Shown piece by piece: positions 1 through 64,000 of a stretch of DNA of 64,000 bases; position 1 is the first letter of the stretch, and each line of letters begins with the position of its first letter. The stretch is from positions 101,448 through 165,447 of the forward strand of contig CAVWWD010000009.1 in NCBI GenBank assembly GCA_963758635.1. The letters run 5' to 3'. Source of the stretch: an uncultured Candidatus Rokubacteria bacterium. Lineage in GTDB: Bacteria > Methylomirabilota > Methylomirabilia > Rokubacteriales > CSP1-6. The translations under genes were made by a program, and so were the position numbers. A model generated the notes under the pieces. The model was given only the letters and a program-made list of their open reading frames with translations. It searched no databases and was not told where the DNA came from.

Positions 1-424
1 GCGCGAGCGTGCCCAGCAGGTGGGCCAGCCAGCCGGGCTCGGGATGCACGTCGCTGTCGAGGAAGAGCAGGATGTCGCCCCCGGCGAGGTCGGCGCCGAA
101 GTTCTTGAGCGCGTAGTACTCGAGGCCCTCGCCGACGTGGACCGAGAGGTCGAAGCAGTCGGGGACGCGGCGGCGGATCTCCTTCTCCTCGTCGGCGCTC
201 ACCGCGTGGCCGGAGACGACCAGGACCTCGGCTCGCTCCTCGAGCGTCTCGAGAAACCGCGCGGCGTCGGCGGGAAGATCCGCCGGATGGTCCCGCGCGA
301 CCATCGCCTCCCACTGTCGCCGCAGGATGTCCAGGAGCACCTCGGCCCGCGGGACCCCGTTGAGGACGGTGTTGGCCCATTCGACGATGATCGAGACTCG
401 AAGCACCGGCCTCTGAGCGGTCAA
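1..424 (-). CDS. Glycosyltransferase family 2 protein (runs off the window edge)
   Basis: Not in ORF track. Minus-strand translation gives VSIIVEW... and YYALKNFGADLAGGDILLFLDSDVHPEPGWL (GT-A DxD). TTG start preceded by GAGGAGG. Confidence 0.75.
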   Translation of the reverse strand, partial: MTAQRPVLRVSIIVEWANTVLNGVPRAEVLLDILRRQWEAMVARDHPADLPADAARFLETLEERAEVLVVSGHAVSADEEKEIRRRVPDCFDLSVHVGEGLEYYALKNFGADLAGGDILLFLDSDVHPEPGWLAHLLGTLA

Positions 425-583
425 CGACCTGCCCTCCTCGCCGCGCGGGCGCCACCTCTTGCCGGCGGTCTCACCGACCGCCCAGCGGCCTCGCGGACTT
501 GGCGTCGCCCGGGGGCCTCAGGATACCCTCTCCGGGCCTCGAGAGGGCGGGAAGTCGCGGGACACCCCCTCTGACGCGCGCCG

Positions 584-1390
584 TCACCACATGACCACGC
601 CGCCGTCGATGTTGACGGACTGGCCGGTCATGAAGGCGGCGGCGGGGGAGCAGAGGAACGCAATGAGGCCCGCGACCTCCTCGTCCGAGGCGGCGCGGCC
701 CATGGGGATCCGCTCGAGCTGCCGCTGCCAGCCCTCGGAGCGTCCGAGCACGTCCATGCGGGCGGTGTCGATGGTGCCGGGGCACACCGCGTTGACGGTG
801 ATGCCGTGGCGGGCGAACTCCATCGCGAGAGACTGGGTGAGCCCCTGGATGCCGAAGTTGGCCACGTTGTAGGCGGCGGTGTTCGGGCTGCCGCGCTTGC
901 CCGCCACCGACGACAGGTTGATCACGCGGCCCCATTTCTGCTGCACCATGATCGGCAGCACGCGCTTGCACAGCAGGAACGCGCCGGTGAGCTTGACCTC
1001 GAGCACCCGGCGCCACACCCCCTCGTCGAGATCGGTGACGGGCACGCGGTCGTTGCCGCGCGGGTAGGCGGCGTTGTTCACGAGGACGTTGAGACGACCG
1101 AACGTCTCCTGGATCTGGGACACCAGGCGGTCCACCGACCCGGCCTCGCTGACGTCACCCGTCCACGTCATCGCGCGCCGGCCGTGGGAGCGGACCTGGT
1201 CGGCGGTGCTCTGGACGTCGCGCCAGCCCGCGCGCTTCTCGTCGTCCGGGAAGGTGGACGGGTCGCGCCCCGTGCCCGTCACGACCACGTCGGCGCCCAG
1301 CTCCGCCAGCGCCACCGCGGTGGCGCGGCCGATCCCGCGCAGCCGCCCCGCTCCCGTCACCAGCGCCACCCGCCCGTCGAGCGCCCCCAT
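584..1390 (-). CDS. Short-chain dehydrogenase/reductase (FabG-like)
   Basis: TGAGRLRGIG, NNAA, YNVAN (YxxxK variant), TGQSVNIDGG; ATG at 1390 after GGGAGG. Confidence 0.9.
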   Translation of the reverse strand: MGALDGRVALVTGAGRLRGIGRATAVALAELGADVVVTGTGRDPSTFPDDEKRAGWRDVQSTADQVRSHGRRAMTWTGDVSEAGSVDRLVSQIQETFGRLNVLVNNAAYPRGNDRVPVTDLDEGVWRRVLEVKLTGAFLLCKRVLPIMVQQKWGRVINLSSVAGKRGSPNTAAYNVANFGIQGLTQSLAMEFARHGITVNAVCPGTIDTARMDVLGRSEGWQRQLERIPMGRAASDEEVAGLIAFLCSPAAAFMTGQSVNIDGGVVMW

Positions 1391-1482
1391 CGTCGCCACC
1401 TCCCGAGCGCGCGGGCTCGCTCCACTCCGGCCCATCGCGCGGGAGTCACCCTAGCCGATCCTCGCCCCCGCGACAATGCGGA

Positions 1483-3711
1483 TCACAACAACTTGTCGAT
1501 CGTGATGGGCAGGTCGCGGACGCGGCGGCCGGTGGCGTGGTGGACGGCGTTGGCGATGGCGGCGGCGGTGCCGGTGATGCCGATCTCGCCGATGCCCTTG
1601 ATGCCCAGCGGGTTCGCGCGCTCGTCGCGCACGCCCACCCACGCCACGTCGATGTCCGGCACGTCCATCTGCGCGGGCACGTGGTACTCGGCGAGGTTGC
1701 CGTTGACGACGCGGCCGAGGCGCTCGTCGAGGAGCACCTCCTCGGTGAGCGCCATCCCGATGCCGCCGATCATGCCGCCGGCGAGCTGGCTCCGCGCCGT
1801 CTTGGCGTTCAGCACGCGGCCCACGTCGAAGACGCCGACCATGCGCGCCACGCGGACGCGGCGCAATCGCGCGTCCACGTGCACCTCGACGAACTGGGCG
1901 CCGAAGGCGTGCGCGGACCAGCGCTCGGCCTCGCCGCCGGGCCTGGCCTCGGCCCGAGCCTCGATCACCCGGCCAGGGTGCCGGGCGAGCAGCTCGTCGA
2001 GCGTCTCCCGGGGCGGGCGCGCCCCGTCGGTGCCCTTCGTGGCGATCAGGCGGCCGCCCTCGAGACGGACCTCGTCACGGGCGAGGCCGGCGAGCGGGGA
2101 GCGCGGATCGGCGACGGCCAGGCAGATGAGCTCATCCCCCAGCGCCGTCGCCGCCTGGAGGACGGCCGATCCGACGCTGGCCGCCGTCATCGAGCCGCCG
2201 GAGATCGGCGTCTCCGGCAGCCGGGTGTCGCCCAGCCGGAACGTCACGCGCTCCGGCGGGATCCCGAGGGCGTCCGCCGCGATCTGCGTCATCACCGTGC
2301 AGGTGCCCGTGCCGAGGTCCTGGCTCCCGCTCTCGACCACCACCATGCCCCCGGAGCCGACGCGCGCCACCGCGGAGGCGGCGTCGCGATGCGTGGGGTA
2401 CACGCTGGTGGCCATGCCCCAGCCGATGAGCGTCTCGCCGTCCCGCATCGATCCCGCGGCGAGCGGGCGCCGCCCCCAGCCGAAGCGCTGGGCGCCGAGC
2501 AGGTAGCAGTCGCGCAGCGCCTTGGTCGACCACGGCCGGTTCACGTGCGCGTCGCGCTCGGCGTAGTTCCTGAGCCGGAGCGCGAGCGGATCGATGCCGA
2601 CCGCCTCGGCCAGCTCGTCCATGGCGCACTCGAGGGCGAAGGTCCCGGACGCCCAGCCCGGCGCGCGCATGTACGACGGCGTGCCCACGTCGAGCCGCGC
2701 CAGCCGATGCGTGGTGACGACGTGCGGGCACGCGTAGAGCATCCGGGCCGGAGACCCCGCCAGCTCCACGAACTCGTCGAAGGTGGAGGTCTCGCTGAGC
2801 GTGTCGTGCCTGAGCGCGGCGAGGGCGCCGGTCCGCGAGGCGCCGAGCGCCACCGTCTGCACGGTGCGTGGCCGCCAGCCCACGGGCCCGAACATCTGCT
2901 CGCGGCTCAGGACGAGCTTGACCGGGCGGCGCACGTGACGCGCGGCCATGGCCGCGAGCACCACGTGGGACCACACCGGGCCCTTCCCGCCGAAGCCGCC
3001 GCCCACCCAGGGCGAGAGCACCCGCACCGCCGCGGGGCGGAGCCCCAGGAGCCGCGCCACGCGCTCGCGACAGGCGAAGACGCCCTGGCTCGCGTCGTAG
3101 AGCGTCAGCTTGCGCGGGCCCTCCCAGAGGGCGATGGTCGCGTGCGGCTCCATCGGGGTGTGCGCCTCGAGCGGCGTGCGGTACACGCGCTCGATCCGCA
3201 CCTCGGATGTCCCGAGCGCGCAGGCCACGTCACCCCGCGCGGTGTCCGGCTCGTCCTCGTGCCGGGGCCGGGCGCCGCGCGCGCCGGCCGGTGGCCAGCT
3301 CACGTCGTGGCGCGCGCCGAGGTAGCGCGCGCGCACGAGGCCCGCGGCGTGGCACGCCTGCTCGAAGGTCTCGGCCACGACCACGGCGATCGGCTGGCCC
3401 GCGTACCGGACCACGGCGTCCTGGAGCAGCGTGAGCGCGCGGTCCTCTCCGGGCTCTCCGCGCGGGCGCCCGGGCAGGCGATCCGCATTGTCGTGCGTGA
3501 TCACCGCGAGCACGCCCGCCGCCGCCTCGGCCCCGCGCGCGTCGATCGCCGCGATGCGGCCCTTCGCGATCGTGCTCGTCACCAGCACGGCGTGGACGAG
3601 CCCGGGCACCGGATGGTCGGCGGCGTATCGGGCCGCGCCCGTGACTTTCAGACGGCCCTCCACGCGATCCAACGGCCGGCCCAGGACCGACGGCGCGCGC
3701 GGCGGGCTCAT
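1483..3711 (-). CDS. Xanthine dehydrogenase family molybdopterin-binding subunit (PaoC/YagR-like)
   Basis: KVTGAARYAAD, VGGGFGGK, MRAPG, KGIGEIG, RDLPIT motifs; start at MSPPRAP overlapping the upstream stop. Confidence 0.92.
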   Translation of the reverse strand: MSPPRAPSVLGRPLDRVEGRLKVTGAARYAADHPVPGLVHAVLVTSTIAKGRIAAIDARGAEAAAGVLAVITHDNADRLPGRPRGEPGEDRALTLLQDAVVRYAGQPIAVVVAETFEQACHAAGLVRARYLGARHDVSWPPAGARGARPRHEDEPDTARGDVACALGTSEVRIERVYRTPLEAHTPMEPHATIALWEGPRKLTLYDASQGVFACRERVARLLGLRPAAVRVLSPWVGGGFGGKGPVWSHVVLAAMAARHVRRPVKLVLSREQMFGPVGWRPRTVQTVALGASRTGALAALRHDTLSETSTFDEFVELAGSPARMLYACPHVVTTHRLARLDVGTPSYMRAPGWASGTFALECAMDELAEAVGIDPLALRLRNYAERDAHVNRPWSTKALRDCYLLGAQRFGWGRRPLAAGSMRDGETLIGWGMATSVYPTHRDAASAVARVGSGGMVVVESGSQDLGTGTCTVMTQIAADALGIPPERVTFRLGDTRLPETPISGGSMTAASVGSAVLQAATALGDELICLAVADPRSPLAGLARDEVRLEGGRLIATKGTDGARPPRETLDELLARHPGRVIEARAEARPGGEAERWSAHAFGAQFVEVHVDARLRRVRVARMVGVFDVGRVLNAKTARSQLAGGMIGGIGMALTEEVLLDERLGRVVNGNLAEYHVPAQMDVPDIDVAWVGVRDERANPLGIKGIGEIGITGTAAAIANAVHHATGRRVRDLPITIDKLL

Positions 3712-4697
3712 CGTCGCGCCGCCGCCGCCGCGAGGGCGTGCACGACACACCGGCGGGCCAGCTCGACCTTGAAGGCGTTGTCGCGGAGCGGCTCGGCGGA
3801 GGACAGGAGCACCTCGGCCGCCGCGTCGTAGGCGCTGTCGCCCGCCGGCCGGCCGATCATCGTGCGCTCGGCCCCCGGCAGCCGCCACGGCTTCGCGGCG
3901 ACGCCGCCGAGGGCGATCCGCGCGTCGCGGACGATGCCGTCGTCGTCCACGTCCAGGATGGCGGCCACCGACACGAGCGCGAACGCGTACGACCAGCGGT
4001 CCCGCACCTTGACGTAGCGCGAGCTGCGCGCGAAGGGCATGGCCGGCAGGTCCACCGCGGTGATCAGCTCGCCCGGGCGGAGGACGGTGTCCAGGTGAGG
4101 CGCATCTCCGGGCAGCCGGTGGAGCTCGCCGATCGGGATCGCGCGCGTTCCGTCGGGGCCGCGGACCTGGACCACCGCCTCGAGGGCGGACAGGGCCACC
4201 GCCATGTCGCCCGGATACGTCGCCACGCAGTGGGGGCTCGCTCCGAGGATCGCGTGGATGCGGTTTCTGCCCGAGAGCGCCGCGCAGCCCGAGCCGGGCG
4301 TCCGCTTGTTGCACTCCGGGAATGAGGGGTCGCTGAAGTAGTAGCAGCGCGTCCGCTGGAGAAGGTTGCCGCCCACCGTGGCCCGGTTCCGGATCTGCTC
4401 AGACGCGCCCGCCACCAGCGCCTCGGTGAGGACGGGATAGCGCGCCCGGATCGCCGGGTGCTGCGCCACGTCGCTGTTGAGCGCGGTGGCGCCGAGCCGG
4501 ATGCCACCGTCGCGCTCCTCGATGGCGTCGAGCGGAAGCCGGCTCACGTCCACCAGATGTGTGGGCGCCTCGACCCCGGCCTTCATGAGATCCACCAGGT
4601 TGGTCCCGCCCGCCACGAAGCGTCCCTCCGCGCCGTGGGCGACGGCGGCGAGAGCCTCGGCCACGTCGGTCGCGCGGGCGTAGCGGAACGGCCTCAT
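3708..4697 (-). CDS. Xanthine dehydrogenase family FAD-binding subunit (PaoB/YagS-like)
   Basis: AGGTNLVDLMK, IRNRATVGGNLLQRTRC, CNKR...GC Fe-S insert, KVRDRWSYAFA. Confidence 0.92.
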   Translation of the reverse strand: MRPFRYARATDVAEALAAVAHGAEGRFVAGGTNLVDLMKAGVEAPTHLVDVSRLPLDAIEERDGGIRLGATALNSDVAQHPAIRARYPVLTEALVAGASEQIRNRATVGGNLLQRTRCYYFSDPSFPECNKRTPGSGCAALSGRNRIHAILGASPHCVATYPGDMAVALSALEAVVQVRGPDGTRAIPIGELHRLPGDAPHLDTVLRPGELITAVDLPAMPFARSSRYVKVRDRWSYAFALVSVAAILDVDDDGIVRDARIALGGVAAKPWRLPGAERTMIGRPAGDSAYDAAAEVLLSSAEPLRDNAFKVELARRCVVHALAAAAARR

Positions 4698-5272
4698 CGC
4701 CGCGCCGCCCAGGCGGCTCGGATGGCGGCCACGATGCCGGGCTGGGCCCCGCATCGGCAGAGGTTGCCGCTCATGCGCTCGCGGATCTCGTCGTCCGTCA
4801 GGTCCACCGGGCGGAGGTCGCGCACGTCGGCGGTGACGGCGCTCACCGTGCCGTCGGCCAGCTCGCGGAGCAGCGCCACGGCGGAGCAGATCTGGCCCGG
4901 CGTGCAGTACCCGCACTGCAGGCCGTCGTGCTCGATGAACGCGGCCTGGACGGGATGAAGCCGGTCCCCGTGCGCGATGCCCTCGATGGTGGTCACGTCG
5001 TCGCCGTCGTGCGCCACCGCGAGGCTCAGGCAGGAGAGCACACGGCGGCCGTTCACGAGGACGGTGCACGCGCCGCACTGGCCGCGGTCGCATCCTTTCT
5101 TGGTTCCGGTCAGGCCGAGGCTCTCGCGGAGGAGGTCGAGCAGCGTCACGCGCGGATCCTCTGGAATCCGGTGCGCCTGACCGTTCACCGTCATCGACGG
5201 GATCGCCTGCTCGTCGCGAGCCGGAACGCAGGGAAGCGCGACGGCCTCGACGGAAGACATCGATCTGGCCAT
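4694..5272 (-). CDS. 2Fe-2S subunit of aldehyde oxidoreductase (PaoA/YagT-like)
   Basis: GTKKGCDRGQCGACTV, QCGYCTPG, NLCRC. Start placed downstream of the sigma54 promoter (5272 or 5260). Confidence 0.9.
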   Translation of the reverse strand: MARSMSSVEAVALPCVPARDEQAIPSMTVNGQAHRIPEDPRVTLLDLLRESLGLTGTKKGCDRGQCGACTVLVNGRRVLSCLSLAVAHDGDDVTTIEGIAHGDRLHPVQAAFIEHDGLQCGYCTPGQICSAVALLRELADGTVSAVTADVRDLRPVDLTDDEIRERMSGNLCRCGAQPGIVAAIRAAWAARR

Positions 5273-5285
5273 GCTCGAAGGAAAT

Positions 5286-5301
5286 TGCAAGGCGAGTGCC
5301 A
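5286..5301 (-). promoter_or_regulatory. Sigma54 (-24/-12) promoter of the pao-like operon
   Basis: Minus strand TGGCAC-TCGCC-TTGCA matches the TGGCAC-N5-TTGCW consensus. Confidence 0.75.
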
Positions 5302-5372
5302 CGGAACCGGCCTTGAAGATCTGCCGGTTGGCGTGCTCGACATCCTTGCGCGCGGCGATCGCCGGGTCGTTC

Positions 5373-6302
5373 TTACCCCGGACCCGCCGCGGCTCTTCGC
5401 GTGGCGAGGCGCGAGCCGATCCGCCGCCCCTCGGCGGTAAGACGCGCGATCAGCCGGGCCAGAGCCGGCTCCTGTCGCGCCGCCGGGCGATGCACGAGCG
5501 TGACGGGCAACGCGGCGGCCCGGGCCGGCTCACACACGACGCGCGCCCGGGGCACCTCGGCGAGGGCCAGCGCGGGCACGAGCCCGATGCCCAGCCCGCC
5601 GCTGACGTAGGACAGGAGGAGGGTCACGCTCGGCACGTCGATGGTCGACAGCGGCTGGATCCGCGCCTCGGCCAGGCACTGGTCGAGGAGCGCGCGCCCG
5701 CGGCTCTCGGGGGCCAGCCGCAGCACGGGCTCGCGCCGGAGCCGCTCGGTGAGCGCGGCCCGTCCGCCGCGCGCGCGGCGCGGGCCCACCCACACGAACG
5801 GCTGCTCGAAGAGGCGCAGCGCATGGAGGCCGCGCGGCGTGTCCTGCCCGGTCACCACCGCCAGCTCGACCTCGCCGCCCTCCACGAGCCGCATCGCGCT
5901 GCGCGAGTGCGTGGTGACGATCTCGAAGCGGAGGCCCGACTCCTCGTCGAGGAGGTCGCGGAGCGCGGGGGCGAGGAGCGCGCGTCCGAGGTAGTCGCTC
6001 GCGGCCACACGCAGCGTGACGGCGCGACGACCGGAGAGCGCGGCGAGCCGTCCGAACGCGGACTCCGCCTCGCTCCAGAGGCTCCGCACCACGGGCAGCG
6101 CATCCTCGCCGGCCGCGGTGAGGCGGACGCCCCGGCCCGCGCGCTCGAGGAGCTTCACCCCGAAGTGGCTCTCGAGCCGGCGCACCTGCTGGCTCACCGC
6201 GGAGGACGTGACGTGCTGGGCGCGCGCCGCCGCGCCCACCGAGCCGGTGCGCGCGATGGCGAGCAGCGCCTGGAGGGCGGGGAACAGCGACGGGTCGATC
6301 AT
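5373..6302 (-). CDS. LysR family transcriptional regulator
   Basis: N-terminal HTH GSVGAAARAQHVTSSAVSQQVRRLE, LTAAG, substrate-binding domain; divergent from leuCD. Confidence 0.92.
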   Translation of the reverse strand: MIDPSLFPALQALLAIARTGSVGAAARAQHVTSSAVSQQVRRLESHFGVKLLERAGRGVRLTAAGEDALPVVRSLWSEAESAFGRLAALSGRRAVTLRVAASDYLGRALLAPALRDLLDEESGLRFEIVTTHSRSAMRLVEGGEVELAVVTGQDTPRGLHALRLFEQPFVWVGPRRARGGRAALTERLRREPVLRLAPESRGRALLDQCLAEARIQPLSTIDVPSVTLLLSYVSGGLGIGLVPALALAEVPRARVVCEPARAAALPVTLVHRPAARQEPALARLIARLTAEGRRIGSRLATRRAAAGPG

Positions 6303-6388
6303 TCAGCAGAGATTAACATTCAGTTCAGATCCTTTCACTGGACTTAACGTTCGCGGGAGGGCACAGTTCCGGGCGGGAGGCGACAACC

Positions 6389-7789
6389 ATGGCACGCACG
6401 CTGCTCGACAAGGTCTGGGAAGCCCACACGGTCCGCACGCTGCCGTCCGGGCAGACGCAGCTCCTGATCGGCCTGCACCTCATCCACGAGGTCACGACCC
6501 CGCAGGCCTTCCAGATGCTCAAGGAGCTCGGCCTCAAGGTGCGCATGCCCGAGCGCACGTTCGGCACGCTCGACCACATCATCCCGACGACCTCGCAGGT
6601 CCGCCCCTACGCGGACCCGATGGCGGAGGAGATGGCCGCGCAGATGATCAAGAACACGAAGGACTTCGGGCTGCCCCTCTTCGACCTCGACAGTGGACGC
6701 CAGGGGATCGTGCACGTGATCGGCCCCGAGCTGGGCCTCTCCCAGCCCGGCATGACCATCGCGTGCGGCGACAGCCACACCGCGACGCACGGGGCGGTCG
6801 GCGCCATCGCCTTCGGCATCGGCACCACCCAGGTGCGTGACGTGCTCGCCACGCAGTGCCTGGCCATGGCCAAGCCCAAGCTGCGCCAGGTGCGCATCGA
6901 CGGCGCGCTCGGCCGCGGGGTGTACGCGAAGGACGTGATCCTCACCATCATCCAGAAGCTGGGCGTCAAGGGCGGCGTCGGCTACGCATACGAGTACGCG
7001 GGCCCGGCCATCGAGCGCATGACGATGGAGGAGCGTCTCACCCTCTGCAACATGTCGATCGAGGGCGCCGCGCGCTTCGGCTACGTCAACCCCGACCAGA
7101 CCACGTTCGACTATCTGCGCGATCGGCCCTATGCCCCCAAGGGGGAGGCCTTCGACCGCGCCGTGACGTGGTGGCAAGGCATCGCCACCGAGGCGGGCGC
7201 CACCTTCGACGACGTCGCGCGCCTCGACGGCTCGGCCATGGAGCCGGTGGTGACGTGGGGCATCAACCCCGAGCAGTCGGTGGGCGTGACCCAGCGCATC
7301 CCGAGCCCCGAGTCGGCGCCCGAGGTGGAGCGCCCCACGTATCGCGAGGCGCTGGCCTTCATGGGGTTCGAGGCGGGCCAGCCCATCAAGGGCACGAAGA
7401 TCGACGTGGCGTTCGTCGGCTCGTGCACGAACGGCCGGCTGTCCGACCTGCGCGTGGCCGCGGAGGTGGCGAAGACGGGCAAGGTGGCCAAGGGCGTCCG
7501 CGCGCTCATCGTGCCCGGCTCCCAGCAGGTGGCGAAGGCCGCCGAGGCCGAGGGGCTCCACGAGATCTTCCAGGCCGCGGGCTTCCAGTGGCGCAAGGCC
7601 GGCTGCTCGATGTGCCTCGGCATGAACGACGACAAGCTCCAGGGGCGCGAGGTGAGCGCCTCGTCGAGCAACCGGAACTTCATCGGCCGGCAGGGCAGCC
7701 CCACCGGGCGCACCCTCCTCATGAGCCCGGCCATGGTGGCGGCGGCGGCCATCGCCGGCGCGGTCACCGACGTGAGGGAGGTGCTGTGA
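6389..7789 (+). CDS. leuC: 3-isopropylmalate dehydratase large subunit
   Basis: [40 protein letters not shown]. Confidence 0.9.
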
Positions 7790-8391
7790 TGGCCACGGAC
7801 TTTCGGCGCCGGCAGATCGTGGGGCGCGGCATCCCGCTCCCCGGCAACGACATCGACACCGACCGCATCATCCCCGCCCGCTTCCTGAAGCAGGTGACGT
7901 TCGAGGGCCTGGGCGAGCACGCGTTCGAGGACGCGCGCAAGCAGGAGCCCGAGCACCCGTTCAACCAGGGCGTCTACCAGGGCGCGTCCGTGCTGGTCGT
8001 GGGGCAGAACTTCGGCTGCGGGTCGTCGCGCGAGCACGCGCCGCAGTCGCTCATGCGCTGGGGCATCGGGGCCATCGTGGGCGGCTCGTTCGGCGAGATC
8101 TTCTTCGGCAACTGCACCACGCTCGGCATCCCGTGCCTCGTGGCCGACATGCAGGACATCGAGGCGCTCCAGCGGGCCGTCGGCCGGACTCCCGGCGAGC
8201 CCGTCACGGTGGACATCGAGAAGCAGGAGGTGCGCTTCGGAGGGCGGAGCTTCCCCGCGCGCATGCCCGACGGGCCGCGCAACCAGCTCGTGGCGGGCAC
8301 CTGGGACTCCACCGCCGTGCTGCTGGAGGCTGGCGGCGCCATCGAGGCCACCGCGAAGAAGCTTCCGTACGCCGGCGGCTTCGCCGCGTAG
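7789..8391 (+). CDS. leuD: 3-isopropylmalate dehydratase small subunit
   Basis: DIDTDRIIPARFL, NFGCGSSREHA, SFGEIFFGN; TGATG overlap with leuC. Confidence 0.92.
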   Translation: MATDFRRRQIVGRGIPLPGNDIDTDRIIPARFLKQVTFEGLGEHAFEDARKQEPEHPFNQGVYQGASVLVVGQNFGCGSSREHAPQSLMRWGIGAIVGGSFGEIFFGNCTTLGIPCLVADMQDIEALQRAVGRTPGEPVTVDIEKQEVRFGGRSFPARMPDGPRNQLVAGTWDSTAVLLEAGGAIEATAKKLPYAGGFAA

Positions 8392-8393
8392 GA

Positions 8394-9248
8394 GTGCCGG
8401 AGACGGACGAGGGAACGCGGAGAGCGGCGTCGCTCCTGAGCCGGTTCGTGGCGGCGTGCGAGGCCGATCCGCGCGTCGTCGCCGCCTTCGTGTACGGCTC
8501 GCACGCCGCGGGAACCGCCGACGCCTACTCCGACGTGGACCTCGGCGTCGTCACCACCGACGAGGCCTACGCGGAGTTCCTGGCCGGCCGGGCCGAGTTC
8601 GTCCGGCGGCTCGGCGAGCCGCTCCTGCTCGAGGACTTCGACTGGCCCTCCACCGTGTTCTTCGTCCTCGCCGACGGCGCGGAGGGCGAGCTCACGGTCG
8701 GGCGCGCCAGCGACTTCACGACCGTCGTCCGCGGCCCGTGCCGTGCCCTCCTGGACCGCGCCGGCATCCTCGCCGGCGCGGTCTTCACGGGCGCGGCTCC
8801 CGCGCGCGCCGGCCAGCTCGAGACGCTCCGCCGCATCCTCGGCTGGTTCTGGCACGACGTGTCCCACTTCGTCGCGGCGATGGGGCGCGGGCAGCTCTGG
8901 TGGGCCGCCGGGCAGCTCGACGTCCTGCGCCTGATGTGCGTGAACCTGGCGCGGCTCACCGAGGACTTCTCGGGCCGCGCCGACGGCTACGACAAGGTCG
9001 ACGCGGCCCTGCCCGCCGCGCGCCTGGCCCCGCTGTCCGCGACGTGGTGCGCGCTCGACCGCGAGGCGATGCTCCGCGCCGCCCTCGCGCTGGTGGCGTT
9101 CCACGGGGAGATCGGGCCCGCGCTGGCGAGCGCGCACGGCGTGCCGTATCCCGAGCGTCTCGCCCGCATGATGTATGGCAGACTGCAGGCGCTGTCGGCG
9201 TCGACCATCGGTCCCACGGAGGAGCCCATGCGGAGGACGTCGTCCTGA
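8394..9248 (+). CDS. Nucleotidyltransferase domain protein (Pol-beta fold plus helical C-terminal domain)
   Basis: YGSHAAGTADAYSDVD (GS-x8-DxD) motif. Confidence 0.75.
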   Translation: MPETDEGTRRAASLLSRFVAACEADPRVVAAFVYGSHAAGTADAYSDVDLGVVTTDEAYAEFLAGRAEFVRRLGEPLLLEDFDWPSTVFFVLADGAEGELTVGRASDFTTVVRGPCRALLDRAGILAGAVFTGAAPARAGQLETLRRILGWFWHDVSHFVAAMGRGQLWWAAGQLDVLRLMCVNLARLTEDFSGRADGYDKVDAALPAARLAPLSATWCALDREAMLRAALALVAFHGEIGPALASAHGVPYPERLARMMYGRLQALSASTIGPTEEPMRRTSS

Positions 9249-10210
9249 GCCGGCTGGACTTCGGCGTCAACCTCGCCACCCGGGGCCTCACCGGCGACCC
9301 CGAAGGGCTGCTCGCGGTGAGCCGCCAGGCCGAGGCCCTCGGCTTCGGCCACGTCACCGTGAACGACCACATCGTCGTGCCGAACCGGATCGCCTCGCGC
9401 TACCCCTACACGCCGACGGGCGAATGGCCGGGCGCCCGCGCCGGCGCGTGCCTCGAGCAGCTCACGGTGCTGGGCTTCCTGGCCGCGGCGACGAGCCGCA
9501 TCCGCCTGCTCCCGTCGGTGATGGTGGTGCCGCAGCGTCCGGCGGTGCTCGCGGCGAAGGCGCTCGCCACGATCGACGTGCTGTCGCACGGCCGCCTCAC
9601 GGTCGGCGTCGGGGTGGGCTGGCTCGACGAGGAGTTCCGGGCCGTGGCCGCGCCGCCGTTTGCCGAGCGCGGGAAGGTGACCGACGAGTTCCTCGACGCG
9701 TTCCACGAGCTGTGGACGAGCGAGACGCCGCGGTTCGCCGGCGCCCACGTGAGCTTCGCCGACATCCGCTTCGAGCCCAAGCCCGTGCAGAAGCCGCGGC
9801 CGCCCATCTGGGTGGGCGGAGAGGGCGAGGCGGCGCTCCGGCGCGTGGCGCGCATCGGCGACGGCTGGTATCCCGTCGGCGGCAACCCGCGGGAGCCGCT
9901 CGACACGCCCGCGCGCTACGCCGCGAAGCGCGCGCGCCTCGACGCGGTCCTCGCCGAGGCCGGCCGCGAGCCGGGCGAGGTCGCGCGCGCGTATCTCGCC
10001 CTGGGCCGGTGCCGGCCGGCGGAGCAGCGCGGCGCCGACGGCCGCCGGGAGCCCTACACGGGCCGCGCCGCCAACGTCGCCGCGGACATCGCGGGCTTCG
10101 CCGGAGCGGGCGTGGAGCACTTCTTCCTCAGCTTCCCCGCCTCCACGCTGTCCGAAGCGCTCGCCGACCTCGAGTGGTTCGCCCGGGACGTGCGCCCGCT
10201 CCTCGGCTAG
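9245..10210 (+). CDS. LLM-class (probably F420-dependent) oxidoreductase
   Basis: DHIVVP..IASRYPY, GVGVGWLDEEF, PKPVQKPRPPIWVGG. Start uncertain (CTG overlapping upstream TGA). Confidence 0.85.
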   Translation: MSRLDFGVNLATRGLTGDPEGLLAVSRQAEALGFGHVTVNDHIVVPNRIASRYPYTPTGEWPGARAGACLEQLTVLGFLAAATSRIRLLPSVMVVPQRPAVLAAKALATIDVLSHGRLTVGVGVGWLDEEFRAVAAPPFAERGKVTDEFLDAFHELWTSETPRFAGAHVSFADIRFEPKPVQKPRPPIWVGGEGEAALRRVARIGDGWYPVGGNPREPLDTPARYAAKRARLDAVLAEAGREPGEVARAYLALGRCRPAEQRGADGRREPYTGRAANVAADIAGFAGAGVEHFFLSFPASTLSEALADLEWFARDVRPLLG

Positions 10211-10287
10211 CCGCCGGCGCGAGCGCTGCCGGGGCCCGCGCCGCGCGGCGGGAGCCGTCTGCGGCGCGTACGCAGGAGGATCGACGC

Positions 10288-10884
10288 ATGGCTCGTCGTG
10301 ATCGGAGCCGTTCGGCCCTGGCGCTCGTGCTCGCGTGCATCGTCCTCTCCACCGCCCTCGGGGCGGCGGCGCAGCCCGCGGGGGACTCGTGGCGCCCGAG
10401 CCCGGACCTCCTGCCCCGGCTCGCGGAGGCCGATCAGGTCGGGGCGTACCAGCTCCGTCCGCCCATCGGATACGCGCCGCAGGAGAGCGAGGGGCCCTCG
10501 GGAAGCCGGTCGCGGGCATGGGTCGGCGCGAAACGAACGGACGGGACGCGCCCCTACGTGATGGTGACGATCGCCGTGCCGCCGGCCGAGGCCGCAGCGC
10601 CCACGCTCGAGGAGCTCCTCGGGCGGATGCTGACGCCGATCCGCCAGCGTCGCCGGGCCTGGACGGAGAGCCGGCCGGAGACGGGGACGCTGGGCGGGAT
10701 CGCGTTCGCGCGCGCCTACTGGCAGGGCACGGACGTGAAGACGCGGCTCCGGATGCACGGCTTCAACTACGTGGCGCTGGACGGCCCGACCATCATCAAC
10801 ATCTCGAGCCAGGACGTGGCGCCCCACATCCGCGAGGCGCTCGCGCTGGCCGAGGCGGCCGTGCTCACGTTCGGCCGCCGATGA
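10288..10884 (+). CDS. Exported hypothetical protein
   Basis: RBS AGGAGG, N-terminal signal peptide (MARRDRSRSALALVLACIVLSTALGAAA), GC3-rich codons. Confidence 0.65.
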   Translation: MARRDRSRSALALVLACIVLSTALGAAAQPAGDSWRPSPDLLPRLAEADQVGAYQLRPPIGYAPQESEGPSGSRSRAWVGAKRTDGTRPYVMVTIAVPPAEAAAPTLEELLGRMLTPIRQRRRAWTESRPETGTLGGIAFARAYWQGTDVKTRLRMHGFNYVALDGPTIINISSQDVAPHIREALALAEAAVLTFGRR

Positions 10885-10965
10885 GCGTCCCGCCGGCCGC
10901 GCCGCATCGCGTATGATTGAGGGGCGTTTCAGCCCCCGCATCCCGACCCAAGGAGGAACTCGAGC

Positions 10966-12679
10966 ATGCCGTACGACCTGGTGATCAAGAACGGCACGGT
11001 GATCGATGGCTCCGGCCTGCCCGGCTACCGCGCCGACGTCGCCGTGACGCAGGGACGCATCGCCGCGATCGGCCGCATCCGTGAGAGCGCCCGCGAGGTG
11101 GTCGACGCCGAGGGCCACGTGGTCGCCCCCGGCTTCGTGGACGGTCACACTCACATGGACGCCCAGGTGTTCTGGGATCCGCTCGGGACGTCCTCCTGCT
11201 GGCACGGCATCACCAGCGTCGTCATGGGCAACTGCGGCTTCACGCTCGCCCCGTGCGCCGCGAAGGACAAGGCCATGGTGGTGCGCAACCTCCAGCGCGC
11301 CGAGGACATCCCGCCCCAGGCGATGGAGGCGGGCATCGACTGGCGCTGGACGACCTTCCCCGAGTTCCTGGACACCCTCGCGTCGCTCCCCAAGGGCATC
11401 AACTACTCCGGCTACATCGGGCACGCCGCGATCCGCACGTTCGTGATGGGCGAGCGCGCGTTCGACCAGCGCGCCACCGAGGACGACCTGGCCGCCATGG
11501 AGCGCATCCTGCGCGAGGCCATCCGCGCCGGCGCCATGGGCTTCACGACCTCCCGGTCGCCCGCGCACGAGACGCCGGACGCGCGGCCGGTGGCGAGCCG
11601 CGCCGCGAGCTGGGACGAGGTGCGGCGGCTCGTCGGCGTGATGGGCGAGGAGGGAGCCGGCATCTTCGAGCTGGCCGGCGAGGGCGTGGACCGCGCCCCG
11701 GGCGATCCCGGCCTGCGCGACTACCACGAGCGCCTGCGCGACCTCGCGGTGGAGACGGGACGCCCGATCACCTTCGGCGTCTTCAGCCGGCGCGACGCGC
11801 CGGACGTGTGGCGGAAGTACCTCGCGCTCCTCGACGAGACCGCCGCGCGGGGCGGCCGCATGTTCGCCCAGGTGCACAGCCGCTCGCTGTCCGCGCTGCT
11901 CTCCTTCAAGACCCAGATGCCGTTCGACCGGCTGCCCCTGTGGAAGGAGATCCGCGCGCTCCCGCTCGCCGAGCAGCAGCGGAAGCTCCGCGACCCCGAC
12001 CTCCGGCGCCGCCTCGTCGAGGCGTCGGGCGGCGCGCTCGGACCGGCGCGCCCTGGGCACCGAGGCGAAGGACGCCGACTACGACCGCCTGCTCGTGTTC
12101 GACACCGTGATGGGACCGCACCGCACCGTGGCCGAGGTGGCCCGCGACCGGGGTCAGCACCCGGCGGAGACGATGATCGACCTCGCGGTGGCCAAGGACA
12201 TGGACTGCTTCTTCCTCCAGCCCGTGGCCAACGAGAACCAGGACTACGCGCTCGAGATCATGCGGCACCCGCGGACGGTCACCACGTTCTCGGACTCCGG
12301 CGCGCACGTCTCCCAGCTCATGGACTCCTCGCTCCAGACCCACGTGCTCGCGCACTGGGTGCGGGAGAAGCAGGCGTTCACGCTCGAGGAGGCCGTGCGC
12401 ATGCTGAGCTTCGTGCCCGCCACGTACTGGGGCTTCGCCGACCGTGGCCTGGTGCGCGAGGGCATGGCCGCGGACATCGTGGTGTTCGATCCCGACACGA
12501 TCGCGCCGGAGATGCCCGAGGTGGTGGACGACCTGCCCGCGGGCGCGCGGCGCCTCATCCAGAAGACGCGCGGCGTGGCCGCGACGGTGGTGAACGGCGA
12601 GGTGCTCCTGCGCGACGGCAAGCACACCGGCGCGCTGCCCGGCCGGCTCCTGCGCGGCCCGAAGGCGCGGACGGCCTGA
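10966..12679 (+). CDS. N-acyl-D-amino-acid deacylase family amidohydrolase (frameshift ~12040)
   Basis: PGFVDGHTHMD, GNCG in the first frame; SDSGAH, EGMAADIVVFD in the second frame. Confidence 0.88.
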
Positions 12680-12748
12680 GGCGGCCGTCGTCGCAACGGC
12701 GGCGGTGAGTCGGACGGAGCGCAGCGCATCCGCACGGAGGAGGACGGC

Positions 12749-13981
12749 ATGAGCGGACGACCGGAGGACGTGGGGCTCAGCAGCGAGCGGCTGGCGCGGA
12801 TCGACCGGCATCTCCAGGAGCGGTACATCGAGCCGGGGAAGATCGCGGGGGCGGTGACGCTGGTGGCGCGGCACGGGCAGGTCGCGCATCTCTCCGCGCT
12901 GGGCAACCGGGACCGCGAGCGCAAGCACGCGATGACCGACGACACGATCTTCCGCTTCTACTCGATGACGAAGCCGATCACCTCCGTCGCCCTCATGATG
13001 CTGGTCGAGGAGGCGCGCTGCGCGCTGTCCGACCCCGTGCACCGCTACATCCCCTCGTGGGAGGGGCTCCGCGTCTTCCGCTACGGCGTCTGGCCCACGT
13101 TCGTGACCGATCCGCCGCAGCGGCCCATGACCATCCGCGACCTCCTCACCCACACCTCGGGACTCACGTACGGTTTCCATCTCCGCGACGGCGTGGACGC
13201 CGCGTACCGGCAGCTCGGCATCAGCGGCGCCGCGCCGGGCGACCCCAAGCCGGCCACGCTGCAGGAGATGGTCGACAGGCTCGCCCGCGTGCCTCTCCTG
13301 TTCTCGCCCGGCACGCGCTGGAACTACTCGGTGGCCACCGATGTCTGCGGCTACCTCGTGGAGCAGATCTCGGGGCAGCCGTTCGACGCGTTCCTCCGCG
13401 GGCGCATCTTCGAGCCGCTCGGGATGCGCGACACCGCGTTCTCCGTGTCGGAGGGCGCGGGCGAGCGCTTCGCCGCCAACTACTCGCGCGCCGCCGACGG
13501 CACGCTCGCCCTGGGCGACGACCCCGTGACGAGCCCCTACCGCACGCCCCCCACGTTCCTGAGCGGGGGCGGTGGCCTCGTCTCCACCGCGGAGGACTAT
13601 CGCCGCTTCTGCCAGATGATGCTGAACGGCGGCGAGTACGCGGGGGCCCGGCTCATCAGCCGGAAGACCGTGGAGCTGATGACCGAGAACCACCTGCCCG
13701 CCGGCAGCGACCTGGCCGCGCTCGCCACCGGCACCTTCAGCGAGAGCACGTACGACGGCGTGGGCTTCGGCCTGGGCTTCGCGGTGTGCGTGGATCCCGC
13801 CAAGCGCGGGCTCCACGGCTCGCGTGGCGAGTACTACTGGGGCGGGGCGGCGAGCACCGCGTTCTGGATCGATCCCGTCGAGGACCTGCTCGTGATCTTC
13901 CTCACCCAGCTCATGCCGTCCAGCACCTACGACTTCCGCGGGCAGCTCCGCAGCCTGGTCTACGCGGCGATCACCGACTGA
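12749..13981 (+). CDS. Serine hydrolase, beta-lactamase/esterase family
   Basis: SMTK (SxxK), LLTHTSG, WNYS, WGGAAST. Confidence 0.9.
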   Translation: MSGRPEDVGLSSERLARIDRHLQERYIEPGKIAGAVTLVARHGQVAHLSALGNRDRERKHAMTDDTIFRFYSMTKPITSVALMMLVEEARCALSDPVHRYIPSWEGLRVFRYGVWPTFVTDPPQRPMTIRDLLTHTSGLTYGFHLRDGVDAAYRQLGISGAAPGDPKPATLQEMVDRLARVPLLFSPGTRWNYSVATDVCGYLVEQISGQPFDAFLRGRIFEPLGMRDTAFSVSEGAGERFAANYSRAADGTLALGDDPVTSPYRTPPTFLSGGGGLVSTAEDYRRFCQMMLNGGEYAGARLISRKTVELMTENHLPAGSDLAALATGTFSESTYDGVGFGLGFAVCVDPAKRGLHGSRGEYYWGGAASTAFWIDPVEDLLVIFLTQLMPSSTYDFRGQLRSLVYAAITD

Positions 13982-14085
13982 CCGGCCGCACCGCCCGGCC
14001 CGCGCCGCTGCTTTGACTTGATCACCGGCTCTGACAGGATGGCCGCCGAGATGCCACGGCTGACCCGCCCTGGGACTGGTGCGCC

Positions 14086-15765
14086 ATGAGTGTGCCGGGC
14101 GGCCCCCCAGGATCTCGCCCGCCGGCCGTCGCGGGCGCCGTCGTCAGCGCCGGTCTCGGCGGCATCGCCGCGAACCATCCCATCCGTGCCGAGCAGCGCG
14201 TCTTCGTGGGCCCCGCGACGGCGGCCGAGTCGAACACGATCAGGGTGGCGATCTTCCCCGTCGCCTGCTGGCGCGCCGAGGACCTGAACTTCTCCTTCGA
14301 TAGCTCCTTCGTCGAGGCAACCCTCGCCAAGGAGACGAAGCGGCTCAAACGGCTGATCGACCTGCACCCCGGCAGCCCGCTGAGCGTCTTCGGGCACGCC
14401 GACCCGGTGGGGCGCGACGACTACAACAAGGCGTTGTCGGGACGCCGCGCGCAGGCGATCTACGCGATGTTGATCCGCAAGCCCGAGCTCTGGGAAGAGC
14501 TGTTCCAGCAGGGTGACTGGAAGCCGAAGCATCTCCAGGCCATGCTCGGCTCCCTGGGCTTCGACCCCGGCCGCACCGACGGGCAGATGGACGAGCGCGC
14601 CCGCGAGGCCGTCCGGGCCTTTCAGCGGTCCAAAGGCCTGGGCCCCGATGGCCAGACGAGCTCGGCGACACGCAAGGCGCTGTACCTCGCGTACATGGAC
14701 CTGGTCTGCCGCGATCGCAAGGACGTGCCATACCGGCTCAAGCCCGACCAGTTCCTGGCGCGCGGCGCCGACCGCCTTGGCAAAGGCGACTACCAGGGGT
14801 GCGGCGAGCTCAACCCGGTGCGGATCTTCTCCAAGGCGGAGCAGGCGGCCTTCGACGCCGATCCCGACAAGACGGACCGTAACCGCGAGAACGAGCCGAA
14901 CCGCCGCGTGGTCGTGCTGCTCTTCCGCAAGGGCGCGAAGGTGACCCCCCAGCTCTGGCCGTGCCCGCGGGCGACGGAAGGCCTGGCCGGCTGCCAGAAG
15001 CGGCTCTGGTCGGATCATCAGAAGCGACGGGCCAACACCGACAGCCGGCGCGAGTTCGGCATCGATCGCGACGTGTTCGCGTGCCGTTTCTACGATCGCC
15101 TGAGCAACGGCGACGGCCGGCCGTCGCCGTGCGAGCGGATCCTCGAGTCGTTCAAGATCCGGCTATTCGACCTCCTCGCACGGCCGCTCCCCGCCGCGCC
15201 CTTCGAGGTCGTGCGCGGGGACATCGACGCTGACACGGAGCCGTCGACCGATCCGGACACGGCCGACGGCAACGGCGACATCACGCTGCGGGACCTCAAG
15301 GTGCCGACCGTCGTGACCGTCCGCTGGAGCCGGCCCCAGGCTCCCGCCGGCGGACAGGCGGCCGGCGAGCCTCCGCCCAAACCGCCGAAGTTCGAGTTCG
15401 AGATGGACGTGTTCGTCAACATCGACGCCGAGGGGCAGGTGGTCTCCGGAGCCTCGGGACCGATTCCCGAGGGCGACGAGCAGGACCCGAAGAAGCGAGA
15501 GGCCGCCGCGCAGCGCCTCTCCAACCTGGGCTTCACGATGGGCGAGACGCTGGCGGACAACGTCCGCTTCTTCCAGCGCGAGCTGGGCCTCGCGGAGACG
15601 GGCAAGGTCCGCGACATCGACCAGGAGCTGAAGGACCGGCACGCCGCCCTCGATCCGCCGTCGCGATACAAGGTGGGGTCGCAGGGGATCAAGGACGAGC
15701 CGAACGGCCCGCCGTTGATGCGCTCCGACGACGGCACGGACGACGACGAGGAGGGGAATCCGTGA
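14086..15765 (+). CDS. OmpA-like domain protein with peptidoglycan-binding domains
   Basis: FSFDSSF, FGHADPVG..YNKALSGRRAQA, NRRVVV (OmpA-C); LGFDPGRTDG...REAVRAFQ...GLGPDG and QRLSNLGF...RFFQ (PG_binding_1-like). Confidence 0.8.
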   Translation: MSVPGGPPGSRPPAVAGAVVSAGLGGIAANHPIRAEQRVFVGPATAAESNTIRVAIFPVACWRAEDLNFSFDSSFVEATLAKETKRLKRLIDLHPGSPLSVFGHADPVGRDDYNKALSGRRAQAIYAMLIRKPELWEELFQQGDWKPKHLQAMLGSLGFDPGRTDGQMDERAREAVRAFQRSKGLGPDGQTSSATRKALYLAYMDLVCRDRKDVPYRLKPDQFLARGADRLGKGDYQGCGELNPVRIFSKAEQAAFDADPDKTDRNRENEPNRRVVVLLFRKGAKVTPQLWPCPRATEGLAGCQKRLWSDHQKRRANTDSRREFGIDRDVFACRFYDRLSNGDGRPSPCERILESFKIRLFDLLARPLPAAPFEVVRGDIDADTEPSTDPDTADGNGDITLRDLKVPTVVTVRWSRPQAPAGGQAAGEPPPKPPKFEFEMDVFVNIDAEGQVVSGASGPIPEGDEQDPKKREAAAQRLSNLGFTMGETLADNVRFFQRELGLAETGKVRDIDQELKDRHAALDPPSRYKVGSQGIKDEPNGPPLMRSDDGTDDDEEGNP

Positions 15766-15862
15766 CGAGAGGGCACCGTGTGTGGACGCAGCATCGCCAC
15801 GACGGCCCGCACGGTGAGTCAGGGTCTGCATTGCGTCACAACCTCGACCAGGACGCCTGACG

Positions 15863-17197
15863 ATGGGCGGACCCGGGGACACGCAGCCGGCGCGCGCCAC
15901 CATGGTGGACGAGCCGCTCGACTCCACCACCGCGATGATCTACAGCCCGAAGGCTCCGCTCGCGTCGGCCGCCGCCGACGTCCGCGAGGACAGCCGAGCG
16001 GTGTGGGCTCACCTCTCCACCGGCTTCGACGTCGACAAGCCGTCGGTCCTGATGTACTACCACGGGCACAACAACCACGTCCTCATGACGCTCAACGCCC
16101 GCACCCAGGTGGCGGAGACCAAGATCCCGTCCTGGGTCCCCACGCATCGGCGCGGGCAGGCCGGCGTCCGCGCCTCCGGCCCCAAGTACGAGCTCGACAA
16201 GCTGACCGCCGGGACGTTCCATCCGCTCGTCCTCGTGCCCGAGGTCGGCTCCCCGGTGCTGACGTCGGCGGCCCAGCTCGCCGAGAACGCCAGTCAGCGC
16301 GACGCGAACAAGAAGGTCGAGGACGCCAACAAGGTGAAGCCGCCCGGGGTCCCCAAGGACCCCATCCCCTTCCCCAAGGTCCCCTCGGCCACCGCCGATT
16401 CGTTCTGGGGCACGGAAGGCGCCTCCGCGCCCAAGCTGGGGACGGCCACCGGCATCGAGGATCTGGTCGACAACTGCGCCGCGCGCCTCCGGGTGCTCCC
16501 GGTCATCAACAAGACGTCGGTCAACTACCTCACGAAGGACGTGACCCACACCAAGATCACGCGACTGTTCATCGGGGGGCACTCGGGCGGCGGCGTTCCC
16601 CTTTCCTCATCGGCCAAATCGAACCTTCCCCAGACGATACCGACCGACCTGGTCCTGCTCGACTGCAACTACGACCAGGACTTCTCGGGCTACACGGCGT
16701 ACCTGCGGGCGAAGGCCGGCGCGTCGAAGCTCGGCACCGCCACCGGCCAGAGCCGATTCATCTGCATCAACTTCACCGATTCCGGCACCAAGGGAAACGC
16801 GAAGAAGCTCTTCGACACGGTGAAGGCCGACGCCACGCTGGCCAAGGCGGTCGCCGGCAGCTCCGCCCCCGTGGTCGTCAACATCGCGGACACGAAGCCG
16901 CTCGGCAACGACACCGCCACGAACATCAACCGCGCCACCTCCCCGAGCTCGGCGTGGCCGACCGCGGACATCGCCTTCTTCACCCACGCCGGGCCCACGT
17001 TCCCGACCGGGACCAAGACCAACCCGGTGGTATCCCCTGCGCAAATCGCGACGTGGCGCACGCAGGCGACCACGAACCTGGCGCCCTTCGAGGAGATGAT
17101 CAAGAAATACGCCATCGTCTTCATCCTCACCAGCACCGTCCCGCACGACGAGGTGCCGACGATCTTCTTCCCGCTCGTCGTGAAGACGGCCCTGTGA
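15863..17197 (+). CDS. Hypothetical alpha/beta-hydrolase-fold protein
   Basis: VLMYYHGHN, GGHSGGG nucleophile elbow, LVLLDCNY, C-terminal PHDEVP (candidate catalytic His). Confidence 0.65.
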   Translation: MGGPGDTQPARATMVDEPLDSTTAMIYSPKAPLASAAADVREDSRAVWAHLSTGFDVDKPSVLMYYHGHNNHVLMTLNARTQVAETKIPSWVPTHRRGQAGVRASGPKYELDKLTAGTFHPLVLVPEVGSPVLTSAAQLAENASQRDANKKVEDANKVKPPGVPKDPIPFPKVPSATADSFWGTEGASAPKLGTATGIEDLVDNCAARLRVLPVINKTSVNYLTKDVTHTKITRLFIGGHSGGGVPLSSSAKSNLPQTIPTDLVLLDCNYDQDFSGYTAYLRAKAGASKLGTATGQSRFICINFTDSGTKGNAKKLFDTVKADATLAKAVAGSSAPVVVNIADTKPLGNDTATNINRATSPSSAWPTADIAFFTHAGPTFPTGTKTNPVVSPAQIATWRTQATTNLAPFEEMIKKYAIVFILTSTVPHDEVPTIFFPLVVKTAL

Positions 17198-17216
17198 GCG
17201 CCGGGCGGAGGGCCCG

Positions 17217-17880
17217 ATGAGCAGCTACCACGTCGTCCAGCAGGGAGAGCACCTGTCGGGGATCGCGAAGCACTACGGCTTCTCCGACTACCGGACGATC
17301 TGGAACCACGGCGAGAACGCCGCCCTGAAGGCGAAGCGCCAGAACCCGAACGTCATCTTCCCGGACGATCGGCTCTTCATTCCCGACCGGGAGGAGCGCG
17401 AGGAGCCGCGCCCCACCGACGCCCGCCACCGCTTCCAGGTGAAGAGGCCGCCGCTCAAGCTGCGCCTGGTCCTCGAGGACCTCTACGAGCGTCCGATCAG
17501 CCAACGCGAAATGCGACCTGCGCGTGGAAGGCGAGACGAGGGCCATCACGACGGACGGCCGCGGCCGGCTCGAGCAGGACATCCCCCCCGAGGCGCGGCA
17601 GGCCTCCCTGATCGTGCACGATCCGGAGACGCCCGCCGACGAGATCCCGATCGCGATCGACATCGGCCACCTGGATCCGGTGGAGGAGGTGTCGGGGCAG
17701 GCCGCGCGCCTGAACAACCTCGGCTATTTCGCCGGTCCCTTCGAGGGAACGAGCGACGAGGACAACCAGAACCTCTTCCGTTCCGCCGTCGAGGAGTTCC
17801 AGTGCGACCACTCCCTGACCGTGGACGGCAAGTGCGGCCCGGCCACGCAGGCGAGGCTCAAGCAGGTGCACGGCTGCTAA
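17217..17880 (+). CDS. LysM + peptidoglycan-binding domain protein (frameshift ~17498)
   Basis: YHVVQQGEHLSGIAKHYG...NPNVIFPDDRLFIP (LysM); ARLNNLGY...AVEEFQCDHSLTVDGKCGPAT (PG_binding_1). Removing one base joins the two ORFs. Confidence 0.85.
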
Positions 17881-17935
17881 TGCTGGTCCGCGGGGCGCGA
17901 TAGGTCCCGCCCGCGCGGCTCGCGCCGCACCTCGT

Positions 17936-18967
17936 TCAGTCGAACACGATCGTCCAGCCCGGCGCCTGCGCCTGCGCCTTCGTGTAGGCGACGCCGTCCA
18001 CCTTGAGGCCCTGCTCGTTGAGGAGCGTGATGATGCCGCCCTGGTTCGACAGCTCCATGGGCTTGGCGACCCTGACCCGGAGCGTCTCGCCCGGCGCGAT
18101 CACGCCGGACAGCGCGTGGCGCTTCTTGTTCTTGTCGGCGAGCGCCCATCCGGCGAGATCGAGCGGTGTCGGCGACGGGTTGAGCAGCGTCACCGTCTCC
18201 ACCTCCGGCGAGCGGATGTCGTTGACGAGGGCCGCGACGATCCGCGCCCGCCAGTCGGGGTTCTCGGGCAGCGGCACCACGGGCGGCTCGCCCGGCTCGA
18301 TCGGCACCGGCACCGTGATCGGATGGCCGGTGCGGTCATCCGTGTGGATCGACTGCGACTGGAACTTCAGGAACACCGCGACCCATTGCTGCTGACCGGG
18401 GAAGTGCAGTATGGCCCCGCCGTCCTGCCACACGCCGTTGTCTCCGGCGAAGCTGCCCCCGAGCGGGTTGCCTTGGTTCATGTGGATGTCGTGAACGCCC
18501 TGGTTCGGCTTGAAGCCGAAGATCTTGTCCTTCAGGTTCTCGGGCCCCCAGCGCTCGCCGAACGCGTAGAAGACCGCGGCCTCGTCGGCGAGGGCCCGCT
18601 GCACGTAGTGGTTGATCCGCTCGTTGAGGTCGTTGTCCTCGCCGGGCGCGTCCATGGGCAGGGGGCGCATGTCGCGCCAGTCGAACAGGTTCCCGCGGAT
18701 GAAGTCCAGCCCGCCGCCCTGCGGCGTCCGCTCCAGGTGATGGAACCCCGGGGCGAGCCCGGTGAGCCGATCGAGGACCGGATGCGCGAAGTGATCGACG
18801 ACGAGGAACGCCACCTCGGATGGGGCCGTCTTGGAGCGGACGTTGATGGCGATCCGCCAGTCGAGCTGATCGTCGACGAGGTGCACCTGGTAGTGGGGGT
18901 TGCTCGTCGTCGCGAGCCGGCGGTCGATCGCTCGGCCGACGACCACACCGTAGTTCTTGAGCGCCAT
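17936..18967 (-). CDS. DUF2278 (YukJ) family protein with C-terminal lamin-tail domain
   Basis: MALKNYGV, RIAINVRS, LDFIRGNLF, GVHDIHMNQGN, WQDG; C-terminal VTLLN...LDLAGWAL...LSNQGGIITL. Confidence 0.85.
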   Translation of the reverse strand: MALKNYGVVVGRAIDRRLATTSNPHYQVHLVDDQLDWRIAINVRSKTAPSEVAFLVVDHFAHPVLDRLTGLAPGFHHLERTPQGGGLDFIRGNLFDWRDMRPLPMDAPGEDNDLNERINHYVQRALADEAAVFYAFGERWGPENLKDKIFGFKPNQGVHDIHMNQGNPLGGSFAGDNGVWQDGGAILHFPGQQQWVAVFLKFQSQSIHTDDRTGHPITVPVPIEPGEPPVVPLPENPDWRARIVAALVNDIRSPEVETVTLLNPSPTPLDLAGWALADKNKKRHALSGVIAPGETLRVRVAKPMELSNQGGIITLLNEQGLKVDGVAYTKAQAQAPGWTIVFD

Positions 18968-19210
18968 GTGCCCCTCCTGATGCCCGACGGGCTCGGGTGA
19001 GGTGTCGGCCCGCCGACCTGGTCGCGCGCCACGCCGCGCCGGGGCCGGGGCGAGTCGGCCCGCGGCTCCGTCCTCGACAGCATAGCTCGCGTGACGATCG
19101 TGCGGGGCGGCTCGGCGCGGCGCGCGTCCCGCGATCCGCTCGCCGCGTCGGGTCGCGGCTTGACCGTCCCGTCCGGCGTGACGCACTATGCTCTTGTCCC
19201 AACACCGCCG

Positions 19211-20224
19211 ATGACAGACACGTCCGCTCCGCGCGCTGACTCGCCGCCCCGGCTCTGGGCGATCACCAGCTATTTCAACCCGCTTCACTACGGCACGCGC
19301 CTGGCGAACTACCGCACGTTCCAGCGGCATCTCCACGTGCCGCTCTTGACGGTGGAGCAGGGATACGACGGCCGGTTCGACCTGAACGGAGAGGACGCGA
19401 CCACCCTGGTCCAGGTGCCGGCTCGCGACGTGATGTGGCAGAAGGAGCGCCTGCTGAACCTGGCGCTGGAGGCGTTGCCCCGCGAGTGCGAGGTCGTCGT
19501 GTGGCTGGACGCCGACATCCTCTTCGATCGCGACGACTGGCCCGCGCGCGCGGTCGAGGCGCTGGACTCGGCGGTGATGGTCCAGCTGTTCAGCCGGACC
19601 TGCTACCTCCCCCGCGACGTCGATCTCTCGCGGCCCCTGGCCGAGCAGCGCTATCTGCAGCGGCGCTCCACCGCGTCCGGACTGGTCGGCGGCGTGCTGC
19701 AGGAGAACACGCTGTCCACCACGCTCGAGGCCCTCAAGGCTCACGGCATGGCGCTGGACTACGCCAACGGCCACGCGTGGGCGATGCGCCGGGACCTCCT
19801 GCAGCGCGTCGGCTTCTACGAGGCCATGATCGTCGGGGGTGGCGACTACGTGTTCCTGCAGGCCGCGCTCGGGCAGTTCGAGGCGGTCCGCGCGGGCCAC
19901 GGCTGGACGGCGCCGGACTCGCCCCAGCACCGGCACTTCCTCCGCTGGGCGGAGCGCTTCCACGAGGTGGTGCAGGGCCGGATCGGGATGGTGCCGGGCG
20001 ACATCTTCAACCTGTGGCATGGTGAGCTGCTGGACCGGCGGTATCTGCCGCGGCATCAGATCCTGACCGGGCACGGCTTCGACCCGGATCGGGACATCGC
20101 CATCGACGCGCACGGCTCCCTGTGCTGGGCCTCGGACAAGCCGGCCCTGCACCAGGCGGTGCGCGAGTACTTCCGCGGCCGCCAGGAGGACGGCCGCGCG
20201 CAACCGCCGCCGTCCACGAGCTGA
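19211..20224 (+). CDS. Putative GT-A fold glycosyltransferase-like protein
   Basis: MWQKERLLNLAL, VVWLDADILF (DxD), GGGD, NLWHG. Confidence 0.6.
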   Translation: MTDTSAPRADSPPRLWAITSYFNPLHYGTRLANYRTFQRHLHVPLLTVEQGYDGRFDLNGEDATTLVQVPARDVMWQKERLLNLALEALPRECEVVVWLDADILFDRDDWPARAVEALDSAVMVQLFSRTCYLPRDVDLSRPLAEQRYLQRRSTASGLVGGVLQENTLSTTLEALKAHGMALDYANGHAWAMRRDLLQRVGFYEAMIVGGGDYVFLQAALGQFEAVRAGHGWTAPDSPQHRHFLRWAERFHEVVQGRIGMVPGDIFNLWHGELLDRRYLPRHQILTGHGFDPDRDIAIDAHGSLCWASDKPALHQAVREYFRGRQEDGRAQPPPSTS

Positions 20225-20276
20225 TCGACGCGCGTCGCGCGGCCGGCACACACCCGACACACACGAGGAGACGACC

Positions 20277-20714
20277 ATGGCGGAATACCTTCCCAGTCCC
20301 CGGGCGTGGGTGCGCGAGCAGGTCGAGCTCTACGAGAAGAGCGGCGGCACCCAGGGCACGACGCTCCGCGACACCGGGCTGCCGGTGATCGTCGTGACCC
20401 ACACCGGCAACAAGACCGGCGCGGTCAGGAAGACCCCGTTGATGAAGGTCCAGGACGGGAACCGCTACGTCCTGGTCGGGTCGGTGGGCGGCGCGCCGGC
20501 GAACCCGGTCTGGGTGTACAACCTGCGCGCGAACCCATCGGTGGAGATCCGTGACCTCACCTCCGTCCAGGACATGCGGGTCCGGGAGGTCACCGACGAG
20601 GCCGAGCGCGCGCGGCTGTGGAAGCTGGCCGTCGCCGCGTTTCCGCCGTACGAGGAGTACCAGGCGAAGACGACCCGGCGGATTCCGGTCTTCCTCGCCG
20701 AGCCGCGGGGCTGA
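20277..20714 (+). CDS. Deazaflavin (F420)-dependent nitroreductase family protein (Ddn-like)
   Basis: GNKTGAVRKTPL, SVGGAPANPVWVYNLRANP, YEEYQAKTTRRIPV. Confidence 0.92.
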   Translation: MAEYLPSPRAWVREQVELYEKSGGTQGTTLRDTGLPVIVVTHTGNKTGAVRKTPLMKVQDGNRYVLVGSVGGAPANPVWVYNLRANPSVEIRDLTSVQDMRVREVTDEAERARLWKLAVAAFPPYEEYQAKTTRRIPVFLAEPRG

Positions 20715-20738
20715 GCGGCGGCGCGCCCGGGGCCCGCG

Positions 20739-21590
20739 TCACTCTCGCGTGCGCGGGTCCAGGGCGTCCCGGATCGCGTCGCCCACGAAGTTCAGCCCCA
20801 CGACGGTCACGAACAGGGCCGCGCCGGGCCCGAACACGATCCACGGCGCCTGCTGGAGATACCCGCGCCCGGCGTTGATCATGCTGCCCCACGACGGCGC
20901 GGGCGGCTGGATGCCCAGGCCCAGGAACGACAGCGACGCCTCGGCGAGGATGGCGAAGGCCACGCTGAGCGAGGCCTGCACCACGATGGGCGCGGTGGCG
21001 TTGGGCAGCACGTGACGCCAGGCGATGCGCCAGCCGGGCGCGCCCAGCGCGCGCGCCGCCTCGACGTACTCGCGCGCCGTGATGCTCAGCACCTGGCCGC
21101 GCGTGAGCCGGGCGAAGGTCGGCGTGTAGACCACGCCCAGCGCGATGAGCACGCCGGTGAGCCCGGCGCCCAGGACCGCCCCCAGCGCGAGCGCCAGGAC
21201 GAGGGGCGGGAACGAGAGCACGGCGTCCATCAGCCGCATCAGGACGCCGTCGGCCCGGCCGCCCCAGTAGCCGGCCACGAGGCCGATCAGGCCTCCGGCC
21301 AGCGTGGCCAGGGCCACCGCCACGAACCCCGCCACCAGCGACACCCGCGTGCCCCAGATGACCCGCGCCAGCACATCGCGCCCGACGTTGTCCGTGCCGA
21401 GCAGATGCGCGAGGCTGGGCGCGGCGAGCGTGTTGCCCAGGTCCTGCTTGAGCGGGTCGTGGGGAGACAGCGCCGGCGCGAACAGCGCGGTGACGATCGC
21501 GAGCAGCACGACCGCCACGCCCACGGGGGCCAGCCGCGTGCTCGCCGCCCGCCGCAGGACGCCCCAGCGACGCACGCGCGCCTCGGGCAC
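20739..21590 (-). CDS. Peptide/nickel ABC transporter permease (DppC-like)
   Basis: HLLGTDNVGRD, EYVEAARALGA (EAA loop), SFLGLG. Confidence 0.92.
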   Translation of the reverse strand: MPEARVRRWGVLRRAASTRLAPVGVAVVLLAIVTALFAPALSPHDPLKQDLGNTLAAPSLAHLLGTDNVGRDVLARVIWGTRVSLVAGFVAVALATLAGGLIGLVAGYWGGRADGVLMRLMDAVLSFPPLVLALALGAVLGAGLTGVLIALGVVYTPTFARLTRGQVLSITAREYVEAARALGAPGWRIAWRHVLPNATAPIVVQASLSVAFAILAEASLSFLGLGIQPPAPSWGSMINAGRGYLQQAPWIVFGPGAALFVTVVGLNFVGDAIRDALDPRTRE

Positions 21591-21622
21591 GCCGAGCGTC
21601 GACGGTCATGGCACGCGCCCCG

Positions 21623-22567
21623 TCAGCGATAGCGGATCCTCGGGTCGATCCAGCCGTAGACCAGGTCGACGAGCAAGTTGCTCACGATGAAGCCCACCGC
21701 GATCAGCAGCACGACCCCTTGCACCAGCGGGTAGTCGCGCGCGAACACCGCGTCGACCACGAGGCGGCCCACGCCGGGCAGGGCGAAGACGTACTCCGTG
21801 ATGACGGCGCCGCCGATCAGCGTCCCGAGCTGAAGGCCGATCACCGTGACCACGGGAATCAGCGCGTTCCGGAGCGCGTGCCTCACCACCACCTGCCCTT
21901 CGCCGAGCCCTTTCGCCCGGGCGGTGCGGACGTAGTCCTCGGTCAGGGCCTCGAGCATGCTCGACCGGAGGGTCCGCGTCACCACCGCGGCCAGGGCCAG
22001 CCCCAGCGTGATCGCGGGCAACGCGAGCGAGCGCAGGCCCGCCCACGGCTCCTCGAGCGGATCGACGTAGCCGGAGATGGGCAGCCAGCGGAGCCGGACG
22101 CCGAACAGGAAGATCAGCAGGAGCGCGAGCAGGAAGTTCGGCATGCAGATGCCGAAGAGCGCGAACGTGGTGCCCGCGCCGTCGATCGGGGTATTGCGGC
22201 GCGCCGCGGACAGGATGCCGAGCGGGAAGGCCACCACCAGCGAGACCAGCATCGCGAGCGCGGCCAGCTCCAGGCTCGGCCGGATCCGCCGGGCCACGTT
22301 CTCGATCACCGGCTCCTGGTTCCGGATGGAGCGCCCGAGATCGCCCTGGAGGAGCCGGCCCATCCAGGCCGCGTACTGCACGTAGAGCGGCCGGTCCAGC
22401 CCAAGGTCGTGGCGGAGGCGCTCCTTCACCGAGGCGTCCATCGACTCCGCCATCATGGCGTCGATGGGGTCACCGGGGGTCATGTGGATGAGGGCGAAGA
22501 CCCCCGCGGTGACGAGGAGGAGGACGGGGACGGTGGCGGCGAGGCGGTGAAGGACGAAGCGCCCCAT
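21623..22567 (-). CDS. Peptide/nickel ABC transporter permease (DppB-like)
   Basis: PGDP, GDLGRS, DYVRTARAKGL, RDYPLVQG. Confidence 0.93.
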   Translation of the reverse strand: MGRFVLHRLAATVPVLLLVTAGVFALIHMTPGDPIDAMMAESMDASVKERLRHDLGLDRPLYVQYAAWMGRLLQGDLGRSIRNQEPVIENVARRIRPSLELAALAMLVSLVVAFPLGILSAARRNTPIDGAGTTFALFGICMPNFLLALLLIFLFGVRLRWLPISGYVDPLEEPWAGLRSLALPAITLGLALAAVVTRTLRSSMLEALTEDYVRTARAKGLGEGQVVVRHALRNALIPVVTVIGLQLGTLIGGAVITEYVFALPGVGRLVVDAVFARDYPLVQGVVLLIAVGFIVSNLLVDLVYGWIDPRIRYR

Positions 22568-22571
22568 CGAT

Positions 22572-22649
22572 CAAGCCTCGCGGATCAGACGAACGCGCTG
22601 CGGTGGGATTGTATGGTCCCGTGGCGGGTCAGCGAATTGTCGAGGCTCT
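22572..22649. mobile_element. MITE-like family B, copy 1
   Basis: AGCCTCG...CGAGGCT inverted ends; interior (GATCAGAC..CGGTGGGA..GTA..G.CCCGTGGCGG) homologous to 29232-29307 and 57622-57699. Confidence 0.65.
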
Positions 22650-22690
22650 CGAGCCGGGCCGCTCGCGTTACCGGACCGCCCGCGTCGCGC

Positions 22691-24283
22691 TCAGCTCCTG
22701 AGCCACACGTCCTTGAACCGCATCATGCCGTCGGGGATGGGCTCGTACCCCTGCACCTTCGGGGAAAACGCCTTCGGCTCGATGGGGTGCACGATGAACA
22801 CCATCGGCAGCTCCTCCTGGAGGAGCCGCGTGAGCTCGCTGTAGAGCTTCTTCCGCTCGGGCTGCGCGGAGACCTCGCGCGTCTTGTCGAGCAGCGCGTC
22901 GATCTTCGCGTTCGAGATGCCGGACCAGTTGAGCGACGTCCCCGGCGTGGTCTTGTAGAACTGGAACGTGTTGCCGTCGGGATCGGGCCGGCCGCTCCAC
23001 TGGTAGCTGATCATCTCGAAGTTCTTGCTGTTGCCGTCGGAGAGCAGCGTGGCGGAGTCCACGAGCTTGATCTTCATGGTGATGCCGGCCTCGGCGAGCT
23101 GGGCCTGGATCACCTCCGCCTCCTGCACGTTGATCGGGATGTTGTTGGTGGTCACCGTGAACGTGAAGCCGCCCGGCTTGCCCGCCTCGGCGAGCTTCGC
23201 CTTGGCCTTCGCCAGGTCGCGCTTGATGTACGGGATGCTCGAGTCGTACGCCCAGCTCGTGGGCGGGATCGGCCCGTTGGCGGGCACGCCGACGTTCAGC
23301 CACACGCCCTTGACGATCTGGGCGAGGTCGAGCGCGTACGCCACGGCCTGGCGCAGCGGCTTCGCGTCGAAGGGCGGCTTCGTGTGATTCAGCTGGTACG
23401 CGAAGTCGGCGAGCGACGGCACGTCGACGACCACCACGTTCCTGTCCGCCTTCACCGCCGCCACGTCGCGCGGCTGCACGTAGTCCATGACGTCGATCTC
23501 GCCGGACTGGAGGCTCTGGAGCTTCACCGTGTCGTCGGGGATGGGCCGGTATCGGATCCGGTCGAGGTACGGGCCGCCCTGCTTGTTCCAGTAGCTGTCG
23601 TTCCGCTTCAGGATGATGTGGGCGTCCTTCACCCACTCCACGAACTCGAAGGGCCCCGTCCCCGCGCCCTTGGCGTTCCGCTCCAGCTCCGCGCCGCGCT
23701 CCTGGACGGCCTTGGGCGACACCATCATGCCCGCGCGATCGGTGAGGGTGGCGAGCAGCGCGGCGTCGGGACGCTTCAGGTTGAGCCGGACGGTGTAGGG
23801 ATCGACCACGTCGACGGTGTCGATCGACGCTACCTCGCCCTTGCGCACGGACTTCGCCTCGGTCTTCATCCGGTTGAAGTTGAACTTGACCACCTCGGCG
23901 TTGAAGTCGGTGCCGTCGTGGAACTTCACGCCGCGGCGTAGCTTGAAGACGAGCGTCTTGGGCTCGGGCTGCTGCCAGGACTCGGCGAGGCCCGGCTTGA
24001 TCCCGAGCTTCACGTCGAGCGTGACGAGCGGCTCGTAGATGTTGTGGTAGACCTGCCGGTCGATCTTGCTGCCCGAGTAGTGCGGATCCATCGTGGCCGC
24101 CTCGATGTAGAAGCCCACGCGGAGCGTGCCGCCCTTCCGGGGCGCGCCCTGCGCGAGGGCCCGCGTCACGCCGAGCGGCGCGGACAGGGCCGCGGGCACG
24201 AGGGCGGCGGAGGCGACGGCCCCCTTCAGCACCTCACGCCGGGAGATATCGTGCGTCGTGGCTCTGCGCCGCTTCGCCGCCAT
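22691..24283 (-). CDS. Peptide/nickel ABC substrate-binding protein (family 5), Tat signal
   Basis: SRREVLKG Tat motif, GLAESW, LRRGVKFHDG, GTGPF. Confidence 0.93.
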   Translation of the reverse strand: MAAKRRRATTHDISRREVLKGAVASAALVPAALSAPLGVTRALAQGAPRKGGTLRVGFYIEAATMDPHYSGSKIDRQVYHNIYEPLVTLDVKLGIKPGLAESWQQPEPKTLVFKLRRGVKFHDGTDFNAEVVKFNFNRMKTEAKSVRKGEVASIDTVDVVDPYTVRLNLKRPDAALLATLTDRAGMMVSPKAVQERGAELERNAKGAGTGPFEFVEWVKDAHIILKRNDSYWNKQGGPYLDRIRYRPIPDDTVKLQSLQSGEIDVMDYVQPRDVAAVKADRNVVVVDVPSLADFAYQLNHTKPPFDAKPLRQAVAYALDLAQIVKGVWLNVGVPANGPIPPTSWAYDSSIPYIKRDLAKAKAKLAEAGKPGGFTFTVTTNNIPINVQEAEVIQAQLAEAGITMKIKLVDSATLLSDGNSKNFEMISYQWSGRPDPDGNTFQFYKTTPGTSLNWSGISNAKIDALLDKTREVSAQPERKKLYSELTRLLQEELPMVFIVHPIEPKAFSPKVQGYEPIPDGMMRFKDVWLRS

Positions 24284-24356
24284 GTCGTGTCTCCTCCGAT
24301 CGTCGAGATCGCCGCGCGCGCACACTGCTCCCGCTCGCACGCTCGTGGGTGGCCGG

Positions 24357-24386
24357 AGTATGAAAGACGCCAGCGTCCGGTGTCAA
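24357..24386 (-). promoter_or_regulatory. Sigma70-type promoter of the ABC operon
   Basis: Minus strand TTGACA-18-CATACT. Confidence 0.55.
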
Positions 24387-24396
24387 GGCTCCGGAC

Positions 24397-24615
24397 TCCC
24401 TCTCCCCTCTGGGTCTGTGAAGAAATGGCGAGGCGGCCACGCGTGTGTACGCGGAATCGCGGTGTTGGCCCGCACGGCGAAGTCGAAATCCGCATTTCTT
24501 CACAACCTCTCTGGGGAGAGGGACGGGGTGAGGGGCCGTCGCACGACCTCAGCGGTCAGCCCGCGTGCTGGCGCAACCGCCCCTCACCCTACCCTCTCCC
24601 CAGAGGGGAGAGGGA
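24397..24615. repeat. Inverted doublet of REP/BoxC-like hairpin repeats (CCCCTCACCCnnCCCTCTCCCC-n3-GGGGAGAGGG)
   Basis: The reconstructed left copy (24397-24410 + 24513-24535) is the near-exact reverse complement of 24580-24615. Confidence 0.8.
24411..24509. mobile_element. MITE-like family A, copy 1 (99 bp) inserted in the REP hairpin loop
   Basis: TIRs GGGTCTGTGAAGAAATG / CATTTCTTCACAACCTC, flanked by duplicated TCT. Confidence 0.75.
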
Positions 24616-24645
24616 TTGACAGTCGCAGAAGCGCGTCTTCACAAT
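24616..24645 (+). promoter_or_regulatory. Sigma70-type promoter of the acyl-CoA ligase operon
   Basis: TTGACA-18-CACAAT. Confidence 0.55.
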
Positions 24646-24687
24646 GCCCGCGGATCGCTCGTGGGCGACGACCGAGACGACCGAGCC

Positions 24688-26859
24688 ATGGACCTCACAC
24701 CCCTCATGAAGCCGGCGAGCATCGCGGTCGTCGGCGCCTCCGCGCGCATGGGCCGCGGCACGCGGGTCGTCGCGAACCTTCAGCAGTTCGGCTACCGCGG
24801 CCGCGTGTTCCCGGTGAACCCGAAGTACGGCGAGATCCTGGGCCTTCCCTGCTACCCGGACCTCCTCGCCACGCCCGAGCCGGCGGAGCTGGTGGTGGTG
24901 GCGATTCCCGCCGCCGACGTGCCTGCGCTCCTCGCGGAGGCGGCGGCCCGCGGCACGCGCGCGGCGATCATCCTGTCGAGCGGGTTCGGCGAGGCGGGGC
25001 CGGACGGGCGTGAGCGACAGGGCGCGCTCGACCGCCTGGTGGCCGAGCACGGGCTCCTGATCTGCGGACCCAACTGCTACGGCGTGTTCGACGTGCGCGG
25101 CGGCTCGGCGACGTTCTCCGCGGACTTCACCGCGCCCCCGCCGGCCGGCGGCGTGGCCGTGGTGTCGCAGAGCGGCGGCTTCAGCCACGCCATCGCCGAG
25201 GCGCTCTCCCTGCAGCGCGCCGCTCGGGCTGTCCTACATCGTGTCGTGCGGCAACCAGGCCGGCGTCAGCGTGGAGGACTACCTCGAGTTCCTCGTGGAG
25301 GACGCCCACACGCGGGTGATCGGCGTGTTCGTCGAGGGCTTCCGGCGCCCCGCGAAGCTCCGGCGCGTGGCTGCGCAGGCGCTCGCCGCCGGCAAGCCCA
25401 TCGTGGCTCTCAAGGTCGGCCAGTCGGAGAACGCGCGTCAGGCCATGCTGAGCCACACCGGCTCGCTCGCCGGCACGCCCGAGATCGTCGCCGCCGCGCT
25501 CCGCCAGAGCGGCGTCGCGACGGTGTCGAGCCTCAACGAGATGATCGACACGCTGACGCTCCTGGCCGCGCCGGCCGCGGCCCGCGCCGGTGGACGGGTC
25601 GCCGTCCTCAGCGGGCTCGGCGGTGAGTGCGGACGCGTCGCGGACGCGGCGGAGCGCGCCGGGCTCGAGCTGCCGCCCCTGGCGCCAGCGACCGTGGACG
25701 CCCTCCGGCGCGCGCTGCCGGACTTCGGCACGCCACGCAACCCGCTCGACGGCACCGGCGGCATGTACGAGGATCCCGCGGTCTTCCCCGGCCTGATCGA
25801 CGCGCTCCTGGGCGCTCCCGACGTGGACGTCGTGGCCGTGAATCTCCGGGCCAACGTACCCAAGCCGGGAGGCTGGGCGCCGTCGCGCCAGTTCGCGGGA
25901 GTGATCCGCGACCGGCTCGCCGCGGGCGACGGACAAGCTGGTGGTGGCGTTCGGCTCGTTCTCCGGCGGCGACCTGGACCAGGAGGTCGTGCGGCCGCTG
26001 GCCGAGGCCGGCGTGCCGTACCTGGACGGCACCGAGACGGCCATGCTCGCGCTGGCCCACGCGCGCGATCGTCGCCGGTTCGTGGAGCGGCGCCGCGGGC
26101 GCGCGCACGAGGCGCCGGGATCTGGCGCGACGACGGCGGCGGCCGCATCCGGCGCGGCCGCGCCCGCCGGACCGTCAAGGCCGCGCGCGGGACGGAGACG
26201 GGCGTCACGATGCCGGCGCTCCCCGCCGAGCGCCTCCTGCGCGAGGCCGGCATTGCGCTCGTGGAGACCTGCGCGCGTCACCGACGCCGGCGAGGCCGCG
26301 CGCGTGGCCGCAGCGCCTGGGCTATCCCGTCGTCCTCAAGATCGACTCGCCCGACCTCCCCCACAAGACCGACGTGGGCGGCATCCGGGTCGGCTGCGCC
26401 TCCGCGAAGGCGGTCCGGCTGGCCTTCGAGGAGATGGTCGCCGAGGTGCGCGGGCGCGCGCCGGCCGCCCGCATCGAGGGCGCGCTCGTCCAGCCCATGG
26501 TGGCGGGCGGCGTCGAGATGGTCGTGGGGATCAAGCGCGATCCCCTCTTCGGGCCGGCGGTGGTCTGCGGCTTCGGCGGCATCCTCGTGGAGATCCTCCG
26601 GGACGTCGCGGTGCGCGTGCCGCCCTTCGACCACGCCGAGGCGCGCGACATGCTGGACGAGCTGCGCGGGCGCGCGCTCCTGCACGGCGCGCGCGGCCGC
26701 CCGCCCGCCGACATCGGCGCGCTCGCGGACCTCCTCGTGCGGCTCGGCGCGCTCGCCACCGCGCGCGCGGACATCCGCGCGATCGACCTGAATCCCGTCC
26801 TCGTCCTCCCGCAAGGCCGCGGCGCCGTCGCGGTGGACTGGCTCATCGAGCTCGACTGA
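24688..26859 (+). CDS. Acetate-CoA ligase (ADP-forming) family protein (several frameshifts)
   Basis: SIAVVGAS, PVNPK, GPNCYG, SQSGG, SHTGSLAG, NPLD, GYPVVLK...HKTDVGG, DLNP spread over successive frames. Confidence 0.88.
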
Positions 26860-26871
26860 CCCAGGAGGCCA

Positions 26872-27747
26872 ATGATGCCCTACGAGACGATCCTCTTCGA
26901 GAAGGCGGGCCCCGTCGCCACCATCACGCTGAACCGCCCGGAGGCGCTCAACGCCATCAACCCGCAGATGACGTCGGAGCTGCACCAGGCCCTCGACCAG
27001 GCGGAGGCCGACGCCGAGGTCCGCGCCATCCTGCTCACCGGGGCGGGCCGCGCGTTCTCGGCGGGCTACGACATCGGCCGCCGGCCCGACGGGCGATCCG
27101 CGCTCGACCCCACCGGCAGCGAGGTCGCCGACTTCCTGAAGCGCTGGTGGACGTCCGACGGCGACTCCGCGCGGCGCCTCATGCACATCTGGCAGCTCTC
27201 GAAACCGGTCATCGCCGCGGTGCACGGGTGGGTCATGGGCGGGGGCTTCTGGTACTCGCTGGCCTGCGACATCACGATCGCCGCCGACGACAGCGTGTTC
27301 GCCCAGCCCGAGGTCCGGCACATCTCGAACACCACCGTGCTCTTCGCCGCGCTGGCCGGCTGGAAGGCCGCGCACCGCTACGGCCTCACCGGCGACCACT
27401 TCGACGCCGCCGAGGCCCTGCGCCTGGGCATCGTCAACGAGGTGGTGCCGGCGGCGGAGCTGATGACGCGGGCGCGCGCGCTCGCGGAGCGCATCGCCCG
27501 CGTGCCCGAGCCGTCGGTCCGGCTGAACAAGGCCGTCACGTGCTACGGCCTGCTCGCGATGGGCCTCGGCGCGGGGATGCTGATGAACATCCCGCTCTCG
27601 AACCTGGCCCACGCCTCGTACAACTCCGAGCGCGGGGACCTGCTCGCCGCCATGCAGTCGGGCGGGCTCAAGGCGTTCCTGGACGCGCGCGACGGCGACT
27701 TCCGGCCCGAGCCGTTCGGCCCGAAGTCCCGCCCGCCCCGGTCTTGA
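26872..27747 (+). CDS. Enoyl-CoA hydratase/isomerase family protein
   Basis: ITLNRPEALNA, GAGRAFSAGYD, KPVIAAVHG, ACDI. Confidence 0.92.
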   Translation: MMPYETILFEKAGPVATITLNRPEALNAINPQMTSELHQALDQAEADAEVRAILLTGAGRAFSAGYDIGRRPDGRSALDPTGSEVADFLKRWWTSDGDSARRLMHIWQLSKPVIAAVHGWVMGGGFWYSLACDITIAADDSVFAQPEVRHISNTTVLFAALAGWKAAHRYGLTGDHFDAAEALRLGIVNEVVPAAELMTRARALAERIARVPEPSVRLNKAVTCYGLLAMGLGAGMLMNIPLSNLAHASYNSERGDLLAAMQSGGLKAFLDARDGDFRPEPFGPKSRPPRS

Positions 27748-27806
27748 CGTGTCTCCATTGCGGGACATTGACGCCCACCGCGACGCCCCGGTATCGTAGC
27801 CACTCG

Positions 27807-28391
27807 ATGGCCCAGGTGATCGAACCGGAGCTCAGGACGCGGCGATGGCGGCGTGTCGAGTACGAGCGGCTCGTCGACCTCGGGATCTTCACGGGCGAGC
27901 GCGTGGAGCTTCTCGACGGGCTGCTCGTCGTCCGGGAGCCCCAGGGCAGCCCGCACGCCGCGATCGTCGACCATGTCGGGCGTGTCCTGGCGGCGGGGTT
28001 CGGCGATGGATGGTACGCGCGCCACCATGCGCCGCTCGCGCTCGGCGAGCACTCGGAGCCCGAGCCCGACGTGGCCATCGTCGCCGGCCGCCCCCGTGAC
28101 TACCTCGCCGCGCATCCCACGACGGCCGCGCTCGTCGTCGAGGTCGCCGATTCGAGCCTGAGGCTCGATCGACGCTTCAAGGCCGTCATCTACGCCCGCG
28201 CGGGCCTGAGCGAGTATTGGATCGTGAATCTCGTCGAGGGATCCGTCGAGATGCATCGCGATCCGCAGCCGACCGCGGACGAGCCCGACGCCTGGAGCTA
28301 CCGCACCGTCGAGATCCTTCGTCCACCGGGAACGCTCACCCCGCTGAGCGCGCCCGGGTGTCGCATCTCCGTCGCTGACCTTCTCCCCTGA
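27807..28391 (+). CDS. Uma2 family (DUF820) endonuclease-like protein
   Basis: VELLDG, EPEPDVAI, LVVEVADSS, YARAGLSEYWIVNL. Confidence 0.9.
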   Translation: MAQVIEPELRTRRWRRVEYERLVDLGIFTGERVELLDGLLVVREPQGSPHAAIVDHVGRVLAAGFGDGWYARHHAPLALGEHSEPEPDVAIVAGRPRDYLAAHPTTAALVVEVADSSLRLDRRFKAVIYARAGLSEYWIVNLVEGSVEMHRDPQPTADEPDAWSYRTVEILRPPGTLTPLSAPGCRISVADLLP

Positions 28392-28409
28392 GGCGGGCGG
28401 CCGCTTCCG

Positions 28410-29228
28410 TCAGCGGCCGCGGAGGCGCTGGGGGTCCAGCCAGTCGCTGAGGCCCTCGGCCACCATGTTGAAGCCGAGCACGGCCACCATGATGGCGAGG
28501 CCGGGGAACACGACCATCCACGGGGCCTGCAGCATGAACCCCCGGCCGTCGGCGAGCATCAGCCCGAGCGACGGGATGGGCGGCCGCACGCCGACGCCCA
28601 GGAACGAGAGCGAGGCCTCGACGAGGATGGCGACGGCCATCAGCACCGAGGCCTGGACCAGGACGGGCGCGGTGGCGTTCGGCAGGATGTGGCCGACGAT
28701 CACGCGCGGCACGGTGGCGCCAAGCGCGCGGGCGCCGTCCACGTAGGCCTCGACCTTGGCCGCGATCACCGCCGCCCGCGTCACGCGCGCCACCACGGGC
28801 GTGTAGACGACGGCGAGCGCCGCCGAGACCAGGCCGACGCCGGTGCCGAACACGCTCATCAGCGCGATGGCGAGGAGGATCGCGGGGAACGCCATCAGCA
28901 CGTCGAGCGGGCGCATGATGAGCTGATCCGGCAGCCCCTCCGCGTAGCCGGCGATCACGCCGAGCGGCCCGCCCACCGCGAGGGCGAGCGCCACCGACAC
29001 CAGCGCCACCCCGAGCGACACGCGATACGCGTGGACCACGCGGGTCAGCACGCTCCGCCCGAGGTCGTCCATGCCGAACGGCTCGGCCAGCGTGGGCGCC
29101 CGCAGCGCGTGGTCCTTGGCGATCTCGGTGGGGCTCCCCGGAAGCACCGCCGGCGCCAGCACGGCGAGGAGCGCGAGCCACCCGATCACGAGGGCCCCGG
29201 CCACCGCCACCCCGGGCGAGGGCCTCAC
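28410..29228 (-). CDS. Peptide/nickel ABC permease (DppC-like)
   Basis: FGMDDLGRS, YVDGARALGA, SFLGVG. True start GTG 29228; the ORF-track extension lies in the MITE. Confidence 0.9.
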   Translation of the reverse strand: MRPSPGVAVAGALVIGWLALLAVLAPAVLPGSPTEIAKDHALRAPTLAEPFGMDDLGRSVLTRVVHAYRVSLGVALVSVALALAVGGPLGVIAGYAEGLPDQLIMRPLDVLMAFPAILLAIALMSVFGTGVGLVSAALAVVYTPVVARVTRAAVIAAKVEAYVDGARALGATVPRVIVGHILPNATAPVLVQASVLMAVAILVEASLSFLGVGVRPPIPSLGLMLADGRGFMLQAPWMVVFPGLAIMVAVLGFNMVAEGLSDWLDPQRLRGR

Positions 29229-29231
29229 TGG

Positions 29232-29307
29232 TGAGCCTCGCGCATCAGACCAATGCCGAGCGGTGGGACGGTAGAGGCCCGTGGCGGTTCGCACTCTGCG
29301 AGGGTCA
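29232..29307. mobile_element. MITE-like family B, copy 2
   Basis: TIR TGAGCCTCGC / GCGAGGGTCA, CTGG duplicated on both sides (29228-29231, 29308-29311). Confidence 0.75.
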
Positions 29308-30258
29308 CTGGCGCCGCACCCGCGGATCGATCACGCCGTAGAGGATGTCGGTGACGAGGTTGACCAGCATGAACATGGCGCCGATGGCGAGCACGGTGCT
29401 CTGCACGACCGGGTAGTTGCGCTCCAGCACCGCGTCGAGGGTCATCCGCCCCACGCCGGGCAGCGTGAAGATCATCTCGACCACGATCGCGCCGCCCAGC
29501 ATGTAGCCGACCTGGAGGCCCAGCACCGTCACGATGGGGATGGCCGCGTTCGGCAGCACATGTCGGAACAGCACGGCGCGGTCGCCCAGCCCCTTGGCCC
29601 GCGCGTACTGCACGAAGCCGCGATGCACGGTGTCGAGCACCGCCGCCCGCGTGAGCCGCCCGAGGACGGCGGCGCGGCTCACCGCCAGCGTCACCGCGGG
29701 CAGGATCATGTGCAGCAGGTTCTCCCACGGGCTCTCGAGGAGCGGCACCCAGCCCGCCGACGGCAGAAGCCCGGCGCCCAGCGAGAGCAGCAGGATGAGC
29801 ATGATGCCGAGCCAGAAATCGGGGATCGAGATGCCGACGAGCCCGATGGCGAGCGCGGCGCGGTCGGCCACGCCGCCGCGCCGGCCGCCGCCGAGCAGCC
29901 CCAGCGGCACGCCGATGAGCGCGGCGCAGAGCGTGGCCAGCAGGGTGAGCTCGATGGTCACGGGCAGCCGGTCGAGGATCATGCGGCCGATCGGCTCGTT
30001 CTGGCGGAAGTCGAGGCCGAAGTCTCCCCGCGCCACGCCGCCGAGCCAGCGCAGGTACTGGGTGACGACGGGCTCGTCCAGATGGAAGGCCTCGCGAAGC
30101 GCCTTCACGCTCTCCGGCGTGGCCTTGTAGCCGAGCACCGTGACGGCGGGGTCGCCAGGCACGACCCGCATGAGCGCGAACACGAGCACGCTCATGCCGA
30201 GGAGCAGCGGCACGGCGAGGAGCAGCCGCCGAGCCGCGTACGTCCAGGGGAACGTCAC
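29305..30258 (-). CDS. Peptide/nickel ABC permease (DppB-like)
   Basis: PGDPA, GDFG, YARAKGL, RNYPVVQ. Confidence 0.92.
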   Translation of the reverse strand: MTFPWTYAARRLLLAVPLLLGMSVLVFALMRVVPGDPAVTVLGYKATPESVKALREAFHLDEPVVTQYLRWLGGVARGDFGLDFRQNEPIGRMILDRLPVTIELTLLATLCAALIGVPLGLLGGGRRGGVADRAALAIGLVGISIPDFWLGIMLILLLSLGAGLLPSAGWVPLLESPWENLLHMILPAVTLAVSRAAVLGRLTRAAVLDTVHRGFVQYARAKGLGDRAVLFRHVLPNAAIPIVTVLGLQVGYMLGGAIVVEMIFTLPGVGRMTLDAVLERNYPVVQSTVLAIGAMFMLVNLVTDILYGVIDPRVRRQ

Positions 30259-30262
30259 CAGT

Positions 30263-31081
30263 TCACCGCGGAGGAGGTGGCGGCGGGCCGCCGATCCACG
30301 TGGATTCGGTGTAGCGGCGCCTCACGCACGCGCCGTAGGCTTCACCGCGTTCATCGCGGCACGGCTGGTGCAGGCTCTCCGCCGCCGAGACACACTGCCA
30401 GGTGAAGGGCGGCAGGGCGGCCACGCACCAGTGCAGGATGCGGCGGTCCGCCACCTGCCCGGAGCCAGGCCCCGCGGCCCGGACCAGCTCCTGAACCGCC
30501 CGGTACACGCGGTCCTCGGGCACCTCGAGGCCCAGCCCGAAGCATGCGATCGTCGCGCCGGGGCGCGCTCGCTGGCCGATCGTCCAGCCTGGAATGGGCG
30601 GCAGACCCCCTTCGATGCGCGCCAGCGCCAGACCCAGGCGCCCGAGCCAGGACGCCGGCGCCAGCGATGGCGGCGCCACGGGCTGGACCCCGGTGGCGCG
30701 CACGGTCAGCTCGAACCCCAGCGCGCGCCAGCCGTATCGCGCCTTCCTGTGGTGCGCGCTCACCGACTCCACGTCGACCCAGCGCACCGCATCGCGCCAG
30801 GGCGCGCACCAGATCGCGTCCGCCGTGACGACGAGGGCGGCGGGCCGCGCCGCGACCGCCGTGAGGCCAAGCGCCGCGATCGTGCCGAAGCATGCGGCAA
30901 GGACCCACACGGCGGCAATGAGGACCCGCTGTCGCCGGCGCCGGTCGGGCCGTGTGGCCCAGTGGAGCCCGAGGGCGACGCCCACGAGGATGACCGCGCC
31001 GGCGATGGAACCGGCCAGCGGAGCAATGGCGCTCCAGCCGGTGCCGATGCGCACCGCCCATGCGGATCCCAGCTCGCCCAA
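30263..31081 (-). CDS. Hypothetical membrane protein
   Basis: Two hydrophobic N-terminal segments, co-oriented within the operon, Cys-containing C-terminus; start uncertain. Confidence 0.5.
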   Translation of the reverse strand: MGELGSAWAVRIGTGWSAIAPLAGSIAGAVILVGVALGLHWATRPDRRRRQRVLIAAVWVLAACFGTIAALGLTAVAARPAALVVTADAIWCAPWRDAVRWVDVESVSAHHRKARYGWRALGFELTVRATGVQPVAPPSLAPASWLGRLGLALARIEGGLPPIPGWTIGQRARPGATIACFGLGLEVPEDRVYRAVQELVRAAGPGSGQVADRRILHWCVAALPPFTWQCVSAAESLHQPCRDERGEAYGACVRRRYTESTWIGGPPPPPPR

Positions 31082-31132
31082 CTCGGCCGCCTCCCCGCGA
31101 CAACGTCCGGCTCGTCCCCGTGCCCGAGACCG

Positions 31133-31786
31133 CTACGTCGACGGCCGCATCGCCGCCCCCGAGCACGCCATCTCGTAGCGGCCCCGGAGGTCGGCTTCGG
31201 ACGCGACGCCCATGCCGAGATCTCGCAGCAGCCCATCGCCGAGCCCGTAGATCCAGCCGTGGACCGCCAGCTCCTGTCCGCGCGCCCAGGCCTCTCGGAC
31301 CACCGTGGTCTCGCACACGTGCACGACCTGCTCGATCACGTTCAGCTCACACAGGCGCTCGTGCCGCTGCTGCTCGCTCGGCAGCCCGGCCAGGTGGCGC
31401 TCGTGCTTGCTCCTCACGTCCTGGACGTGCCGCAGCCAGTTGTCGATCAGCCCCAGATGGTCGTCGCGCAGGGCGGCCAGCACGCCACCGCACCCGTAGT
31501 GCCCGCAGACGATCACATGCCGGACCCGCAGCACGTCCGTCGCGAACTGGAGCGCGGACAGGCAGTTGAGATCCGTGTGGACCACGACGTTGGCGACGTT
31601 CCGATGCACGAACATCTCGCCGGGCACCAATCCGACGATCTGGTTCGCCGGCACGCGGCTGTCGGAGCATCCGATCCACAGGTACTCCGGCGCCTGCTGG
31701 CGCGCCAGGCGCACGAAGAAGTCGGGCTGGCGCCGGACCATCTCCTCCGCCCACGCCCGGTTGTTCGCCAGTAGTCGGCTGATCAC
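31133..31786 (-). CDS. can: Beta-class carbonic anhydrase
   Basis: WIGCSDSRVP, FVHRNVAN, CGHYGCGG, LCELNV, VHGWIY. Confidence 0.95.
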   Translation of the reverse strand: MISRLLANNRAWAEEMVRRQPDFFVRLARQQAPEYLWIGCSDSRVPANQIVGLVPGEMFVHRNVANVVVHTDLNCLSALQFATDVLRVRHVIVCGHYGCGGVLAALRDDHLGLIDNWLRHVQDVRSKHERHLAGLPSEQQRHERLCELNVIEQVVHVCETTVVREAWARGQELAVHGWIYGLGDGLLRDLGMGVASEADLRGRYEMACSGAAMRPST

Positions 31787-31819
31787 TGGCTCGTCGGTCC
31801 CAGATCTCGTGCGTCGCGC

Positions 31820-31899
31820 CTACCTGATGATCGTGTCCGCCCGCGACAGCAACGACGGCGGCATCGTGGCCCGAGAGCCTTGTCGGTCTTGAGATCCAT
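31820..31899 (-). pseudogene. C-terminal remnant of an ABC_sub_bind (PF04392-type) substrate-binding protein
   Basis: With one frame change it reads LKTDKALG-TMPPSLLSRADTIIR*, matching the family tail NLKTAKALGLTIPPSLLxRADxVI. Confidence 0.7.
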
Positions 31900-31922
31900 G
31901 AGTCCCTCTCGTGGGCAGACGG

Positions 31923-33515
31923 CTAGCCGATCCAGGTGTCCTCGAAGCGGAGCTCCAGCGAGCTCAGGGGCACGGACGCCTGGACGTTGGGCTTCATCCA
32001 GTAGCGCTGGATCTCGTTGCTGAAGATGATCAGCGAGCCGTCCTCCTGGAAGAACTTCACCAGGTCCGGGTACATCTTCTTGCGGGCGGCGGGCGCGGTG
32101 GTGGTCCGGAAGGCGTCGAGGCGCCGGTCGGCCTCCTCGGACTTGAAGCCGCAGAAGTTCCACGGCGAGGTCGAGTGCTGGAGCGGGTAGTAGAACATGT
32201 CGGGATCCACGGTCACGCTCCACCACGCCGCGGCCACGTCGAACTTCTTGCCCACGAGCTCCTCGAAGTACTGGCCGGACTCGAGCGGCCGCACCTCGAG
32301 CGTGATGCCGACCTTCTTGAGCTGCTCGCGCAGGATCTCGCCCGTCTTCACCAGCACGGGCACCTGCGACTTCACGAGGTAGGTCAGGGTGAGGCCGCCG
32401 CCCACGCCAGCGTCGGCCAGGAGCTGCTTGGCCTTCGCCAGGTCGGGACCGCCCTTGTGGGCGTTGACCCCGGTGCCCCACACGCTCGGCTCGGGGGTGG
32501 GCTCGGCGGTGACGACGTGGCTGGCGTAGTACACGAGCTTGACGATCTCCTGCCGGTCGAGCGCCCACGCGATCGCCTGGCGGACGCGCTTGTCGTTCAG
32601 CGGGGGCCGGCTCGCGTTCAGCATGAAGAAGAACGGGAAGTACGGGCGGCCCGGCGACGACTTCATGTCCCGCGCCGCCCGCTCGAGCTCGGGGATGCGC
32701 TGGGGCGGCACGGTCTGGATCCAGTTGTAGCGGCCGGTCTGGAGCCCGGTGAGCCGTACGGTATCGTCGGCCGGCGCGTAGAAGATCAGCTTGTCGACGT
32801 ACGGCTTCTTCGGCCGGAAGTACTTGTCCCACCGCTCGAGCGTGACGTGGTCGTCCTTCACCCACTCCACGAACCTGTAGGGCCCGGTGCCGATGGGGAA
32901 GAGCTTCGGGTCCTTGGCGGCGAGCGCCTTCTCGTTCACGACCTCCGTGGCCTGCGCGAGCACGGCGAGCAGCGGGCCGTAGGGGCGGCTCAGGTGGAAG
33001 CGCGCCTGGTACGGGCCGACCGCCTCGACGGCTTCCACCGGCGCGAAGAACACGCGCATGGGCAGCTTGTTCTTCGGGTCGAGGATGCGGCCGAACGTGA
33101 AGGCCACGTCCTTGGCCGTGAAGGGCTCGCCGTTGTGGAACACGGCGTTGTCGACCAGGTCGAAGAGCCAGCTCTTCTCGTTCTCCTGCTTCCAGGACTT
33201 CGCGAGCCCGGGGACGAACTGGCCGGCCTCGTCCACGTAGACCAGCTTGTTGTAGACGTTCTGGTAGACCTGCAGCGACGAATAGAGCTGCGCGAAGCCG
33301 GGATCCATGTTGACGGGCTTGTCCACGGTGGCGATGCGAAGCGTGCCCCCGCTCTTCGGCTGACCCTGCGCGAGCGCGGCCCGCGCGGAGATGCCGCCGA
33401 GGACCGTGCCGAGCCCCGTCCCTGCCCCCGCGGCGATGCCGCCGGCGCGGGAGAGCCACTGCCGTCGCGTCAGGCCCTGCGGCCGGTCGCTGTTTCCGCC
33501 GTGTCCGTCGATCAT
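31923..33515 (-). CDS. Peptide/nickel ABC substrate-binding protein (family 5), Tat signal
   Basis: LTRRQWL Tat motif, GLAKSW, FHNGEPFTAKDV, PIGTGPY. Confidence 0.93.
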   Translation of the reverse strand: MIDGHGGNSDRPQGLTRRQWLSRAGGIAAGAGTGLGTVLGGISARAALAQGQPKSGGTLRIATVDKPVNMDPGFAQLYSSLQVYQNVYNKLVYVDEAGQFVPGLAKSWKQENEKSWLFDLVDNAVFHNGEPFTAKDVAFTFGRILDPKNKLPMRVFFAPVEAVEAVGPYQARFHLSRPYGPLLAVLAQATEVVNEKALAAKDPKLFPIGTGPYRFVEWVKDDHVTLERWDKYFRPKKPYVDKLIFYAPADDTVRLTGLQTGRYNWIQTVPPQRIPELERAARDMKSSPGRPYFPFFFMLNASRPPLNDKRVRQAIAWALDRQEIVKLVYYASHVVTAEPTPEPSVWGTGVNAHKGGPDLAKAKQLLADAGVGGGLTLTYLVKSQVPVLVKTGEILREQLKKVGITLEVRPLESGQYFEELVGKKFDVAAAWWSVTVDPDMFYYPLQHSTSPWNFCGFKSEEADRRLDAFRTTTAPAARKKMYPDLVKFFQEDGSLIIFSNEIQRYWMKPNVQASVPLSSLELRFEDTWIG

Positions 33516-34699
33516 GGGTCGCTCCTTCCCGGGGGTCCGTCTTGGATCGTGCCGTCCTTCATGACCAGGCTCACCCGGCGCAGGGCCGTGATGTCGGCCA
33601 GCGGGTCGCCGTCCACCGCGATCAGGTCCGCGCGCTTGCCGGGCGTGAGGGTGCCCACCTCGGCGTCGATCCGGCACGCCTCGGCGCCCCAGCGCGTGCC
33701 CGCGAGCAGCGCGTCCCGCCGCGAGACGCCGAAGCGCACGAGCGTCTCCAGCTCGAAGTGCATCAGCCCGTGCATGCTGTCGGTGCCCGCGGCGAACCGG
33801 AGGCCCGACGCGAGGTGCCGCGGAAAGCGCGATTCCACCTCGCGGCGGGCCCAGCGGACCTTGTCCATGATCGCGGGCTGCCGGCCGTCGCCCTGCTCGA
33901 TGCCCGTGGGGTGCATGAAGATCGAGAACGTGCAGACGAGCCAGGCGCCGCGCTCGATCATGAGCGCCACGTCCTCGTCCGACATGAGGGCGCCGTGCTC
34001 GATCGTGGACACGCCCTCCTCCACGGAGAGGCGGAGCCCGAGCCCGCCGTGGGCGTGGGCGGCGGCGTACGAGCCGACGCGCTCGGCCTCCTCCACGGCG
34101 GCGCGGATCTCCTCGCGGTTGTAGACGCTCGCCTTGAGGCTCGTGTTGGTGGAGCTCACGCCGCCGGTGGCGAAGATCTTCACGTGGTCGGCGCCGTGCT
34201 GGAAGTTCTCGCGGACGCCACGCCGGATCTCGTCCACGCCGTCGAACGAGGAGTTGGCGCGGCCGTGGCCGTTGCTCGCGGTGATCCCGCGCGTGGCCAC
34301 GAGGAGGCGCGGGCCGGGGATGACGCCGGCCTCGATGGCGTCGCGCACGTCCACGTCGAGGAAGCTCTCCTCGGCCATGACGCGCATGGTGGTGGTGCCG
34401 GCGGCGAGGTCTCGGCGCAGGTTGGCGGTGGCGCGGAGGGCCTGGGGCACGGGGCGCTGCCGGAGCTGGCCGATCTGGTCGCCCATGCCGGGCACGATCG
34501 AGATGTGGCTGTGCGCGTCGACGAGCCCGGGCATCACGAACCGCCCGGAGAGGTCCACCACGGTGGCGCCCGCGGGCACGGGTGTCGTCGCCGCCGGCCC
34601 CGCGGCCTGGATGCGGCCGTCATCCACCACCACCACCGCGTCGCGGACGGGATCGGCCCCGGTGCCGTCGAAGAGGGTGCCGCAGCGGACGGCCTGCAC
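33512..34699 (-). CDS. Metal-dependent amidohydrolase (prolidase/HutI-like)
   Basis: PGLVDAHSH, GADHVKIFATGG, AAHAHG, IEHG, GTDS, GKRADL. Confidence 0.9.
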   Translation of the reverse strand: MQAVRCGTLFDGTGADPVRDAVVVVDDGRIQAAGPAATTPVPAGATVVDLSGRFVMPGLVDAHSHISIVPGMGDQIGQLRQRPVPQALRATANLRRDLAAGTTTMRVMAEESFLDVDVRDAIEAGVIPGPRLLVATRGITASNGHGRANSSFDGVDEIRRGVRENFQHGADHVKIFATGGVSSTNTSLKASVYNREEIRAAVEEAERVGSYAAAHAHGGLGLRLSVEEGVSTIEHGALMSDEDVALMIERGAWLVCTFSIFMHPTGIEQGDGRQPAIMDKVRWARREVESRFPRHLASGLRFAAGTDSMHGLMHFELETLVRFGVSRRDALLAGTRWGAEACRIDAEVGTLTPGKRADLIAVDGDPLADITALRRVSLVMKDGTIQDGPPGRSDP

Positions 34700-34714
34700 G
34701 TCACTGGTCTCCCG

Positions 34715-36403
34715 TCACCCGGCCACCGTGACCCCGTAGTCGCGCCGCGCGGCCTCCGGGGACACGTAGCCCTCGGCCACGTCGCGGCGCACCGCCTCGG
34801 GGTCGCGCTCCGCCGGCGGCCCGTAGCCGCCCCCGCCGCCCGTCATGATGCGCACGCGCTCGCCCGCGGCGATGGCATGGCGCGTGGCCTTGCGCACCTG
34901 CCGCACGCTCCCGTCCGGCGACACGATGTCCACGCCGTTCACCGCGCCGTCCTTCCCGCCGCGGAGGCCCCAGGGCGGCGTCACCTTCCGCTCGAGGCTG
35001 AACGTGATGTAGGCGGGCGCCAGGAGCTCGTACTCGCGCTCGATCCCGAGCCCCCCGCGGTGGCGGCCCGCGCCGCCCGAGTCGGCGCGCAGCCCGTAGC
35101 GCAGGATGCGCATCGAGCCCACGCGCGACTCGACCACCTCCACCGGGTTGTTCCGGGCCGTGGAGCCCGCGAAGATGATCAGCGCGGAGTCGCCGTCCCA
35201 CGCGGGGCGGCCGCCGGAGCCGCCGGCGTTCAGGTCGCCCTGGATGAAGAGCCGGCCCGTGTCCGGATGCGTGCCGAAGGCGATCGTCGGCATCTGGTCG
35301 CCGTACGAGCCGGCGGGGATGCGATCGGGCATGGCCTCGGAGAGGGCGCGGAGGCCGAGGTCGATCAGCAGGTTGATCGGCACGTAGTAGCGCGCGGTCG
35401 GCGCGGGCTCCTCGGCGGCGAGCACGGACCGCGGCGGGATCACCACGGTGAGCGGCCGGAAGCAGCCCTCGTCCACGGGGTCCATGGGCGTGGTCAGGCA
35501 CTTGATGAGGAACCGGCACGCGCTGATCGTGATGGCGTCGCCGCAGTTGAACGGCCCCGTCACCTGCGGGCTCGAGCCGGTGAAGTCGACCGTCATCGCC
35601 CCGTCGCCCACGGTGACCGCCATCTCCACGCGTACCGGCCGGTCGAGGTCGATGCCGTCGTTGTCGAAGTGCGCCACCGCGCGGTACGTGCCGGCGGGGA
35701 TGGCGGACAGCGCGGCGCGCGTGCGACGCTCCGACTGCTCCAGGTACGTCCGCGTGGCCTCGGCCAGCGTGTCGCGCCCGTACTTGCCCAGGACCTCGTG
35801 GAAGTACGCTTCGCCGGCCCGGCACACCGCCACCATCGCCTGAATGTCCTTCAGCGTGCCGCTCTCCGTGCGGATGTTGCCCTCGATGATCCGCATCACC
35901 TCGTCGTTGATCTCGCCGCGGCGGTAGAGACGCACCGACCGGAACCGCAGCCCCTCCTGCCGGAACTCCGTGGAGCTCACCTGCATCGAGCTCGGGACCG
36001 GCCCGCCCACGTCGCTCCAGTGCGCCTTCACGGACACGAAGCCCGTGAGCTGCCCTTCCCAGAACACCGGCGCGAACATGGCCACGTCGTTCAGGTGGTT
36101 GCCGTTGCCGGTGTACGGATCGTTGTGGATGAAGATGTCGCCGTCCGCGAACGCCCCGAGGCCGCGCGCGGCGATGGTGGCCTGGATGGGGAACCCCAGG
36201 TGCCCCTGGAACACGGGCAGTCCGATGCCCTGCGCGATCATCTGCACGTCGGCGTCGAAGATCGCGCACCCGAAGTCCAGGCTCTCGCTGATGATGTGGT
36301 TGTACGCGGTCTTGATCATCGTGATCCGCATCCGCTCCGCCGCCGCGTTCAGCGCGGCGCGGACCACTTCCACGGTGATCGCGTCCACCGGCACGTTACC
36401 CAT
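34715..36403 (-). CDS. Hydantoinase B/oxoprolinase family protein
   Basis: NDPYTGNGNHLND, AHWSDVGG, DFTGSSPQ, DSGGAGRHRGG, GGGGYG. Confidence 0.93.
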   Translation of the reverse strand: MGNVPVDAITVEVVRAALNAAAERMRITMIKTAYNHIISESLDFGCAIFDADVQMIAQGIGLPVFQGHLGFPIQATIAARGLGAFADGDIFIHNDPYTGNGNHLNDVAMFAPVFWEGQLTGFVSVKAHWSDVGGPVPSSMQVSSTEFRQEGLRFRSVRLYRRGEINDEVMRIIEGNIRTESGTLKDIQAMVAVCRAGEAYFHEVLGKYGRDTLAEATRTYLEQSERRTRAALSAIPAGTYRAVAHFDNDGIDLDRPVRVEMAVTVGDGAMTVDFTGSSPQVTGPFNCGDAITISACRFLIKCLTTPMDPVDEGCFRPLTVVIPPRSVLAAEEPAPTARYYVPINLLIDLGLRALSEAMPDRIPAGSYGDQMPTIAFGTHPDTGRLFIQGDLNAGGSGGRPAWDGDSALIIFAGSTARNNPVEVVESRVGSMRILRYGLRADSGGAGRHRGGLGIEREYELLAPAYITFSLERKVTPPWGLRGGKDGAVNGVDIVSPDGSVRQVRKATRHAIAAGERVRIMTGGGGGYGPPAERDPEAVRRDVAEGYVSPEAARRDYGVTVAG

Positions 36404-36526
36404 CAGCGCTCCTTTCGCGCGTCCCTTCACGGTGAACTCGCCTCATTCGCCGATGACCTCCTGGCATCTGTCGGGCCCGGGCTCGATCAGCCTGCTCACC
36501 ACTTCCATACTTCTTGCCAGCGGAGC

Positions 36527-36754
36527 CTATGACGCCCGACGTAGCTTCCTCCCGAGTGCGGCAGGGACCTCAATGGACTCGAAATAGGATGCTGGGAAGA
36601 GATAGTCTTCGCCTGATTCGTCGATGATCCGCACGTAGCCATGGCCTTCAGCCTTGGGATCCGGCAATCGCTGATAGATCTTCCGCACCTCGAGCGACGC
36701 CTCGTGGTCTTCGTTGGAGAGGCATACGACGAAATGGGTCGTTCGCCGACTCAT
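36527..36754 (-). CDS. Small hypothetical protein (candidate antitoxin/immunity)
   Basis: 75 aa, SLEVRKIY...RIIDESGEDYLFP; ATGA overlap with upstream ORF; lower GC3. Confidence 0.7.
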   Translation of the reverse strand: MSRRTTHFVVCLSNEDHEASLEVRKIYQRLPDPKAEGHGYVRIIDESGEDYLFPASYFESIEVPAALGRKLRRAS

Positions 36755-36990
36755 AGTTCTTTCAGAATCTCCTTGATCCTCACGTCACGTTTCCCGATGC
36801 CGTGCGCCTCGTACCAGTGCAACTCGACAATTGCGTGGGTCCCGTCTTCCAGCCGTACGTGCGCACGTCCCTTCCGCTTGCGCCATCGACCGCGCCCGAA
36901 CGCCCTGCGAAGCCGACTGATCTCTCGGATCGCCGCACCGACCGCGATTGTCTCGGCGTGTCCAATCGGGCCGATGATCTCGAAGCGCAT
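36751..36990 (-). CDS. Small basic hypothetical protein (candidate toxin)
   Basis: 79 aa, ETIAVG..IRE..RL...FGRGRWRKRKG, ELHWYEAHGIGK; RBS ACAGGA. Confidence 0.7.
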   Translation of the reverse strand: MRFEIIGPIGHAETIAVGAAIREISRLRRAFGRGRWRKRKGRAHVRLEDGTHAIVELHWYEAHGIGKRDVRIKEILKEL

Positions 36991-37100
36991 TCCTGTCTAT
37001 GGAAGCATCCTGTGGTCATCCACTTCAAGCCGCCGCACGGCGCGCAGTCTCAGCCGCCGCCGCGAGCCCCTACCGGCTTTCCGCCGGCTCGGCGAGCTCC

Positions 37101-39137
37101 TCACCGGACCCCGCGCGCCACGTCGATCACGAGGCAGCCGTGGTCCTCGACGCGGAGCACGTCCCCCGGCTCGATGATCGTGGTCGTGCCCGCCTCCTCG
37201 ACCGCGGCGGGGCCCTCGATCACGTCGCCCGCGCGGAGAGCGTCGCGTGAAACCACCCGGAACTCCAGCATGTCCTGGAGGAGCGTGGAGTAGATCTTGC
37301 GCGTCTCGAACATCGGAGGCCGTCCCGTTCCGCGCGCGAGGGCGGGCAGGCGCGGCCGCTCCAGCGGGAACATCACGGTGAGCCGGAGGTTCAGGAGCTG
37401 CACCTCCGACTCGGGCACCGAGTAGCCGTACGCGCGTTCATGCGCGGTGTCGAAGCGGCCACGGAGAGCGGACCATTCGCCGGGGCCGGCCAACTCCACC
37501 GTCACCGTGTGCTCCTGGCCCAGGTAGCGCAGATCCGCGGCCCGGCGCATGACGGGCGCGCCCACCGGAGGCAGGATCGCCTCGATCTCGCGCTGCATCT
37601 CGCCGTAGCGCGCCTCGGCCCACGCGGCGTCCGTCGAGCCGATGGGCTCCAGCACCGTGCGGACGAGGTCGTGTCGGAGATCCGTCGCCAGCATGCCCCA
37701 CGCGGAGAACGTCGACGGCGAGGGCGGGATCACCACGCGCGGGATGCCCAGCTCGCGCGCGATGGCCACCGCGTGGAGCGGGCCGCCGCCGCCGTACGCC
37801 ACCAGGGCGTGATCCCGCGGATCGAGGCCGCGCTCCGTCGTGATGCTGCGCACGGCGAGCGCCATCTTCACGTCGGCGAGCCGGACCACGCCGGCCGCCG
37901 CGGTGGCCCGGGCCAGCCCGAGCGGCACACCCAGGTGCTCGTCGATCGCGCGCGCCGCCGCGGCGGCGTCGAGCGGCATCGTGCCGCCGAGGAAGCGGCC
38001 CGCATCGATCCGCCCGAGCGTCACGTTGGCGTCGGTCACCGTGGGCTCGCGGCCGCCGTGGCCGTAGCACACCGGCCCGGGGTCGGCGCCCGCGCTCTGC
38101 GGGCCCAGGGCCAGCGCCCCGCCCGGGTCGATCCACGCGATGGTGCCGCCGCCCGCGCTCACCTCCTTGATGTCGATCACGGGGATGCGGAGCGGCCGGC
38201 CGTCCACGTGGTACTCGTCGGTGGTCTGGACCAGCCCGCGCTCGACCACCGCGCACTTGGCCGTGGTCCCGCCCATGTCGAAGGAGATGAGCCGCGCTCC
38301 CGCCCATTCGCCGCCCAGGATGCGGGCGAGGCTGGCGCAGCCGGTGGCGCCCGCCGCGGGGCCGGACTCGATCGTGTGCACGGGCTTCGAGCGCGCCGCC
38401 TCGATCGAGAACGCGCCGCCGTTGGACTGCGTGATGAGGAGCTGACCGCCGAAGCCGCGCCCGGCCAGGCCGCGCCCGAAGTCGCCCAGGTAGCGGTCGA
38501 GCGTGGGCTGGATGTACGCGTTCACCACGGTGGTGCTCGTCCGCTCGTACTCGCGCCACTCCTGCGTGATCCGGTGCGATGCCGACACCGACACGCCGGG
38601 GAGCGTGGCGGCCACGATCTCCGCCGCGCGCTGCTCGTGCGCGGGCGACCGGTACGAGTACAGGAACACGACGGCGACCGACTCGACCCCGTCGCGGCCG
38701 AGGCGCTCCGCCGCGTCGCGCACCGCCGCCTCGTCGAGGGGCACCAGGACCGCGCCCTTCGCGTCGAGCCGCTCCGGCACCTCCAGGCAGCGCCCGCGGG
38801 GCACCAGCGGCGTGGGCCGCCGGTAGATCACGTCGTACATGCGGAGGAAGTTGCCCCGGCCGATCTCGAGGACGTCGCGAAACCCCGCCGTGGTGATGAG
38901 CCCGGTGCGCGCGCCCTTCTGCTCCAGCAGCGCGTTGATCGCGATCGTCGTGCCGTGGATGAGGAGCCGGCAGTCCGACAGCCGGACGCCGGTCTGGTCC
39001 ACGCAGCGCAGCACGCCGTCCAGGAGGTCCCGCGGTGTGCTCAGCGCCTTGGTGTTCACCACGGCGCCGGTCGTCTCGTCGAGGGCGACCAGGTCGGTGA
39101 ACGTGCCGCCGATATCGACGCCGATGCGCAGTGTCAT
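37101..39137 (-). CDS. Hydantoinase A/oxoprolinase family protein
   Basis: GVDIGGTFTD, HGTT, REYERTSTT, ESGPAAG, DMGGTT, SAGADPGP. Confidence 0.93.
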   Translation of the reverse strand: MTLRIGVDIGGTFTDLVALDETTGAVVNTKALSTPRDLLDGVLRCVDQTGVRLSDCRLLIHGTTIAINALLEQKGARTGLITTAGFRDVLEIGRGNFLRMYDVIYRRPTPLVPRGRCLEVPERLDAKGAVLVPLDEAAVRDAAERLGRDGVESVAVVFLYSYRSPAHEQRAAEIVAATLPGVSVSASHRITQEWREYERTSTTVVNAYIQPTLDRYLGDFGRGLAGRGFGGQLLITQSNGGAFSIEAARSKPVHTIESGPAAGATGCASLARILGGEWAGARLISFDMGGTTAKCAVVERGLVQTTDEYHVDGRPLRIPVIDIKEVSAGGGTIAWIDPGGALALGPQSAGADPGPVCYGHGGREPTVTDANVTLGRIDAGRFLGGTMPLDAAAAARAIDEHLGVPLGLARATAAAGVVRLADVKMALAVRSITTERGLDPRDHALVAYGGGGPLHAVAIARELGIPRVVIPPSPSTFSAWGMLATDLRHDLVRTVLEPIGSTDAAWAEARYGEMQREIEAILPPVGAPVMRRAADLRYLGQEHTVTVELAGPGEWSALRGRFDTAHERAYGYSVPESEVQLLNLRLTVMFPLERPRLPALARGTGRPPMFETRKIYSTLLQDMLEFRVVSRDALRAGDVIEGPAAVEEAGTTTIIEPGDVLRVEDHGCLVIDVARGVR

Positions 39138-39215
39138 GGGAATGGGCGGAGTATAGCGGCTCCCTCTCTTCCGTGGCGAGAGGCGCGGTCAGTCGTGGGG
39201 AGATCGCGCGACCGA

Positions 39216-39250
39216 CCCTCACCCCGGCCCTCTCCCTGGGAGGGAGAGGG
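39216..39250. repeat. Single REP/BoxC-like hairpin repeat
   Basis: CCCTCACCCCGGCCCTCTCCC-TGGGA-GGGAGAGGG, same family as 24580-24615. Confidence 0.75.
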
Positions 39251-39273
39251 GGCAGGGGGAGGGAGGGCCGCGG

Positions 39274-40236
39274 TCAGGGGACCATCACGACCTTGCCGTG
39301 GTGGCCGGATTCCATCACCACCTCGTGGGCGCGCGGGGCCTGGGCGAGCGGGATCTCCTCGGCGATCACCGGGCGCAGCGTGCCGTTGCGCAGCCCCTCG
39401 ACCAGCGCGGCGTGGATGCCCGCGAGCTGGGCGGCGGTGGCGTGGCCGAGGGCCATGCCGCGGATGTCGGCGTCCTTGTTCATGGCGTGGCGCGCGTTCA
39501 CCTCGGTCGGGCCGCGGTTGCCGATCACCACGATGCGCCCGCCCATCGCGATCACCCCCAGGTCCTTCTGGAGGTTCACGTTGGCGAGCATCTCCAGGAT
39601 GACCTCGACGCCCCGGTTCCCGGTGAGGCGCATCACCTCGTCGAGGTAGCCCGCGGCGCTGTGGTCCAGCACGTGGTGCGCGCCCTGCTCGGCCACGAGC
39701 CGGCGGCCGCGCTCGGTGCCCGCGGTGCCGATCACGGTCAGCCCGCGCGCCCGCGCGAGCTGCACGGCCCCGATGCCGACGCCCCCGCTCGCTCCGTGGA
39801 CGAGCACGGTCTCGCCCGCCCGCCCGTGCCCGCGGTTGAACAGCGCGTGGTACGCCGTGGCGTACGGCACGTTGACCGCGGCGCCCTGCGCGAAGGTGGC
39901 GTTGGCCGGCAGCGCATGCACCTGAGCCTCCGAGCAGAGCGACATCTCGGCGTACGCGCCGCTCCCCGAGCCGCCGAAGTACACGCGGTCGCCCGGCTTC
40001 ACGCTCTTAACGTCCGCGCCCACCGCCTCCACGACGCCCGCGGCGTCGCTGCCCGGCGTGTAGGGGAGCTTCGGGCCGCGGTTGTCGGTGTTGGAGCGGA
40101 GGTACGTGTCGACGGGGTTCACGCCCACGGCGTGGTTCCGGACCAGCACCTGCGCGGCCGAGGGGGTGGGCGTGGGCACCTCCTCGAGCTTCAGGACGGA
40201 GGGACCGCCGTACTCGGAGACGCGGATCGCCTTCAT
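39274..40236 (-). CDS. NADPH:quinone reductase (zeta-crystallin-like MDR)
   Basis: GVNPVD, PYTPGSD, VLVHGASGGVG, GKVV. Confidence 0.92.
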   Translation of the reverse strand: MKAIRVSEYGGPSVLKLEEVPTPTPSAAQVLVRNHAVGVNPVDTYLRSNTDNRGPKLPYTPGSDAAGVVEAVGADVKSVKPGDRVYFGGSGSGAYAEMSLCSEAQVHALPANATFAQGAAVNVPYATAYHALFNRGHGRAGETVLVHGASGGVGIGAVQLARARGLTVIGTAGTERGRRLVAEQGAHHVLDHSAAGYLDEVMRLTGNRGVEVILEMLANVNLQKDLGVIAMGGRIVVIGNRGPTEVNARHAMNKDADIRGMALGHATAAQLAGIHAALVEGLRNGTLRPVIAEEIPLAQAPRAHEVVMESGHHGKVVMVP

Positions 40237-40382
40237 GGATGTGCTCTCCTTTCGCGGCGGGTCGGGCTCCGATGCCGCGCGGACGAGGATACCCCAGGAT
40301 GCGCCGCGCGGTCAGCGCGCGGGCGCTAGGGGGCGTCAGAACGACGCGGGCGCCGGGCCTCAGAACGACCGGGTGCAGGTCG

Positions 40383-41244
40383 TCAGAGCGCCTGGGCGCC
40401 GAACGTGTCGCAGGCCTTCGGCTCGCCCCGCTCGATGCCGCGCTTGAACCAGCGGACGCGCTGCTCCGAGCTCCCGTGGGTGAAGGACTCCGGCACGACC
40501 GTGCCCTGCGAACGCTTCTGCAGCCGATCGTCACCGATCGCCGCCGCGGCGTTCAGGCCCTCCTCGACGTCGCCCTTCTCCAGGATCTGGCGCGCGCGCT
40601 GCGCGTTGTGGGCCCAGACACCGGCGAAGCAGTCGGCCTGGAGCTCCATCCGCACCTGGAGCGCGTTCGCCTCGGGGCGGTCGCCGAGGCGCTGGCGCTG
40701 GGTGTGTACCTTCTCCGCGATGCCCAGGAGGTTCTGGACGTGATGTCCCACCTCGTGGGCGATGACGTACGCCTGCGCGAAGTCGCCCGGGGCGCCGAGC
40801 CGGTCGCGCAGGTCGCGGTAGAAGGACAGGTCGATGTAGAGCTTCTGGTCACCCGGGCAGTAGAACGGCCCCATCGCGGACTGACCCATGCCGCACGCCG
40901 AGCGGACGCCGCCGCTGAAGAGCACCAGCGTCGGCTCGCGGTACTGGCGGTTCATGCGCTGGAAGATGGCCTTCCAGGTGTCCTCGGTGTCGCCGAGCAC
41001 CACGGAGACGAAGTCCTTTAGCTGGTCCTCGCCCGCGGTGGGCGCGCGCTGCGGCTGCTGGACGGCCGGGGGCCCGCCCGTCGGGTCTCCGCCCTGGAGG
41101 ATGACGCTCGGGATCGATCCCGAAGAAGAGCGCGATCAGCACGAGCGCGACGGTGCCGATCCCGCCGCCCAGCGCCACGCCCCCCATCGGCATGCCCCGC
41201 CGGTCCTCGATGTTCCCGCTCCGCCGGCCGCCTTGCCATCTCAT
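40383..41244 (-). CDS. ypfJ: Neutral zinc metallopeptidase, YpfJ family (frameshift ~41110)
   Basis: [44 protein letters not shown]. Confidence 0.88.
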
Positions 41245-41298
41245 ACACGACACCTCCCTGGGAGACGCTGCGTGACGTTGCGTTGCCTCTCAGCCTAC

Positions 41299-41314
41299 TG
41301 CAGGGTCCGTGCCA
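41299..41314 (-). promoter_or_regulatory. Possible sigma54 promoter of ypfJ
   Basis: Minus strand TGGCAC-GGACC-CTGCA (GG-N10-GC). Confidence 0.5.
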
Positions 41315-41516
41315 GCCCGAGGCGGCCCGAGCGTCTCGAGAAACAAAGGATGCCCACGTCCCGGCGCGGCCGCGGGCGGTCCCTGAACCGGATGCCCGGC
41401 AGAGCCTCGGGCGTGATGCATCGGACAGTGGGCGGGCCGGACGGCATCCGCACCACGGTATCATCGCCACCGGCCGCGGGGGGCGAGCGCCCGGCGCGGC
41501 CAGAGAGGACACGCCC

Positions 41517-42466
41517 ATGACCCCACCGGATCCACACGCCCCGTCCAGTTCGGGGCGCTCCTGCGCCAGGCCGACAACACGTGGACGAACATCTCCGAGG
41601 CGGCGCGCATCGCCGACGACCTCGGCTTCCGCTCCATCCACTTCATCGACCACCTCCTCGCCATCCCCGACCCCACCGGCGACATCCTCGAGTCCTGGAC
41701 GACGATGACGGCGTGCGCGGCCATCACCCGCCGGGTGCGGGTGGGCGCGAACGTGCTCTGCAACGCCTTCCGCTCCCCCGCCCTCCTCGCCAAGATGACG
41801 GCCACGCTCGACGTGATCAGCGGCGGCCGCGTCGAGCTGGGCATCGGCGCGGGCTGGCACGAGCCGGAGTTCCACGCGTACGGGTTCGACTTCCCGAGCC
41901 CGGGCACGCGCATCGACCAGCTCGACGAGGCGCTGGCCGTCGTCAAGCGCCTGTGGACGGGCGAGCGCGTCGACTTCGCGGGGCGGCACTACCGGATCGA
42001 GGGCGGTCTCTGCCGGCCGCGGCCGGTGCAATCGCCGCATCCGCCGGTCATCGTGGGCGGCGCCGGCGAGAAGCGGATGCTCCGCCTCGTCGCGCGCGAG
42101 GCCGACATCTGGAACTGCTCGGCGGGGAACTACGCCCAGCTCGACCGGAAGATCGCCGTCCTGCGCGAGCACTGCCGCGCGGTGGGCCGCGACGTCGCGA
42201 GCCTCGAGCTCTCGCTCCAGGACCTGGTGGTGGTGGCGCCGACGGAGGCCGCGCTCGCCGCGCCGCTGGCCGACGCGCGCACGCGCCTGTCGTTCTTCGG
42301 CAACGTCGACCAGATCGCGACCATCGGCACGCCCGAGCGCTGCATCGAGACGCTCCGGCGGAAGGTCGCCCAGGGCATCACGTACTTCATCTGCCTGTTC
42401 ACCGACGGGGGCCAGCCGGAGACGGTGCGCCTGTTCGGCGAGCGCGTGCTGCCCGCATTCCGCTGA
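41517..42466 (+). CDS. LLM-class flavin-dependent oxidoreductase (frameshift ~41570)
   Basis: DHLL, LESWTT, ATLDVISGGRVELGIGAGW, PRPVQSPHPP. Confidence 0.88.
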
Positions 42467-43074
42467 GCGCGCGATCCAGCAGGAGGGCGACGCGGCGTCC
42501 CGCCGGCGAGCGCGCGGCGATCGCGGCCAGCGCCCAGGTGGCCACCGCCGGGTCCACGAGGTAGTCCCAGAGGTTCGTCGACTCCATCAGGCCCGCGCCG
42601 AAGGCGGCCACGCCGGCGGCCAGCACGAGGGCGGCGCCGCGCCGCCGGCGCCACCACGCGATGACGAGCGCCGCCGCCACCAGCAGGAGCACGCGCGGCC
42701 GGTACCCGAGCGCGTAGGGATCCCAGAGCGTCAGCCCGAGCGTGAGCGGGTACAGCAGCGACGCCCGCGGCCGCGGCCCACGCATGGAGCGCGCCCCGGT
42801 CGGCGGCGGCGAGCAGAGGCCAGGGCGAGAGCCGGGCGGAGAGCGCGGCGGCGAGGAGGGCCAGCGTGGGGACGCTCAGATCCCCGGTGACGCCGCGGAC
42901 GTAGCCGGCGAGCGGAATGCCGCCGAGCGGCGCCAGCGCCACGGCGGCGACGAGGAGTCCCCAGGGCGCCCCGCGCCGACCCGCCACGGCCCCGCAGAGG
43001 GCGACGGCGACGGCGGCCAGCGCGAGCTCGATGCCGCCGAGCCCCACGATCTGCCGCAGCGTGTCCGCGGTCAC
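42399..43074 (-). CDS. Hypothetical integral membrane protein (frameshift ~42765)
   Basis: Hydrophobic; GDLS, LYPLTLG..WDPYALGY, ESTNLWDYLVDP; GTGA coupling with upstream gene; 3' end uncertain. Confidence 0.65.
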
Positions 43075-44238
43075 CGCGCGCGCTCCCGGATCCACGCCTC
43101 GTTGAACGACACGTGCTTGACGTGGGTGAGCTGATGCCACACGTACAGGACGTGCACCGTGCCGTCGGCGCCCTGGATCGCGTAGGGGTAGCCGAAGTTG
43201 GCCAGGTTGCCCTCGTGATCCAGCACACCGTCCTCGAGGCCGTGGAACACGCTCCATCGCCCGCCGCCGTCGCGCGAGAGCGCCAGCGAGAGCCGCTCGC
43301 GAGAGTTCCGCGAGTTGTTGAAGACGAGGAGGATCGCGCCGTCGCGGAGCCGCACCGCCATCACCGGCGCGTTCGGGTTGGGCAGGCCGGCTTCGGTCAC
43401 CGCGCCCCAGCTCGCCCCGGCGTCCTCCGTGCGCGTCACGTACACCTGGCCCTTGAGGTAGTTGCGCATCAGCGCGACGGCGTGGCGATCGTCGAGCGGG
43501 GCCACCGACGGTTGCAGCGCCACCTGGCCCCGGTGCATGCGGGTCCGGTCGAGCACCTCGCCGGAGGCGGACAGCCGCAGCATCTGCGGGAAGACGCCGA
43601 CCAGCTCGTGATAGGCGGGCACGCCGACCGAGCCGTCGCGGTAGCGGACGGGGGCCGCCCGCACGAGCGTGCCCGCGTTCGCCACCGGGCTCGTGACGAG
43701 ACGGCGCGCCGGCGTCCACGTCCGTCCCTCGTCGCGCGAGGTCTTGAGCGCCACGCTCGACGTTGACCACTCCCACCACGCGGTGACGTAGACGAGGCTG
43801 ACCTCGCCGTCGCCCCGGGTGAAGAGCACCGGGTTGGTGAGCGTGCTGACCACGCGCCCCAGCTCGCGCTCCGTCCGATGGCTGGTCGTCACTGGCCACG
43901 GGGTCCCCCACGCGCCGGCCCGCCGGTCGAACCGGGCGGCGGAGAGGACCACTGCTGCGTCCGCGGACCGGGCCGCCTTCCACACCGCGAGGAGGTCGCC
44001 GCCAGGGAGCTCGGTGACCGTGGGCGTGTGCAGGGAGCGCGGAGACGGGCGCGCCTCGATGAAGCGCTCCACGTACCGGGCCGGCTCCTCCGGCCCGGTC
44101 GACGCCGGCGGGAGCGCCTCGAACCGTCTCGGCTCCTCCGGACGCCAGCGCCGACAGGACCGCGGGCACGAAGGCCAGCGCGGCGAGGAGGGGCAGGAGC
44201 GCCCGCCACAGCGCGGAGGGACGCGGCCGATCCGTCAC
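43071..44238 (-). CDS. BNR/Asp-box sialidase-like (BNR_2) protein, membrane anchored (frameshift ~44130)
   Basis: Asp boxes SRDEGRTW, TEDAGASW, SRDGGGRW; LPNPNA; GYP. Confidence 0.8.
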
Positions 44239-44306
44239 GCGCGGCGTCCGATCGCGGTCATGGCCGGCGGCTCGAGAAGGTATCCGGCGGTGCTAGCATG
44301 CCGGGC

Positions 44307-45009
44307 ATGGCCGTCAGCGGCTCCTTCATCGAGCGGCTCGTTCTGGGCGTGGTGGCCGCGCTCACCGCGATCGGGATGGCGGTGGCGCTCTACGATGGGA
44401 CGCTGTTCCGCGCCTACACGAGCGAGGCCGGCCCGGTGGAGAACCTCACGGTCGTGATGCTGCTGGCCGGCGCGGTCATCTGCTTCCGCCGCGTCGGGCG
44501 GCTGGCCGGCCGGCGGACCTGGCTCTTCGTGGCCGCGACGGCGCTGCTCGGCGTGCTCTACGCTGCTCGCGGCGGGCGAGGAGCTGTCGTGGGGTCAGCA
44601 CGTCCTCGGGTTCAAGGCGCCCGAGTTCTTCAAGTCCCACAACGCCCAGGGCGAGACCAACCTCCACAACGTCGTCGTGAAGGGGGTCAAGCTCAACCGC
44701 CTGGTCTTCGGCACCGGGCTCTTCATCTTCGTGCTCGGCTACTGCGTGGCGCTGCCCGTGGGCTATCGGCGATGGCCGTGGCTCCGGCGGCTGGCCGACG
44801 CCGTGGCCCTGCCGATCCCGCGGACGCGCCACCTCGTCTGGTATGCCGCGCTCGCGCTCGCCGCGAACCTCACGCCGTCGAAGTTCAAGTGGGAGGTGCT
44901 GGAGCTGGTCAGCGCGACGATGTTCTGCCTGTTCACCGCCCTGCCCCTGAACGCCGACGCGTTCCGCGCCGATCCTGATCGGTCCCCTACTTCGCGTGGA
45001 AGAGGTTGA
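44307..45009 (+). CDS. Hypothetical integral membrane protein (frameshift ~44565)
   Basis: EAGPVENLT, GEELSWGQ, NAQGETNLHN motifs; several TM segments. Confidence 0.7.
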
Positions 45010-47263
45010 GGGCCGATCCCAGCCGGAACCACTCGAGCTGAGAGGCGCTGAACGAGTGCGCGAGCTGGAGCGTCTCGCTGGCGCCGTCGGCGTGCGCGAT
45101 CCGGCACTCCACGGGCTTGCCCGGGGCCAGGCCCGCGAGCCCCACCAGGCTGATCCGGTCGTCCTCGCGGATCCGGTCGTAGTCCTTCGGGTCCGGGAAC
45201 GTCAGCGCGAGGAGGCCCTGCTTCTTGAGATTTGACTCGTGGATGCGCGCGAACGCGCGGGCGATCACCGCCGCCCCGCCGAGGAGCCGGGGGCACAGCG
45301 CGGCGTGCTCGCGGCTCGACCCCTCGCCGTAGTTGTGGTCGCCCACGACGATCCACTTCACGCCGCGCGCCTTGTAGTCGCGGGCGATGGCCGCGATGGG
45401 CTGTCCGGTGGCGCCGGTGAGCACGTTCTTGCCCTTGCCGGTCTCGCCGGTGAACGCGTTGGTGGCGCCCATGAACATGTTGTCGCTGAACTTGTCGAGA
45501 TGGCCGCGGTAGCGGAGCCACACGCCGGCGGGAGAGATGTGGTCGGTGGTGGTCTTGCCCTTGGTCTTCATCAGCACCGGCATGTCGAGGAAGTCCCGCC
45601 CGTCCCACTTCGGCCACGGCTCCATCACCTGGAGCCGCTCGCTCGTCGGGCTCACCGCGAGCGTGACGCCCGAGCCGTCGGCGGGCGGCGCCACGTAGAC
45701 GTTCTGGCCGCGGGCGAAGGCCTGGGCCGGCACCTCGGGCGCGGTCTTCGGCGCGGTGAGCGTGAACGTCTTGCCGTCGGCGCCGGTCAGCGAGTCGGTG
45801 AGGGGGTTGAACGACAGCCGGCCGGAGAGCGCCATCGCCGTCACGATCTCGGGGCTCGCGATGAAGTTCATCGTGGTGGGCTGACCGTCGTTCCGCATCG
45901 GGAAGTTGCGGTTGTAGGAGGTGACGATGGTGTTGGGGGCGGCCGTCGCCTCCTTCGAGCGCCGCCACTGGCCGATGCACGGCCCGCAGGCGTTGGCGAG
46001 CACGGTGCCGTTGACGTCGCGGAGCGAGCGCATCTGGCCGTCGCGCTCGATGGTGGCGCGCACCTGCTCCGAGCCCGGGGTGACCATGAACGGCACCGCG
46101 GTCTTGAGCCCGTGGGCCTTGGCCTGCTCGGCCACGTCGGCGGAACGGCTCATGTCCTCGTACGAGGAGTTGGTGCAGCTGCCGATGAGCGCGCTCGAGA
46201 TGGCGTCCGGGAACTTGTTGGCGGGGTCCGCGACCTCGGCGGCGAGCTTGGAGATGGGCCGCGCCCGGTCTGGGGAATGCGGCCCGACGACGTACGGCTC
46301 CAGCGTCGAGAGATCGAGCCGCACGACGCGGTCGTAGTGCTTCTCCGGATCCGCCTCCACCTCCGCGTCGGGCGCGAGCAGGTGCCTGGCCGCCTCGGCG
46401 AGCGGCACCAGCCCGTCCTTGCCCGTCGCGCGCAGGTAGCGGGCCATGCGCTCGTCGTACGGGAACATGGACGTGGTCGCGCCGAGCTCCGCGCCCATGT
46501 TGGTGATGGTCGCCTTCCCGGTGGCGGAGAGCGTGCGCGCGCCGGGCCCGATGTACTCCACGATGGCGTTGGTGCCGCCCGACACCGTGAGCTGCCCCGC
46601 CACGTAGAGGATCACGTCCTTGGGCGCGGTCCAGCCCTTGAGCGCGCCCGTGAGGTACACCGCGATGTGGCGCGGGTAGAGCACCTCCCACGGCAGGCCG
46701 GCCATGACCTCCACCGCGTCCGCGCCGCCCACGCCCACCGCGCACGCGCCGAGGCCGCCCGCGTTCGGGGTGTGGGAGTCCGTGCCGATGATCAGCGCGC
46801 CGGGAAACGCGTAGTTCTCGAGCACGACCTGGTGGATGATGCCCGCGCCCGGGCCCCAGAACCCGGCGCCGTACCTGGCCGCGGCCGAGCGCAGGAAGTC
46901 GTACACCTCGCCGTTCTCGGCGATGGACTCGCGCAGATCCTGCTCGCCCTCGACCCGCGCCTGGATGAGGTGGTCGCAGTGGATCGTGGTGGGCACGGCG
47001 ACGGAGTTGCGGCGCGTCTGCATGAACTGGAGCATGCCGGTCTGGCCGAGCACGTCCTGGAGGACCACCCGATCGGGCCGCAGCATGAGATAGCTCTCGC
47101 CCGGCTTCATGTCCTGCTTCTCGGGGTCGTCGAGGTGGCCGAGCAGGACCTTGTCGGCGAGCGTCAGGGGCCGGCCGAGCCGCCGCCGGACGATCGCCAG
47201 GTTCCGCTCCATCGTCTCGTAGACCTTCCGGGCCATCTCGGGCGTCGACTCGATCGTGATCAT
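44987..47263 (-). CDS. Aconitate hydratase (~760 aa, mitochondrial-type architecture)
   Basis: TIHCDHLIQA, GIIHQVVLENYAFPG, GSCTNSSYED, CGPCIGQW, TTDHIS, GSSREHAA, RIHESNLKKQG. Confidence 0.92.
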   Translation of the reverse strand: MITIESTPEMARKVYETMERNLAIVRRRLGRPLTLADKVLLGHLDDPEKQDMKPGESYLMLRPDRVVLQDVLGQTGMLQFMQTRRNSVAVPTTIHCDHLIQARVEGEQDLRESIAENGEVYDFLRSAAARYGAGFWGPGAGIIHQVVLENYAFPGALIIGTDSHTPNAGGLGACAVGVGGADAVEVMAGLPWEVLYPRHIAVYLTGALKGWTAPKDVILYVAGQLTVSGGTNAIVEYIGPGARTLSATGKATITNMGAELGATTSMFPYDERMARYLRATGKDGLVPLAEAARHLLAPDAEVEADPEKHYDRVVRLDLSTLEPYVVGPHSPDRARPISKLAAEVADPANKFPDAISSALIGSCTNSSYEDMSRSADVAEQAKAHGLKTAVPFMVTPGSEQVRATIERDGQMRSLRDVNGTVLANACGPCIGQWRRSKEATAAPNTIVTSYNRNFPMRNDGQPTTMNFIASPEIVTAMALSGRLSFNPLTDSLTGADGKTFTLTAPKTAPEVPAQAFARGQNVYVAPPADGSGVTLAVSPTSERLQVMEPWPKWDGRDFLDMPVLMKTKGKTTTDHISPAGVWLRYRGHLDKFSDNMFMGATNAFTGETGKGKNVLTGATGQPIAAIARDYKARGVKWIVVGDHNYGEGSSREHAALCPRLLGGAAVIARAFARIHESNLKKQGLLALTFPDPKDYDRIREDDRISLVGLAGLAPGKPVECRIAHADGASETLQLAHSFSASQLEWFRLGSALNLFHAK

Positions 47264-47275
47264 GGTCCTTCCCTC

Positions 47276-47374
47276 GTCATCGTGAGTGAATGTCGAGATG
47301 GCACGACGCGTGTTCGCAGAATCGCGGCGTTAACCGGCTCGCTGAATCCGACATCCGCATTGCTTCACACCCCC
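47276..47374. mobile_element. MITE-like family A, diverged copy 2
   Basis: Collinear with 24411-24509 (GTGT.CGC.GAATCGCGG.GTT ... CGA.ATCCGCATT.CTTCACA.C.C). Confidence 0.65.
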
Positions 47375-47375
47375 G

Positions 47376-48152
47376 TCACGCGGGCGCCGCGGCGCGCAGG
47401 AGCGCCAGCGTCTCGTCCACCGTGTCGTTTGCGGTGATGGCGCGGACCACCACCTCGTCCAGCGCGCCCTGCCACGCGCGGAGCCCCGCCGCGACCGCCT
47501 CCGGCGTCGGGGCGGCGACGCCCGTGTCCACGGGCTTCACCCCCATCCGCGCGAAGTGATCGGCGTAGGCCGGGATCTTCGCGTATCGCCCCGCCTCCTC
47601 GGCCAGCCGCTCCGCCCCTGCCGGCCCCAGGGACGCGCGGACGTAGCCGCACATGCGCGGGGCCGGACGCCCGGCGGCCGCGGCGCCCGCGCGCACCAGA
47701 TCGGCCGAGCGGCGCGCCCACTCCGGGGTGAGCCAGTTGAACAGGACGCCGTCGGCGATCTCGCCGGCCAGCCGGCACATCTGCGGCCCGAGCGCGGCGA
47801 TGATGATCCGCGTCTGGAGCTGGGACCGGAGCGAGGCCACGCCCTCCCGCACGCGCTTGAGCGAGCCCGGGTTCGGGCTGCCGATGCCCAGCAGCAGCCG
47901 GCCCAGCGGAAGGCCGTGCGCCCGGGTCCCCTCGACGATGCTCTCCGGGCCGCGGGTATGCAGCGGGATCACCCCGACGCCGAGCTCGATGCGGCTGGTC
48001 TCCCGGGCCGCGGCGGCGAGCGTGCCCAGACCGTCGGTCGCGCCGGGATGGTTCACCCAGAACGAGGTGTATCCCCGGCCCTCGGCCTCACGCGCGGCGG
48101 CCCGGATGACGTCCGGCGCGACGCCGGCAAACAGCGCGAAACCCTGTCCCAT
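47376..48152 (-). CDS. LLM-class oxidoreductase (short form)
   Basis: RIELGVGVIP, AALGPQMCRLAGEIADGVLFNW. Confidence 0.85.
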   Translation of the reverse strand: MGQGFALFAGVAPDVIRAAAREAEGRGYTSFWVNHPGATDGLGTLAAAARETSRIELGVGVIPLHTRGPESIVEGTRAHGLPLGRLLLGIGSPNPGSLKRVREGVASLRSQLQTRIIIAALGPQMCRLAGEIADGVLFNWLTPEWARRSADLVRAGAAAAGRPAPRMCGYVRASLGPAGAERLAEEAGRYAKIPAYADHFARMGVKPVDTGVAAPTPEAVAAGLRAWQGALDEVVVRAITANDTVDETLALLRAAAPA

Positions 48153-48182
48153 CTTCGCCTCCTGGAAGAGTCCTGACCCGGT

Positions 48183-48299
48183 CCATTCATGAACGGGCCC
48201 ACCGGACCGACGCGCTCTGCAGGGTCCGTCTACCGTTCGCGAATGGCGCGGGCTAACGGTAGGGATGACCCTACCATAGCCCGCAGCATTCGCGAACGG
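48183..48299. repeat. Three 14-bp palindromes, the last two closing a 67-bp hairpin
   Basis: CCATTCATGAACGG (48183), CCGTTCGCGAATGG (48233), GCATTCGCGAACGG (48286); stem GCGGGCTA..GGTAGGG-ATGA-CCCTACC.TAGCCCGC. Confidence 0.7.
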
Positions 48300-48418
48300 C
48301 CGGGCCCGCGGGCCCCGCCGCGGCGGCTCGCGAAGGTCGAGGGACGCGGCGCTTGCGCTCGACGGGGCAACAGGCTACACCGGAGCGGTCGATACCTTCA
48401 CGCTCAAGGAGGCCCGGG

Positions 48419-49213
48419 ATGGCCGATACGCCGAAGCTCCTGCTGGAAAAGGACGGTCCGATCGCCTGGATCACCTTCAACCAGCCCGAGAAGCGCAACG
48501 CGGTGAGCCAGGAGATGTGGGAGCTGATGGCCGACTACGGCAAGGACGTCGCGTCCGACGACGCCGTCCGCGTGGTCATCCTGCGCGGGGCGGGCGACCG
48601 CGCCTTCGTCGCGGGCGCGGACATCTCCCAGTTCAAGGACCGCCGCCGCAACATGGACGACGAGCGCGAGTACCGCCGCATCTCCCAGCGGGGGCACGAA
48701 GCGATCGCCCACCTGGAGAAGCCGCTGCTCGCCATGATCCACGGCTACTGCGTGGGCGGAGGCGTGGGCATCGCGATCACCTGCGACATCCGCATCGCGG
48801 CCGACGACGCCCGCTTCGGCGTCCCCGCGGCCCGCCTCGGGCTCGGCTACGAGTGGCACGGGATGGACAAGCTGATGAAGCTCGTCGGCCCGTCCTACAC
48901 CAAGGAGATCTTCTTCACCGCCCGCACCGACTTCAGCGCGGAGGACGCGCTCCGCATGGGGCTGGTGAACCGGGTGGTGCCGAAGGCGCAGCTCGAGTCG
49001 TTCACCCGCGAGTACGCGCTGACGATGGCCGGCAACGCCCCCCTCACCCTGCGCTCGGCGAAGGAGACGGTGGCCCAGCTGTCGCGACCGTCCGCGGAGC
49101 GTGACCTGCCGCTCCTCGACCGGCTGATGGCGGACTGCTTCAACAGCCAGGACTACCAGGAAGGCGTGAAGGCCTTCTCGGAAAAGCGGAAGCCCCAGTT
49201 CAAGGGGCGCTGA
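48419..49213 (+). CDS. Enoyl-CoA hydratase/isomerase family protein
   Basis: ITFNQPEKRNA, AFVAGADISQF, GYCVGGG, DYQEGVKAFSEKRKP. Confidence 0.92.
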   Translation: MADTPKLLLEKDGPIAWITFNQPEKRNAVSQEMWELMADYGKDVASDDAVRVVILRGAGDRAFVAGADISQFKDRRRNMDDEREYRRISQRGHEAIAHLEKPLLAMIHGYCVGGGVGIAITCDIRIAADDARFGVPAARLGLGYEWHGMDKLMKLVGPSYTKEIFFTARTDFSAEDALRMGLVNRVVPKAQLESFTREYALTMAGNAPLTLRSAKETVAQLSRPSAERDLPLLDRLMADCFNSQDYQEGVKAFSEKRKPQFKGR

Positions 49214-49231
49214 TCTGGCATACTGCCCCTC

Positions 49232-49988
49232 GTGTCTGCGCCGCGACGGCCGCTCCGCGTCCTCCACACCGCTCGACGTCCACCTGGGCAGCGACGGGTA
49301 CGGCAACGTCGAGGCCCAGGCCGCGCACGCGGAGCGGTCGCGCCGCGTGTTTCGCGGCGTCATCGATCGCGCGCTGGCCGACGCCGTCGACCTCGTCCTG
49401 ATCGCCGGCGACCTCTTCGACCACAACCGCGTGCCCGAGGAGACGGTCGCCTTCGCCCAGGCCGAGCTCCACCGACTCCGCCAGCCCGTGGTCATCCTGC
49501 CCGGCAACCACGACACCCTGTACACGGGCGCGCTCCACGACCGCCACGACCTCGCCGCCGGCGCCCGTCACGTGCACGTGATCCGCCGGCTCGAGGGCGA
49601 GACCATCGACTTCCCGGACCTCGACCTGCTCGTGTGGGGCCGCGCGATGGACGAGCACGTCCCCGAGTTCCGGCCGCTCGCGAACATCCCCGCCCGCGAC
49701 GCGCGACGCTGGTGCATCGCCATGGCCCACGGCTTCTTCTTCGCCGAGCGCCAGCGGCCCGACCGGTCCTCGCCGATCTTCGCCGACGAGATCCGCGGCA
49801 CCGGCTGGGACTACCTGGCGCTGGGCCATCAGCACGTGCAGATGGACGTGAGCCAGGGCGCGGTGACCGCCTACTACCCCGGGGCGCCCGGCCCCGAGTA
49901 CGGCGGAGCGGGCGCCGACGGCTCAGTGCTGCGGATCGACCTGTCCGTGGAAGACGGCGTCCGCGTCCAGCCCCGACCGATCTTTTAG
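49232..49988 (+). CDS. Metallophosphoesterase, SbcD/Mre11-like (frameshift ~49272)
   Basis: LRVLHT..DVHLG, AGDLFD, PGNHD, AHG, YLALGHQH, YPG. Confidence 0.85.
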
Positions 49989-50166
49989 CTAACCGGCGCG
50001 CCGCCGCGTGCCGCCCAGACCGCGAGATGCATGATGTGCCTGGGCAGCTCGCGCGACCGGGTGGCGCGACTGCGTAGTTAATTCAGTTGATTGAATTACT
50101 TAGGTGCGGGCGCCCGGGCTCCGCCTGCCTGCACCTTGCGCCAACCGAACGGGGGCGGGTCCGTAT

Positions 50167-50688
50167 TCACGGGCGGAGATCGAGCAGCATCAGGTGGCAG
50201 CGGCCGAGGCGGGGCGCGTCGTACTGGCGGGCGATCCGGAAGCCGGCCTTCTCGAACGCGCGGTGCGCTCGCGTGTTCTCGATCTCGGTGGTGAGGCCGA
50301 GCATCGGCACCGTGGGATCGCGGCGGATCTCGGCCACGAGGGCCACGAGCGCGGCCGGACCCACTCCCCTGCCGATGGCGCTCGCGCTCAGCAGGATGTC
50401 CGCGTCGACGGAATTGGCGGGGATCTCGGTCAGGCCGAGCGTGTCGAGCGTGGCGCGATCGACGCGCTGCCACCGGAGATAGCCGACCTCCGCGGCGCCC
50501 GACGCGACGATGGCCTGCGCGGCGCCATCGGGCGGGCTGGACGCGAACACCAGGTCGTCCTGCGGATGGCGGTACCACCGCGCGACGTGGGGCTCCCGCA
50601 GCCACCGCGCCAGCAGCATCAGGTGCGACGGCTGGAAGGGCCGCAGCGTCACCGCTTCGGCGCGTGTCCCCTGGCTCGTGCCGCTCAC
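50167..50688 (-). CDS. GNAT N-acetyltransferase (Acetyltransf_8 type)
   Basis: LARWLREPHVARW, GRGVG, NTRAHRAFEKAGF. Confidence 0.85.
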   Translation of the reverse strand: MSGTSQGTRAEAVTLRPFQPSHLMLLARWLREPHVARWYRHPQDDLVFASSPPDGAAQAIVASGAAEVGYLRWQRVDRATLDTLGLTEIPANSVDADILLSASAIGRGVGPAALVALVAEIRRDPTVPMLGLTTEIENTRAHRAFEKAGFRIARQYDAPRLGRCHLMLLDLRP

Positions 50689-50705
50689 CGCGCGCCGGCC
50701 GCGGG

Positions 50706-52422
50706 CTACGCGGGCAGGCGGCTGTAGATGTCGTGCACCTCCGCCCCGTGGAAGCGCGCCACGTGGTTGGTGGGCGGCAGCGGCTCCTGGTAGAAGAACG
50801 CGGGCAGCTCGTCGTCCGCCGCGGTGAAGCCGGCGCGCCGGTTGAACTCGTGCTCCAGGCGCAGCGTCTCCCGGCCCAGCGCCTCGAAGAAGTCCGGGGT
50901 GAGGCTGGTGCCGTGGGCGGCGTTGATGGCGTTGGTCAGGAAGTCCAGGTTGGCGTTGGTCACGCCGCCGCCGAAGATGCAGAAGCCGAGCGAGTCGTTG
51001 GCGGCCACGCGCGTCTGCTGGAGCAGGCTCTGCTCGACGATGGCCGGGAGATCCATCTCCCGGGTCTTGAGCCGCGGCAGGTTGCCCGCGGTGTGGTCGG
51101 CGCCCTGGGCGGTGGCCATCATGGTGACGCCGGTGGCCTCGACCACGCGCGGGTCGTACGCGCTGATCGCCTGCTTCTTGATCACGGGCACGCGGGCCAC
51201 GTGGTAGTGCTCGCCGACGCGCGCCGTGCCCTGGGCCCAGATGCGGCCGTTCGGGGTGCCGCGGCCGATCTCGGCCAGGCAGTCGGCCATGAACCTCACG
51301 TCGCCGAAGGCGCCGAGGCCGGCCTCCATGAGGACGGCGATCATCGCGCCGGTCTCGATGGTGTCCACGCCCAGGTCGTTGGCGATGTAGTTCATCTGCG
51401 CGAGGTCGTCCGGGTCGCTGAGGCCGCAGTTGGTGCCGAGGAGCCCGAGCGTCTCGTACTCGACGGGGGACACGACCTCCTTGCCGCCGGCGTCGTGGTA
51501 GACGTTGCTGCACTGGATCACGCAGCCGGGCATGCACGCGTGGGTGTGGTCGCCGCCGCGCGAGGCGTTGAGCGGGGCGATGTGCTCGCCGCCCATCTTG
51601 AACTTCTCGCCCGCGGCCACGTTGGCCTGCTGGCCCGCGCTGAAGTTCCGCACCGGGAGGCCGCCCATCGCGTTCTGGAGGTCGGCCATGCCCATCGTGC
51701 CGATCTTCGCGTAGAAGTTCGTCACCATGGAGTCGGCCTGGAGCATCTTGGCGTAGTCCTTGATGGCCGCGTTCACCTTCTTCGGCTCGGCGAACTGCGG
51801 GATGCGGTCGAGGTCGACCACCACCGCCTTCACCCGCTTCGCGCCCATCACCGCGCCCACGCCGCCGCGCGCGGATAGCCGGGCCGGACGCCCGTCCTTG
51901 TCGCTGAAGGCGATGCCCGCGATGAGGCCCTGGTACTCGCCGACGGGCCCGCACAGCGCGATCGTCACCTTCTTGCCGTAGCGCTCGTGCAGCATGCGCT
52001 GGGCCTCGAAGTTGCCCTTGCCCAGGTACGGCGCGGCGTCGTCGAACTCGACGCACGCCGCCCTTCTTCATGTGGATGACCACCCAGTCGGGCGATGCGC
52101 CGTGCAGCGTGAAGCCCGCGATGCCGAGCTGGCCCAGGCCGTAGCTGAACGTGCCCCCGCCGTTGGCCTCCTTGACGCCGCCGGTGAGCGGGCTCTTGCA
52201 GCCCACGCTGGTGCGGTTCGCGTTCGAGAAGCTCGAGCCCGCGAAGGGCCCGGCCGAGAAGATCAGCGGATTCGCGGGCGACAGGGGATCGACATCGGCC
52301 GCGTTCAGGTCGAGGAGCGTGCGGGCGATGAAGTAGCGTCCGGCCCTGACGATGGCCTCGCCCGAGAGGTCGTGCTTGGTGACCTGGCGGTCTTCCAGAT
52401 GGATGTCGTAGTACGCGCGCAT
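50706..52422 (-). CDS. Aldehyde:ferredoxin oxidoreductase family protein (frameshift ~52055)
   Basis: KSPLTGGVKEANGGG, RGGVGAVMGAK, CMPGCVIQC, EYET, DLGVDTI, AYDPR. Confidence 0.88.
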
Positions 52423-52535
52423 GGAGCCCTCCTGGAGTCGGTCCGGCTCGGTCGTGACCGTGACTATAGCCTCCAGGAGGGCTTCCGTCCAATCGCGCGG
52501 CCAGCCGGGCGGCAAGCGCGCTGGCCGGCGCGGGT

Positions 52536-52997
52536 TTACCGCTTCTGCTGCTCCCGCCACTCGCGGATCTGGGCGCTGTGCTCCCGGTAGTGCGCGGGCC
52601 CCACGCCGTCGAACAGGCTCCGCGCCGTCTCCCCGTCGGCGAAGTGCTTGTCGGGCAAGACGGCCGCCGCGGCCATGAGGGCCCGGTGCGAGTCGTCCAG
52701 CTCGGCCACCACCGCCGCCGCCTTCACGCCGCGCTTGGCCTCGACGAAGCGCGCGTTCCATGCGTCGTAGTCGTCGTAGGAGACGCCGTCGGGGTGCGGG
52801 GACTCGCCCCGCCCCAGCCGGGCCAGGGCCGGGATCATCTCCCGGTGCCAGCCGGAGACGTGGGCCAGGATCTCGCGCACGCCCCACGTGCCGAGGAACG
52901 CTCGGCCCATGGCGTCCTCCGGAAGACCGGTCACCGCCTGCCGGAGCTCCGTGAAGGCGGCCTCTCCCTCGTGCAGCAGCTTGTCCTTGTCGCTCAT
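52536..52997 (-). CDS. DinB-like four-helix bundle protein (ClbS/DfsB-like)
   Basis: WGVREILAHVSGW, HYREH. Confidence 0.78.
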   Translation of the reverse strand: MSDKDKLLHEGEAAFTELRQAVTGLPEDAMGRAFLGTWGVREILAHVSGWHREMIPALARLGRGESPHPDGVSYDDYDAWNARFVEAKRGVKAAAVVAELDDSHRALMAAAAVLPDKHFADGETARSLFDGVGPAHYREHSAQIREWREQQKR

Positions 52998-53050
52998 GGG
53001 TCCCTCCCGTTGATCCGTGATGGATGCTTCACGGGATCGAGGACCCCGGA

Positions 53051-53079
53051 CGACGCCGGCCGTGAAAAGGCCGGCGTCG
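53051..53079. terminator. GC-rich hairpin, possible terminator or mRNA stabiliser
   Basis: CGACGCCGGCC-GTGAAAA-GGCCGGCGTCG just after the 53118 stop; no U-tract. Confidence 0.4.
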
Positions 53080-53117
53080 CCCTCGGCGGGCTCGCGACCG
53101 GTCGGGTCTGCCGCCGA

Positions 53118-53960
53118 TCAGGTCTGCTGGAGCAGCCGGCGGGCGGCTTCCTCCACGGTCGGGGGCGGCGTGTCCTTGAAGACGGAGAGGCGCCGGTAGA
53201 TCTCTCCCGCCGCCTCGTGGAAGCCGGGCGGGAGCCCGGCCGACTTCATCGAGCGGGCGATCTCGTCCATCTCGCCGACGAAGCGCCAAGCCTTGCGAGA
53301 GTTGTCGCGGATGGCCCGCTCCGAGCGCGCGGTGGCCTCGGGCTGGGAGAGCTTCCACTCCGCGAGCAGCGCGTCGGCCACGCCCTCGGCGGCGGCCAGG
53401 GCCCGGACGCAGGCGATGAGCGCCTGGCTGCCCTTCGTCCAGGCGGCGTAGGACATCTTGAGAGCGGACGCGGCGCCCGCGGGGGCGTCGAGGACGACGG
53501 CGTTCACCGGACCCGCGCTGAAGAGCGGCGCCACCTCGCTCGCGCCGGCGCCGGACAGGTAGAGCCGCGCCGCGCCAGGCACGCGGTTGGCCGGCCCGAT
53601 GATCCCGCCGTCGACGAACCGGGCGCCCGCGCCCTCGACGACCGAGGCGATCTGGCGCGCGGTCTCGGGGGCGACGGCGTTCGCGTCGACGTAGAGGCCC
53701 CGGAAGCCGCGGCCGATCACGTGGCGCGCCACGTCGAGCGCGGCGTGAGGCGGCACCACCGACAGGACGATCTCGCTGACCCCGGTGAGCCCGTCGAGCG
53801 TGCCCGCGTCCTCCAGGCCGATCTCCCGGGCGCGTTCCGCCGTCGCGCTGCCGCGCCCTTCCGATACCCAGAGAACGCGGGCGCCGCTGGCCACCACCGA
53901 CGCGCCGACCGCCGTGCCCATCTCACCGGGATTCAGGAGCCCGATCGTCTTGCCGCTCAT
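53118..53960 (-). CDS. NAD(P)-dependent oxidoreductase, 6PGD/3HIBADH-like with DUF1932
   Basis: GLLNPGEMG, VDANAVAP, VDGGIIG, ASALKMSYAAWTKG, KAWRFVGEM. Confidence 0.85.
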   Translation of the reverse strand: MSGKTIGLLNPGEMGTAVGASVVASGARVLWVSEGRGSATAERAREIGLEDAGTLDGLTGVSEIVLSVVPPHAALDVARHVIGRGFRGLYVDANAVAPETARQIASVVEGAGARFVDGGIIGPANRVPGAARLYLSGAGASEVAPLFSAGPVNAVVLDAPAGAASALKMSYAAWTKGSQALIACVRALAAAEGVADALLAEWKLSQPEATARSERAIRDNSRKAWRFVGEMDEIARSMKSAGLPPGFHEAAGEIYRRLSVFKDTPPPTVEEAARRLLQQT

Positions 53961-54060
53961 CGTCAAGCCTCCACTGTGAAGTCGGTGTCGCAAGCGCTGC
54001 TCCGTAGTTCCGAGCCTGGCGGAGTCTGGCACCCGCCGCGAACGGGTGTCAAGCCGACGG

Positions 54061-54189
54061 CCCGGCGAGGAGGTGCGCGCGATCGCGGCGGGAGCCTACG
54101 CGGTCGTCGTGGGCACCGCGATCACGCGGCCCCACGTGATCACCGGCATGTTCGCCGGCGCGATCGCGCGACGGATCGCTGCGCTATGA
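54061..54189 (+). pseudogene. C-terminal remnant resembling N-acetylmannosamine-6-phosphate epimerase (NanE)
   Basis: Translates RAIAAGAYAVVVGTAITRPHVITGMF...*, resembling the NanE tail GAxAVVVGxAITRP; no 5' part present. Confidence 0.6.
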
Positions 54190-54243
54190 TGGCTCGGGCC
54201 GTCGCCGGCCGGTCACGGGCGACGCCGGAGGGGCTGCGAATGA

Positions 54244-54727
54244 ATGGCGAGGCGGCAGATGACGCCGTGCAGGCTCCGCTGCCCGTGGTCTCGTTCTCGT
54301 CGCGTCACTGATCGCCGCCCTGGCCGCGGCCGCGCCGGCCCTCGCCCAGGACGCCGGGCACGTCAAGGTGATCAAGGGCACCGTCCGCCTCCAGCGCGCC
54401 GCCCAGGCCATGGCGGCCACGGTGGGCATGAAGGTCCAGCAGGGCGACGTGCTGACCACGGGCGCCGACGGCTCCGTCGGCATCACCTTCCTGGACAACA
54501 GCCTGCTCTCGGCCGGCCCGAACAGCGTGCTCTCCATCGACCGCTTCGCCTTCGATACCACCACGCACACCGGCGCGCTCGAGACGTCGCTGCGCTCGGG
54601 CACCCTGGCCGCCGTCTCCGGGAAGATCGCCAAGCAGTCCCCGGGGGCGATGAAGGTGCGCACCCCGTCGGCCGTGCTCGGCGTGCGGGGGACGGAGTTC
54701 GCCGCGCGGACCGGGCCGACGCGGTGA
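54244..54727 (+). CDS. FecR domain-containing exported protein (frameshift ~54300)
   Basis: ALAQDAGHVKVIKG, GDVLTTGADGSVGITFLDNS, TPSAVLGVRGTEF. Confidence 0.82.
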
Positions 54728-55383
54728 TCCATCCGGTGCGACCGGGCGCTCGCCGGCTCGCCGTCCTCGTCGTCGTGGGAACCCTCGCGCTGGCGGCGTG
54801 CGCGCGCGTCCCGCGCGTGGCCGAGCCGCCGCCCCCCGCGGCCGCGGCCCCGACCGACCTCTACGTGCTCCTCCCCTCGGCCGACGGCCACGCCGGCGCG
54901 CTGGTGGTCACCCAGGGCGCCACCGAGCGCGTGCTCGACGCGCCGTACGCGGCGGCGCGGATCAAGAGCGATGGGACCGTCGAGATGGGCGTGGCCACGC
55001 AGCAGGAGGTCCAGCAGGTGTTCGGCGACGCCCTCGCCGCCCTGCCGCCGCGGCCGGTGTCGTTCGTCCTCTACTTCCGCGAGGGCACGGACGAGCTCAC
55101 GCCGGAGTCGACGCAGCTCGTCCGCCAGGTGTTCGACGAGATCGCGCGCCACCCCGCGGCGGAGGTGCTGGTGATCGGCCACACGGACCGGGTGGGCTCC
55201 GTCCAGGCCAACGACCGCCTGTCGCTCCGCCGCGCCGAGCGCCTGCGCGACGAGCTGGTGAAGCTGGGCGCGGCCGCCGATCGCGTGCAGGTGTCCGGCC
55301 GGGGCGAGCGCGAGCCGCTCGTGGCGACGGCCGACGAGGTCGCCGAGCCGAAGAACCGCCGCGTCGAGGTCACCGTCCGCTAG
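54724..55383 (+). CDS. OmpA family lipoprotein
   Basis: Lipobox LAAC, IGHTDRVG..NDRLSLRRA, GRGEREP, NRRVEV; GTGA coupling. Confidence 0.9.
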   Translation: MIHPVRPGARRLAVLVVVGTLALAACARVPRVAEPPPPAAAAPTDLYVLLPSADGHAGALVVTQGATERVLDAPYAAARIKSDGTVEMGVATQQEVQQVFGDALAALPPRPVSFVLYFREGTDELTPESTQLVRQVFDEIARHPAAEVLVIGHTDRVGSVQANDRLSLRRAERLRDELVKLGAAADRVQVSGRGEREPLVATADEVAEPKNRRVEVTVR

Positions 55384-55417
55384 AGTCCGGCCAGCGGCGC
55401 CGCGGGCGGCGAGGGGT

Positions 55418-55642
55418 TCAGGAGGCGCGGCGGCCCAGCTTGTCGAGGAAGTCGGTGAGCTTCGCGACCTCCACGTACTCGTCGCCCTTGTCCCGGATCG
55501 TCAACCGGTAGCCCCGCTCGTTGTCGCGGCGCCAGGCCACGATCAAGCCCTTCTGAAAGGCGCTGGTGAGCACGTCGCGATCGCCGGTGAGGACCTCAGG
55601 GGGGGCGGGGGGCGTAACGACCTTCGTCCGTCGTGGCTTCAT
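55418..55642 (-). CDS. Small hypothetical protein
   Basis: 74 aa, RBS AGGAGG, divergent from the GntR gene. Confidence 0.6.
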   Translation of the reverse strand: MKPRRTKVVTPPAPPEVLTGDRDVLTSAFQKGLIVAWRRDNERGYRLTIRDKGDEYVEVAKLTDFLDKLGRRAS

Positions 55643-55697
55643 GGCTCGGCCTCCTGGGCGGAACGTGGGATGATGCCTCCTGGACCATCACGGAGAC

Positions 55698-55785
55698 TGT
55701 ATCCATGACATAGTACACCAGCCCTGTGATCCTGGCGATCAGCCCTTGACAGAGCCGCACATCAGTGTACTAATACACGCATACA
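55698..55785. promoter_or_regulatory. Two TGTA-N12-TACA operators and a TTGACA -35 box in a divergent promoter
   Basis: TGTATCCATGACATAGTACA (55698-55717), TGTACTAATACACGCATACA (55766-55785), TTGACA (55746-55751). Confidence 0.65.
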
Positions 55786-55787
55786 GT

Positions 55788-57097
55788 ATGCGCCTGCCGA
55801 TGCGATTGCGCGTTGACGAGCAGAGCCCGATCCCGATCCGCCGCCAGCTCACCGAGCAGCTGAAGCACGTGATCGAGGGCGGCGGGGTGCCCGGGACAAG
55901 GCGATGCCGAGCATCCGGGAGCTCGCCGGCTTCCTCGGCATCAACCCCAACACCGTCGCTCGCGTCGTCGACGATCTCAAGCGCAGCGGGTACGTGGTGG
56001 CGCGTCGCGGCAAGGGTGTGTTCGTCGCCCCGGCGCCGCCCGTGCGGCCGGCGTCCATCCTGCGGGAGCAATTCCTGAAGACCGTGCTCATCCGGGCCGC
56101 CGCCCTGGGGATGACGGCCGACGACGTGGCCGTGAGCCTGTTGAGCGTCGCCGGGAGCCATCCGCCCGCGGTGCAGGGCGAGGTCACCGTCCTCCTCGTC
56201 GAGTGCAGCCACGCCGAGCTCGACTTCTACGCCGGCGCGCTCGAGACGCAGCTGCCCGTCAGCGTCGACCGCGTGCTCCTCGCCGATCTCGAGGCCACGG
56301 CGGGACGACCGAGACGGGCGAGTCGCTGGCGAGCGGCCGTCACGAGCTTCTGTCACCTCCCGGAGGTCGAGCGGTGCCTGCAGGGGCGGGGAATTCCCGT
56401 GATCGCGCTTCTCGCCGAGGCGCACCTCGAGACGCTCCACCGCCTCGCCCAGCTGCCGTCCGGCACGCGTGTGGGCGTGGCCGCGGCCCCCGTCGAGACC
56501 GCTCACAATCTCGAGCTCTCGATCGCCAACGCCCAGCTGCCCAACATCATCCTGGCCGGAGCGTCGCCGGCCGAGGGAGCGGGCCTGGGCCGGCTGGTCC
56601 GGCGGGTCGACGTCGTGGTCTGTTCCACCGCGGCGGCGGAGCGGGTGCGGGCGCTCGCCGGACCGGACGTGCAGATCGTGATCGACGATCGCGCGCTCGA
56701 CCCGCGGGCGATCGAGATGCTCGCGGGCATCCTGGTCCGGCAGGCCCACGACGACGCGGCGCCCGCGCCCCCGCGCGATCCGCGCACCCGCGCCGATGGC
56801 CGCCGCGCGAGCGCGCTCCGCGCGCCCGACAGTGCGGCGAGCCCGACCGGGAAGCGCGCAGGCCCGCCGCGAAGGACGCCAGAAGACCTTGAGCGCTCAC
56901 GGCCCCGAGGGCGGAGTCGTGGGGAGGCGCGGGGGGCCGCGCAGGGAGTTCACGCAATGATCCGGAGGCGAACCGAGGAGAGAACGTCATGGACTCGAGT
57001 AAGGAGAACGCAAGCTTCGCCCGGCGATGGCGCGAGGCCCGACTCAAGAAGGTGGCCACGTTCTGGGCGTGCGTGGCCACCGCGGTGGTCACGATGA
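55788..57097 (+). CDS. GntR family regulator with long C-terminal domain (PlmA-like; frameshift ~55895, 3' end uncertain)
   Basis: PIRRQLTEQL, PSIRELAGFLGINPNTVARV, RRGKGVFV. The true stop may be earlier (~56892), since the ORF overlaps the next gene. Confidence 0.8.
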
Positions 57098-57372
57098 TCG
57101 TTGGCTTCGCCTGGGGCGGATGGGTGACGGGTGGAACGGCGACGACGATGGCGGAGGCGAGGGGACAGGAGGCCGTCGTGAAGCGCCTGACGCCCATCTG
57201 TGTCCTCCAGTACAAGCAGGACCCCAAGAAGGTCCAGAAGCTCGCGGAGTTCCAGGACGTGAGCTCATGGCTGCAGACCGACTACGTGAAGAAGCAGGGG
57301 TGGGCGACGATACCCGGCGAGACGGAGGCGGACGGCAACGTCGCCGAAGCCTGCGCCAAGCTGCTCAAGTAG
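56989..57372 (+). CDS. Hypothetical membrane-anchored protein
   Basis: RBS GAGGAG, TM segment with GFAWGGWVTGGTA, PIC...ACA cysteine pair. Confidence 0.7.
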   Translation: MDSSKENASFARRWREARLKKVATFWACVATAVVTMIVGFAWGGWVTGGTATTMAEARGQEAVVKRLTPICVLQYKQDPKKVQKLAEFQDVSSWLQTDYVKKQGWATIPGETEADGNVAEACAKLLK

Positions 57373-57380
57373 GCGCCCTG

Positions 57381-57602
57381 ATGCCCCGCTCACCCGCGAG
57401 ACCGTTCTACTGCACGGTCGTGTCCGAGCCCGTGACGATCGCCCTCCGGCGGCGAAACTCGCTGCACGCCCCGGGGAAGCTCTACGTCCACTGCAGCGAG
57501 CGCGACTGCCAGCACGTCGACACCAATGCGCCGCCCTGCCCGCTCACGCTCGAGCCCTTTGCCGACGAGATCCGGGAGCGGGCGGCGGCTCGGCAGGGCT
57601 GA
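57381..57602 (+). CDS. Small Cys-rich hypothetical protein
   Basis: 73 aa; FYC, HCSERDCQH, PPCPL. Confidence 0.6.
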   Translation: MPRSPARPFYCTVVSEPVTIALRRRNSLHAPGKLYVHCSERDCQHVDTNAPPCPLTLEPFADEIRERAAARQG

Positions 57603-57621
57603 GGTCAGCCGGCCCGGCCAG

Positions 57622-57699
57622 TGAGCCTCGCGCTTCTGACCAATGCCGAACGGTGGGACTGTAGAGGCCCGTGGCGGTTACCGTATTCTGCGCGGGTCG
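57622..57699. mobile_element. MITE-like family B, copy 3
   Basis: Highly similar to 29232-29307; supplies the current stop codon of the phosphatase gene. Confidence 0.7.
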
Positions 57700-59876
57700 C
57701 CCGAGCCGGCGTCGGCGGGAGGCCGGGACGGCCCCTCGCCGGTCCACCGCAGGACGAGGATGGCGACATCGTCCGCCGCCTCCTCGCTCCCCGCGAAGCT
57801 CAGCACCTCGTCCCGGATGCGCTGCACGATCTCCGCGGCGGGCGCCGCGGAGAGGTGGCGTAGCAGCTCCTCGAGCCGCGGGCGGCCGTAGAAACCGCCG
57901 GTCGCATCGACGGCGTCGATGACGCCGTCGGTCAGGAGACAGAGGGCGGCGCCGGCGGGCAGTCGGTACGTGCTCGCCGTGTAGGGGAAGTCGTCCACGA
58001 CGCACAGGGGCGGACCTCCGCCTTCGGCGAGACGGCCGAGCGCGGCGCCGTCAGGCGGCACGACGTACGGGGCGTCGTGGCCCGCGCAACAGTACTCGAC
58101 CTCGCCGGTGCCCGCGTCGAGGATGCCCGCGAAGGCCGTCACGAAGAGCCCCTCGGCGTTGTCGCGCGAGATCTCGGCGTTGGCCTCCCGGATGATGGCG
58201 GCCACGTCGCCGCCGCGGCGGAGCGCCGCGCTCTTGCAGAGGACCTTGCTGACCGCCATGAACAGGCTCCCGGGCAGCCCCTTGCCCGCGACGTCGCCGA
58301 TGACGAAGAACGCGCGGTCGTCGTCGAGCCAGAAGAGGTCGTACAGGTCCCCGCCGACCTCGCGCGCCGGCTCGAGGAAGCCGGCGACCTCGACGCGCGC
58401 GTCGCCGCCGAGCGCGGTGGACGGGATCGGCAGGATGCCCATCTGGATGCGCCGGGCCGCCTCCAGCTCCCCCGCCATGCGCGCCGCTTCGTCGCGCCGG
58501 CGTTCGACCTCCCGCCGGAGGACCCGGCGCTGGCTCTGGACCTCGGTCAGGGTGACCCCGAGCATGACGGTGAAGAGCGTGACGAGGCCGACCCCGGGCG
58601 ACACCACGTCGAAGAGCACGCGAGCGCCGAGGTAGAGCGCCGCGCCCGCGCCGACCACGGCGGCCACGACCGCGGCCACCGCCGCCGCCGAGAGCCGGGC
58701 GGGCAGCGCAGGGACCCCGAGCACGATCGCGAGGCCGCCGGCGGCGAGCAGAGCCGCCTCGACCCACCGCGCCCAGCGCGGGCGGGACAGGAAGTCCCCG
58801 TCGAAGACGCCCTCGAGGACCTGGGCATGGATCTCCGGGCCGAGCATGCGGGAGGCGACCGGCGTCGCCTTGTAGTCCCAGAGCGCGAGCGCGGTGACGC
58901 CCACGATCACGAGCTTCTTCTCGAAGATCCGGGGATCGGCGGTGCCCGCGAGCACTTCGGCCGCCGACACGAGCCGATCGGGATCCGGCCGCGAGTAGTG
59001 GACCCACACGCTGCCGTCGGGCTCGGTCGGGATCGAGAGATCGCCGACGCCGACCGCCTCGATGCCGCCCGGGCCCACCCGCACGTCGAGCGCGGGCGCC
59101 CGCGCGGCGACCCGCAGCATCTCCAGGCTGAGCGCGGGGGCCACCGTGGGGCCGACGGACGCCACCAGCGGCACGCGGCGGACCACGCCGTACTCCGGCT
59201 CCACGTTGAGCAGTCCGCGTCCGGCGGCGGCCCGCGCGAGCGGGTCCACGCTCTGGAGCGCGTCCCCGAATGGCCGGACCCAGCGCAGGGGATCGCCGCC
59301 CACCGTGCGCAGCGGCGCCTGGGGCAGGCTGGTGACGGCCGACCTCCGGCCCGGGTCGAGGCCGGCCACGGCGAGCACGACGGGCAGCTTCGCGAGCGAC
59401 GCCGCGAGCACGGCGTCATTGCCCGGGAGGCGCGCGAGCCGTTCCGCGACCTCGGGATCCAGACGGGGCACGAGTCGGACGAGCTGATCGGGCGACAGGC
59501 GATCGGGCTCCGGCATCAGGATGTCGATCCCGATGGCCGCGGGCCCGCCCGTGCCGATCACGTCCAGCAGGCGCGCGAGGAGCGGGCGTGGCCACGGCCA
59601 CTGTCCGTGCGCGGCGAGGCTCGCGTCGTCGATGGCCACCACGAGGGCGGGCGCCGACACGCGGGCGCGCGGCGCCCACGCCTGGCACGCGTCGAACCAC
59701 GCCAGGCGGACGGCCCGGAGGGCGCGCCCCTCCCACCCGAAGAGCGCGACGAGGAGGACCAGGAGGAGCAAGAGGCCGAGGGGGCGGCCGCGGCGCCCGC
59801 GGAGCAGGCGCGCCCACCGGCGTTCGGTCCAGGACGCGGCCTCCGGCGCGGCGGGCGCGGACCGCGCCTGGGTCAG
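57678..59876 (-). CDS. CHASE2 sensor + PP2C/SpoIIE serine phosphatase
   Basis: VAIDDASL..GQWPWPR, DILMPEPD, GPEIHAQ, TM helices, ARRIQ, VGGDLYD, IGDVAGKG, TDGV, DDVAI. Start CTG 59876 or TTG 59771. Confidence 0.92.
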   Translation of the reverse strand: MTQARSAPAAPEAASWTERRWARLLRGRRGRPLGLLLLLVLLVALFGWEGRALRAVRLAWFDACQAWAPRARVSAPALVVAIDDASLAAHGQWPWPRPLLARLLDVIGTGGPAAIGIDILMPEPDRLSPDQLVRLVPRLDPEVAERLARLPGNDAVLAASLAKLPVVLAVAGLDPGRRSAVTSLPQAPLRTVGGDPLRWVRPFGDALQSVDPLARAAAGRGLLNVEPEYGVVRRVPLVASVGPTVAPALSLEMLRVAARAPALDVRVGPGGIEAVGVGDLSIPTEPDGSVWVHYSRPDPDRLVSAAEVLAGTADPRIFEKKLVIVGVTALALWDYKATPVASRMLGPEIHAQVLEGVFDGDFLSRPRWARWVEAALLAAGGLAIVLGVPALPARLSAAAVAAVVAAVVGAGAALYLGARVLFDVVSPGVGLVTLFTVMLGVTLTEVQSQRRVLRREVERRRDEAARMAGELEAARRIQMGILPIPSTALGGDARVEVAGFLEPAREVGGDLYDLFWLDDDRAFFVIGDVAGKGLPGSLFMAVSKVLCKSAALRRGGDVAAIIREANAEISRDNAEGLFVTAFAGILDAGTGEVEYCCAGHDAPYVVPPDGAALGRLAEGGGPPLCVVDDFPYTASTYRLPAGAALCLLTDGVIDAVDATGGFYGRPRLEELLRHLSAAPAAEIVQRIRDEVLSFAGSEEAADDVAILVLRWTGEGPSRPPADAGSGDPRRIR

Positions 59877-60833
59877 ACGGTGATCTCCATGCCGTCGTAG
59901 GCCGACGAGATCTCCACGCGGTGGCCGGTGCGCGTGATCTCCTCGAGCCGGCGCGTCTCGCGGAGCACGGCGCCGAGCTTGGCGTCGTCGAACACCGGCT
60001 CGTGGTGGTACATGCAGAGGTGCTTCACCCGCGCGAGCTGGGCGAGCTCCACCCCCACCACGTTGCTGGCGTGGCCCCAGTCCTCCTTCACGGAGTACGC
60101 GTCGGCGAGCGAGTACATCGCGTCGAAGATCACGAGGTCGGCGTCGCGGAAGAACTCCACGAACTCGTCGGTCTCCGCGTGGTCGTCACGCTTGTGCTCG
60201 GAATCCGTGGAGTAGACCACGGCCTTGCCCGCGTGCTCGAAGCGGTAGCCGTAGGAGTCGCCGGAGTGGAACTGGCGCTTGGCCCGCACGCCGAGCCCGG
60301 CGATCTCGTAGCGCGGGCCCGGCTCGAGGCGCACGAACTCGATGGCGGCGCCGAGGCGCGAGAAGTCCACGGGGAACGAGGGCGCCGCGTTCTGCCGCCG
60401 GAACGCCTCCTCGAGCTGGGCGTGGCAGCCGTAGAGCCGGATGCGGTTGCCCGGGATGTAGGCGGGCATGAAGAACGGAAAGCCCATGATGTGGTCCCAG
60501 TGCAGGTGGGACATGAACACGTGGTAGGTCTGTCCCTTCGCGGGCCCGTGGGTGGCGAGGACGTGGTTGGCGAACACGCGCGCGCCGCTGCCGAAGTCGC
60601 ACAGGACGTACTCGGCGCCGCCCACGTCGAGCTCGCACGCACGACGAGTTGCCGCCCCAGGTGTGGGACAGCTCGAAGGGCAGCTCGCGCTCGACGAACG
60701 CCCGCGCCTTCGCCTCGGTGTCGAGCCCCTGGCCCGCGCCACGCACCAGCGCGGCCACCAGCTTGTCCTGGAGGGCGCCCGTGCCGAGCGACACCGGGAT
60801 CGACCCGCGCGTCCCCCAGAAGCGAACGCGCAC
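59873..60833 (-). CDS. MBL-fold metallo-hydrolase (phosphodiesterase-like; frameshift ~60640)
   Basis: MRVRFWGTRGSIP, GGNSSC, SHLHWDHIMGFPFF, TDSE, WGHAS, HHEP. Confidence 0.88.
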
Positions 60834-60834
60834 G

Positions 60835-61236
60835 TCAGCCCGCGTCGAAGGCGGCTGAGCGCGCTGGGGGAGACGGCCGCGATGGCGTCGCGAACCGTGG
60901 GATACACGGTGAACACCGTCGAGAACCGGCTGATCTCGAAGATCTCCCGCAGCATGGGCCCGAGCGCGGCCACGACGAGCGTACCGCCCTGGGCGTGCAC
61001 CTGCTTGCGCGCGAGCATCAGCACGCGGAGCCCGGCGCTGGAGACGTACTCGAGCCCCGAGAGGTCGAGCACGATGCGGTCCCCGCCCTCCCGGCAGTGC
61101 TCGAGGTGCGGGCGCAGCGCGATGCCGAACGTGTCGGAGCTGGAGTGGTTGATGCGGCCCCGGGGGAGAGGACCAGCGTGTCGCCGTAGCGCCGCGGCGA
61201 CAGGTCCATGGGCTCGGGCTTCGGCGCGTCGGCCAT
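60835..61236 (-). CDS. STAS domain anti-sigma-factor antagonist (frameshift ~61165)
   Basis: IVLDLSGLEYVSSAGLRVL, EIFEISRF. Confidence 0.88.
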
Positions 61237-61238
61237 CG

Positions 61239-62430
61239 TCAGTCCTTGGGCAAGCCGAGCACGCGCTCGCCGATGATGTTCCGCTGGATCTCGCTCGTGC
61301 CGCCCGCGATCGTGTACTGGCGCGCGGCGAGCACGCGGTTGTACCAGCGCGGCGCGTCGGGCACCGCCTCGCTCGGCCTGGTTCAGCAGCACGTGCGCCC
61401 CGAGCATCTCCCCGGCGAAGTCGGCGATCCGCACGCCGAGCTCCGATCCGAAGAGCTTGAGGACCGACCCTTCCGGCCCCGGCGGCTCGCCCCGGAGCTG
61501 GCGGGTGAGGTTCCGGAGCCGCGTGTACTTCAGGCATGTCGCCTCGATGGCGAGCTGGGCGAAGCCCTGGCGCACCAGCGGCGACTCCCACGCGGGACGC
61601 CCGCCGGTGGTGACGCGCCGGGCGAGCACGCCGAGGCGCGCGATCTGGTCCATGTGGCTCCGCCCGCCCCCGCTCTTCCGCTCGTACATGAGCGTGGTCA
61701 TGGCCGGACGCCAGCCCTCGTTCTGCTTGCCGACCAGGCTCGCCTTGGGCACCACCACGTCGACGAAGAACACCTCGTTGAAGTGCTGATGGCCGGTCAT
61801 GAGGACGAGCGGGCGCACCGTGATCCCCGGCGTGCGCATGTCCACCAGCAGATAGCTGATGCCGCGGTGCTTGGGCGCCTTGGGATCGGTGCGGACGAGG
61901 AGGTAGATCCAGTCCGCGAACTGCGCGCCCGACGTCCAGACCTTCTGCCCGTTGACCACGAAGTGATCGCCGCGGTCCTCGGCGCGGGTGCCGAGGCTCG
62001 CGAGGTCCGACCCCGCGCCCGGCTCGGAGTAGCCCTGGCACCAGATGTCCTCGCCGGACAGGATGCGCGGGAGGAAGTGGCGCTTCTGCGCGTCCGTGCC
62101 CCACTCGACCAGCGTGGGGCCGGCCATGCCGATGCCGGAGTAGCCGGGAAGGATGGGCGCGCGCGCCCGGAAGCACTCCTCGTCGAAGATCACCTGCTCC
62201 ATCAGCGTGGCGCCGCGGCCGCCGTACTCCCGCGGCCACGAGATGCCCACCCACCCCGCGGCGTGCATCTTCTTCTGCCAGGCCACGCGACGCTCGAACG
62301 TCTCGCGGTCGGGCGCCACGCGCTCGTCCTGCGCGTCGTCCACGCGGAGGTCGTCGGGCAGGTTCGCCTCGAGCCACTCGCGGAGCTCGAGCCGGAACGC
62401 GTCCTGGTCGGCGGTGTACTGGAAGTCCAT
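61239..62430 (-). CDS. Acyl-CoA dehydrogenase (frameshift ~61370)
   Basis: WCQGYSEPGAGSDLA, NGQKVWTS, FNEVFF, TIAGGTSEIQRNII. Confidence 0.9.
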
Positions 62431-62484
62431 GTCAGCGATCGCCGCCCGCCACGCTAGCACCGGGCCCGCGGCGACTCAAGCGCC

Positions 62485-63246
62485 TCACAGCTCGACGATC
62501 CCGTCGCCCACCGTCTTGAGCCGGTCGAACACGAGGGGGTCGTGCCCGGGCAGGATCAGGTCGGGGGCGGCGGCGAGCTCGCGGATGCGCTCGAAGGCGT
62601 CGTACATGCCGGGCAGGTCGTGGAGGGTGTTGAAGGGGATGCCCTCCTCGAAGTTCCGGTAGTAGTGCGAGGCGTCGGAGGCGACCACGGCGCGCCCCCG
62701 CGACGTCTCGACGCTGATGATCTGCATGCCCGCGGTGTGCCCGCCCACCCGGTGCACGCGGATCCCGGGCACGATCTCCGCCTCGCCGTCCACGAAGGCC
62801 ACGCGCCCTTCGTAGTTGAGCCGGATCATCGCGCATAGGTCGTCCACCTCGAGGGAGTGCGCGAAGGCCGGCCGCGCCGCGTAGCGCCCGGTCCAGAAGC
62901 GCATCTCCTCGTCCTGCACGTGGAAGGTGGCGCGCGGGAACAGCGCATGGTTGCCCACGTGGTCGTAGTGGAAGTGGCTCACGATCACGTGGTCCACGCC
63001 GGCGCAGTCGATGCCGAGCTCGGCCAGTCCCTTCGACGGGCAGCGGAGGAACTGCCGGCCGCGCGCGGTGCCCACGGGCTCGGTGAAGCCCAGGTCCACG
63101 ACCACGGTGCGCGCGCCGTCGGTGAGCGCCCACACGAAGTAGTCCATGCCGATGGGCGCGCGGCGCATGTCGCGGTAGAACACCTCGGACGTGTGCGTCT
63201 CGCGATGCGCGTAGCGCACCGCGTAGATGCGGTAGTCGCCGGCCAT
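62485..63246 (-). CDS. MBL-fold hydrolase, N-acyl homoserine lactonase family
   Basis: SHFHYDHVGN, GHTAG, ASDA, PGHD. Confidence 0.85.
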   Translation of the reverse strand: MAGDYRIYAVRYAHRETHTSEVFYRDMRRAPIGMDYFVWALTDGARTVVVDLGFTEPVGTARGRQFLRCPSKGLAELGIDCAGVDHVIVSHFHYDHVGNHALFPRATFHVQDEEMRFWTGRYAARPAFAHSLEVDDLCAMIRLNYEGRVAFVDGEAEIVPGIRVHRVGGHTAGMQIISVETSRGRAVVASDASHYYRNFEEGIPFNTLHDLPGMYDAFERIRELAAAPDLILPGHDPLVFDRLKTVGDGIVEL

Positions 63247-63340
63247 GGTCAGGTCTCCTCTATTGCGCTGTCGTGTCCCGTGAGAGAATCCCGGCGTTCC
63301 GTGTCCCGTCGACCGTCACCTTCAACCCAGGAGGAACGTC

Positions 63341-63667
63341 ATGTCGCCAGCGCCCCCGGCTCCCGCTCGTGAGGAAGTGCGCGCTGTCGTCCCCAAGCTC
63401 GTCCAGCTCTCGGAAAGCGTCCTCTTCGGCGACGTGTGGGAGCGCCCACAGCTGTCCAAGCGCGACCGCAGCCTCATCACCGTGGCCGCCCTCACGGCAC
63501 TGTATCGCAGCGACCAGCTCAAGGGCCACATCGAGCGCGCGCTCGGCAACGGCGTCACGCAAGAGGAGATCGGCGAGATCATCACCCACATGGCGTTCTA
63601 CGCGGGCTGGCCGACGGCGATGACGGCGGCGCGCATCGCGAAGGGCGTGTTCGAGGCGCAGAAGTAG
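63341..63667 (+). CDS. Carboxymuconolactone decarboxylase family protein
   Basis: LFGDVWERPQLSKRDRSLIT, HIERALGNG, FYAGWP. Confidence 0.9.
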   Translation: MSPAPPAPAREEVRAVVPKLVQLSESVLFGDVWERPQLSKRDRSLITVAALTALYRSDQLKGHIERALGNGVTQEEIGEIITHMAFYAGWPTAMTAARIAKGVFEAQK

Positions 63668-63694
63668 CAGCCGCGACGACGCGGGGAGGTCACC

Positions 63695-64000
63695 ATGAGA
63701 GTCGGGTTCATCGGGCTGGGGATCATGGGCGCGAGCATGGCGTCGAACGTCCTGCAACGCGGCCACGAGCTGGTCGTCAACGACATCCGCAAGGACGCGG
63801 CGGCGCCGCACCTCGCCGCGGGCGCGCGCTGGGCGGACTCGGGGCGCCAGGTCGCCGAGGCGAGCGACGTGGTGTTCACCTCGCTCCCCGGCCCTCCCGA
63901 GGTGGAGGCGGTGGCGATCGGCGCCGGCGGCCTCCTGGAGGGCCTCGCCGCGGGCAAGACGTACTTCGACCTGAGCACCAACTCGCCGGCGCTCATCCGC
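63695..64000 (+). CDS. 3-hydroxyisobutyrate dehydrogenase family oxidoreductase (runs off the window edge)
   Basis: MRVGFIGLGIMG, VFTSLPGP, DLSTNSP; RBS GGGGAGG. Confidence 0.88.
   Translation, partial: MRVGFIGLGIMGASMASNVLQRGHELVVNDIRKDAAAPHLAAGARWADSGRQVAEASDVVFTSLPGPPEVEAVAIGAGGLLEGLAAGKTYFDLSTNSPALIR

What the first reader, a model, noticed from the sequence alone, without database searches (positions are those of the whole stretch)
14086..17880. Orphan three-gene cell-wall-targeting cassette: OmpA-like/PGBD, hydrolase, LysM/PGBD
Seen: three co-oriented genes, none with an evident signal peptide although they carry envelope-binding domains. Genes 1 and 3 share a C-terminal architecture: a short beta-rich segment (KIRLFD..RPLPAAPFEV..TADGNGDI / KLRLVLEDLYERPIANAKCDL..TTDGRGRL) followed by a RL(S/N)NLG(F/Y)..FQ PG-binding domain. 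Known: transthyretin-like domains on VgrG/PAAR proteins load lipase effectors in T6SS, and LysM proteins occur in contractile injection system loci. Inference: the flanking proteins are adaptors or anchors that deliver the central GHSGG hydrolase through a T6SS/eCIS encoded elsewhere, or the trio is an undescribed stand-alone antagonism system. No immunity gene is evident.
Basis: partly seen in the sequence, partly recalled or inferred. Interest (0 to 1): 0.75.

Follow-up and report, generated by a model that had tools for sequence, protein, structure and literature searches.

The report
Orphan type VI secretion effector cassette
Three neighbouring genes of a soil bacterium look like a detached cargo module of its type VI secretion "harpoon": an uncharacterised serine hydrolase, probably aimed at the cell wall, flanked by two wall-binding helper proteins.

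Summary
The three co-oriented genes and their domains are real. Gene 3 is not one open frame here: an extra base at 17499 splits it. Contigs from 4 of 4 other metagenome runs lack that base.

- **Gene 3** is not an orphan. It belongs to a family of at least 1353 proteins of about 220 aa (LysM, prealbumin-like beta-sandwich, PG_binding_1). The family tracks type VI secretion (T6SS) genomes. In 5 loci of 3 phyla it lies directly after vgrG.
- **Gene 1** has a conserved N-terminal motif, an OmpA-like domain and PG_binding_1. Its C-terminal third is homologous to the beta-sandwich/PGBD part of gene 3 (hhalign 97.4%).
- **Gene 2** is a rare alpha/beta-hydrolase with an invariant Ser241/Asp267/His428. 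Relatives are fused to peptidoglycan amidase, muramidase, peptidase, LysM and PGBD domains.

Gene 1 lies directly upstream of gene 2 in 6 of 8 loci. The window's genome has one T6SS cluster on another contig, and its vgrG has no neighbouring effector.

Best reading (about 0.6): an orphan T6SS cargo-effector module with a LysM-type VgrG adaptor, a kind shown experimentally in Proteobacteria in 2023. Binding, secretion and substrate are inferred. No immunity gene was found. The eCIS reading is not supported.

The parts
14086..15765 (+). Gene 1, 559 aa: signal-peptide-less OmpA-like/PGBD protein, proposed cargo-specific co-adaptor or co-effector
   Evidence: ORF. Pfam OmpA and PG_binding_1. The family of its C-terminal region has only 8 members in 5.8e9 proteins. 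It lies directly upstream of the gene 2 homologue in the window, L004, L005, L006, L009 and L011.
14086..14505 (+). Gene 1 residues 1-140: conserved N-terminal motif followed by a partial OmpA-like domain
   Evidence: 34-52% identity to the N-termini of 8 other proteins whose C-termini differ; several of them follow gene 3-type genes (alignment A7). The Pfam OmpA match covers profile positions 2-66 of 98.
14527..14682 (+). Gene 1 residues 148-199: PG_binding_1 domain
   Evidence: Pfam PF01471, best stretch 148-199, 60.8 bits for the whole protein.
15148..15642 (+). Gene 1 residues 355-519: beta-sandwich plus PGBD-like module, homologous to gene 3 residues 81-218
   Evidence: hhalign probability 97.4%, E 9.5e-12, 122 columns. 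Coordinates computed.
15863..17197 (+). Gene 2, 444 aa: alpha/beta-hydrolase of an undescribed family, proposed secreted cargo enzyme
   Evidence: No Pfam or NCBIfam match. 122 cluster representatives at E<=1e-3 among 1.84e9. Model pLDDT 64.3, pTM 0.71. Best fold match 1gkk_A, Z 12.7, rmsd 3.8, 220 residues aligned; 261 chains reach Z>=8, and the 50 entries shown are nearly all alpha/beta-hydrolase-type esterases, lipases and peptidases by their titles.
16061..16066 (+). Codons for His67-Gly68: proposed oxyanion-hole HG motif
   Evidence: Invariant in 9 of 9 sequences (A1). The motif follows strand 61-67 in the model. Coordinates.
16583..16585 (+). Codon for Ser241: nucleophile in the G-H-S-G-G elbow
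   Evidence: G239, H240, S241 and G242 are invariant in 9 of 9 sequences. The model shows strand 234-240, then a turn, then helix 247-251.
16661..16663 (+). Codon for Asp267: proposed triad acid
   Evidence: Invariant in 9 of 9 sequences. It follows strand 261-266 in the model.
17144..17146 (+). Codon for His428: proposed triad base
   Evidence: Invariant in 9 of 9 sequences. It follows strand 418-423 and precedes the last helix in the model.
17217..17498 (+). Gene 3 N-part (residues 1-94): LysM-like domain, linker and start of the beta-sandwich
   Evidence: Pfam LysM 20.4 bits. 50% identity to residues 1-94 of the intact homologue in L004.
17499..17499 (+). Extra base that shifts the frame of gene 3
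   Evidence: Reported as 'left out' in the covering contigs of all 4 runs laid (X1, X2, X8, X9; 4 studies).
17500..17880 (+). Gene 3 C-part: rest of the beta-sandwich, PG_binding_1 and the stop codon
   Evidence: Pfam PG_binding_1 39.2 bits. 44% identity to residues 96-211 of the L004 homologue. Fold of an 89%-identical intact homologue.

Best explanation
The three genes are a detached ('orphan') cargo-effector module of the genome's type VI secretion system.

**Gene 3.** It belongs to a large family of about 220-aa proteins built of LysM, a prealbumin/TTR-like beta-sandwich and PG_binding_1. Stand-alone LysM proteins of vgrG loci have been shown to be needed for an effector to bind VgrG. By analogy, gene 3 most likely bridges the VgrG spike and its cargo.

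**Gene 1.** It belongs to a set of signal-peptide-less proteins with a conserved N-terminal motif plus an OmpA-like domain. These proteins usually follow gene 3-type genes. Gene 1 ends in the same beta-sandwich/PGBD module as gene 3. Its C-terminal region is as rare as gene 2 and nearly always sits next to it. I therefore read it as the cargo-specific co-adaptor or co-secreted partner.

**Gene 2.** It is the cargo: an alpha/beta-hydrolase using Ser241/Asp267/His428. It is probably an esterase or peptidase acting on peptidoglycan or another envelope polymer of the target cell.

**The machine.** It is the single T6SS cluster on contig C6. Its one vgrG has no effector beside it.

**Shown versus inferred.** Shown here: domains, homologies, folds, and genomic association with T6SS, vgrG and PAAR. 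Inferred: all protein contacts, secretion, the substrate, and toxicity. The frameshift in gene 3 is either an assembly error or a strain-specific lesion.
For: **1. The gene 3 family is linked to T6SS.**
- Own phylum: the family is in 3 of 251 genomes, and all three are among the 20 of 251 with TssC.
- Acidobacteriota sample: the family is in 8 of 301 genomes and TssC in 31 of 301. The overlap is 7 of 8, against 24 of 293 for the rest (Fisher one-sided p 4.7e-7; 4.0e-6 without the centre genome). Related genomes are not independent.
- A Pfam-confirmed VgrG lies immediately upstream of a family member in L036, L046, L047 and L048. The same holds in the annotated Thiodictyon plasmid pTs485.

**2. 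Published precedent.** In PMC10673891 (abstract, section 10 and passages read), LysM and PG_binding_1 are among six domain families of vgrG loci. The stand-alone LysM protein Kalk_10460 was required for the effector Kalk_10455 to co-precipitate with VgrG.

**3. Fold of the gene 3 family** (model pLDDT 80.9; matches).
- Residues 1-57: LysM. Matches are the phage needle protein 9g8s_T (Z 8.1, rmsd 2.0, 55 aligned) and the AlgoCIS baseplate protein 7aeb_M (Z 6.7).
- Residues 76-150: beta-sandwich. Matches include the VgrG TTR domain that binds Tle1 (6sjl_A, Z 7.9, rmsd 1.3, 56 aligned) and the carboxypeptidase D TTR-like domain (5aq0_B, Z 7.1).
- Residues 151-220: PGBD (4c2c_A, Z 9.2).

**4. Genes 1 and 3 share this module**.

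**5. The genes co-occur.**
- A gene 1 homologue lies directly before the gene 2 homologue in 6 of 8 loci: the window, L004, L005, L006, L009/L010 and L011.
- A gene 3 homologue is adjacent in 4 of 8: the window, L004, L005 and L006.
- In the other two gene 1-bearing loci, a LysM domain is fused to the gene 1 homologue.
- A PAAR-motif gene directly precedes the gene 1 homologue in L009.

**6. T6SS is present wherever gene 2 is.** TssC is in 8 of 8 genomes carrying a gene 2 homologue.

**7. The own T6SS looks whole.** Found: TssB, TssC, Hcp, a gp25-like protein, TssF, a ClpV-like ATPase, FHA, TssM, TssK, TssJ and one VgrG. Hydantoinase genes follow vgrG.

**8. The cargo varies.** After gene 3-type and OmpA-like genes come unrelated proteins of 496-846 aa, a Reprolysin-like peptidase and others.

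**9. Gene 2 is a hydrolase pointed at the cell wall.**
- Catalytic residues are invariant, the fold is alpha/beta-hydrolase, and the Atlas neighbours are named alpha/beta-hydrolases.
- Of the 122 family representatives, I scanned the 18 that had extra length. Eight had Pfam domains.
- Those domains were: Amidase_3 + Muramidase + Peptidase_C70 + PGBD + M15_4 (P0175); Amidase_3 (P0154); PGBD (P0163); N-terminal LysM (P0157, P0236); CarboxypepD_reg (P0152, P0180); and one weak steryl-acetyl-hydrolase match (P0167).
- In L007 and L008 the gene 2 homologue lies in clusters with Extensin-like_C and VanY genes; L007 also has an Aspzincin_M35 gene.
Against: - The window's cassette is not next to vgrG, PAAR or any T6SS gene. 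The T6SS is on another contig.
- Only 1 of 8 gene 2 loci shows a PAAR gene, and none shows vgrG within the DNA fetched.
- Of roughly two dozen gene 3-family loci that I looked at, 5 have vgrG directly upstream. Three of those five were chosen because they lay near TssC.
- One Acidobacteriota genome (G302) has the gene 3 family but no TssC hit.
- Within the own phylum, 19 other TssC-positive genomes lack gene 2 and 17 lack gene 3.
- No immunity gene is evident in the window. A periplasm-acting antibacterial toxin would normally need one.
- Gene 3 is out of frame in this assembly.
- The gene order here (1, 2, 3) differs from the order in L005 and L006 (3, 1, 2). So gene 3 here could belong to a lost neighbouring module.
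- No protein contact has been shown.
- The fold matches of the beta-sandwich (Z 7-8.8) are tied with many Ig-like domains.
- The gene 2 model is only moderately confident (pLDDT 64). Its matches are a flat list of esterases, lipases and peptidases, so the substrate is open.
- Homology of gene 3 to the experimentally tested Kalk_10460 was not tested.
Confidence: 0.6

Rival explanations
1. Same T6SS module, but gene 2 is a Tle-like phospholipase or lipase that attacks membranes rather than the cell wall.
For: - A GxSxG nucleophile elbow in an alpha/beta-hydrolase fold is also what Tle1-4 lipases have (recalled).
- A TTR domain loads Tle1 onto VgrG (passage in PMC10433429; 6sjl_A match).
- Lipases occur among the fold matches, for example 9n8r_A at Z 10.9.
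Against: - No Pfam family of any kind matches gene 2.
- The top fold matches are carbohydrate esterases, antigen 85 and esterase D types.
- Domain fusions of relatives are with peptidoglycan hydrolases, LysM and PGBD, and never with lipase-associated domains.
- No Tli-like immunity gene is present.
Confidence: 0.15
2. A T6SS-independent envelope module. The three proteins reach the periplasm or surface by another route and remodel or anchor the producer's own cell wall.
For: - All three carry or accompany PG-binding domains.
- The cassette is far from the T6SS genes.
- No immunity gene is present.
- The window's gene 1 has a moderately hydrophobic N-terminal stretch.
- One genome has the gene 3 family without a TssC hit.
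Against: - The families lack conserved signal peptides.
- The gene 3 family is strongly enriched in TssC-positive genomes and lies directly after vgrG in 5 loci.
- The family is multi-copy, with variable downstream genes, which is the pattern of effector islands.
- A PAAR gene is adjacent in L009.
Confidence: 0.13
3. A decaying remnant. The cassette is a slice of a former tandem array of gene 3 / gene 1 / cargo modules, as seen in G010. It was acquired horizontally and is no longer functional, with gene 3 truly frameshifted.
For: - The frameshift at 17499 is absent from 4 of 4 related populations.
- The order 1-2-3 matches a slice of the G010 array 3-1-X-3-1-X-1.
- G+C dips to 0.66-0.68 at 16-17.5 kb against 0.70-0.77 around it.
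- Other gene 3 paralogues in this genome look damaged.
- Gene 2 is absent from the other 250 genomes of the phylum.
Against: - Genes 1 and 2 are intact. Near relatives at 76-95% identity keep all three genes, with gene 3 intact.
- Other apparent frameshifts in the same assembly, such as the amidohydrolase at about 12.05-12.1 kb, suggest indel errors in the assembly rather than decay.
Confidence: 0.1
4. [quoted passage not shown] This is the first reader's alternative.
For: The LysM domain of the gene 3 family resembles baseplate LysM proteins of a contractile phage and of AlgoCIS (9g8s_T Z 8.1, 7aeb_M Z 6.7).
Against: - No Phage_sheath_1 was found in the genome, which is 87% complete.
- The gene 3 query had no match in 50,697 phage records.
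- All machine genes found near family members are T6SS genes.
Confidence: 0.02

Closest known systems
Stand-alone LysM proteins of vgrG loci (Kalk_10460 of Ketobacter alkanivorans; Wang et al. 2023, PMC10673891)
   Same: - A small LysM-bearing protein encoded directly after vgrG and before a variable effector.
- PG_binding_1 is likewise listed in that paper as a vgrG-locus domain family, including in Chromatiaceae. My Thiodictyon hit belongs to that family of bacteria.
- The proposed role is the same: bridging VgrG and cargo.
   Different: - Here the protein has three domains (LysM, beta-sandwich, PGBD).
- It occurs in non-proteobacterial soil phyla.
- It is multi-copy and mostly detached from vgrG in this genome.
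- It pairs with an OmpA-like partner carrying the same C-terminal module.
- I did not see the paper's supplements, which list the loci.
VgrG C-terminal TTR domain loading Tle1 in enteroaggregative E. coli (PDB 6SJL)
   Same: The beta-sandwich of the gene 3 family superposes on the VgrG TTR domain (Z 7.9, rmsd 1.3, 56 residues). That domain mediates binding of the Tle1 cargo (passage in PMC10433429).
   Different: - Here the sandwich is on separate small proteins, not on VgrG.
- The match is tied with many other Ig-like sandwiches.
- The cargo is not a recognisable Tle.
T6SS effector markers and adaptors (MIX, FIX, RIX; DUF4123, DUF1795, DUF2169)
   Same: The logic is the same: a conserved N-terminal domain or a small upstream gene accompanies variable toxins. 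This is discussed in PMC10673891 (passages). The conserved N-terminus of gene 1-like proteins behaves like such a marker.
   Different: None of these Pfam families matches any of the three proteins. The OmpA-like N-terminal domain has not been described as a T6SS marker in the papers that my searches found.
Tle1-Tle4 T6SS lipase effectors
   Same: A GxSxG serine hydrolase delivered as T6SS cargo (recalled knowledge).
   Different: There is no sequence-family match. Fusion partners of gene 2 relatives are peptidoglycan hydrolases. No immunity lipoprotein gene is present.
CE1 feruloyl/acetyl-xylan esterases, esterase D and antigen 85 type alpha/beta-hydrolases
   Same: These are the best structural matches of the gene 2 model, at Z 12.3-12.7 over 202-224 residues. 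The order of oxyanion HG, Ser, Asp and His is the same.
   Different: - Identity is 11-13%.
- There is no HMM match to PDB sequences or to Pfam.
- Large insertions (residues 69-108, 129-190 and 330-389) are poorly modelled.
LysM baseplate proteins of contractile phages, pyocins and eCIS (P2 gpX type)
   Same: The LysM fold is a close match to phage needle and AlgoCIS chains. In those machines, LysM proteins sit at the hub (Maxwell 2013 is in the reference list of PMC10673891; otherwise recalled).
   Different: The gene 3 family has extra beta-sandwich and PGBD domains. It sits in T6SS loci, not phage or eCIS loci.

Membership tests
T6SS LysM-type effector-recruitment proteins (Wang et al. 2023) | Contains a LysM domain | tested here: met
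   - The window's N-part scores 20.4 bits, just under the 20.9 cut-off.
- Family members carry PF01476.
- Model residues 1-57 match LysM chains at Z 6.5-8.1.
T6SS LysM-type effector-recruitment proteins (Wang et al. 2023) | Encoded in a vgrG locus, stand-alone after vgrG or fused to the toxin's N-terminus | tested here: met
   - Met for homologues at 34-68% identity: L036, L046, L047, L048 and the Thiodictyon plasmid.
- LysM is fused to gene 2-type domains in P0157 and P0236, and to gene 1 homologues in L009 and L011.
- The window's own copy is NOT next to vgrG.
T6SS LysM-type effector-recruitment proteins (Wang et al. 2023) | Needed for the effector to bind VgrG | not testable with these tools
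   This needs pull-downs or secretion assays.
T6SS LysM-type effector-recruitment proteins (Wang et al. 2023) | Sequence homology to the tested proteins (Kalk_10460, BRPE67_05220 LysM) | not tested
Alpha/beta-hydrolase fold serine hydrolases | Alpha/beta-hydrolase fold | tested here: met
   Best match Z 12.7, rmsd 3.8, 220 residues aligned. 261 chains reach Z>=8, and the 50 entries shown are nearly all alpha/beta-hydrolase-type enzymes by their titles. Model pLDDT is only 64.3.
Alpha/beta-hydrolase fold serine hydrolases | Nucleophile elbow G-x-S-x-G after a strand, and a Ser-Asp-His triad in that order plus an oxyanion HG | tested here: met
   H67, G68, G239, H240, S241, G242, D267 and H428 are invariant in 9 of 9 sequences. 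Each sits at the end of the expected strand in the model.
Tle1-Tle4 T6SS lipases | Match to a Tle sequence family | tested here: not met
   No Pfam or NCBIfam family matches at E<=0.1. That the Tle families are represented in Pfam is recalled, not checked.
Tle1-Tle4 T6SS lipases | Phospholipase activity and an adjacent Tli immunity gene | not testable with these tools
   No candidate immunity gene lies in the window. Activity needs an assay.
OmpA-like peptidoglycan-binding domain (PF00691) | Pfam match above the gathering score | tested here: met
   Gene 1 scores 29.0 bits against a cut-off of 27.2, but the match covers only profile positions 2-66 of 98.
PG_binding_1 (PF01471) | Pfam match above the gathering score | tested here: met
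   Gene 1 scores 60.8 bits and the gene 3 C-part 39.2 bits, against a cut-off of 23. Model residues 151-220 match CtpB and SleB PGBDs at Z 8.2-9.2.
Prealbumin/transthyretin-like beta-sandwich | The shared segment adopts this fold | tested here: met
   Model residues 76-150 match CnaB, macroglobulin and carboxypeptidase D TTR-like domains and the VgrG TTR at Z 6.7-8.8. Related small proteins and VgrGs in these loci give weak CarboxypepD_reg/SpaA Pfam hits.
Prealbumin/transthyretin-like beta-sandwich | Specific relationship to the cargo-binding TTR domain of VgrG | tested here: inconclusive
   6sjl_A gives Z 7.9, rmsd 1.3, 56 residues aligned. It is tied within 1 Z unit with unrelated sandwiches, and the tool warns that Z under 8 can be a common arrangement.
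eCIS / phage-tail-like particle loci | Sheath, tube and baseplate genes in the genome or next to family members | tested here: not met
   Phage_sheath_1 was not found in G000, which is 87% complete. There were no phage-record hits. The neighbours are T6SS genes.

The most novel reading that the evidence does not exclude
Genes 1 and 3 define an undescribed two-part class of secreted T6SS tethers that share a TTR-like beta-sandwich plus PGBD module.

- The LysM/TTR protein docks on the VgrG hub, as LysM proteins do in phage baseplates.
- The OmpA-like partner holds a specific cargo enzyme.
- After firing, the several peptidoglycan-binding domains pin the hydrolase to the victim's cell wall.

The conserved N-terminal motif plus OmpA-like domain would then be a new effector marker, widespread in Acidobacteriota, Planctomycetota and related soil phyla. 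Gene 2 would found a new family of cell-wall-directed serine hydrolase toxins.
Probability: 0.2. Interest if true: 0.7.

Novelty: new variant of a known kind. Interest (0 to 1): 0.5.

Why it matters
**What is known.** T6SS effector loading has been worked out almost entirely in Proteobacteria. The LysM route was shown there only in 2023.

**What this locus and its relatives add.**
- A compact LysM / beta-sandwich / PGBD adaptor family is abundant in soil metagenomes, with at least 1353 clusters at 90% identity.
- That family marks T6SS cargo islands in poorly studied phyla.
- It pairs with a second, OmpA-like protein carrying the same module.
- It travels with many unannotated cargo genes. One of them is a serine hydrolase family with no Pfam model, whose fusions point to peptidoglycan.

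**Why that is useful.** If confirmed, the family gives a practical handle for finding new antibacterial enzymes in uncultured bacteria, and a testable model of how two wall-binding helpers load a cargo.

**Caveat.** All of this is inference from sequence, fold and neighbourhood. No function was measured.

Tried and rejected
- **Complex prediction** of gene 1 (residues 61-530) with gene 2: verdict 'no answer', score 0.00 in two runs. This is no evidence either way.
- **Profile search of PDB sequences** with the gene 2 alignment: only a chance neuroglobin hit at E 0.095.
- **Foldseek against PDB:** no match at E<=0.001 for either model. VIA-align was needed.
- **Metagenome contig scan** with gene 2: 144 pattern matches, 1 confirmed short locus (L003, 1311 bases), which was of no use for context.
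I repeated it with 7 sequences, and the only pattern used was the nucleophile-elbow peptide. Relatives that vary there, such as P0009, could not be found.
- **Insertion test by synteny:** the downstream DUF2278-LTD gene is itself found in only 1 of 40 relatives, so no empty site could be compared.
- **Promoter and terminator scan:** 0 promoter-like sites. There were 6 terminator-like sites against 2.1 expected, and none sat at a gene end in a way that defines the operon.
- **Earlier findings of this scan:** nothing for this genome, sequence or words.
- **Phage or eCIS origin:** rejected.
- **Plain BLASTP between genes 1 and 3:** too weak to show the shared module. The profile comparison was needed.
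- **ORF picking:** my first greedy ORF picker chose wrong-strand ORFs in L005 and L006 and hid the gene 3 homologues there. This was corrected.
- **G302** carries the gene 3 family without a TssC hit. I did not look into its completeness.

Full report
**1. What is in the sequence**

The region lies in a very G+C-rich genome (0.66-0.77 in this stretch). It holds three + strand genes.

- Gene 1 (14086-15765, 559 aa) has a Pfam OmpA match and PG_binding_1. OmpA scores 29.0 bits against a cut-off of 27.2, over residues 69-131, covering only the first two thirds of the profile. PG_binding_1 scores 60.8 bits in two stretches, the best at 148-199.
- Gene 2 (15863-17197, 444 aa) matches nothing in Pfam or NCBIfam.
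- Gene 3 is not a single ORF. Residues 1-94 are read from 17217-17498. The rest is in the +1 frame, from 17500 to the stop at 17878-17880.

An intact 211-aa homologue (L004) aligns its residues 1-94 to the N-part (50% identity) and its residues 96-211 to the C-part (44%). So there is exactly one extra base, at 17499.

I laid Logan contigs of four soil and bog metagenome runs from four studies on 16900-18100. The only indel reported was 'one letter left out at 17499', and it was present in the covering contig of all 4 of 4 runs. Those contigs differ from the window at many other positions, so they come from relatives, not the source. The frameshift is therefore specific to this assembly or strain.

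The same window has another apparent frameshift, in the amidohydrolase gene near 12.05-12.1 kb. Two other gene 3 paralogues in this genome also look disturbed. I therefore lean towards assembly indel errors, but this is not shown.

**2. Signal peptides**

Only a crude hydropathy scan was possible.

- Genes 2 and 3 and their homologues have no hydrophobic N-terminal stretch.
- Gene 1 of the window has an Ala/Gly/Val-rich stretch (mean Kyte-Doolittle 1.82 over residues 18-29).
- In homologues, the aligned residues are polar and the N-termini are acidic.
- Three neighbouring proteins that look exported, used as controls, scored 1.76-2.72.

**3. Gene 2 is a rare alpha/beta-hydrolase**

*Rarity.*
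- The word-indexed search of 5.8 billion proteins gave 8 homologues among the 8000 candidates scored.
- The exhaustive profile search of 1.84 billion cluster representatives gave 122 at E<=1e-3, 97 at E<=1e-10 and 64 at E<=1e-30.
- None of the other 250 genomes of the window's phylum has it.

*Catalytic residues.* In the 9-sequence alignment, H67-G68, G239-H-S241-G, D267 and H428 are invariant.

*Model and fold.*
- The AlphaFold model (pLDDT 64.3, pTM 0.71) places each of these residues at the end of a strand, in the canonical alpha/beta-hydrolase order.
- Foldseek found nothing at E<=0.001.
- VIA-align gave a long, flat list of alpha/beta-hydrolases. The best were feruloyl and acetyl-xylan esterases and antigen 85 (Z 12.3-12.7, rmsd 3.3-3.9, 202-224 residues aligned). 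261 chains reached Z>=8.
- The protein-language-model Atlas also placed it among unnamed 'alpha/beta hydrolase' clusters (score 0.96).
- The fold is clear. The substrate is not.

*What the relatives are fused to.* Of the 122 representatives, I scanned the 18 that carried extra length. Eight had Pfam domains:
- P0175, a 1834-aa protein: Amidase_3, Muramidase, Peptidase_C70, PGBD and Peptidase_M15_4 ahead of the gene 2 domain.
- P0154: Amidase_3 plus the gene 2 domain.
- P0163: the gene 2 domain plus PG_binding_1.
- P0157 and P0236: N-terminal LysM.
- P0152 and P0180: CarboxypepD_reg.
- P0167: one weak hydrolase match.

In two Acidobacteriota loci (L007, L008), the homologue lies among Extensin-like_C and VanY genes, and L007 also has an Aspzincin_M35 gene. 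This association is my reason for preferring a cell-wall substrate over lipids.

**4. Gene 1 and gene 2 travel together**

A pattern scan of 185,579 species genomes gave 8 loci in 7 genomes: Acidobacteriota, Phycisphaerae and Planctomycetales MAGs. With the window, that makes 8 loci, counting L009 and L010 as one split locus.

- A gene 1 homologue lies directly before the gene 2 homologue in 6 of 8 loci: the window, L004, L005, L006, L009/L010 and L011. The exceptions are L007 and L008.
- The family of gene 1's C-terminal region is as rare as gene 2: 8 proteins among 3584 candidates.
- In L009, a PAAR-motif protein (E 3e-8) directly precedes the gene 1 homologue.

**5. Gene 3 belongs to a large, T6SS-linked family**

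I read gene 3 through with X at the break. It then finds 1353 proteins at E<=1e-3 among 1488 candidates. Of the 120 listed, by my count 105 are 215-224 aa long, at 53-89% identity. Near relatives of the window (P0020 on the same 57,984-base contig as the 95% gene 1 relative, and P0021) have it intact at 220 aa.

*Own phylum.*
- The family is in 3 of 251 genomes (G000 with six copies, G186 and G010).
- All three are among the 20 of 251 genomes with the sheath protein TssC.

*Acidobacteriota sample of 301 genomes.*
- 8 have the family and 31 have TssC.
- 7 of the 8 overlap, against 24 of the other 293.
- Fisher one-sided p is 4.7e-7, or 4.0e-6 without the centre genome. Related genomes are not independent, so these p values overstate the case.

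*Other counts.*
- TssC is present in all 8 of 8 genomes with a gene 2 homologue.
- The gene 3 family is in 6 of the 7 other such genomes. G254 lacks a hit.

*Direct linkage to vgrG.*
- In G010, a VgrG is followed by a string of seven genes. In order they are: a gene 3-type gene (248 aa), an OmpA+PGBD protein (546 aa), an unknown (739 aa), a gene 3-type gene (220 aa, 68% identity), an OmpA-like protein (472 aa), an unknown (496 aa) and an OmpA-like protein (779 aa). TssC is next door.
- In three Acidobacteriota main T6SS clusters, a Pfam-confirmed VgrG is immediately followed by a gene 3-type gene and then a variable protein. In one case that protein is a PGBD protein plus a Reprolysin-like peptidase (L046, L047, L048).
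- In the annotated plasmid pTs485 of Thiodictyon syntrophicum, the order is PAAR (divergent), VgrG, a gene 3-type 'peptidoglycan-binding protein' (34% identity), a PGBD protein, then a hypothetical protein.

I must add two caveats. Three of these five loci were picked because they lay near TssC. Most of the other roughly twenty family loci that I looked at have no vgrG beside them. Those include the six in G000, those in G186, and L004-L006, L049-L051 and Eleftheria.

**6. Genes 1 and 3 share a module, and it is a prealbumin-like sandwich plus PGBD**

- Profile-profile comparison of the gene 3 family (20 sequences) with the gene 1 family (10 sequences) gave probability 97.4% and E 9.5e-12. It aligned gene 3 residues 81-218 with gene 1 residues 355-519.
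- I modelled an 89%-identical intact gene 3 homologue (pLDDT 80.9). The model has three domains.
  - Residues 1-57 are LysM. The best match is the needle protein of a contractile phage, 9g8s_T (Z 8.1, rmsd 2.0, 55 aligned). Others are AlgoCIS 7aeb_M (Z 6.7) and ordinary LysM domains (Z 6.5-6.9).
  - Residues 76-150 are a beta-sandwich. Matches include 8b73_B (Z 8.8), the TTR domain of the VgrG that carries Tle1 (6sjl_A, Z 7.9, rmsd 1.3, 56 aligned), the transthyretin-like domain of carboxypeptidase D (5aq0_B, Z 7.1), and CnaB and macroglobulin domains.
  - Residues 151-220 are PG_binding_1 (4c2c_A, Z 9.2).
The specific tie to the VgrG TTR cannot be separated from other sandwiches at these scores.

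The N-terminal 140 residues of gene 1 are 34-52% identical to the N-termini of proteins with quite different C-termini, several of which follow gene 3-type genes. This is the behaviour of an effector marker domain.

**7. The three genes as a set**

- Gene 3 homologues are adjacent to the gene 1 / gene 2 pair in 4 of 8 loci.
  - The window has the order 1-2-3.
  - L005 and L006 have the order 3-1-2, preceded by a small beta-sandwich protein.
  - L004 has gene 3 and that small protein on the opposite strand.
- In the two Planctomycetota-type loci, the gene 1 homologue itself begins with or contains a LysM domain. This is a fusion that links the two helper functions.
- The window's order equals a slice of the G010 array. 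So gene 3 here may serve this module, or it may be the head of a lost one.

**8. The machine**

G000 (87% complete, 12 contigs) has one T6SS cluster on contig C6. It holds TssB, TssC, Hcp, a gp25-like protein, TssF, a ClpV-like ATPase, FHA proteins, TssM, TssK and TssJ, plus one VgrG. Hydantoinase genes, not effectors, follow that VgrG. One PAAR gene is on C3. No phage-type sheath was found.

**9. Comparison with what is known**

Wang et al. 2023 (PMC10673891) is the closest precedent. I read its abstract, section 10 and passages, but not its supplements.

- It reports LysM and PG_binding_1 among six domain families that occur in vgrG loci, either stand-alone or fused to VgrG or to toxins.
- It shows by co-immunoprecipitation that the effector Kalk_10455 binds VgrG only when the stand-alone LysM protein Kalk_10460 is present.
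- In its data, PG_binding_1 was confined to Gammaproteobacteria including Chromatiaceae. That fits my Thiodictyon hit.

A review passage (PMC10433429) states that the VgrG TTR domain mediates Tle1 binding.

So the concept of a LysM/PGBD adaptor is known. I did not find three things in the papers returned by my searches:
- the three-domain 220-aa family in Acidobacteriota and neighbouring phyla;
- its OmpA-like partner sharing the sandwich/PGBD module;
- the gene 2 hydrolase family.

**10. Verdict**

The T6SS-adaptor interpretation is supported by association, fusion and fold evidence, and by a published precedent. No contact, secretion or activity has been shown, and no immunity gene is seen. 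I rate it as a new variant of a known kind, of moderate interest.

Noticed in passing
window 10966-12708 (+): The amidohydrolase (Amidohydro_3) gene looks frameshifted near 12.05-12.1 kb. The long ORF runs into low-complexity Arg/Gly/Pro text, while a separate ORF at 12095-12679 carries a sensible C-terminal part. This suggests indel errors in the assembly.
   Followed up: partly
window 17936-19000 (-): A convergent gene encodes a DUF2278 domain (E 2.9e-75) fused to a lamin-tail domain. A relative was found in only 1 of 40 related genomes searched.
   Followed up: partly
G000 contigs C8:960569-961216, C2:142382-142939, C9:356416-357030, C4:11955-12569, C7:283988-284638 (loci L029-L033): There are five more gene 3-family copies in the same genome. 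Two are followed by OmpA-like proteins of 549-774 aa, and others by unknown proteins of 704-846 aa. The C8 copy has a garbled PGBD stretch, and the C2 copy lacks its first 30 residues in frame.
   Followed up: partly
L007 1-6349 and L008 1-6378 (Acidobacteriota MAGs): Upstream of the gene 2 homologues lie conserved clusters: repeated 248-aa proteins, a 148-aa protein, a 165-aa protein that looked like a metallopeptidase to me (motifs recalled; no Pfam match at E<=1), a 484-492-aa unknown, Extensin-like_C and VanY genes in both loci, and an Aspzincin_M35 gene in L007. Some have Cys-rich N-termini. This may be another kind of effector island.
   Followed up: partly
L010 589-951 and 951-3284; L011 5024-5431 and 5428-7890: In the Planctomycetota-type loci, the gene 2 homologue is followed by a conserved small protein (120-135 aa, no Pfam match) and a 777-820-aa protein. 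In L010 that larger protein has a CarboxypepD_reg domain. The small protein is a candidate immunity or accessory protein.
   Followed up: no
L004 5634-6359 (-); L005 3431-4048 (+); L006 5279-5923 (+): A small protein (205-241 aa) accompanies the gene 3 homologue in the three Acidobacteriota cassettes. It has a similar C-terminal tail in all three; the L004 copy gave weak CarboxypepD_reg/prealbumin-like Pfam hits, and the L005 and L006 copies were not scanned. It has no counterpart in the window.
   Followed up: no
L046 3589-5985 (-): This VgrG carries a weak C-terminal CarboxypepD_reg/prealbumin-like match (residues 736-789). It is followed by a gene 3-type gene, a PGBD protein, a Reprolysin-like peptidase, a lipoprotein-like protein and a PAAR-looking fragment.
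   Followed up: partly
L004 2500-4800 and 10700-13600: By eye, the ORFs flanking the Terriglobia cassette look like insertion-sequence transposases. I did not test them with any family library.
   Followed up: no
G256:C406:2338-9327: Three gene 3-family copies are spaced about 3.2 kb apart on one contig of the Phycisphaerae MAG. This suggests a tandem array of modules.
   Followed up: no
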